From positions 26,412,001 through 26,476,000 of the forward strand of contig OZ004608.1 in assembly GCA_963924565.1 (NCBI GenBank): a stretch of DNA of 64,000 bases, in the 5' to 3' direction. Below the pieces are notes generated by a model. The model was not told the DNA's origin and ran no database searches. It saw nothing but the letters and a program-made list of their open reading frames with translations. This stretch comes from Ascidiella aspersa. Lineage: Eukaryota. This document shows positions 1-64,000 of the stretch, in pieces. Each line of letters starts with the position of its first letter. The stretch's first letter is position 1. Both the position numbers and the translations under genes were made by a program.

Positions 1-199
1 AAGCTTCAATTTTTTCTTTATACTCCATGTGGGTGTTTTTGTAGAAATTAAAAATGCTTTAAATGATTTTTGCTTTTGAGCACTATTTTAAGATTTAAAA
101 AAAAAAGAAAAAAAAAAGAATATTTTTAAATTACTGTATATTAAAGACTTTTAAAATGGCAATTTTTAAGAAGTTAAAAAACTTTATGTTAAAATTTAC

Positions 200-3100
200 C
201 AGCTGAGGAGGTTTTATTCGTTTCTTGAGAGGAACCAGGTAAGCTTGTTGAAGAATTTTTCTTTTCATAGTTCTTTAAAACCAAATAAAAACGACAGTGT
301 AAAAATTGCACAATTGGGTATAACATATTTCTAATAAAGTGATGATCAAATTTAAACAAAGAAAAGTGCACTTTATTTCCCATATTAGTAGGCTGGGAGC
401 AGGTTTAAACTACAAGTTTATATAAAACAAAAAATAAAGTAGTTTTTTTTAAATAAATAAAATACATCATTATCATATTTGTAATTAGATTTTCAGGAAT
501 TGAAAAATGGACAGGAATGTAAAAACGTCAACAAATCAGGATTTAAATGAAAAACCATACACACCATTTTAGCATCATATAACATAGAGTAACTCTAAAA
601 ACATATAGTTACAGTCCACAACTTTTAAGATTCCTGAATAACAGAACTGATTGACAGAATAAATACCTAGTTGCTGAATAAAGTTTACCTTAAAAACATT
701 ATTAATTTTTTCACTTAATTCTTTTGCACTGATTGTTCCACCAATTATTTCTAATGGAATCCCATCCTTTCCAATAACAAATGTAACCGGAACAATCATA
801 ACAGGGTCTGGAATGAGTCAATTGTTAAGTAATAAATTATTTCTATAGTTTTATTAAATTATTTTTGCAGTTTTGAAACTCATATACATTTTTACACATT
901 TTTATTTAATTTATATAAAGCATAAAAGGATACAAATTTCTGCAAATTGCTTCTGTGGATCACTGCAAAGTAAAATAAAAGGTATTTATAAAAGCAAGGT
1001 CTATAAATGTCGCAGAATCGTAATACTTATACTCTAAAAATCATAAATATGTAGCATATGCATATTTAGGAAAAAATCACTTTTGTAATCAATAAGTCAT
1101 TTAGCTTCAACATGTTTGGAGACAAAAAATTAACCTTCCATTTTCCAACTTGATACAAATGCAAGTTCGACTCAATATGCTTTTTACTTCCTCATTTTCC
1201 CAACACTGGTTCATCATTGTCTTAGAATCGTCATCATCACCTGTTTTTAATAACAAGAATATACATTTTTGAATAAAGAATATACATTTTTTGAATAACA
1301 AAATTAAAAATCTATAACCAATAATATAGAATCGAATCATCACTTTTTTGGTCAACTATGTTACTTACAAGCAAAATCTAATTGAAAAAGTTTACATTCT
1401 AGTTTATGATAAAGAATTTGCCATATATTGGAACAAAATAGAAAAAAAATTGTAAAAAAGGGAACCAATCTACTTGAAACTTTGGATATTGTGCGGGAGA
1501 AGTCTAGGCAGCTTAAAGTTGCACAGTTGCAATAAAGTCACTGCTTATGTTTTGCTAGCTGTAAAAAAGTTACATCTAAAGTTTGTACAGCTGTAAAAAA
1601 AAAATTGTTTAACTTTTTGCCACTGAATACATTTACTTCAATTTTTTGACAAAAGGTGGCTGTAGCTATGTCTATTACAAAAGATAGCAACTGAGTTGGG
1701 ATTTAGCTCAAGCCTAACTTTTGAGTCTGAATGAGGAGATTCTTATTTACTACACAATGTTGGAACCAGACTGAGTTTTATTTCACTTTTATCATCTCGT
1801 TTGTACAACACATGATTTTCAGGTAAAAACTATTAGTAAACATCAACACGGATTTAGGAAATATCACTCAACCTCACTTGCCACAACAGAATTATATGAA
1901 AACCTATTAAATAACCAAGAAAACCACAGATATAGTTGTGTAGTTTTCCTTGATTTAGCCAAGGCCTTTGATACCATAGACAACCAAATATTACTTAAAA
2001 AACTAAATCATTATGGTATTAGAGGCCCACCCTTGAAACTAATAGAAAATATTTTAAGGCAAAGAAAGCATAGTACAAAAGTAGGAAAAACTCTTTCTAA
2101 TCCGTCGATGCCTGTATGCGGTGTCCCACAAGGTTGTATATTAGCACCTCTCCTGTTTCAAATTTACATTAATGACTTACCAATAATATAAATTGTAGTT
2201 TATACGCAGATGATACTGTCATTTACTCTTCTAACAAAGACATAAAACAGCTTCAAAAAATAATTCAAATAGTTATAGAAAAAATTGACCACTGGTTTCG
2301 GGCTAATAAATTATCAGTTAATCATTCTAAAACACATTACTTGGTAACCAATTCAAATTGGGAAATAGAAAATCAATTCAGTATTAAAATAAGGGATAAT
2401 AAACTGAAACAGGTAAATTCAGCAAAATATTTAGGCCTCATTATAGATGATAAATTGTCATGGATACCTCATATTAAAATGATTGAACAAAAGATTTCTA
2501 GGGGAATTGGACTCTTATTAAAAATGAAATACTATTTAGACACTCATTCACTTCGCCTTTTATATTATAGCTTAATCAATACTCATCTTCGATATTGTAT
2601 TGTAACCTGGGGTAGAGCTTATCCAACTAAATTAAAACATCTTGAAGTACTACAGAATAGGGCAATCCAAATTTTAAGCGGCACCCCTCCTAAAACAAGA
2701 TTACTTCCATTATATCATAACCATTCAATTTTAAAATTGCACGACCTAACCAAATTGGAAATATTGCAAATAACTCATAACTTTAAAAACAACAAATTAC
2801 CAGAAACATTGGCAAATTTGATGGCCCCCCTAGAAAACTTACATTCCCATAATACAAGGCTGCGGGATAAACAAAACTATTTTCAAGTAGGCGCCTCTAC
2901 CAACTCAGGAAGAAAAACCATAGGATTTTTAGGGCCAAAATATTGGAAGAATTTAGATATAAATATTAAACTATTACCATACAAGTCATTTGTTAAGGCA
3001 ATTAAACTAATGTTGTTGAACTCTTACCTACGTAAAACACAAAATCAAAACAAACCCTAGGCAATTAAAAAGGTAAAATTGGCTAATCTGCGAAACAGGG

Positions 3101-4404
3101 GTAATAATGAAGTATTTTAGATAAGAAAAAAAACACGAGTTGAAATTTTAGATAAAAAATACTGCGTGCAATCAGTTCTGCATCAATGATTATTATAAAT
3201 CATAGCATTTATTTACAATGGGGGAGCCGGCTTAGAAGTAAACTGTTTATTAAGTTTCCAAATGTAACTCTAATTAGGTCTAATATAATGTATTTTGTTT
3301 TATATTTTCTGTTAATCATGTACTTACGAACAGTTCTTTTTGTAATATATCTTGTTTCGTTTACTTTTCTTTTTCCTTGTAAATATGCTTAGCCGTTCCC
3401 TGGGGTCTACGGACACTTTTTTTTTGGTGTTTGCATATAGGCCTATATACCGTTGTTCGGAAAGAATTATAAATTTATTTATCTATCTATTTGCCGTGGG
3501 CTCGGCGGCGTACCAGTAAAGTGTTTAAATAGGTTTTCAAATGTAACGCTAATTGTGTTTAATATAATGTATTTTGTTTTGTCATTTCTGTTCTGGATGT
3601 ACTTAAACGGACGTTTTTTTAGTTTTTGCATATAGGCCTATATACTGTTGTGCCGAAACAGCTTCAAATCTATTTAACTATCCCCCACAGTAGGCTCGCT
3701 GTGACCAGTAAAATGTTTAATAAGTTTTCAAATGTAACGCTAATTGTGTTTAATATAATGTATTTGGTTTTGTATTTACGAACAGTCTTTTTGTAATGTA
3801 GCCTATCTTGATTCGTATTTCTTTCTTTTATATGAAAAAATAATGAACTTGAATTGAATCACAGCCAGGGGGCAGCTGATTAGATGACTTAACAGTCTTT
3901 CGCCGCCCCCTGGGAACTACGGACGCTTCTTTATTATTTCAAATTTTGCATGCATGTACCGGTACCGTTGTTTCGAAATAAATTTAAATCTATCTATCTA
4001 TCTGTGAAATACATTGCCTAATTTGTGAACGCCAAAGATTTACGCCAGCATTTTTTAAGAAATTGTGCGCCAAAAGTGAAGATATCTACACCACAAACGG
4101 TTTTATCAATTATAAATTCGTTAGGCTGTCAACATTTCATGCCGAATGATGCTATTGGTGTAGTTTAGGGCTTCAAGCATTCCACGCCAAACCCAAGGGT
4201 CAAGTATTATTGTATTTATTTTCCTAGTTGGCAATTTTAAGTCTGTCTACTGCTTGCGCTACCGTGTTTATAAAACACAAACGTGGTAGGATTTTAAACC
4301 AGTGCCAAACAAAACACCATACCATTGATGTACACCAAAAACATTTTGTCATTGCTTCGTGCTGTTGCTATAGCTTCCGTAATTCCACCTTGAAACCACG
4401 TCAT
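200..4404 (-). CDS. UBXN4: UBX domain-containing protein 4, 5' exons (gene continues off the left edge)
   Basis: Exons 4323-4404, 1135-1240, 934-962, 689-807 and 200-272 splice in frame to MTWFQGGITEAIATARSNDKMFLVYINGDDDDSKTMMNQCWENEEV...QFAEIYPVMIVPVTFVIGKDGIPLEIIGG. This matches the recalled UBXN4 thioredoxin-like N-terminus (MLWFQGAIPAAIATA...IYPVVCVPSSFFIGDSGIPLEVIAG). Confidence 0.9.
808..933 (-). other. U12-type (minor spliceosome) GT-AG intron in UBXN4
   Basis: Donor GTATCCTTTT is the U12 consensus. Branch-like ACTTAAC lies about 17-23 nt upstream of the CAG. Splicing restores the EIY/PV frame. Confidence 0.8.
1825..4003 (+). mobile_element. 5'-truncated non-LTR retrotransposon (CR1/L2-group LINE), frameshifted RT, antisense within UBXN4 intron 1
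   Basis: RT motifs QHGFR, VFLDLAKAFDTI, GVPQGCILAPLLF, YADDT and KYLGLIID. Frame break near 2185, ORF2 stop at 3060, long 3' UTR ending in AATAAA plus a (TCTA)n tail at ~3978-4003. Confidence 0.9.
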
Positions 4405-5445
4405 GCTAGTATTTTAGAAAAGAACAAAGCAAAGCGACCAAAAAGTTTTCAGATTTCTACCGGGAGATTTTATTTACAATAGCTCCTGCAACGTGATATC
4501 ACACATGACAAACATTGAGTCATCATTGAAGAAATTAAACACGGAAAATTGTTTTGACTTTTTTTAATTTTATTAGTAACCGAATACCACAAATTTCAAT
4601 TTACAGTTGGCTAACCGAAATTGGCATTTGTACAAACGAAATAAGCAGAATCGTTTGTATAGTACCGCTTTCTAGTCATCGACAGTCATGCAGTGAAGTA
4701 TAAAAAGGCAGATCTAGATTTTATTAATGAGAAAGAAACATTTACTTTTTTCACACAAAATCTTAGTACACTAAATAAAGAGTATTTTGTCTTCATTTCT
4801 CTGTAATTTTGAAACTATTGCTCTTTGACAGTACAAAAACTTTTATATAAACAACATAAATGTCGATTTGTATGCAATCCGTTCTCTCGTTCGACTGCCT
4901 GAAGAGTGTATATTATATATCAAACTTACAAAAAAATATTTATATATGTGGTATTCCGTATATAATGTTTTTTTGAAATTAAATGATAAGAAACATCTTC
5001 CTGGTAACCTAAGATTTCTATAGAATTAGGCCTAGACAATGACTTTCATAAAATTGAAGATCTCAACCCAATAGACAAAACAAATAACAAAATCTAATAC
5101 TCGATATTGGTTTACAACAAATAGTTTGTTTGAAATATTGTTTTCTTAAAACTTAACTTAAATGTAGAACAAATCATGACAACGGCGATTTAGTAGTAGT
5201 AGTCCAACCAACCCAAATCCGACTCTATCGAATTAAATTGGACTATTTAGGAAGAAATAAAATGTTAATTTAAGGTTTTCAGTACCGCGAACAAATATAC
5301 ACCTTCTCAGTGTTTCAGTTAAACTATAGAAAATCCATTATTACTAGGATTTTCTTGGCTACAATAATTAGCATGCACTAGCCGGGATTTTGTTTGATGT
5401 GTAGGCTTAACTTTTTATTATCCGCATAACGTCGAGACTATAATT

Positions 5446-5736
5446 CAGTGTTTCTTAACCTTTTTTACGTGGGGGCGCAACTAGAGACGTATGAAAACGT
5501 GGCGGCGCACTTTATTTGTCTTAAATTGCCTGCATTTTTTTATTATATGGGTTTTATAGTTGCATATCTTTAAAGGGGTTCCAGCCTTTGAGACTAAAAG
5601 CGTTATTTTGTCCATAAAAGTCTTATTCCGATTAATTTTGGACTTATTTCGACATGTTTTTTCTTTTTCTCGCGGCGCACCTGGCAGCCTTCCATGGCGC
5701 ACCAGTGCGCCGCGGCGCACCGGTTGAGAAACGGTG
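5446..5736. mobile_element. hAT/Charlie-type MITE
   Basis: Ends CAGTGTTTCTTAACC ... GGTTGAGAAACGGTG, with degenerate 8-bp flanks ctataatt / ctataaga. Confidence 0.7.
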
Positions 5737-6003
5737 CTATAAGAGGTAAATTTCTTCGTCTTGTCTGTATGGATAGTTGGATAATATTATTCTGTCAGTT
5801 TACGAGCCGAGTTCCAGCTTACCTAGCCGATAACGAATATTCCAAAGAAAGCAAGAAATTACAGGACTATCACAGATAAACAAAACTAACCCTAAAGTGT
5901 TAACGAGAACAATTTCCATTGTTTACGAACAAATTAGCTTAACAATCACTCAAGGTAACCAGTTGCAAAATCAGAAAATTATTTTATTATTACACCTGAC
6001 AAA

Positions 6004-9000
6004 ATGGCATTTTTAAGCTCAAAGTTTTTAACGAATGTAATATTAGTGGTTTCGGCCTTAAGTTACGCCAAGTGTAAGTTTCTGATTTACCACAAAATGA
6101 GCAGTGCTGGATTTTGTTTGGCTGTTTTTCCGGAAAAAAATACATTTGTTGCTCAACTCAAAGCCAGTTGTCAGGTAGACAACGAAGCTTGGAAATGGGA
6201 AAGAATGAAAGCCGGCTTGTTGAGAAACGTAAAATACCAACGGTGTTTGAGCGCCACAGAAACGGGAGAGACCATTTCAAGCCGCGTTGAACTGCTTTCC
6301 TGTGACGTTCATAACGAGCTGCAGAAGTGGAAATGCACCACGGACCTTGCGCTAACGCTTCGAGGACAGAACGGTGAAGTTGTTTTTCTCGAAAGCCGCG
6401 TAGAAGTGACAGATTGGAGGGCAGATGAAGGGGTGGCCGAGGTTAGACCTCGCACCACCGGTTCCAAGTGGCTTCTATACAGCAGAGACGCGACGAACGT
6501 CGCTAGTTCAATCTGCGACGTTGCCCTCGTGGATTTTAAGCGAGAGACCGAAATAATAACGGGCGCCGAGGGAAACGTTGTTGGACAGAAGTGCGTCTTT
6601 CCGTTCAGACGTAACGGAGAGGAATCGTGGGGCTGCTTCGAGGACTCGCAGAACAGAAATATCTGTCCGACTACTGGGAACTTTGACGAGCACCCTGACA
6701 AGTGGGGTATTTGCCCAAACAACAAACGCGGCGTGTTTTCGACTTGGATGCCACCTTCCGTGTGCACGAGACCTTGCGGCGGGGGTCGCGTCAGGCAGCA
6801 GCGATTCTGTTTGTTCGAGCCATGCGTTGGCCCAAGGGAGGGAGGACCGCAAAGCACCGCGTGCAACACTCGGCCCTGCACAGGAGATCAAATTCTAACA
6901 GTGGGTGGCGATTCACAACGCTTCCCGGCTGGTCTTATGCCGGTCAGCGGCGACACAGTGATAGGGCAATGTCGCTTTCCGTTTGTCGCGGACGGCGAAA
7001 AGCGGCAAACGTGTATAACAGACCACCGCCGAAGCAGGCCGTGGTGCTCACTGACCGACAACTTCGACTCGCACCAGAAGTGGGGCTACTGCGTCGATGC
7101 GCTGAGGGGCGTATGGGGCAGTTGGGTGGAAGCGGGCGGGTGCACGCGCTCCTGCGGTGGTGGAAACATTATGATGTCACGCAGGTGCAGGGTGCCACCT
7201 TGCGACGGAGCGGAGACGAGAGTCGGGGGACACTGCAACATGAAGTCGTGCTTCGAGTGTTTCACAGACCGGGGTATAGCTTACAGAGGGACTGTTAATA
7301 TTGCAAACGACGGGACGCCATGTCAGAGGTGGGTTATCCATTCGCCCCACCAACACCCCAAAGAAACACAAGGGTTATATCCAGAGCTGGAGCAAAACTA
7401 CTGCCGCAACCCCGGTGGTATTTATGGGCAACCTTACTGCTACAGAAACAGCATGCGAGGTCCAGCCCGTATGTACTGTGACATACCGCGGTGCGGCGTA
7501 GATTTAGAACCAAGTCCAATACCTTACGCCATCCCTATACAAGTCAGTGCAAACCCATCAGCCGACAAGCCCTGTACATTCAATTATCAATATCAGGGCC
7601 AATGGTTGAGCGCCTGTAAGCTGGTAGAGGATTCAAACCCGGGTATGGAGAAATGCGGTACAGCAACGGGAGAGCTTGCCTTCTGCCCCTCGTCATTCAG
7701 AGGTACCTGGTCGAAAACCTACGCAAGCTACGGAGAGTGCGACAGGAAATGTGGCGGAGGCACGACTGTTAAGTTTAGAAAGTGCCTGTTTCCGCCGTGC
7801 TGGGGCTCAGCCCTTGATGTGGACAGCGGAGAGCCATGTAACACACAGCCCTGCATTGCAGAGTACCCGGGGTCGGGGGATTGTTTCACGGGGCGCGGAG
7901 CTATGTACAATGGAATGGTGTCACAAACAGTCACGGGCAAAAAATGTCTGCCGTGGAATCACGCCACCTCGTTCTACAAAGACCTTTTAAACCCACAAGG
8001 TTTACCTCGATTGACCGGTAACCAATGCCGCAACCCAAGTCCGGACATATACGTGGGGCCGTGGTGCTACTTGCCCGGCGGCGCGTGGGAATACTGTGAC
8101 GTCGCTAAGTGCGCATCCAGCGAGGGCGAAATATGGGGCGTCCCCGTAACCCAAGCGGCGGGGGTGAAGTACAGTCGATGCAAACTGCCCCGTCCGGACG
8201 ACGTCCAAAAGACCGAGGCCGGTTGCACAAAGTTGAGTGGCTATTCGTTTAGCTACTGCGTCGCAGAAGACGGTAAAAGAAGAAAGCGCAACGCCGCACA
8301 AGATGCAGATCGCGCTATCAGAGAAGGAGAGTACCTCGCTTGTCCGCAAGTCACCAGAGGAACCTGGTCTGCCTGGTCGCGAAGCAGCGGTTGTTCTGTG
8401 GCCTGTGGCGGCGGCAAAACAATGCGCTCTAGGATTTGCCTTCATCCGCCCTGTCAGCATGTCGAGGACAAAATCGGTAAGGCGTGCAACACTCAGAAGT
8501 GCTCCACCTGTCTAATTGGGACCGGTGACACCTACAGGGGCGCCGCATCGAAAACTTACCTCGGCACGCCATGCATCGCGTGGAGCGACATGGAAGACCA
8601 TAAAACTACGTACAAACCATCGTTGAAATCGGAGTTGCAGGCCAACCTGTGCAGGAACCCGGGGGGTCACCAAAAGCTGCCCTGGTGCTTCACAGGCATG
8701 AACGGGGAGATGTCGTACTGCGAAGTTGCGCATTGCAAGGACAGCCACTTACACACCATTCCCTACACAATACCTGAGGACAACCACCCCCAATCGGCGC
8801 AACCTTGTCACTTTCCCTACAAATACATGGGTCAATACTACTTCGGGTGTTTTCTCCCCAGCAAAACAAGCGTCCGCTACTGCTCCTTGAACGGCTCCCT
8901 GTACAGCGAGCCCTCATCGTGGGCGAGATGCCCAATGTTGTACAAGGGCAAGTGGACCGCTTGGAACAAGACCTCCACGTGCAGTGTTGTGTGCGGCGGT

Positions 9001-12000
9001 GGCACAACCATGTGGATCAGGGAGTGTCTCTACGCTCCGTGCGCGGGGGACAGAATCAAGCACGAAGGAGCCTGCAACACCAGACCCTGTTCTTGGGAGA
9101 AAACGATGCGGGAAAATGTGGAGTGTTTTATCGACGAAGGACATGCGTACACGGGCGACGTTGCTGTCACTTTGACTGGCCTTGTTTGCGAGGACTGGTC
9201 CGCAACCACGCATCCTCACCACTACGAGTCCGAAGAAGGCGGTGGGGTGAGTCTGGCCGGGCGCAAGTGTCGCAACCCAAGCCCATACGGGTACAGACTC
9301 GCGCCTTGGTGTTTCGTGAAAAGCGACAGTCGCACCTGGGAATACTGCGATATCGTGCGATGCCCGACGCACAAAGGCGGAATCAACACTGTAGGCGGAC
9401 CGGGAAACAATCGTCCGTGCGCTTTTCCTTTTGTGTCGAACAGCAGCTATCACCGCAGCTGTATTCGCGGCACGGTCCCGGTTCACCAAGATCCGCTTCC
9501 GCCCTACAACGCCGATTTGTTTTTCTGCGCCACAGTTCCACACGCCGACCAAGTGCCGACTAGGAGAGGCGACTTAAACTGGGGAGTCTGCCCGAACGCA
9601 AACGCTGGTGTGATGGGGGCGATGCAAGTTTGGGAAGCTGCATCCGAGAGCGAGCTGTGCACGAAGCTCTGCGGTGGAGGTAAAGTCAAACTCGAGTCTG
9701 TGTGTCGCATGCCCCCCTGCGCCCATGCGTCGCACCACGAAACAGGGGAGGCGTGTAATACTCAGCCGTGTAAGGAATGTTTTGAAGGCGACGGGACGAC
9801 ATTTCGCGGAACGCATACACCGTTGTTTCCCGACAAGTCGGTTTGTCTTGAATGGAGTAGCGTGTTGGTAGATGGAAGCAGAGAGAAGGAAGACTACGAT
9901 CGCCTGGACGTTTTGGGCGATTTGAGACACAATTTTTGTCGCAACCCTTACCCAAAAGTGCACAAGCAACCCTTCTGCCATACGGCAATCGAGGGGCAGG
10001 CGCAAAAAGTACAGCTATGCAACGTACCGCGGTGCGACCCTAAGGGCAAGGTGTACGGCGTAACTGGCGACATCGAAAACCCGTCGATCGAGTGCGTTTT
10101 CCCGTTTATGTACAACTTTTTCATGACGCAAAGTTGCGTGCAGTCTCGCGTGGACGACTCGATGATTTGTGGATCGCAGACTGGAATGTGGGATATTCTG
10201 TACGAGAACCTCCAAGTGATTTGCGACCCCAACTCGGCGGGGACGTGGGGTCCGTGGGGAAGCACCGGGAAGTGTACTTCCGTGTGCGGAGGAGGCAAAG
10301 TCGTCCATAAACGGGAATGCAGGTTAGCATTTGTTTTTTTCTCGCCATTTTTCGATACAAATATGATTGTGTACTTTTACAGCGGTAGATGGTTTAGTTT
10401 AAAATAAGAAAATAAAAAATATAAATTTTTGGGCATGATATTTTAATATGTTTTAAAATGCATTTTTACAAATAAATGCCATCGTACTTCCGACTATAAA
10501 ACTTGCGTTTCCACCTTGTGAACATTGAAATAGTCATTTTAAGTGATGATGATATACAAGCAGGGCTGCGGAATTGGTTAAAAATAACCCGATCCCGAGT
10601 CCCGAGTCCGACTCCGGTCAAATGTGCGATTTTTGTCGAGTCCCGAGTCCGGCCCGGACTCTACAGCCTGTATTTCACCATTTTACGGAAGTAAAATAAC
10701 GTTGATATTCAGCAATCCACTTATAGGGGTGTCGTATAATTTATTCACTCACAAAACATGGTTGGAAAATATTGCACCATATGATATTCCACCTTTACAA
10801 TTTCCATTTGGCGGCCATATCAGTTTTGAAATTCGGTACTGCGCATGCGCATGTCGGACTAGGGGCGGTAGTTTAACGGTCTTACTCGAGTCCCGAGTCC
10901 GACTTCAGCAAAACAAACCGACTCCTCGAGTCCCGAATCCGACTCCGACTCTGCAGCCCTGTATACAAGTACGTAAACGTCCTCCTAAAGATAAAATGGA
11001 TTTTACTGAATTTTTCCAATTTAGCTGTGCCATTTAAAGGTGATTTGGGTTTTGACTTTCTTCTCTTCGTACTTTCCCACCTGGTGACTGTTTTTTTTAT
11101 TTGAACACGACAAAAATTGTACCGTTTCCGTAGATACAAGCCTTGCGAGGGCAAGTCGGTCGAGAACTTCGGAACCTGCAACACTTTCCCGTGCGATCCG
11201 ACCAAGACCTGCCTGGACGTGTCGAACAGAGGCGAGCACTACAACGGCAACGTGCCAAGCTATAGCGAAGGACGCGACTGCGTGCCATGGACCAACCACC
11301 TTAACTACCGACAGTTGGTCAGCGAAGCGTCAGACCTAGATCTCTCGGGATCGGAGTGCCGTAACCCGAACGGTGCAAAGGCGAGGCCTTATTGCCTGAC
11401 CAGCGCTGCACAGGAGTTCGCATTTTGCTCAATCCCGCATTGTCCCGGCTCTGCGCAGGGGCCCATACTCGTGCCTGGTGCCGATTACAAGCAGCGTCCG
11501 CGCTACAACCCGTGCGTATTCCCGTTCGAGTACATGGGCGTCGTGTTCCACGAGTGCACCGACGCGTCGCGCATCGGCAAGGAAGAAGCACGCTGGTGCG
11601 GCACCGCGACCCCACTTGGCCCGTTTGACAACGAGTGGGGACATTGTCCGGAAAGCGCGCGCGGCACCTGGTCGTCGTGGCTCGCCGCCAAGCAGTGTAC
11701 AGCCAGCTGCGTCAAGATGGCGACCAGAAGCTGTCTTTATCCACCGTGCGTTGGTCCGAACGCGCGCGTGAGCGTAGAGTCGTGCGCGTCTTGCCGCCTG
11801 CCAGCGTGGGGAGAGTTTGGGATTTGGAGCAGGTGTGATCCATGCGTGGGCTTCAAGATACGCATTCGCACCTGTCAATTTGGGCGTGAGAAACTGGCGA
11901 GCCGCTATTGTGCTGGTAGCGCGAGCGAGTCCTCGTCGTGCGACTCGAACGACCACAAGCGCTGCAGTCTGCTGCACGTGGCTGGGCGTTTGACGCAAGC

Positions 12001-12127
12001 TGAAGTGGACGCGCTTACGAGAAGCTACGTCGCGTATAAGGGCGGCGGAGTCGAGAGTGTTTTCCGTCCGCGTGCGACGTTCTCTGCAATTGGCGTTTCG
12101 ACCCTCTTTTTATTTGCCGTAATATGA
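6004..12127 (+). CDS. ~1770-aa secreted/GPI-like mosaic protein: signal peptide, ricin-B (CysR) domain, 8 FN2, 9 TSP1 and 6 kringle domains
   Basis: Exons 6004-10322 and 11134-12127 (AG|gttagc...tag|A) total 5313 nt in frame. Motifs read directly: CysR FLIY..C..LQKWKC; FN2 CxFPF..C..WC..WGxC; TSP1 WxxW..C..CGGG..R.C..CNTxPC; kringle YRG..C..W..CRNP..PWC..YC.IP.C. Hydrophobic C-terminal tail with no cytoplasmic domain. Confidence 0.9.
10561..10961. mobile_element. hAT-type MITE (GAGTCGG subterminal family) in the mosaic-gene intron
   Basis: TIR CAGGGCTGC...GCAGCCCTG, exact 8-bp TSD TATACAAG, related copies at 25074 and 30255. Confidence 0.88.
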
Positions 12128-12405
12128 CGGGGAACTTTTTTTCGCGTTTTACTGCAGGTGACGTGTTTGTTTGAAATTCGATAATGTCGTTCATTTTTAG
12201 CGTTGGTATTTTTTCACTTACAGTACGGGTAAATAGACGAACAGTCGAACACCTCTTATCATTGGTTTATAAGCGAGTTGTACCTGGTTTAAAGCACTGA
12301 TTTGTTTTTTAATAAAAGCTTTACGTGCAATGATTTGCTCAATATAATTATTCCTTCACATAGTTATTGTAGTTAGTGTATTACAATTTTAATATTTTAC
12401 TTACT

Positions 12406-24711: not shown

Positions 24712-25073
24712 ATTTATACTATAGTTTATTTTAGATATGGCACTATAGCAGTAGATATGTTTCTTTAGGTTTATTGCATTTTTATGACGAAACTTTTTTG
24801 ACGCCATCTCGTAAAACTTTAATGACACTCCCCCAAACAAAAAATGTCTGAATCCGCCAATTCAATTTAAAAGGGATTTTGACCAGGCGAGAATCTAGAA
24901 TTTTTGTTTGGAGAGGAGGGGGCATAAATTCTTTTCCAAGGTGACGCCACAAAGATAGGTCAAAACATAACGTCACAAAGTTATACCTATAAATGTGGCG
25001 TCACAAAGTAATCTCACTGCACAGTTATAGTTTATTTTGTTGAACTTCTAGTTAGAGAGGTGTTACTTTTAAT

Positions 25074-25435
25074 CAGGGCTACGGAGTCGGTTTGTTTTGC
25101 TGGAGTCGGACTCGAGTAAGACCACGTAAAACTACCGGAGTCCGACATGCGTATGCGCAGTACCAAATTTTAAAACTGATATGGCCACCAACTGGAAATT
25201 GCAAAGGTGGAATATTGTCCAACCATGTATTGTGATTTGTGAGTAAATGAACTAAACGACACCCATATAAGTAAATTGCTGAATTCCACGTTATTTTAGT
25301 TACGTAAATTGACAGAATACAGGCTGTAGAGTCAGGGCCGGACTCGTGGCTCGACGAAATCGCACATTTGACCGGAGTCGGACACGGGGTTATTTTTGTG
25401 GCCGGAGTAGGTTGTTTTTAACCGACTCCCCATCT
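25074..25435. mobile_element. Second copy of the 10561 MITE family, reverse orientation
   Basis: CAGGGCTACGGAGTCGGTTTGTTTTGCTG...CATGCG.ATGCGCAGTACC...AAACTGATATGGCC matches the reverse complement of 10561-10961. Confidence 0.85.
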
Positions 25436-26231
25436 ACTTTCAATGCAAAAGCTATTGCAAAGATGCTATTGATTCACGTGCAGCGAAAATACTCTTTATT
25501 GTTTAATTTCTGAAAAAAACTTGATGGTGCGGCAGGCGAATACGAATTTATCAAACTGGGGTGAGACATACTGGTAACGAGAATGGGCTACTGCATCAGG
25601 CACCACATGAATGAGATTCCAATTCTGTTCGAAAGAATGCATTTGTTCAGCACTTAAATTTAACAAAGATGGTTATTTATAGAGCTTATTGTAAAAAAAA
25701 ATCTTAGTGAAAAGATTGAAACAAATATATACAGGTCTTTTTTGCTATTATAATTTTGTGCTGACATTGTGTGCTGTCTAGAACTTGGTCCTACAAGTAT
25801 GTTAAAACAAGAGACATTCTACTGCTTTTTACCTGGTAAAATAACCTAAAGTAGTATAGAGAACGTTTTCAAATAAATTTTAGACTTCTATAACAATTTA
25901 ACGTCAAATAGATTAAAATGAAATTACCAAATTACGTTAGTACCGGTCTTCAAAGGGTGCTCTCCTTACTAATACTTAAATAAACTTTGAGCAGTTTACA
26001 ATGTTGATTTTAGTCATTTGCATACAATATTTTCATTTACACAAAGTTCTTGATATTTTTTGCACTGTGTATCACTAGAAAACACTGCGTGTTCGCATCA
26101 TAACATTTATTTAAAGCTTAAACGTTTAGTTGTGAGAGAATCAGGATACTTCTTTTCATTCTCTACGTCTTGATAGACCCTTAATAAACCAGCTTACGCG
26201 GGCTTGGAGATGTTTTGGTGGTAATCAAGTA

Positions 26232-27552
26232 CTACTTCTTCTTCTTTTTCTGGATTGACGGTTGACTTTTTTGGGGTCTTTCAAATATCTTGGAAAGCTG
26301 TGGGTGGGCCGGTGTTTGGGCAAACTTAAACTTTAGTTTATCATATTGAATTGATTTCCACTTAGATTTTTCAGCATATGCTTTTTTAGCTTCTGCAGTG
26401 TCCTGAAGTTGCTGTTTATATTCAGCGATCCATTTTGGCATCTTTGACATGTTAATATCAATTTTCTTTTGCCTGTAAAATAATTAAAATTCCTGGCTAA
26501 TGCCACAAAAACTGCCTAGAAAACAAAAAAATAACCAACTTTGATAAAAAAGTCAGTGGATTCTATTGCTTGGATAGGTAAACTTGAAAGATTAGAATTA
26601 AAAAAAACAAACATTTTGTTTGAAAATTTTCTAGTACAAACCGCAACAAGGTAGTAGGTAAAATGTATTACATCTGGCAATTTTATAAATAAGGATCTAA
26701 TACATTGGTTGCCAAAGTAGGATCTGCAGACTAAATGGGGTCTTTAAATCAGTTGTATGGAGTCAATTAATATCCCTGTTAGTTTTATTATGATTGTATT
26801 TCTTTTGACATTGGCCTGTGTAGAGTAGTATTTTTCATTTTCAAGGTAATTTTCTTAAAAATTTAAAGGACTGTAAATCATTGAAAAAATGGAAAGAGTC
26901 TGTAAGGCAACTTGTTTACATTTTTTGGGGAATTCTTGATTGTGCACATCACACAGAAAATAAAGCTTAAATTTTAGATCTCAAATTGTATAGAGAACCT
27001 TTCAGCCTTTTTTCTTTCTGTTTTGCATTTCCTCTTTTCAATCTTTTTCTGCATATCTTGAAGGGTGGGCCACCATCTTTTTTCAGCTAAAATTTCCTCA
27101 GAAATTTCTTTGACTGATGGAAATAGTGAACCAGGGTCAATGTTTGATGCAGAGCCATCTCTAAAGTTAAAAAACAATTTTCACAAATAAACAACTGTCA
27201 GTATTTTACATTGCCTGGTTTTAGGGTAATTAATTTAAACATTTACCTTGCCCAAATCTTTCGATTTATATTTAATTTTTTATTCAAGCTTGGTCTTTGA
27301 TGTTGCTCAATTCTGTATTTTAACTGTTTGCTAAATGGCAAAGGATGATACCAGCACACCGACTGAAAAAAAAAACATATTTACTAGTGCTGTGTTGATT
27401 TATTGGTATGAAGACAGTGATTTAATTTATTTTAATACGTAAAAGTTGAACATCATATTTTCTATATTATATAACAACTATATACTTACTTGTATGTAGC
27501 TGTTTGCCTTAACAAACATAAATCCTGTCCTATTCATGGTTGATCCATTCAT
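26232..27552 (-). CDS. GADD45GIP1: GADD45-gamma-interacting protein 1 / CRIF1 (mitoribosomal mL64), ~193 aa
   Basis: Exons 27490-27552, 27247-27362, 26999-27160 and 26232-26472 total 582 nt. ARDGSASNIDPGSLFPS...WWPTLQDMQKKI...NMSKMPKWIAEYK resembles recalled ARYGAASGVVPGSLWPS...WYPSLATMQESL...CMAKMPQMI. The first exon is less certain. Confidence 0.82.
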
Positions 27553-28154
27553 GTAGTGACTTATCTTTAATGCCTTTATTTGCCACAAAAACAATCTTGT
27601 ATTCCCCCAAAAAAGATATATCACATGACACTGTAAGTTGTGAAAAATGTATGTAAAACAAAAAAATGGGAATTGAACCTTAAAATAGACAAAAAAATAA
27701 ATGTAACTGGACTGGAGTTTCAACTGCAAACACTAAAATTATGATTGATACCCCATACTTCCAGAACTTACTATATACAATTTTATTGAACATTATGGCC
27801 AGTAGATCGTAAAATCTGGACATAAAGACAGTTAAGGTCAAATGTGGGAGCAAACATACTAAGAAATAGAATTTTCGTTGTGATACAAGATAACTTGCTT
27901 AAAAGGGAGGGTGATACATCTCTAAAATAAAGCTGGTGACTTTTGTTTTCCGTATATATTTTTTTAATTTAGAAACCTTTATGCAAAGTATTAATTTAGA
28001 CAAAATATAAGTTACAATTAATGATGGAAAACTAACCTACTGGCAGCATTGATAAGTTTAAAAACATAAGAGTTATTTTTTTATAAAACGAATACATTTT
28101 ATAAACAAAAGTAGTAATCCACAATTAAAATGATCAGTTTTATTTAACCATCTA

Positions 28155-28628
28155 TCATGTGTTGGCATCAGGTAATGTTTTTGCAACTTGGGAGGAATTG
28201 TTTGGCTTCTCTGAAGTTGGCTGCTGCTGGCGTTGTAAAATGGCATCCATCATTGCTTGTTGCATCCTTATTCGCTTTCTAGTATAAAACTGCCAGTGAA
28301 GAAGCATCTGATCCTCTATAAATTTGGCACATGGAGTGTTCACAAGTTCTGACCGGAACTGCTTGTACTGCAGCAAGTCCAACATGTAAATGCATTGGGG
28401 GTACCTCAGGTACTTGACATACTTGGGCTCTTTCCAGTACAATAGATACTTTAGGTAGGCCACAAAGTTTGATTGCTTAAAGTAACCACGCTGTGCGAGA
28501 AAGTTCAAATAGTTTGGGTTTGCCAGGCACTGGACAAACTCCAGTTCAACTTGGAAACGGACCGAATCATTGGAGAGAGATGGTTTAAGAACCATTCCAC
28601 CAGGATTTAATCCATGGGGTAAATTCAT
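28155..28628 (-). CDS. MED31: Mediator subunit 31, intronless CDS
   Basis: RFQVELEFVQCLANPNYLNFLAQRGYFK..FVAYLKYLLYWKEPKYVKYLRYPQC is the MED31/SOH1 signature. Confidence 0.97.
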   Translation of the reverse strand: MNLPHGLNPGGMVLKPSLSNDSVRFQVELEFVQCLANPNYLNFLAQRGYFKQSNFVAYLKYLLYWKEPKYVKYLRYPQCIYMLDLLQYKQFRSELVNTPCAKFIEDQMLLHWQFYTRKRIRMQQAMMDAILQRQQQPTSEKPNNSSQVAKTLPDANT

Positions 28629-29703
28629 TTTTCCTTAAACAAAGTCTATCTATGTTAAATTTTGAAAAATATACAATAGAAACACTGTTATTTTTGTGTG
28701 TTCTTTTGATACATCAACATAAAATTGGGATGAAATAACAACTTTGTACATATTGCATATGTACAAAATATGGTAAAACTACAGTTTCTGGAGCACATGG
28801 ATACTTTGCTTGAAATTGTTTTATTCTACATATATATAAAATTAGGTTGCAAGTTTATTTAAAGTGTGGTCTGTATAGTGGTACTTTCTGGGAAAATAGA
28901 GTTTCTAACTGGGTAATTATACTATCCCATTACCAAATTATTCGGAAAATAATTTGGGTAATGTATGACGTAATGCTTACTACAGCTATTTATTTGGCTT
29001 GGGTCACGTATAATTATACTTATTCTCCTACGTTAATAGATTAATAAAAATACAACTCCTTCACCAATATGTTAAACGAGATATACGTATATTGAGAAGA
29101 CTTTTCTCAATCTCAAACATTACACCAAACAATAATACAAAATTACAAACTGAGCTTACTTTGGTAGCTCATGCGTATCAACTTAACAAAATAAATTTAA
29201 ACAAATAATAAAATTTAACAGCACCAACTTGGGTCGGGTAATAATAACAACGTTTACAAAAACTGGGATAAAATTAATTTATTTTTTACTACTTCTTAAA
29301 TATCAATTTGCTAATATAAGATTTAACGGTAGGTGTCAGTACATAGTTCAACTTGTTTTGTTGCTAGGTGCTGCAAGCCGCACACTTCAGATTCATTCTC
29401 TATTTTATTAAAAGGAACGTAGCCTTCTAGAAAATACATTAACCTACTAGGAAAATGTGTATTGGCTTTCGGAGATAAGGAAACGTGTATTGGCTTTTCG
29501 GAGACATTTGTAGCTTAATGTAAAAGCAGCTGTATTGCTAATGTGTTAACATACTATGTCTTTATTGACCGCATTGTATGGGTACTAATTTACGGAATGA
29601 TGAATGGTCGGAATAGTCGGAATTGTCGGAATGGAATGAATAGGGCCGAAACTAATTTGATAAATGGTCACAATACACGTGGTTTCAAAATAAAATTTTA
29701 TTT

Positions 29704-29906
29704 GGCGCTGGTCTAGAATCCTACCACAACGTTGAAATAATTATTAAGCAATGCATAATATGCGGGTTAGGGTGTCGGTTAGTGTTTGGGTGTGGGTAGG
29801 TCAAGTAATATTGTTTAACACTATTACTGGACTCACCCAAACCCAAACGCTAACCGGCACCCTAACCCAAATAATGTTCGTTGTGGTAGGATTCTAGACG
29901 AGCGCC
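29704..29906. mobile_element. Foldback MITE with long inverted arms, between MED31 and ZSWIM2
   Basis: GGCGCTGGTCTAGAATCCTACCACAACG...CGTTGTGGTAGGATTCTAGACGAGCGCC, plus inner GGGTTAGGGTG / CACCCTAACCC arms. Flanked by ttttattt on both sides. Confidence 0.8.
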
Positions 29907-30033
29907 TTTTATTTTAATAGATAGTTATGGTTATCCAATTGTTTACTTTACAAGTCACTCATTTTCAGCAAAGCTTTTAATTTTATATTACATTGTGTTA
30001 AATGGTTATACATAAAAAATTAAAATAGTTACA

Positions 30034-33000
30034 ATGAGTCGAAGTACTTTGTGGCAAAGGACCGCATCAGATGCCGTAAGCTGGCATCAAGACCAAGCTC
30101 TTCAATCAACTATTTATATTCTCAGAGAAGTTGGACCAACTTCTTTTCTTTTAAAAGAAGATGGAGAAACAAACAAGTTTAAGGTAGGCTACAACAACAT
30201 AGTTTCAATATTTTATGTTGCAGCCTATTGATTAGAGAAAACCCATCTGGAAAGCAGGGCCGAGTCGGTTTAAAATAACCCTAGTCCGACTCATGCCAAA
30301 ATAATTTTTCAGAGTTTGACTAAATGTGCAATTTCGTTGAGTCCCGAGTCTGGCTCTGACACTACAGCCAGCATTTCACCCATTTACGTAGCTAAAATAG
30401 AGTGGATATTAAGCAATCCACTCATAGAGGTGTCATACAACTGTTCCACCCACAATACATGGTTGGACAATATTCCACCATTTGCTATTAATCAGAATTT
30501 TCATTTGAATAACAAAATCCGCCTAAATCCGAATGGTGAAAACAAACTGGTTGCACATGAATGATAAAGATTAAACTAAGTACAGAACTTAGTAAACCGA
30601 AAATCAGTTTGTTTAGATGTTATAATATATATATTAAATATATAAAAATCTGAACAAACTGATTTTCGGTGAATTACTAAGTTCTGTACTTAGTTCAATC
30701 TTTACCATAATTTGCTGTTACACATTTTCAATTACAGTTTGCTGCCTTATCAGTTTAAAAATTTGGAAATGCGTATGTGCATGTCAGACTCGGGACTCGG
30801 GTAGTTTTATGTAGTTTTACTAGAGTCCCGTCCGATATTTATTTCTTGAAGTGCAGGTTTAGTCTGTTGAAAGAAAATGCAGGTGCACTTACCATAATTT
30901 CCATAGTGGGTTGAACAGAATAGACAACACAATAATCTTTATTTTTAAATCTAATGTAAACTTTAAAAACTTTTAAATTTTAAAAACAAGTTAAAAAATA
31001 AACTAAAATGAACAGGCACAGAAGGCATGCATCATTAAATGAACATTGCGGAGTATAATCACAAAGTTTGCGTTTTAAGGTTTCTTTGGGAGATCCTCAC
31101 TCTTGCAATTGTTCCACATTTCAAAAAGAAAAAGTGCCCTGTAAGCATATCTGCTGGATTCTTTTAAAGAAGTTCAAGCTGAACAGAAACAACGAATGTA
31201 ATACATAAAATGATGTAATGCCTATTTAAAATGAACAAAATCTTTTTAACTGGAATTTTTAATTTCAGCATCGTACCAACTAGGTTTGGTGGAGAGAGAA
31301 ATAAATGATCTTCTTAGAGGTCCAACCAAATCACAAATATTGTCAATCACCAAGCCCCAAGCAGAATCAGGGGGTAAGTTTATAAAGAGGCAAACAAATC
31401 ACATTTTTTATTCATAAAATAGTAAAAAAAAGGTAATTTTTTAAAGATCATTTTAGTGCTTTCTTATTTATTTGTTTTGACTCTTCAATATTTTGATTGC
31501 CTTTTAAATAGTTTTTATTTTTAGATGGTAATGATAAGGCATTGGAACAACGACCAATATCTGAGGATGATGTTTGTCCAATATGTCAAGATCAACTTCT
31601 GTGCAAGCGACTACCTGTCACATATTGTAGGCATGTAATATACACTAGATTTTGGTAAACTTAATTACAATAGTTTTGTCCTCCACTTCATATGGAAACC
31701 ATAATTTTAAAGCAGAAAAGTAGGAAGGATTTGTATATTATGCCAGATATCCACCTCCAATTGCTGGTAATCTAGCAGTATTGTTAGCAGGGGATTCAGG
31801 GGGCCACCAGGCCATGCCCTCAAAACTATATTTTTCGCCAAATCGTACTATGCGAAAACAAGAGTTTAGCGCAAAGATTTACAGTGTTTACTTCTTCTAG
31901 TCTGTTCCAATGAAATTTGTTGGTATGAATGTCACTGCATGTTATGGCATGTTGCACCACATGACGAATAAACTCTATAGTCCTTTCTTTTGAATTGGAG
32001 TATAAATGCCATTGTTTTTAACATTTTTGATTATTATTTTTATGCATCTAATGCCCATTTGCATTCAGTTTAAAGTTTTTCCTATTTAAATTTTGCTCAT
32101 GAGTTTACTGGAGAACAAGATGTGTTAATGAGATTAAATTTTATATGACGTCACATTATGACATAATTTCTAAAATCATCTTTGAAAAAATTTGGTTAAT
32201 GCAGTCATCAATAACTAAAGGTTGTTGGCAGTACAACGAAAAACATTGCACACACATAAACTCAATACTCTTTAATGTTGCTGTCAATAAACTTAAAATT
32301 TAATTAAATGCAAAGTATCTCAGGTCAGGTTATTTCACTTAAAAACAATTATAATTTGAATATTATAATATAATTTATACATATGTAAATTAAAATATAT
32401 ATATAAATATGCAAATATATATAAAAGTATTCCTTACTCCTGAAGCAACTCATTGTAATTTTTTTTGGAATATGTAGATATGGCTGTGGAAACAGTGTGC
32501 ACATAAAATGCATGAAAGTGTGGGCAGACCATCAGTTGCAATCGTCAGACAGCAAAGATATACAATGTCCATTCTGCCGCAACAATTTTGCCAGCCATGC
32601 CCACTTGTCGAAAGAACTGCGAAACACAATGAGTGAGCGAAGACAACTTTCCCAGCTTGATTCTCACCCGAACACATGTTGCGTGATATGCCGGATGTCA
32701 CCAATAAAGGTAATATTTAGTAGCTAAATAACTAAAATAGAGTTATCAGACCAAATTGGTAGTAAATGTTAAATATTTTGTTATGCTTGCTTATATCATT
32801 CAATATCATACGTGTGCTTGTCACAATTTTTGACCATAAATTTTTAAGTTTAACATTCAAATCGATGCTGGAGTAAAAATCCTTAATAAATTGTTAATGT
32901 ACTTAAAGACAGAAACAACATTGCAAACAAATTATTGTTTAGTTGGTATTTTATATATATATATTTTTTTTGCATTAAATTTTAATTTTCTTTTCTTTTA

Positions 33001-34649
33001 GGGAAAATGCTACCAATGTCAAACTTGCAAAGTCTATCACTTGTGCAACACCTGCTACCACAGCAAGCACCACATGCAACATGAATTTTTCTTCCGTGGA
33101 AAAAAAGCACAACGTTGGAGACCAGCCCCTTCAAGAAGCGAACTACCAAACGAAACGCTGAATCTTATTGGGACAGAATTGCAGTCAAGAGAAATCACTG
33201 AATCGGATTACGAACTACTGTTGGAATTAGAAAGGTATTTTGGTATTCAAATTCAAATTAATTTATTTAAGACAGGAGTTAAGAAGTTGAGTTGATGTAT
33301 ATACTTCCCATTTAATGTTTTAACAAATTACAATAATTTACAGACCTCAGAACTCAACAGAAATTCCAGTAGATTTGGCAGGCTTACCTGAACATATCAT
33401 CAACCGTTTGCCTCTAGTTAAAGTCAGAGCAGGCGGACAGTTGCTTGCCCCTGGAAGACAGTGCCGTTTGTGCTTGAGAGCATTTTGTGTTGGTCAATTT
33501 GTGCGAAAACTGCCACAATGTGGCCATTTGTTTCACAGGGAATGCATTGATCAATGGCTAAGTGAAGATCACAGGTGAGAAGTATTGACACAAACATAAT
33601 AAAGCACAGCTTGCACACTTATTACCAGAAAAAAATCATATATAGTTATGTTTAAGTTGTTGAACGGATGTTTGTTCCACAGTACTGATTTTTTGTGTAT
33701 GCCTATGTTTTATTGATCCAAGAAAAACCACAAAGGGTATAAAAAAGATCCAAAACAACTTTATTAATCAAGAGCAGAATACTATTTAATAGATTCTGTT
33801 TGAATAAGTTATTTTTTTGTGTTTGCAGAATCTTAGCAAAACTGACGATGGTATTTGTGCAACTATATAGTATTCTGTTCTTGTTGAATTCTTGTTAAAT
33901 ATTCTTAATATTAATATTTCATCAACAATATGTTTTATTGACTGTATTAAGTGTTAAATATTTTTATTGCTTTTGTGACAGATGCTGCCCTGTAGACCGA
34001 CAGCCTGTCACGGTTCCAAAAACAAAGGAAAATGCAAACATTAATTCACCTAAGGTTCAACATCCCACCAACTCATTTGGATCAAGCCACTTTTCCCAGC
34101 TAATTGTTCCAGGTATTGGTCTTGTAAGGACATCCTCTGTACCACTTGTTGGCAGTAAAAGAAGCGTTAATACAAAGTTACCAGCGAGCGTAAGGGTGCC
34201 AAGGTAAATATAAATTTTATAATGACATTTATTTTTGCCAGTTTGTAAACTCTTTTGTTTTTTTTCTGATGGTGGCAGTTGTTTTAAAAATTATTTGTGA
34301 ACATTTTAGGAGGCACAGTTCAAAATTGGGGAGAAAGAGAGAAGTTCCATGTCCTGACAAAGATTTAACTTTTGGTGATATCCTTATACAAGCTGATGCA
34401 ATTAAAAATACACCTGAAGAAATCAGTGTTGATGATCTAAACAACATGACCAGAGTAGCTTGCCTAACTCCTGCCCATATTTCACCACATATAAAACATA
34501 CACAAAAGTGCAAGCACATAATAGCAAAGCATAAAGTGCGCAATCACTATCTACGCGAGGAGAGTACACCACCATTGGGTATTAGAGAATCTTTTTCTTT
34601 AAATGGACAACACATTCTGAAGCCACATGCTGAGGTTGGTCACTTGTAA
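30034..34649 (+). CDS. ZSWIM2: E3 ubiquitin ligase ZSWIM2 (SWIM, RING, ZZ, RING)
   Basis: Approximate exons 30034-30183, 31080-31197, 31269-31373, 31525-31630, 32478-32709, 33002-33234, 33344-33574, 33982-34203 and 34311-34649. Motifs SWHQDQAL..IYILREVGPT, CNC..CKHICW, CPICQD..CGNSVHIKCM..CPFCR, CRLCL..CGHLFHRECID. Confidence 0.92.
30255..30832. mobile_element. Third copy of the 10561 MITE family, interrupted by a foldback insert (hairpin 30561-30708)
   Basis: Matches the 10561 copy on both sides of an insert flanked by tttgctatta / tttgctgtta. Insert arms are ~58 nt and near-complementary. Confidence 0.75.
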
Positions 34650-36289
34650 ACTTACCATTTGGTTTGTTTATGTGGGTCTGTCCACTCTTAAATATCATGA
34701 CCTGGTGTCTAAAATCCTGAATTTTGTTTTGATGTCAAAGTAAAGTATTTACTCATCTGCAAACTCGCCTTTTTACCTTATTTTCTTATTTAATGCATTT
34801 TATTTAGTTCGTTTTTATTTTGTGGTGCGAAAAACAAAGCAAAAACTTATTTTTGAGAGTATGTACAAACACATAACTATATTATTTTGTGTTTACAATT
34901 TGAGAAATTAAAGGTAGACACTGTTTTATGCTTTTTTGGGAAAAAAAATATAAGAAAAAAAATGCTGTTAAATAATTACCATGATTGTCCGCACTTTTAA
35001 GATTGGTTCAAGGAATTTCAAAAACTCATACATGCCAGCTACTGTTCCACAATTTGAAGAAGCTTATTCATACAATGAGAATCATCGGTTTCAACAACGT
35101 TAACTTGAAACTTGTGCTTACATTGAAGAGTCATTTTGCCATTTATGTTTTATATTGCCATATTAGGTGTTTATATGTGGTTGTTAATAAAAAAATACTC
35201 CAAATTTAGACCAGTGACGCTAAAATAAGATTTGACAATTAGCTGCTACACTTTCACTATAGACTAGCACTAGAGCAAGAAGTTTAAGCAAATACATTAA
35301 TAGATGTTTTGGATTTTTTTCTTGTTTTAAAGTTTAACAATCACTTTTTCGGTATAAGCTGCTGTTTGTCTTACATAATAAGAATCAAAATTATGAGGTT
35401 GTAGATGACTATCTGTGTTTATTCTTTATTGTGGCAAGTTTAACACCCACATCAAAGAATTTGTACTTTTGATAACACATATTTTGGCATAAATTTTCTT
35501 TCACCAGGCTAGTGCGAATAAAACCTATGCAGGTTCAAAAGAGTTTGCTTTGGCTTCACACATACAGTCATAGTAAGCGGCTCTCGAAAAGCAGTCAAGT
35601 TAATAAAGCCAAACAGACATAAACATACATGGCAAAGATAAAAAATGATGAACATATACAGCAAAATTAATATCATATGCAACTAGCTTTATTATAAAAA
35701 AATTAAAAGTGATATTTTAACAAGAGAGCAGACAAAACAACGAACACACACTTTTTAGACTTGATGATGACTGAACAATAAAATTGCATATAAATATTTA
35801 TATAATATTTCATATATAATAATATTTGTGTTTCCAGTGACTACTAGTGTAGCATGTTGTGTGTTCGCAAGCAAACATTTTACTGTCAATAACAAATACC
35901 TCCGACCCTCCGTGTGTTGCCCCGGTTTGTGCTTGGGTAGTTCACAACGCAATTTGCGCTTACAGGTAATTTTACGAACCCTAACTTGGCAAAAATCGCG
36001 TGGGGTTAAAATCCGTGCGTTAAAAAGCAAATCATGTACCCCAGACAAAAAAACGCGACGTAAAACATTTCGATCACACTTATGCTTGCACGTAGAAAGT
36101 TCGGTCAAACGTAGCGGCGCGCCCGCCTGACTCAGCACCCAGGAAAACAAGAGGCTTGTCCGCGATTAAAAGGCAAAATGTGTCGGTGCCTGTTGCCACC
36201 TGTCAAGTGCATCGCGCCAGCACGTTAGGCGAGTTCTTTCGTCCGTGTTAGTTGAGCAGCTTTACAGGCAAAGGGTTCGACCGGCGGCG

Positions 36290-39200
36290 CTATTTGGCGT
36301 CTTGCTTGCTCAGGGCGATGGCCAGCTCTAGGTCTGCCTCTTCCTGCCTCTGTTTCTTCAGCCGCTCGCTCTCGGCCTTTTTGCTTTCCTCCTGTGCCCA
36401 AGCCAGCTGCTCGGCTTCCGACATGCCGTGCTGCAAATAAAAATCAAAGTGACAGGATTTCGCCATTTGTGTCCTTACTGCAAACATATTGTACTTGGCG
36501 ATAAACAGACCTTTGATCAGCGATCTGATTATTATACTACAATGATGAATGTTTGCTCTTTCGTTTTCGAAATAAATTTATTTTAGCGTTAAGGTTTTTA
36601 TTTGCATTTTTTCTTAGGCTCAATTTAATATTACCAGAATTAACACAAAAAAATGACCAGGCGCTTGCCGCGTCCAACATATATACACATATGTTTTTTT
36701 ACCGTAATACCAAGGCGGAGAGAATATCCGCACGCTCGACCTGTAACATGCCATTAAAAATGTGCATAAGCACAATTGTCAGGTTTTATTTTCCGCTATT
36801 GAAAACTCTAAATACTCAGGACTTTAGGCAGTTTAGGATATTTTAGGACGATCGTAAAACCGCAAATTTAAATGATGAAGGAATTTAATCGTCGCTTATT
36901 TCATCAGTTTTTCAGCTCTCATTTTGCTGTGTACCGCCATCGAAAAAAGGTTGTAGAACAGTGTTTTAAACCAATGTAGCCTTAATTAGATCGAATAAAT
37001 TTTATGCCCGACTAAAGTTGTGTAATATCACATGGCTGTCTACTGCCATCAAACGGAATAAACATGGGTTTTAAAAATATATTTAAAAAAATTTTAACTT
37101 GTCAAGCAACAGTTACGAGTTAAACAATGTTTTAATGCCGAACAAGCCAACATTCGGAGTAAATCCCTTCACTTGTTATATTTGTAACTTCTGTACCTTT
37201 TTGGCGCTCTTGTGTGATTTGCTTCCAGATTTGGCCGACTTGTCAGATGAAGACACGCTAAACTCGTCCGGTTTGGCTGGCCTGGACGGTGGTGCTTTCT
37301 TTTCTGTCTTGGTAGAGTCGGCGCCAAATGCGGCAAACGTGGGGCTTGAGAAGCTGTCGAATCCGAAGGGGTCGCTGCTGTTGTTTGTCGCTGTTGTGGT
37401 CGAGGCACTGCCGCCAAAAGCGCTGCCCCACGGGTCTGAACCGGTCTACACAACACAAAACGCACAGCGTAAAACATCCTAAGTTTTCACATTGTTAAAT
37501 GGGTTTTAGGTAAGATTATATGCAAACCAACGCCAAGCAAACACAAAGAGATCAGTAAAAATTATATCCAGATCTGACACACTTGTCCGACGCCACTGCC
37601 GACCTTTTGTTATTTAATTCATATCCACGAACATGCGGGATGTCACGTCCACATCGTCGGAGAAACGCACACATTTGTTAATTAAGAAACAAAACATCAT
37701 TTTGCTTACGTCCGCGCTTAGTGAATCACCAAATGATTTCTTCACGTATGTTTTTTAGGTTGCCTTAAGGCAAAATTATCACTTTTTTTTAGCAAACACC
37801 ACTTGCTTGTCACGTTCACAAAGACCATGCTTCACCGGATGGGTAATCAAAACGAGAAAAAGTAAAAAAAGCTGCTGGGCGCCAGTGCGGATACGAGGAA
37901 AATAGATTCAGTGGCTGTTGACTTAAACTGGAGTTCGACCTTTTTGTCACTTTTTTGGGTCGATACCGATAATCGACCTTTGATATTTTTTTCCAACCGA
38001 TACAAGAAACCGATAACCGAATTTTTAATTTATCTGAGATTCGGTAATAACTTTATTTAATTGAACAATTAATGCAAATTACATTAGTTTATCTACGTAC
38101 TTGATTAAGCGTCCTTGCATATTAGCTTTAGTGTTTTCATAGAAACGCTATATGTGCTCACAACATGAGATAGACAAACTATCGGTTCAAATTTACCGAT
38201 GTCAATATTCAATAGGATTTTAATATCGGCAAACCATTCTATTCAAAACCTCGCTGTTGCACCTATCACATTTTAAATTTACCTCACTGCTGGTGCTGGT
38301 GGCTGGCGGGTAGGCTCCCATGTCTTTAAACAAGCTTTCGCCGCCCTTGCTGTCCGAGAAGGCTTCGGCGAAGCCCCCCTTGTCGAAAAACGGTTTGGCG
38401 CCTGTGCCTGTTTGTTCATTGCCGCTTGCCGCGTTCACCGGACTTTGGGACGTCGTTTCTGTATAAATCAAACCAAAAAACGTAGGCTTTGATTCAGTTA
38501 ACAAGTCCAATTGACTCGTATAGCGCGTTTTGGATGGCTTGTCATTATGAGGGAATGGAAAGAAATTATGAGGGAATGGAAAGATGACCACCGCTTGGCC
38601 TGTACCTTCTTCAACCTTAAGACGGGGAAGAAAGTGCTGGCTTAAATAGCGCTTTTTGCGACTAAAAGCCGGCCCTGCCTTTCGTTACCCCATTTCGTTT
38701 AAATTATTGGCTAAGTTCACAGAAAGCAGAAAACTGTTGCCAATTTTATTAGGTTGGGAGCGTCAACTATTTCTTAGATTTTGGCCCGCCATAGACATTC
38801 GACTTTGAAGATGTTTGTTCTTAAAAATACGTTGAGTTTACATACGAAGCTATTAAAATTATTTCGACTAAATATTGCAAGATATAAGAGAGTGCGTAAT
38901 ACCTTTTTTACAGAAAATACTATCGAGAAATTCAAATTGCAAATGAAAAAAAAAGTTAAATTAAGATCCTTTCTTGCATTAAAAATCAAGTATTATCAAC
39001 ACATGAAAAAACGTGATTTCCGGTATTCATTTGGAAACTTTTGATTTTTACATGCTTGATTTTCAACATCCAAAAAGCTATTTTAAGAAGTTTTAATTAA
39101 TTTGCGTTTGAAGCATTAAATATCAGCAGAATCAGCAAGATAGTTAGTAGGTCACGTTTGTCATTAAAATGTACTGTTGTATAATACAAGGGTAAACACT

Positions 39201-42200
39201 TTCGGACAGCGTTCTAATAACTGCTGTTGTATCATACGAAAAAAGCCATACCCATACCATTAAAAAGCTTTCAGGTTATAAATTGGAATCAAGTCTTAAG
39301 TTTTTTTTTTACCATCAGCACAAAAGCATATAGACGTACCGTTATATTATTAAAAAAAGATATACACTCAAAACCACGCAATGCTTTGTTGTGTAGGCTG
39401 GATAAGATTTTCATGCAGTTCCGTGACGTATTTGCAATTTGGCCTCATAGCTAAAACGCCTCGCCCGCAACCATTAAATGGAAATCGGGCGCTGTTGACC
39501 AAACGCAACAAAACATTGCGTGCGATTTAAAACACGAGCGCGATTCAAGCAATCTCACACTGAGCCTGTACCGAGTTTGTTGGTTTTGTTCAGCGTCGAG
39601 TTGGCCGAACTGGAAAACATGTCGGCTGTGCCGCCGAATGGGTCGGTGCTAAACGAAGAAGCTGACGTTTCGTTGAATGCACTCCCAGCATCTGTGCCTG
39701 CGAAATGTAAAATGTGACTTTTGGATGTTGCAACTTAAGAAACAAGGCAAAGTGTTTTTATAATGTATACTAAGCACGAAGTTGTTTAACGCTGTTAGTC
39801 GGCCGAAACATAAACCAGGGAAATTGTATACGGTTATTTAGTTGTATAATATAATCTAAAACTTTGTGTAAACCAAGTGTTGCATAATACTCTGTAAATT
39901 TGTGTAATATCACATAAACCTTAATCGCATTGAACGACAAAGGTTGTGAACATAAGTCTACTAACTGATAGACCGAATATGGTATTAAAGTAAACAATTA
40001 TTACATTACAACTTACAAAGAGAGAAGTGACGCATCGTGACTACAACCAAATTACATACTTGCGAAAGGATCCTGGCCGGAAAACGGATCGGGGGCGGCA
40101 TCGTGTTTGGCAAACAGGTCCGTATCGAAAGCGATGTTTGAGGTTTTAGTTGCGGCCGCAGGGGCAGCAGGCGTTGCAGCGCTCGCGGAAAATAGATCTG
40201 AGCCTGCGAAAGGGTCACTGTCGTCCGCGGTCGTCCCCGTCGTTTCGGCGCCAGCGAAAGGGTCGGCTCCGCTGAACGGATCACTCTCTGTGAAGGGGTC
40301 GGCAGCTGCGAGGCACAAAAGGCTGGCCTTAGTTTGTTTTTAGTTATTCACACCCACTGCGAAATCAAACGACGGGAGTTTCTCTACAATGTTACGTGTT
40401 CCAAGTATTTTTTTTTATCAAGACACACTCGTTTGACAATTATTATGCCCTTGTACTAATATACCGATGAGTTTAGTACAAAATATTTTATCTAAGCGTT
40501 TAAAAATGGGTCAAGAATAGCAAACTTACATATTATAATTATTTATCTCCATTTTCTATATTTAATATTAAGTCAACCTCTTTCACAACCCGCAAAATTC
40601 TACGTTAGTGGTTCTGATTTACGTTGGCCACATTAGGAGTGGTATTAATATTGTTCAAATATTTACTTAAATTGTGTGCTGATGTATTAGTAATACAGCA
40701 TTGGGGACACAATCAATAAATTGTCATTTTCCTGATTTGTAATTCTCAGGGAATATTCTATAGTTAAAAAACATAAGACAGTAGTATAAAATAAATCAGT
40801 GACGTAAAAATCATAATTTTAGAAGTCAACTTATAGCTTTAACCTTTTTTATAAAAAAATAAACCTTTAAAATTGTCTTTAAAAGGGTCTTCGCTGATGT
40901 CATTTTGAATGTCTTCAACCTTTTCCTGCAGACCTCCCATACTAAATACGCTCTCACTAATTCCCAATCCAGGATTTGCCTACAAAAAACATGGCGACTG
41001 TTAATTTAACCAGGTTAACAGTCATTGTATAACTAGAAACCCTTATCAATCTAGCTATGGAAAAAAATAATTTTGACAAAAAAATGTTTTGAATAGTCAA
41101 AAAAGATACAATGACTGGCTGCAACAGTATGTTAACACAAGCTTTAAACATAATGTGGTATTACTAAAAATCAGGATTGGAACATCTCATTCTACGTCCT
41201 AGCTTGATTAATATGTTACAATTACTGTTAAGGCACTTAGTAGTGACATTTATACTAGTGAACTCTTATTTCTTTGGATTATCTAACAAACACATTTCTT
41301 AACTTGCCAAGTTATTTTAGTCATTAAAAATATTTAAAACCTTAATTTCTTGTTATAAAATACTTACGGTTACAAAAGCATCAAAGCCAAAATCTCCATT
41401 CGATTCACCTAGAAATACAAAAAAAATTAAAAATTCTACAAATAAATATCATAATCTTTTTGAGAAACATAATTCTAGGCAGCACAAAACTTACTTTTTA
41501 TTGCAGTTATTGCCTTGTCATATTGCTCAATATTGGCAGTGATATTTTTCTCTTGATCTTTCAGCTGTTTAATTTGAGTTTGCACCTGAGAAAATATTAC
41601 CGTGTGAATAATAATCTGTTATGTATCAATGAACAAGTCATTAAAGCAGGTCACTCAGGAAGATAAGTAATTTGATGCTCTTTTGTACATCAAATTACTA
41701 AAATTACAAATCCTACACTAATCTTTACAGGCAGGGTTGCTCGCTAAATGCGGTTGCAATTCGATCCAGGCGAGTGCTGATCGACAACTAGTGCTGGCCA
41801 TTTTGGCAAGTGATATTTCTGCCAAGTGAGTATGAGTAGTAAGTAGACACCGCAAATTCAAATTTTAATTCAATGCCAACCCTGGTATGTATTACTTTAT
41901 TTCCTTCTAAAGCTATCTTACGAACAATACAAAATCATTTACAAACTCTTAAAAAGTGGTTTATATCTTGAGTTTCTTATTGTATCCAGAAGAGCGAAAA
42001 AATATTTAGTAAGAAATCACAACAAAATAGTAATTAGCCTTTTAGATATTAAACTATACAAACCTGAGCTGTTTGTTCGTTTGCATCTTTCACAGCACGG
42101 TCAACATTCTGCTGTTGTTGCTTTCCAGCATCCAGCCTTTGTTCCAGTTGAGTTTCTTCCTGTTTTAACTCGGCCAATTCGTTTCTGATCTTTTTTAGGT

Positions 42201-45200
42201 CGGTCTCCTGCTGGTTGACCGATGCTTCTTGCGCCGAAATTTGTGCCCGCAAGCTCTTAATCTGATAAGGTGAGAAGCAACATATACTGAGGTGTCAATT
42301 ACTTATTTGATTGTGATATTAGTATTCAATAAGTTTGACAAAAAGTACGGCCGTTAATTTCAATAACAAATGATTTTTTATATTATGGCCAATTGGGTGA
42401 GTTGAAAAAAAAATAAGGTAATTTTATCTTAATTAAGTTAAAACTTGGTTTAATGCTTCCAAGCTTAGTTATCTTGCTTGTTAATTTGCTATATAAAAGG
42501 TTAGAAATGCAGTGTTAAACTACAAACCTTGGCTGAAACTCAGAAATTATTATGGTATCCGATCAGCACCAATCCCACCCTAGCATGTGACAAGTACCTT
42601 AACTGCTTTATGTCGGATATTGTCCCTTATCCAAAATTAATGGATAAATCATTTATATAAAACAATGCAACATGACATAATATGCGGTATTTCATATGTT
42701 ATTTTTGCAATGAGTGATTTATATATGAAAAATAGGTAACACTTTGATTTTATTGCATACATTTAGAAGTGCATTGCTTGGAATGATGGCTGTATAAAGC
42801 TTGTAATCAGTGTCATTGGGAATACGGACATTTGATTACAAAACAGTTATTAATTTCAATTAGCCTGAAATATTTTAATTATTTGGCAATCTTATTAAAG
42901 AGCCCAGAAGCCTTTATTTGGGACCCTACACAGAATACAAGCCATTGAACTCACATTTTCATTTTCTTCTTGGACCTTGAGCCGTACATCAGCGAGCATG
43001 CTGTCCAGTTTATTCCTCTGCTGTTCAAGTTCCTCAAGTCGTGTGTGAGCTTCTGCCTTGTCACACTCCAGTTGGGCTAGCGAGCTGCTGTCCTTGTCCA
43101 GAGTGTCTTGCAACTCCTGGTGAAAAAAGGCATAAATAGTGTTGATTTTAAATACCATTGAAACCGGACTTGTAGGAAATAACAAATGTGGAAAAGGCAA
43201 TTAGCGCTTACAATTGAAGCAAAGCATTATTGTTGGTTTGTTGTATTGCTTCATATATATCAGGGATGGTGAACCTTTTTATCGCGCGGATCACAAACAC
43301 AACCTTAATCATTACAAAAAGCACAAGGGGGCCATATATTTAATTATGTGCTAATTTTATGTACTTTCCTGTTGCGTCGTTTTAAGTGTTATTGTCTGGG
43401 CTAGTATAGGGTTTTTGGACGATTTCCAAGAATATTAAGAACCTAAATAGTTAACAAATGCTGCAGCATTTTTATAGGACTACAGGAGATTAGCAGCAGC
43501 TTTTCAGCATGGTTTAACCAGGATTTTCAAAAATTTTAGTCGGCGAGTTTAAAGGATCACCACCCATTACGTTTCACAGCAATAAACAAAATGCGTCTAA
43601 TTGTCTGCTTTTCTGCATGCATTTGTTGAAGTGCAGTTAAAGTGGGGCCTAAATGATAGGGCCTACGCCTACATTAACTGCACTTCAACAAATGCATGCA
43701 GAAAAGCAGACAATTAGACGGGGGCCTATGTGCCACCCCTTAAAGACTTTTGCACGACCCACAGATTGGGCAGCCCTGATTTAAACAGTATAGTGCTATC
43801 TAACAAAGAATTGTTTTTTTAAATCTGCGGTGGTTCGCCATCCCTGATATACCATTCTTTGGCACATAGTTTGCAATTTAAAGTTAAATTTAACAATGAG
43901 TTGTATTTGTTGGTTTATTAGAACAACCACAGTACAATCAAGACTATCAACAACCTACTGCAGCCCAACCAGCACTTTTATTCCAGTTTAAGTTGGACTA
44001 TAAACCTGTCACTAAGGGTTATACTTCCTAACATAACTAAACTCACAATATGGAAGTGCAGGTAAGTCACTAATTTGGGCTCGGCAATGACATGTTGAAA
44101 TATTGATTTATAACAGTGCCAAAACTAACAAGGGAACACTACAAAAGGAAATTGATGAATGTTATTGACTAATATGCAAAAGACACATTATTTATTAAAT
44201 GAACAAGTAGCTTGGATCTATGTTTGCAAATAGTTGATATGCATGTTATACTAATAAATTATTACTTTTAAAACATACAGCATTCAAAGGCAAAAAACAG
44301 AGGACTTTTAAAATTCATCTTTAGTTTATAAAACAAATATATCTATATACTAACAGGTCTTTTTCCACAAGTTCCACCCATATCAGTAATCTCCAGCTGC
44401 CTAACAGTAAAACCATCCTGCCATAAAGCTTTTCATCACATTCAGAAAACCTTTCTGGACAACATAAAGTGTAACACAGTGCCCCGAAGAATTACAGCAG
44501 TACGGCAGATGAACGGTGGAGGTGCATGCATTAATAATGAGGTGCTTCTACCCTAAAATGCTGCTCTAATGCTTTATTTGCTCACTGTTATGTGGGATAA
44601 AGTAACTACTGCCCAAATATCATGTTTCCACTGACATAACTTGCAAATAGCCTGCTTATAAGAATGCTAGTGGTTGCTTCTTGCTAATCAATAATTTTCC
44701 ACAAGCAGGGTATAAAAGGCAAAAGCAATTAGGCAAATTGTATTGTGCTTGTAAAGCTGTGTAAAAGGTTAAATACAGCAGTCAGGATAAATCAATGCAT
44801 GTTACAGTTTTGTTTACAATTACCTCATAACTTGCAGTAGCACATATATTTTGTTAATATATATACATTTTTATCATTTGTGATGCAAACACATTTTTTT
44901 TTTTATTTGCGTTGAATATGTCTTTAGTTTTTTAGCAAATTAAAATCAATCAACACCAAAAAGGTAGGTTACAAAAACCATAACACAATCGCCAGTTGAA
45001 AATATTAACTGTCTTTAAGCACAAAAACAAAAACAAAAAAATTGCAGAGTATGCATATTACCTGGACTTCATTGTTGACATTTTTGATGGTGGCTTCTTT
45101 CTGTTGAATTTCTGCTGTAAGGGATTCCTTTTCCTTCCGCAGTTCCTCAATTTCCTGATTGAGAGCATCTAACTCACGCATAGCAGCTGAATCTCCAATT

Positions 45201-48200
45201 CCACTGCTACCATCAGATACACTTCCATTATCCTATATTAATAAAAAAATAATCATTTGTCTTATTTTTTCTAACAGAGGACTGCTTATCTGTTGACAGG
45301 CGATTGGCAGAAAGATTAGAAGAATATACTGAACAAATTTGGTAATTACAATACAGTATACATGCATAGGCCAATTCAGCAATTTGTAAGAAGGTTGTTA
45401 AGGTTGTTGACGATGAGTATGTCTAAAATAGATTACGCTATATGTATTTATACAACGCACACAGGGTAATAGCTCTAAATAATGCCCCTTATCTTACATG
45501 TGTTTTGTGTGCATATTTGCTTTGCTCTATCACCCTATAAAATCCTAGGTCTATGTTTTGTAAAGCACTACAATGGTGGCTAGATTTTTTCTCAAATCAC
45601 TTGCATATCTTTGTTAGATTTAATATAAATGTTGCAGATTGACACTATAAGTAGGCTGCTGCAGCATAGTTACATTACTCAAAATGTTATTTACATTGGG
45701 GATATGTTAAATAAATGCCAACATGCTGCCAAAGCCTCTTAAAATGAGTTGAAACCGGCACTAATCGGTAACTAAGGCAAACAAGATATACACTGTACAT
45801 CTAAAAAAAACACGAAGCAATATGAACGTCAGAGACACACAAAAGCAGACAAGGAGCTGCGTCTGCCAGCTAAGAGTTAGCCATTCCTGCACTAGCATAA
45901 ATAGAATCACACAAAAGAATGTCAATAAAATAGACAAAAACAGTAACTTGCTCTTGGAATAGAGATTAGGTATCTGCAATTAAAACCGGACTAAAACAAT
46001 AAACATTACCCAATATTCTTGCAAGATTGGTTTCACACTTAGGCATAAGCTATATTAAAGACCAAGTGCAAGTAGATAACATTTTTCATGTTTCGAATAT
46101 CCCTTAATTCACATTTTTATACGTTTTGGATTTAAACAAATTTTTTTTGAAAAGCAGTCAATTGGATTTCTGTTTGTTTAAAAAGCCAAAAAATAGACTT
46201 TTATTGTGTGGGCAGTAAATTTTAACTTACTCCAAATGTAGAATCCTGGCTGATTTGCGCCAACATTTCTGGAGTGATTTGGTTTGGAAGCTCGACTCCA
46301 GTGACTTTCTGTGATATAAGGTGCATGGCAAGAATGAACTGATCAATGCGCAGCTTGCCAGCGAGTTGCTGATCGCACATGTTCCTGCAAAGCAAACAAA
46401 GACATACAGTAAACAGCAAGGTAAATCAAACTACCACTCCTCTATTGACAGTGACATACAGAAAAAGGAATGGATCATAAATCAACATACAGAAAAAGGA
46501 ATGGATCAGAAACGAGTTATTTAAGAAAACCTGTTAAGATACAAGTTTATGGATTGAATAGCTGTATAAATGAAGTTATATAATTTGGTACTCATGTCTG
46601 TATTATATATTTGTGTTTAAGTAATAAACAAAAATAATATATGAATATTATTAAAATTTGAAGTGTGTGATTTTATTAGGCTTTAAAACAAATGGTTTGT
46701 AATCTAGGATTACATAATCCTTTTTTTTATTTGGCAAAGAAAATCCATATTTACATATAAGGGGATACAAACGATTAAACAAATATAAGTATTACCTTTA
46801 CCTCATTTATATAGCAGACAAACTAACAAATAAGCAAACAAGACCCTTCAGGCAACCTACCATACATGCGCCAACACTGTTTGCGGAAGACCACTTTGCA
46901 CAAAGACATTTCTGGCTGCTGCTCCACTGATTAGACCATCAGGATCCTTATTTTGTTGATAAATTGCACTAAAACGAGCTTTGTCAGCTGAACTAACAAC
47001 CCACTGTGCAGCGACAGCACCCGTCTATTTAAACATAAATTTAAAGTTTTTAAAAATAAAATTTTACGGGTTTCTTTCAGTTTTTTAAACTGTTTAGTAA
47101 GGCATGCAAATACTGCACATAAATTGTAGACCAAGGTTTACAAGAAATCTGTTGTTTTTTATTTTAAACTTACGTTCATCGTTTTTTACATATATAATCC
47201 AGCTTAACTCACAAGTGTACAAGACAAAACTTGTCATTAACTCTCAAGGGGAGTTACAGTTAAAAAAAACAGATAAACTGCAAACATATATATAGATTAT
47301 GTAGACGTGGTTTTTCCTGTATTGCTGAATTATGTTTGTTTTATTCTTGTGTTTAATTTTAACAATTAAAACCATTGTATTACTAACAAAACAACAAGAC
47401 ATAGCATGGTTCAAATACCCAAGTTATAAGTACTAGTACAGAGGTTATTCAAATTATATGTGTATTATAAATGTATTTACTGGAACATGTTTGGGTGAAA
47501 TGCCTGTTGTGCTGCTAGAAGTGCTCCCCTGTCTACTAGTGTGCAAATGCGGTGATACTGGAATGGGTGGTAAAACACCAATGGCTCCTGGAAATAAATG
47601 CTTTTGTTATAATTTTTATGTCTTATGAAAAAACATCTCATGTTCAATGTTAATAAAAAACAATAATGCAAATGAAAATTAAACATAACCATATACCAAA
47701 CCACTTTATATTTAAAAAAAAATTTGAAGAAAAAAGACAAACTATTCCGGTATAACATGATTATTTTAATACACACAATAAATTTTAATACACACAACAA
47801 TCTAAGAAACAAGGGTAATCAAGGAATAGGGCAATGGTACAGATAACTTCCTCCCTGCATGTTTTTCTGATAGTAAGTTTAACAGAAACCTGGTAGGTTC
47901 TTGGCAATTGTATTGGTCACTGGTGTAGGTGGAACACTTGCAATTCCTGCATTGGCTCCCCTTTTTGATGGTGGAGTGAGGTTCATTGGAAGTGTAACTG
48001 GAACTGGCTCTTTGTCTATGGCTCGATAAACCAAGTGCATTGCCTACAAACAATAAACAGTTTAGTGTATTTTTGTTCAAAAAAGGTCCCAAATATGCCT
48101 ATTCAAAAATAATCACAACATTTTAGATGGTAAATGTTTTTATAAAATTTTGCCAACCCAATTGATAAAACATGATTTTTGTTATGTCTTACTATGGGAA

Positions 48201-49419
48201 GTAAGTGCACCCACAATTTTTTTAACAGACTAAACCTGCACACCACAAACAATGAATATACATCCGCTTTTCCCATATAGGTTATTGTAAGGGGTGCATT
48301 TTTTATCCTAGTTGCATCCCGATACCTCGATTTTTTGGCAATGCACCCCAGTCTGCATTTCATGGCACTTCACACCAAAATCTTGGGTGTGCAGAATCAA
48401 ATTTGGAGGTGTGCAGGTGTGCAAATATGTTTTTTGCACACCTTGGGTTGGAAATCCTACCACAATTTTTTTATGTTTTTCAAAATCTTAGTGTGCAATA
48501 TACTAATTTAGGTGTGCAGACAATTTCTTGTAGAAAAAATATTGTGCATGCACCTGCAACAAAATGCAGACATGCATGCACCAGAGAGATCTCGTCCAGA
48601 AGACAGGGTTACAGCTAACAATTTTGTGCATTGCTTCAGTAACAGTTTGAATGTTGACTCCAAAGATGAGGACACAGGGTTGACAAAAATTCACTGACAG
48701 CTTGGCTGCGCTGTTGCGTACAACTATTATTATTTCTATAACATATTTAAACTGGACAAATACTAACCACACAAAATTCATCTTTATCTAGAAAACCATC
48801 ATTATCAATATCAGCTAGCTGCCAAATTTTTCCAAGTATCTCCATTTGAAGTTTGGAGTTAAGAAGAACAGGCCGTACCTGGTATACGAAAAAACAAACA
48901 ATTAAGTGAGATACTTATAATTGACATAAACACACCGTACCACTTCTCCAGAAAGTTTGCCATTTAATGGCTTGAGGCTCTCAAAGATATTTTCATACTT
49001 CACTTTTTCTGGACCTTGTATTGACCAAGCTGTTTCAACCTTAGAAGTCAGGGAAAAATCCAACGACATTGTGTCCATAAACTGAATACTTAATGCATTA
49101 CAAAATTTAAAAATAACTCATTTAAGGAATGGTTTCTAAAAATATAGTAACCCAATATTAAAATTCATTAAATTATCAATAATTAAATAAGTTTGCTGTA
49201 CAGCAAAATATTTAACATATGGCTTACACAATATTCTTTCTGTTGGTTGACCTCACCCTCCCAAGAGATTAAGTCAATGTTAAGCCAGTCTACAATGATT
49301 TGTTTTTTTCGATAGGAGTTTTTGGCCTTGAAACATTGTTGATAAAATTCCAACGTACGGTAATTCATTTCATTTTCTAACCCGCCAGTATCAGGCAGTG
49401 ACGCCTGTAGAGTGCACAT
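36290..49419 (-). CDS. EPS15: EPS15/EPS15L1-family endocytic adaptor (EH domains, coiled coil, DPF repeats, two UIMs)
   Basis: EH2 [46 protein letters not shown] (~48770-49080); EH3 (~46230-47020); coiled coil (~41500-45230); DPF repeats (37170-40980); terminal [21 protein letters not shown]. Start uncertain (49419, ~49370 or 49078). Cannot be assigned to EPS15 versus EPS15L1. Confidence 0.9.
43261..43846. mobile_element. hAT-type MITE in EPS15 intron containing a perfect hairpin
   Basis: TIR CAGGGATGGTGAACC...GGTTCGCCATCCCTG. Confidence 0.75.
43594..43720. repeat. Perfect 47-bp inverted repeat with a 33-nt loop
   Basis: 43594-43640 is the exact reverse complement of 43674-43720. Confidence 0.92.
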
Positions 49420-50108
49420 TGACTAACGACCAATTTAGGTTGCATTAACAGTATTACAACAAGTTATCAATTTAATGACCATTTTTCAATTAAAATCAGG
49501 TACATAAATCGTAATGCTAAAACATTTAAAAAAAAAGGTGCACATCGCACGTCGAAACAGTTCCGGTGAATAATTTTTTTTGCGTGCCTTTCTCAAAAGC
49601 ATGAATATAACAAGTATGCGGCAATATGCCAGGGGCAAAGTAACTTCTTGCCAAATTTAACTTAAGAAAAAATGTGGGATGTGGGCTTAAACCGAGAAAC
49701 GAATTTCAAATCTTTTATTAAAAAACGCCGACAAAACGTAAAAATTTGTGTTTTTCTTAAAATGTTAAATCGCTGCTTTCACTTTTGTAGCGACGCCTAA
49801 CGGATTGTTCAACTACACTTTTAATAACTCGATTGCAACCTCGATTTAGCGCCAGTGGGCGCAGCGATATTGCGGAAAATGAGATTCTAATGGTTTTGCC
49901 TGTTGTAGCTTTGACAGTATGACCGTGAGCCGCTTGCTATAACTATGTGTTATGATCCTAAAATAAAAATAATATGATGTATCATGTATGTCTGCAGATT
50001 CCTTTAGGAAATAGTTAGCAATATTGTTGTTTTGCATAAAGGAAATTGTGTATTTACATGTATTCTAATGTTGGCCAAGCACCCAAACTTACAGCACCAG
50101 GTAAAAGA

Positions 50109-53100
50109 ATGAAGAAGAGAAGGGAACTTGATGCCCTTTTAGGTAAGATTTTATAACAGTGTTCAAAACAGGCATCTACTTTTAAAAAACACATTCACTT
50201 TAATTTAATTTCCATTATTATATAATGATGTGCTTTATAGTTGATCGGTCATTGTTTTTTAATATATAGCTGTGCCTTTCATGAAATTGTCATACAAAAA
50301 CGTTTGTTGTACTTTTTATAAAATACTTACTCTATTGTTTTACACAACTATAACTATATTTTTATTACATTAGTTGATCGAACCAGGGGTGGGTTGTACC
50401 AGCCAATGCATAGATCTACAATAAAATCTAATGGCTTCGGAAATTCCACCCATGGTGTTGAAGCCAGCTTTGCTCCTATGAAGCAATATGGAAATTATTC
50501 TAAACGGTAATGATTTTCTTGTTTGTTGTAGTAAATATATGTTATACTAAATTAAAAAAAATACATTGAATTATATGTTACATATGTTCCCGCTATACAA
50601 TCTTATTTAGCCTGCATTGTGCATGTTTCATAGTAAAATTGCTGTTTATTTGTTTTACAATTTGTGCGATAATTTGACAAATATTCTTATATTGCATTAT
50701 CTGAACCACTTGTAATAAAACAGTATTTTAAAGCAATTCCTTAAAACTTAATAGTGCAGTCTAAGTTGACTTTGTCTGCAATATTTTTACAGCAAATAGT
50801 GTGCTTGGTGTATTTATAAAACTGTTGGTGTATTTATAAAATTAGTTCTAAATGGCTACATTTAGTAATAAAAACAATTTTTCTGTTGTAAAAATTAAAC
50901 AGCTCCTGCTTTTTTTATCTTTTTTCCAAGAAACATGAGAGGTTCCCAACAGGATGCATATGGCTGCACGTCTAAAAAAGTATTTCACATATGTCTGCCA
51001 ACCTGTGTCCTGGCTTTACTTGCTGCCTGTGTTACAAGTTCTGTTGGAATTGTTTGGATGCAAGTACAACTAAAAGCTGACCTAGATCGCGTGCAAGATA
51101 GAATTTTTAAAAGTATATTTAATACTTGTATTATTAAAATATGTAAATACCTACAATTTTTTTTAAACAGGTTACTTTAAAGTTTGATAATTATAATAAA
51201 TATCATACCAATCTTTTGATGTTTTGGTTGGCCAAAAATGTATCTTAAATTTCTCCAATGGTCTCACAATATTATTTTTTGTAACTTTTTTACATATTTA
51301 ACTGTTGTTTGTTGAAAATTGCTTGGCATTCACCTGTATTTTAATCACTTGATTTAAGTGAACTTAAGTCACTTTAAATTGCTTAAATTAGTCTTTGGGG
51401 TAGTATGACTTGACCTAACTTAACCCATTTAGCCAAATTACTTAATTTTACTTGAGTCTTGTATGCAAATTATCTACATTTTTTTAATGTTTCAATGGAA
51501 AATATTTTTTATGTAATTTACTTGCTGTTTGTTTTGCTTTTAGTGTTTGCTATATAGGTTAATTTACTACTTTTAACCGTATTTTTTAAGCCAATGACAT
51601 GACTTGGAGTTGACAGACTGTACTGCAAAACTTAGATTGAGACTTGGCTGGGTATCCCATTTCTCTTACTGGGACTTGTTCTTATTTATTTAAAATAGCT
51701 TAGCTTAAGCCTAGTTATTTTTCTCATGATTGACTGGGATTTTATTACAACTCTTGTGACCACTGTTTAAATAAGTGCATCATACCAGAATGAATACATG
51801 TTTTAAGTTGAACGATGGAAATCAGACCAGCCATCCACGATAGCTGACTTGCAAAGCGCTGCCAATCAACTACAGCAAGATGTGGTGCAGCTTCAACAGT
51901 TTACAGAAGAAATTCCAATTATTAAATCTCAACTAAACTCTCTTAATATTAGGGTGTGTTGAATGGTACAAAATAACTTGTTGGTTTAAAAGTTTTCCCG
52001 TTGTTATTCCAACCCTATTCAGTAGGGATGCCTATACTGTACATTTTATTTTGATAACCTAGTTGTTAACCTAGTTTTATTTTTTTAATTACCTTTTGAT
52101 TTAAATCACAAAACTTGAATAAAAAATGCTATGCCAACTTTGTACTGGATTGTCACCGATGTCCCCTTAGTATTAAATGAGTGCCGATACTACCAATAGC
52201 ATATAGGCTCCTATTTGCTACTATCAGATATCAATACTATTTAGGTAATAATATATTTAATAAACCTAATGGTATTCATGCATTTGCTTTAGTTCAATAC
52301 TTAATATAATTATATTCTACCATTTTTTTTTTACAATTGTGCTGTTTTTACATAAAAGTGCAAAATTTTCATTGTGGGGATATATTTGTAAAAAAAGGCT
52401 AAAATCTTTTAAACCCAGTAATGTAAACAGCGGCATTTATCTTGTGTAATTTGTTGATGCTTTTGTAGAACTTGAATACTATTTTCATTTTTTTTTAAAT
52501 AAAGGTTTTTATCCTGTATTAAACACACAACAAAAAGTTGATTAATCATCAATGAATGAATGTGCATTTTGCTTGTATTGTTTAGATTGAAAAGCAGAAC
52601 GGCTTGGATTACTCACAAGTAATAACATCAATACAAAGCCAGATTGCTGACCTGCAAAATGTAAGCGTTACAATACCAATAAATTTATTGTATCCTAACT
52701 TGTTGAGTTTGTGACAACTTTAGTTTACTTTGCCATATGTTACTAGTGAACTAACTTACTAGCACTCTGTCTGGTACAATTTTAGTCTTAATTTTTCTAA
52801 TCTTGTTAAAATTGTGCTTTCCTTCTTATACATAAAATGTGACAATAAACCTTTGCTCCAGGGTGTGATTGATACCAGCACTAAAATATCCAATTTACGT
52901 CAGTCTGTGCAAGAATTGGAAACTGCTAATCGAATTACTGATTCCAAAACTAGTCAATTGTTTCAAGACCTTGAACAAAATCTTGTCAAGAAAAGTGAAG
53001 AGGTATATCGTATAGCACAACAAATTGAAATAAATTAATGTGTTTTAAACAGAGTTGCTAAAACGACTAAACCTTGCATAACATTGGCATTAACCTAATG

Positions 53101-55487
53101 AACACCTATTGTTACAACCAATTACTGTTATTTGAAAGAATACATAAAGAAATATTGATTTTTGATTTCCAATACCAGGCAAAAAATGATGAAACATCTG
53201 CTGAAAAACAAAGAATTGATAGCATTGTGTTGAAGATGGACAAGGTTTTTAAAATGCTTTTCTAATTTGTTTTTAAATTGTATAATATTTTTTATTAGGT
53301 AATGTGAAAAAGTCACACAAGAATTTATTGTTACAGCACCGTAGCACGGTAAATATATGCACTAAAAAGTTTGTTGTCTTTTATCTTTCTTTTTTTAATT
53401 TCTTAAAACAAGTTAGTGTGAACTGACAGTCGATAGCTTACGTTTTGTGCAGCCTGATGCAACGCGTTGTTTTCATTGTAGATTGAACAGACTGTTGAGG
53501 AGGTTGGTGTGTTAAAGCAAAGAGTGACGTCGATTGACGAGAAACAAGTGACGTTTGAGAAACACGTGGAAACAATGACGCAGGTCGGTGCTATGATTTA
53601 GGTGCGGATGATGTTTACACTGCTCTTTAAATAAGTTTAAATAAGATTATTATTTTTTGCTGCAAATGTTTCATACAGAAGCAAAGCGTATAACCTTTCT
53701 TACAGTATCTTATAAATAATGTTCTGGAAATTTTTTTTTTTTTTTTTTATATTTAAGATTTTATTTAACATCACAACAAGACTCGCCCTAATTGAATTTT
53801 AATTAAAATTAACCTTTTCTTGAGGAGTGTTTTTCGTCGGGTGATTTGCAATTTACTGCAATCGTTTTTGCGCCCAATATTGTGTATTTGATGAAACTCC
53901 ATATGTGATTACATGCTGTTACTGAGAAATGCTGAAAGTAATTTTAAATCAAATTTTAAGGCAAAACCATATATTTTCGTTACCTACGTTTCGTAGGTAC
54001 GCCGCCTGTGGTTGTGTTTTATTTTTTACCAAAAAGGTTCGTAGGTAATTTTAAATAAAGTATAAATTTGGAAGGCGTGTTTTTGCACAAATCGAGAAAT
54101 ATGATATGTACGAAATTAAAAACAAAGAGAACTACTTTCTTCCTTATTGTTAGTTTACTAGTTACGGATATCCGATATTATCAGAGCAACTATATGCCAT
54201 GTCGTCGTATTGATACTAATTTCTTACCAGAGTACTTCTTCGTTCTCTATCGCGCAATTCCCAATTTTATTTCGTCACTTATGCCATGGTTAGCAAACCA
54301 ACGCTATGTTTTCTGCGCATAAACTTGCTTTAGTAAAAACTGTAAGCTGGAAGTTCATCACCACCGATATTTGTGGCTCAAAATACTTTACATGTGTTAA
54401 TTGTAGCGGTTTTCTTTATTGGAACCAGGTAAACAAAAAAACGAAAAAAAAATGCTAAAAAAAACAGATATCCGGCCGTAGATTTTTGCTTTATCCAGGC
54501 CAAAAATAAAATTTACTGCAGGAGCTCAAGTCGCTGAACGTTAGCGTTTCGACTCTGAAAAGTGACGGCGCCGCATTCGGAACTCGCCTTTCCCAAGCCG
54601 AGCGTTCCCTTCTGCAGTTGCGTAAGCAGCAGTCGCCAAAATATGAGCAGCAAGCAGGGGATCAAAAAACAACAGGCGAAGAACCGCAGCACAAGGCTCA
54701 CCAACAGCCTATGTCTGCCGAACAGCAGCTTGGAGTTAAATCAAACAAGCCGACGCCGTCTTCGGGTCGCCTGGAGCCGTCGCACAATTCGTCGCCGCCG
54801 GATGCGGACGCTGTAAACCCTGCCGATCGCCATACGCCTCCCGAGGTACATCCTTCGCACGGCACAGGAGTCCGCATGGGAGACACCACTACCTCTTTCA
54901 CAGAACTGCCAACCGGCAAGCAGCGTCAGCAAGACGCACTGCGCACAAACGGTACGTTATCGTTTTACTTCTTACTAGAGATAGACCGATAATATTGGCC
55001 GATATTTGGCTTTTATCGATATATCGGTATCGGTAAATGTGGGCCGATACTTTGGCCGATATTTTAGTACAACAAACAACATAATTTTAATAAAAAAAAG
55101 GTTTTTATGCCAAGTTAACATACAAAATAATAGTAATTTTAATAATTAATAAAGGTAATAAAACGTTATTTGGTTTTCATTTTCAATTAATTCAAGTTTT
55201 GATCATTTCCTAGGATACAGTGCATAAAAAAATCAGTATCGGGTATCGGTTGACAAAATTGTAGAAAAGTTGGTATTGGTATCAGTATCGGTCTAAAAAA
55301 GTGATATCGGTCGATCTCTACTTCTTGCCTTTAATGAACAGGGCGTCTTGGTGACCGGGCGTTGTTTAACCTGTTGGCGATACAACTTCAGTTATGGTCT
55401 GTCGTGCCGCCGTTGCTTACTGCGTGTTTTATGGTGTTTTTACTTTTTAAAAGAGATTTATTGTCGAAAATACTTTTGTACCAATAG
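50109..55487 (+). CDS. EFCAB14: EFCAB14-like single-pass coiled-coil protein (3' end uncertain, no EF-hand seen)
   Basis: MKKRRELDALL... and FHICLPTCVLALLAACVTSSVGIVWMQVQLKADLD match recalled EFCAB14 MKKRKELNALI...ICYPLCGFVILAACVVACVGLVWMQVALKEDLD. Exons run to 54951, with a tentative last exon at 55342-55487. Confidence 0.8.
54976..55320. mobile_element. hAT-type MITE (CCGATA subterminal family)
   Basis: TIR TAGAGATAGACCGAT...ATCGGTCGATCTCTA, TSD cttcttac / cttcttgc. Confidence 0.82.
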
Positions 55488-57267
55488 ACTCAGTGGGCTA
55501 GTATTTTTTTATATCGGCTCAATTTTTCTGGTTTTAATCTAGATCTGTTTTTATTGGGTTTGGAGTCTGGTTTATTTTTGATCACGACGGTTTTTAGGAC
55601 GAATTTCTTTTTAGCTATGTGTGATCGGTTCAACGGGTTCAAGTGGGCAAAAAAACGCCTGGTATAGTTGGCCGTGGGCCATGCGTTATTGCCAGTGCGG
55701 TTGCAGTAAGCCGTTTGCAAAGTGTCATTCATTTACAGCGCTGTTGTAAATCGAAACTACCCATATAGACGTAACAGGCCTGATCGTTAAAACAATTTGA
55801 TTTGTTATACAACCTTCCAACGGAAGGCTAGACACGTTTTCGGGTGAGAAGAGATGTGACCTAAAATCATCTAATTAAATACCTCAATTTCAATTGCCAG
55901 ACGTCCTTAATCGTTGCACATTGGAGGTTTAGTTAGACTTTTGCAAGAACATATTTTAACACCCTAAATGTAGGTCAGCCTCATGCAAACCAGGCCAGCG
56001 CTTCGCATATATTCTTTAAGTGAATTTGAGGATAAAATTTGGTGTATTTGCCTATATATTTTCCTGGTGCGTTTTAAATTTTGCTCTAGTTCTATTTTGA
56101 TGAAACTGAGAAAACTATGATCTTAGTTTTTTTTTTAAAACAATCATCAAAGCTAAAATTTATTTTGTTGCCGCTAGGCTGCGCTAGTCATCCTCGTAAT
56201 CTTATGATCACGCGTCTAGTGGCATTTGTGCATCAATTAAAACACTTTTCGAACCGCTAGTAGGCGCCCTTTGTCCACTGGTTGTTTAACTAAACTGCGT
56301 TGGTAACTGAAACATGAAATTTAATACTGACAACGTTTGTAATCACAATTTCGCAAGCTTTTGTTTCTTCGTAAATATTCAGTTACAAAGCGCCGATGCA
56401 CTTTTTATGAACCCTCTATAAATAGGTCGACTCCCGGTCATTTCAATCCCTTTTTATTGGCTAGAATTTTGGGTCAAGAAATCTGGCTTGAAACGTAGAC
56501 CCCATGCCAGTATTATGTGTGTCTGTAAACGTAAAATAAGCGCCTATGGACAGGAAACTTTTTGCTTTTGTGTTGCGCAACTTTAATCGATTGTCTTAAA
56601 GGAATAAAACGACACGATAAAGTTGCTGCCATAAATAACCTAAACAGTTTTACACAAAGCATCTGGCCTTCCAATCTGGTGCTATCAACAAGAAGTAGAT
56701 CAATCATGTGTGGTCTAAATTTGTGACTGATTTGCCTGTTGCAACTCCTAGACCTTAATTTGGAAAGCTTGTCAATTTTCGTCGACGCTCTTCTGACTTC
56801 AAAAATGCCTGTAAATACCTTTTTTCCGGCGGACTGATGCCTGTTCTTTTTTAAACGTGCTTGATTTGTGTCATTTACGTTATGTAGTGCTTGGCCTTGT
56901 TCCTTTTTTGACACGCCTCTGTAAATTTACGTATAACGCGAGCTTCTTTGTCATTACCCTTTCACGCACATAAGAGTCCAAAAATATAGCGTGAAAGTTT
57001 CGTATCATTTTAACAGCAGAACCGAAAAATAACATTCAGAGTAGTGTGTTGTACATATACATCTATTCGCAAACTGTCACAACTGTCTACGAATAGTTAT
57101 TTGTAGTGCTGCTTTGCCATGGACAGTTGTTTAAGCATTAGCAAGCAAAAAGACGCCGTATGTTGAGTACGGCTGTAAAAAACTCCACACGAGTAATAAT
57201 CACCAGACGAAAAATAACACAAAGACTTCGTATAGTGGGAGTTTTTATTAAAGCCAGGACTACTGAT

Positions 57268-57598
57268 GGAAGTGGCCGATATTCAGCTACTACTGATATA
57301 TCGGTATCAGTAAATTTTGTCCGATCTATTTGCCGATATTTTACCACGAAAATATTATATAGCTTTTCCTTAAAAACAAACCAACTTGCTATTGTTTTGC
57401 ACTTGGAAATTTGTCCCTTGCTGGCTTGCTTATAGTTTTGGTTTACTGTGGTTAGCATCATTGTGGTATGATTAAATGGGTAGAGAAACTAGATATAATT
57501 TTATATGTTTAATGAATTCAAATTATTATCATATTTAAATAACCTTAAAAATAGGTGATCGGTAGCGGTCCAAGGCAGTGATATCGGCCGACCTTCCT
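57268..57598. mobile_element. Degenerate CCGATA-family MITE
   Basis: GGAAGTGGCCGATAT...ATATCGGCCGACCTTCC inverted ends with repeated CCGATA / TATCGG. Confidence 0.6.
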
Positions 57599-60500
57599 TT
57601 TTACCAACACAGCCAAAAATTTGAGCTCCTTGTTCTATGCGGCATTAGAAGCCAAACCCTTTATCCTGATAATTTGTTTTTGCCGACCAGACCCGGGCGA
57701 CAGTAAAGCTCCCCTGCTTCCGTTCCTTTTCACGTAATCGACCACGATTTGTTGTTGTTTGTGTCACTTTCCCCAGTCGCGTCGTGCGCCGCATTGAGCG
57801 CCCTTTCTCGGCAAGCTTCCAACCAGTGTTGATGTTGTTTAGGTGCTGCGCTACGCTCGTCGAAAGACAGCAGCAACTTGGGCAACAACAGCGAAGACCC
57901 AGTCCGCGCAACACAACCTACCGAGAGGTAGTCGACGTGTGTCACCGTAACCTTCCACAACCTCCAGCGCTTGCTATGCATCAACCGCGTTTTACGACTT
58001 GCAAATTGATGTGAGGTGTTGAAAAACGTGTTCCAAGTGTGTTTAAGTTTTTCACATCGCCGTGCCACGTTGGGAAAATTTCTGCTGCATTTTGGTTGAT
58101 TTTTTTTGGGTGATTTCGTCTTGTGTGCGATGACACGACCATTTCTAAACGCGCGCGCGTCACTACTCACTAATGCAGTAGACGGAAGTTCCGATTTAAA
58201 ATTCTGCCTACAATGTTCCCAGCATATGAAACTCGGGGATTTTCGGCTGCATGACAGCATAACAATACGCAAATTTAAATGCCTTAACACAGTGTTCGCG
58301 ACTTAAAAATCCTCGGGTAATCCAACGATCGGCTTTGCGTATAGAGTTACCGACCTGGAAAACTGATCTGTATAATTTGCGCCTAAGTTTTTTTAGTTTT
58401 TTTTATAATGCAAATTGTTCATTATTTTTCTAACGTTTATTCAATTTTAAATGAACATAAGATTATCGCATTAAAACTCAATTTAGTGTGGTGGTCTAAG
58501 ATAGATAGTTAAAAAATATTATTTAAGATAGAAAAATAAACCAACTGAAATAAACCCAACTGAAATCCTCTTTCTTGAATGTAGGTTTACACTTGTTTGA
58601 AGGGCAAAAATAAACCAAAAAATATGGTACGTAGGGGGCGCATTCAAAGGTTAGCGGGCCTTATGTTGTGAAGGTCTGAGTAAGAATCTCACAATTTTCA
58701 ACTTATTTCGGGTTAAGGTGGTGGCACGAAGCTGGGTAACTGCTATCTGGGGGATTTTACAACGAGCCCGTTGGCTTGCGCCTTCGCCTAGGAAAGTCTC
58801 GAACCCGCTTTACCTTCAATTTTTTCGTCGTGGAACCAGAAGCGTGCCCATTTGACCTCGGGCCCTTAGTTCCATGACGTCATGCCTTGTTCGGTGTGGC
58901 CAAGGCGGTCAAGCGGGGTCGCTCGTTAAAAAATAATTTAAATGTTTCCTTTACCGGCAATCGCCCGCTATCAGGGCTCCAAAGTGTTTTGGTTTCCTTC
59001 GAAAAGCCAGCGATACAGTTCGGGTTGGGAGAAACGCGATTTCGCTTTGTAAACTGGCCCCTTTGATGCGCGCCCCCTCTCAATTACGGCCATTTACTTT
59101 TTTTCGTTTGACCGTCTGAAAATGAGGGGCGTGACCGTCGTGTTTATAAAATACTGTAAATGCTGGAATCGCCGTGAAGCGATATCTTGCCTGATTCGAC
59201 TTTCTTAATTTATTTTTTTATACCACCGACAATAGTACCGTTTACGAGTTCGCTTCCTTGGGAATAACATCGCGTACGACTAATGATTTATCCAACAAAC
59301 GACCGCTGTTCAGCCGTTGAATCCTGTACTTTGTAGTGTGAAACGAAATCCTCTGTACTTGCGAAATTTTTGACCTTTGAACATGTTTTCCCTGTTGTTT
59401 TTTACGAGCGCAGTTTTTTTCTAATCGCTTTGCCGCGTAACGTCGCCATCACCATCGTCACTGCGGAAGTGCCAGAGTTGGACTTTCCACCTTCGCTGAG
59501 CGCGCTTTTACTGTTTTAACTCTTTCAGGCAAGGTTGACCACTTGTACATTTCACGCCGCATCAGTATTATACTGCGAGTCGTACTTTTTACGACAAGCT
59601 TTCTTCCGTCGATTGCGTTACATTTTTGTTCTCTTTTTTACAAGCTGTACTCTTTCTTAGTGGTTTTAGCAGCCCCCAGTGTTTAACTTTGGACTATAAT
59701 CTTTGTTTGTTATATGGGTAAACAACATAGGTGGTGGCCGATTATTTAGTTATATTGCGTGTTAGTGTTATGGCGTGCATATAGGTATATTTTATGAAAT
59801 GAATCTCGCCTAGCAGCGTATTTCTCATTTTCGGTATATACTTTTACGGCGCCCGGGAAAGATTACCATTTTCAGGGTATTATTATATGGAAGTAACAGT
59901 ATGCTTTGTTTAGGGAATTTTTGAAGGGCCTTTAGCAATGCAATTTAATGTAAACAAAATACTAATAGGTAAACCAGATAACTTTTTCCAAAGCCTTCAA
60001 CCATACATCATGTGAAAACAAGTGTCGGCAACCTACATAAATTATCCGGCCTGCAAGCTCTTTCTCAATTTGGCGATCAAAAGCTTTATTTGTGCAAGAA
60101 TTACTCTACTAAACCATTATGATTTCATGGAGATACTTCGTTTGCTTTTGATATTTTATATTAGTTTGCCATTGTCTACTTCAGTCACGCAACTTCTGTT
60201 AAGTTAATGCTAGCAATTAAGCACATGTTTTTATAATATTTTTTACACTATTATATTTATTTTAAAATAATACGACGCCCGCTGTAACCTTGTTTAGTTT
60301 GGGTTTGAGTTCCACTAGGAAAAGGTTGCCGAGCTGAAACTATTATAAAAAATGTGTAGTGCGCATTCACGTTGCTTCCTATCACAGTTAAAGTGTGGGC
60401 CTACAACTACATTTGCTTAGATCTAAACGGGACAGGCTTGTCATGGACTTGATCGTTTTATATTTAGAACTTACACTTGCCCACACGGAAACACTCTAAT

Positions 60501-63500
60501 CTACAATCCAAAAATCGAAATCGGGTGAATCGCGTTTAGACTTTTATATTGTGGTCCAAATGATTTATTACATATGTGCATTTACTTTTAAGTTAACAGC
60601 ATATATCGTTTACAGTCTCTGTACTGTGCCGTTTCCACCCTTCGTCTGCCGGCTTGGTCGGTCGAAAAAAGAATCCTTACTTGCAAAATTGGCATCAAAC
60701 AGGTTAAACTAGCGTGACCTGTTCGCTTTTCAGCAGCTTGTTGGCTACTTAGCGCCCTAGCCATAATAGAAACGCTAGGAGTCCCTCCTGTTGTAGTCGG
60801 TTGGCAAACGAATCGTAATCTTGTCGACGGCCTTGTTGCCCGTTGGGCCGCATTATGATTCACCTACACAGCTATCGTTTGGACGAGCGTCGAGCGCATT
60901 GTTGCGCCCTTGAGGTTATTGGAGGCCCCTGAATCGATAGATGTACGCCGATCACCGAAATCGACATGACAGCCATCAAAAAGCGTCTCCTGCAATGGCG
61001 CTCGAAAAGTGTCGCAGTAGAAACGTGCGTGCGTGCGCTATTTTGACGAGTTTTTGTTTTGAAACCTGCGATACCGGAACGTATTTTGAGTAATTATAGG
61101 CAATTCTAGTCCCCCATTCGATTATTTTTAGCGCGTCGCAAAATTTGCATTTATAATCGTGTTTTTTACGACAAACGCTGGGAATTTATTTGTATTTAAA
61201 TTACCAACGGTGTTAATATGACGAACAAAGTTTACCAGTTTGATACTTAGAGCGAGTATTTCGTCTAGAAAAAATTATAAAAATTTGCTCTTATTACAGA
61301 ATTGTTCTTATAAGTGTTTATGCTACAAATTACAAAACAAAAAGTTTTTTTTCCTGTTTTTACTTTGCTTTTCCTTTTTCCCCTCTTTTCTTTGTTAGCC
61401 GCGGATAACACTCAAGCATGACACGGACCTCGCCAGGCACTCGGAATACATCGCGTTGTGCATGCGAAACGCGCGTGTGGGCAGCGGCAGGCAGGTATAT
61501 AGAAGATAATTTGCGCTGCGCCGCTTCCGCCGTTTGTAATCGAGTGCTCAGATATCCGCTGTTGTCCCCGCGCGCGTTGCATTGTGGGTGTCTTGTTTTT
61601 GCTGACGCTCGCTTCCGATTTAACGTTCGCCCACCATCGCGGACTTTTCCCCGACACCACCAACGCTTGGGTTTTTCCTCTCGAGAACCCAGCGCTCTAC
61701 TCCATTTCTCTACAGATTAAAGTATGCTGTTTTTTCGTGTTTGTTCCATAAAATCCGCCTGATTTTACCGCGAGGTTAGCAATAATGTAGACTTTTATAC
61801 AACTGGCGGATTTTCGCTGTATTGTGTTTTCATGTTCCCTATCGTTAGCAATAAGTCCGTACTGCGGATTTACTCTTTTTCTCCTTTTGTCTGTGCGTAG
61901 ATTTTTGGGGTTATTGTGTTTTTCGTTTTGTCGTCGTAGCAGGCTGTAAATCATTGCCAAGTTGCCGCGAATAAATCTTTTTTCGTTGCGCGATCAGACT
62001 GGAAACGAAATATTAGATTAGTCGGGAATGACGTCATTGTGAGTTTTTTTTACCCCCATTGGACACGTTTTCTATAAAAATACGCCCCCGTTTTGTGAAT
62101 CACTTTACAAACAAACACTGGTCCACTCGCGTTGTCAATAGTCGTTTATGGTTGCTCGAACCTGTTCAAAAATACTGTAACCCATAGACCTCTAATTCGA
62201 AACTCAAAACTTGAGTTTTTGGAATTCCTAGCATAGTTGTTTTGGTCCATTACCTGAAAGATCCCCTCATTTTGAGCGAGTAGTATGCATTGTGGTTTTG
62301 GTTAGGGAACACGCAGTTTAATAAAAAAAAATGCGCAACACTATAGGAGCAGTTCTTTAACTGGGGAGCAGTTCTCAGTTACAGAATAGAGAAAGGTTAA
62401 ACTTTTTTAACTTAAAAAGTAATCACTAAAAATAAGACGAAAAATCGAATTGTATTGATCAACTGGCCAATAGAAAACAGCATGCGAAGGCTTATTACCA
62501 CGTCGTGCGTCATTAAATGGGTGTAATACCAACATCAACCTAAATATCAAAACTGTTTACGCGCTCCAGAACGAGAAAGCGTTTAACAGGAATCGGTATA
62601 CTCGACAAACTGCTGTTGACACTGCACGTTGAGCCACAGATTGCTTCCTCAATTGACGCGGTTCGCCAATTGCCAAGCTACCAAACCTTGGGCCGTTACT
62701 TCTCGCGACAACAACAAGATGCTAACGAGCGTTGGCGTAATCCAATCGCTTACGAACAAACAACCGCTCGCGGCCCAACGGCAGCCTATCGCCCAACTCA
62801 TCGCCAGCATCACTCAAAGTGCTTTACTTTGGTCAACCGAGGTCAATTTTACCTTACCTGTCTCTGGAGCCCTGCAACCGCAGCCGAGATCGTAAACCGG
62901 CGTTACGGGCTCCCGAACTTGCTGACACATCGCTCAGGTATATTGACGTCGGGCCTGGTGTCGGGGCAGCCGGGGTCAGCACACAAACAACTTTTTCATC
63001 GCACTTTATTGGTTTCTTGTCGACTTGCCTGATCCAGCTCGACCTGTGTAGGCGAGCTGAAATAGCACCACGCGCGATATACAACCGAAAAGCCCGCGAG
63101 TCCTCCTCTGTTGCGTGTCATGTTGTTCTACCGCATTTAGAGAGACTCTATACAAATGCGCTGGCCTTGCTAATTTTGGAATGTTCAAAATATTCTTAGG
63201 CTAGTTGGCATTCCTAAGGTGCCAAATAACCCGTTAATCGTGCGACTGAGGCTTCGTCAGGCGTAGTTGGGTTTCCGTTATTTGACATATCACGCTTTCG
63301 GATTCCACCTGACCCAATGCCCATGACCTCAGCTCAACAGCGCATATAGTTATACAATCCTCTATTTCACACCAGTTCCGGTGTGTGTTTTGTTCTCAAT
63401 GCGGGTTGAATTTTGTGGCTCGGTTCTCGCTTCCAGTCCCCATTGTGCGAGGAGTGTGGAGAAAAAGCCTTAACTCTTAGTCGATCCGCGAACCAATATT

Positions 63501-64000
63501 TGAAGGACCTCGGGTGTTGATTGCCCCTCGGCGCGCTTTGTTTGCCCAACCCACCTAAACCAGAGCGGTTTCCCTATAAAGCGGCCCGCGGCCCGCCGCC
63601 AAATTCCGCGAGTTGGACATTTGTTTATCCCAGACAGGACAGCCTTCGGAGAGAGAAAACATTTTCTTTAGACTGTTGGCTTGTAACTGTTGCGTGTAAA
63701 CGAGCGCTTGTTTGTTTCATGTTTCATAACCGTCGAGGAGTCGCGCCTCTGGTATTGATTTTACGCCGATGTGAACAAATGTCAAAATACCTCCACCTTT
63801 TGATTTAAGTATTGCCTTAGCGTAATTATTGAATCCTGACGTTTAAAGTGAACTGCGAGATTATAAGCCTTATAAGCTGATCGACAACTATTGGCGCAGA
63901 ATAATTAAGCAAATCTAAGTGTATTTTAGAATTTACAATGCTTTCCGCGACATAATTACCTCCAATTGCGTCAGCTGACATTAAATTAGTGGTCGCACGC

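Follow-up and report, generated by a model that had tools for sequence, protein, structure and literature searches.

The 64,000-nucleotide window of the Ascidiella aspersa genome analysed here contains a two-exon locus that we confirm as a real, transcribed gene, encoding a secreted-type, non-catalytic chain without a cytoplasmic part. The gene is not an orphan but belongs to a conserved ascidian family of mosaic surface proteins, apparently undescribed, in which known modules stand in a new arrangement: signal peptide, CysR, FN2, TSP1, six consecutive FN2-TSP1-kringle cassettes, FN2, TSP1, TSP1 and a GPI-type tail. We give a probability of about 0.45, somewhat short of an even chance, to the reading that the protein, GPI-anchored by the pattern of its tail, serves as a non-catalytic adhesion receptor making multivalent contacts with a glycoprotein coat or a collagen-like matrix.

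Table 1. Features of the gene and of its predicted product, in window positions (position 1 is the first nucleotide of the window)
Feature	Position	Strand	Basis or remark
Exon 1, coding part	6004..10322	+	aa 1-1439 plus 2 bases of codon 1440
Signal peptide, ~aa 1-22	6004..6069	+	hydropathy pattern
CysR / R-type (ricin-fold) beta-trefoil, aa 24-172	6073..6519	+	weak Pfam, PDB sequence match, structure model
FN2-1, head, without Trp before Cys3	6556..6717	+	
TSP1-1	6730..6882	+	
Cassette 1: FN2-2 (best-kept FN2 pocket), TSP1-2, kringle 1	6934..7497	+	
Cassette 2: FN2-3, TSP1-3, kringle 2	7516..8115	+	
Cassette 3: FN2-4 (degenerate, long insert), TSP1-4, kringle 3	8137..8739	+	
Cassette 4: FN2-5, TSP1-5, kringle 4	8755..9366	+	
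Cassette 5: FN2-6, TSP1-6, kringle 5	9382..10038	+	
Cassette 6: FN2-7, TSP1-7 (intron-split), kringle 6	10057..11446	+	
Intron, 811 nt, phase 2, GT-AG	10323..11133	+	within TSP1-7; not in paralogue
High-copy MITE-like element	10561..10961	.	inside intron; 17-nt inverted ends, 8-nt flanking duplication
Exon 2, coding part through stop codon	11134..12127	+	
FN2-8 (Trp before Cys3 kept), TSP1-8, TSP1-9	11465..11968	+	
GPI-signal-like tail	12041..12124	+	small residues ~28 from end, spacer, terminal hydrophobic stretch, no charge after
Polyadenylation-signal-like hexamer	12311..12316	+	bin holding hexamer reached by sense RNA reads

The gene model joins two long plus-strand open frames, at 5959-10407 (1482 aa) and 11105-12127 (340 aa), by means of an ATG at 6004, a GT donor at 10323 and an AG acceptor at 11133. 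The spliced coding sequence of 5313 nt translates into 1770 aa with 129 Cys and a single terminal stop, for a predicted mass of 195 kDa, and the two alternative frames of exon 1 carry 51 and 38 stops. The gene stands out as a GC-rich island (51-56% vs ~35% in the surrounding sequence). The intron is supported by homology, in that the splice junction rebuilds a TSP1 motif that is unbroken in 10/10 other aligned rows. A donor-like hexamer at 6074 was rejected, as the frame there continues directly into the conserved start of CysR.

Evidence of transcription comes from one raw-read RNA run, tissue not given, of which ~6 in 100 reads were used. Reads cover 19/24 exon bins, and the first mate maps to the minus strand throughout, with none on the plus, which is the usual signature of a plus-strand transcript; sense-strand RNA is thus present, at a low mean exon depth of 1.4 (~1 RPKM in this run). 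Among the joints listed for the run, each with at least 3 reads, none spans the intron. We regard it as extremely improbable that the locus is an artefact, a pseudogene, or a partial model missing protease or transmembrane exons. Low RNA depth and the lack of a splice read among those listed would fit such a reading, but the frame is intact, and identity to the paralogue by codon position 1/2/3 is 60/64/33%, so that third positions are far more diverged. Moreover, 18 of the 40 listed differences between run and window are coding, with 10 synonymous, 8 not, and no stop among them. Homologues terminate at the same place, the full-length ones in the same kind of tail, and the 52 kb downstream, where further protease or C-type lectin exons were sought, hold no trypsin or C-type lectin match.

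The module order, first proposed in the first-pass annotation, is borne out by the count of cysteines and motifs, by Pfam (strongly for kringle and FN2) and by alignment of the family. The count gives 24 modules, namely 1 CysR, 8 FN2, 9 TSP1 and 6 kringles. For exon 1, Pfam gives Kringle at E 2e-74 and fn2 at E 1.3e-24, and for exon 2 it reports both families again; its matches to CysR_MRC2_N (21.9 bits, cut-off 27) and Ricin_B (21.2 bits, cut-off 29) are weak, and TSP_1 is found in a single stretch, just at the cut-off, most TSP1 calls being made from a 6-Cys/Trp pattern together with the family alignment. Lectin_C is missing from Pfam scans of the window protein and its homologues, and modules other than lectin_C account for the entire chain. 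The scans and the chain end thus agree with the earlier claim that C-type lectin domains, protease and cytoplasmic tail are all lacking. Single-sequence folding of cassettes 1-2 (pLDDT 31) gave no usable geometry, and the ESM Atlas gave no usable match.

At the C-terminus, the hydrophobic stretch of the window protein ends with the chain itself, 0 residues lying beyond it. Each of the 13 tails examined has a terminal hydrophobic stretch, with small residues lying 15-33 positions before the chain end; the pattern is weakest in P0139 and P0200, and the tail of the paralogue extends 14 residues beyond its hydrophobic stretch. By the hydropathy and pattern heuristic used for both GPI and signal-peptide calls, the window protein and its homologues carry a signal peptide, a small-residue site, a spacer and the terminal hydrophobic stretch, and GPI anchoring is predicted for them from this pattern. 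The surface-tethered, non-catalytic design proposed at the outset stands on the same features, together with the lack of a protease domain.

Database searches recovered full-length relatives in Ciona intestinalis, Clavelina lepadiformis and Styela clava, which we take to represent three ascidian orders, as well as five ENA proteins. The three named members (XP_026693149.1, from the gene LOC113474824, XP_076821814.1 and XP_039263319, respectively) share the 24 modules and the tail and are 34-41% identical to the window protein; across 10 full-length sequences the 24 module slots keep the same order, at 34-46% identity to the window protein, and family members show position-specific module signatures. 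The A. aspersa genome has one paralogue, ~3 Mb off on the same contig, a single intronless open frame of 1785 aa that is the sister of the window gene in the tree (support 100/100). Named genomes have one or two copies, with the architecture fixed. The early description of a lineage-specific receptor therefore holds as far as ascidians go, but the protein is no one-off, the family being common to three named ascidian genera.

Other members are partial: P0009 has an internal gap, P0011 begins at TSP1-2, P0139 is likewise incomplete, and P0098, which begins late in CysR, is annotated as coming from a Planctomycetota MAG, on a 5.6-kb contig whose DNA is most likely of animal origin. The RefSeq Styela isoform P0044 (1508 aa) ends after kringle 6, without the tail. 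P0009, a 92% copy of P0003 apart from its gap, was excluded from residue-motif counts and from the ricin-origin test, P0006, P0007 and P0009 were excluded from the kringle and whole-unit trees, and P0212-P0237 were assessed solely by their listed Pfam families. FN2, TSP1 and kringle, as detected by family HMMs, occur together in 25/200 stored proteins, all of them family members or copies. Among the best 150 matches of a head profile to 1.84 billion representatives, only family members match over the whole length; the head-profile search for longer proteins recovered just 4 known full-length members. No named non-tunicate member appeared in database searches that also missed known members, and since word-index searches do so, the range given here is a minimum and the absence outside tunicates is weak.

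As the first-pass annotation had suspected, the architecture matches no characterised family found in the literature or in database searches. No description of it turned up in the full-text literature searched, which is largely confined to open-access papers and does not reach earlier proteomic studies of ascidian sperm; the available portions of PMC6337849, PMC9643190 and PMC3927612 likewise contain none. Automatic database names for the relatives are 'apolipoprotein(a)-like' or 'uncharacterized'. The former misleads, as the protein is not an apolipoprotein(a), and under it the databases mislabel a conserved ascidian surface-protein family.

Per-domain trees support the serial duplication of the cassette that had been proposed and place it early. 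When 48 kringle-FN2-TSP1 units taken from 8 proteins are placed in one tree, units of the same cassette position group together across species at all six positions (support 76-99), a clustering matched by 0/200 shuffles; the array was accordingly in place before the lineages diverged, and homogenisation has not overwritten it since. Mutual best matches pair unit 1 with unit 3 and unit 2 with unit 4, as expected if a block of two cassettes was duplicated at least once, with weak signs that this extended to units 5 and 6. In the kringle tree, 1,3,5 separate from 2,4,6 at 96/98, but with kringles 5 and 6 on long branches, and the whole-unit tree shows an odd/even split at 78/90. The idea that a double cassette was triplicated in strict odd/even fashion was rejected, pair scores supporting only the 1~3 and 2~4 pairs.

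The family is a mosaic of classic exon-shuffled modules, yet its coding sequence is almost free of introns. The two family genes of the genome hold 11 kringle matches, each of which covers the whole Pfam model in one frame; of the other kringle matches in the genome, only 2/57 cover at least 70 of its 79 positions, and the P0011 locus is a single frame across 4.4 kb. Intron loss, perhaps via an RNA intermediate, would be the simplest account of these near-intronless genes. The window gene's intron interrupts a TSP1 domain, away from the module borders, and has no counterpart in the paralogue, and was therefore probably gained later. The A. aspersa genome also holds an intron-rich gene that mixes TSP1, ricin and kringle exons, and the modules were thus available locally.

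The head is where the protein most resembles a known receptor. An alignment-based model from 9 sequences (pLDDT 81) shows a beta-trefoil followed by FN2, and Foldseek ranks mannose receptor (MR), DEC-205, uPARAP and PLA2R at the top for it. VIA-align places the head against MR CysR at Z 17.8 (rmsd 2.1 over 131 residues), with other trefoils at 15.5 or less, and a PDB sequence search with CysR alone returns MR best (E 3e-5) and only MR entries below E 0.001. The N-terminal beta-trefoil of the MR family is therefore present by the model, with Pfam below its cut-off. The first-pass annotation spoke of a mannose-receptor head grafted onto a stalk. The likeness stands, but the graft remains conjectural, since ricin domains from other ascidian proteins reach equal scores: those of Ciona ricin-sushi-CUB proteins give 32.9 bits against the head vs 26.6 for fish MRC1, with mean Z of 6.7 vs 6.8. 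These ascidian ricin-sushi-CUB-(trypsin) proteins (Ciona LOC113474441), which we take to have the HrTTSP-1-type architecture, have ricin domains as similar to CysR as those of fish MRC1; their body is of sushi, CUB and protease domains, and FN2, TSP1 and kringle are not among their Pfam hits. With one fish MRC1 cluster included, the ricin tree joins the family, MRC1 and one Ciona ricin-sushi domain at just 77/86, and the head FN2 scores 85 to MRC1 FN2 and 97-100 to three-FN2 proteins.

Because module order and linker motifs match, we favour shared descent of the CysR-FN2 head with the MR head over convergence, at perhaps even odds or slightly better. A 2024 survey based on Pfam at E<1e-3, with Ciona among its outgroups, lists fn2 + Ricin_B_lectin (MRC1) as a pair of vertebrate origin (PMC11788884, Table 1, VGG12, in the part of the survey available). 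Neither Ciona family protein yields a Pfam ricin domain, even at E 0.1; the Clavelina member has one above the cut-off (31.4 bits, cut-off 29). The occurrence of ricin and FN2 together in the ascidian family means that the pair is older than the vertebrates or else was formed on two occasions. Whichever origin is correct, the family is a counter-example to a pair unique to vertebrates, as the survey's table gives it, and it bears on the origin of the MR family. A fuller scenario, which we consider unlikely, is that the head is a true homologue of MR CysR-FN2 and the pair is older than the tunicate/vertebrate split; vertebrates would then have added C-type lectins and an endocytic tail, and ascidians the FN2-TSP1-kringle stalk and a GPI anchor, losing introns via an RNA intermediate and using the product as an unrecognised sperm-surface receptor for the egg coat.

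The head also frames an unlikely alternative, in which a protein of haemocytes or of the pharyngeal epithelium would act as a lectin co-receptor for innate immunity or scavenging, its CysR capturing glycans for a transmembrane partner much as in MR. The head fold and the CysR-FN2 order match the MR family, and no separate CysR-FN2 gene is seen in the genome, where only the window gene's CysR match, among 3, adjoins an FN2 match. Against this, the chain has neither a C-type lectin domain nor a cytoplasmic tail, and the Trp that would stand three positions ahead of the conserved C-terminal Trp of CysR, which we take to be one residue of the MR sulphated-sugar site, is missing at that offset in 11/11 rows with sequence there. 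A copy number of one or two in each named genome and a fixed architecture also set the family apart from expanded immune families.

The residues of the stalk modules bear on two further readings. Lysine-binding kringles need two acidic residues, Asp55/Asp57 (PMC8618066, in the text available). With the pattern used for this anionic pair, it is seen in plasminogen kringles 2, 4 and 5, in 0/6 window kringles and in 1/72 family kringles, which argues against plasminogen-type lysine docking and against the lysine type of protease docking suggested earlier. A docking receptor of the uPAR or apolipoprotein(a) kind, placing kringle/FN2 proteases at the cell surface, would suit six kringles with a GPI-type tail, and Ciona does possess an FN2-PAN-kringle-trypsin protease (PMC6337849, in the part available); with the acidic pair missing we judge it very unlikely. 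The family proteins carry a net basic charge in 12/12 rows, and WxxW motifs occur in most TSP1 slots, with TSP1-2 having WxxW and an O-fucose consensus in 11/11. RGD (aa 1188) and RRKR (aa 759, furin-like) were rejected as functional motifs, being unconserved in the family. Basic charge, the abundant cysteines and the TSP1 and FN2 repeats would also be expected of a structural part of the tunic, mucus net or basement membrane, anchored first and then released as a cross-linked, disulphide-rich scaffold, and the tailless Styela isoform would accord with shedding. We consider this quite unlikely, given the low transcript level in the one RNA run, the conservation of the anchor-type tail and the lack of conservation of the furin-like and RGD motifs.

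For the preferred reading as an adhesion receptor, the FN2 modules are instructive. The Trp before the third Cys of FN2 is part of the collagen pocket. It is present in the gelatinase and fibronectin FN2 modules compared and, within the family, in FN2-2 (11/11 rows) and FN2-8 (12/12), as opposed to 0/11 for the head FN2 and 2/60 for the other five slots. Among the FN2 slots, mean identity is highest in FN2-2 and the head FN2 (52-54%); given that the latter is without the Trp, collagen binding, if any, is likelier at FN2-2 or FN2-8. In favour of adhesion we count these two fixed positions, the closeness of the head to MR CysR, the constant order of slots and the uniform anchor-type tails; the 6/8 FN2 slots without the pocket Trp in nearly all rows count against it.

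As an adhesion receptor, the chain would enter the secretory path and fold as 24 disulphide-bonded modules, after which the hydrophobic tail would be exchanged for a lipid anchor. CysR and FN2-1/TSP1/FN2-2, farthest from the membrane, may attach to a glycoprotein coat or a collagen-like matrix outside the cell, and the six position-specific cassettes would form a long stalk whose additional weak protein or glycan contacts lend avidity. Lacking a cytoplasmic tail, such a receptor could not signal or internalise alone, and so would either hold cells to matrix or need a partner.

Within the adhesion-receptor reading, the gamete surface, sperm to egg coat, may be the single likeliest setting, at about even odds. 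The analogy is with ascidian sperm, which bind the egg coat by GPI-anchored Urabin and the ricin-domain protein HrTTSP-1 (PMC9265791, in the text available); the same text describes HrTTSP-1 with EGF-like repeats, not sushi, which tells against equating its architecture with that of the ricin-sushi-CUB proteins, and mentions no protein of the window architecture among ascidian sperm proteins. Further hints of a gamete role are that the closest ascidian ricin domains sit in ricin-sushi-CUB(-trypsin) proteins, that the gene is nearly intronless and that its expression is low in the one run. In a Botryllus gene list comparing fertile with infertile animals, apolipoprotein(a) (P08519) stands as a human best hit (PMC4523013, supplements 1, 4 and 11, as far as these are available), an entry that is not tied there to the window family and may be any kringle protein. 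Cross-genus divergence together with a fixed architecture is as compatible with a conserved structural function as with recognition between gametes.

Set beside known systems, the protein is mannose-receptor-like in its head and falls outside the mannose receptor family (MRC1, MRC2/uPARAP/Endo180, PLA2R1, LY75/DEC-205). It shares with that family a CysR followed directly by FN2, with co-linear motifs from the first strand through FN2. Members of the family have 8-10 C-type lectin domains, and the window protein has none; unlike them, it also lacks a transmembrane segment or cytoplasmic tail and a pocket Trp in the head FN2, and it has a stalk of FN2-TSP1-kringle cassettes encoded by a nearly intronless gene. 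With apolipoprotein(a), plasminogen and HGF it has in common kringles, six of them, with the standard 6-Cys pattern. Unlike in those proteins, its kringles are spaced by FN2 and TSP1, there is no PAN or protease domain and no Asp-x-Asp/Glu lysine site, and a membrane-anchor signal is present; the run of tandem kringles leading into a trypsin-like domain that marks apolipoprotein(a) and plasminogen is not found in it. Unlike factor XII/HGFA and the Ciona FN2-PAN-kringle-trypsin protein, it is without EGF, FN1, PAN and trypsin domains, and what it shares with them is the combination of FN2 and kringle in one chain.

The window gene has a paralogue on the same contig, in which the reading frame is free of introns and the third-position GC content is 0.36, as against 0.63 in the window gene. 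The two proteins are 46% identical, and the tail of the paralogue continues for 14 residues beyond its hydrophobic stretch.

Several other family members depart from the full-length form. The partial member P0011 begins with a hydrophobic stretch immediately preceding TSP1-2, and no match to the head was found in the 6 kb upstream at its locus, so that the protein is either a natural headless form or the product of a gene with a long intron. Isoform X2 of the Styela protein (P0044, XP_077971949.1) terminates past kringle 6 without the anchor tail and is possibly a soluble form or a model error. The stretch from kringle 3 through TSP1-5 that the older Ciona model contains is missing from the newer one (P0009, XP_078494065.1). 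P0098 (MEL6739763.1), a divergent member, is assigned in the database to a Planctomycetota MAG, but the 5.6-kb contig that encodes it is probably animal DNA in the MAG bin.

Directly beyond the 3' end of the window gene, inverted repeats flank a frame on the minus strand that matches GIY-YIG weakly (E 0.0045), and the structure is possibly a remnant of a Penelope-like element.

Features located in the window and elsewhere (G000:C2, the A. aspersa contig bearing the window; L0nn, numbered stretches of genomic sequence)
Feature	Location	Strand	Remarks
Paralogue	G000:C2:23447881-23453238 (L011:2382-7739)		intronless, 1785 aa
P0011	L012:6001-10413		family member
Mosaic gene	G000:C2:8400000-8424000 (L025-L027)	minus	intron-rich
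Further CysR-type ricin exon	G000:C2:29806769-29806960 (L022)		Pfam score above cut-off
Reverse-transcriptase remains	window 1775-3060	plus	RVT_1 match, two overlapping frames
High-copy repeat	window 5600-5840		directly upstream of window gene
MITE-like element copies	window 10561-10961, 25083-25388, 30322-30489; also L025
Inverted repeats	window 12410-13345		356 nt each, 98% alike
Mediator subunit Med31	window 28155-28634	minus

The intron-rich gene is a second ascidian ricin/TSP1/kringle mosaic, in which successive exons encode TSP1, ricin, TSP1, kringle, ricin, ricin, kringle and kringle. Near the further CysR-type ricin exon, no FN2 match was among the matches listed. P0088 (Ciona LOC113474441) and its relative P0132, each of ~3800 aa, combine 24-26 sushi repeats with several ricin domains and CUB, as well as trypsin in P0132, and we take both to be similar to HrTTSP-1.
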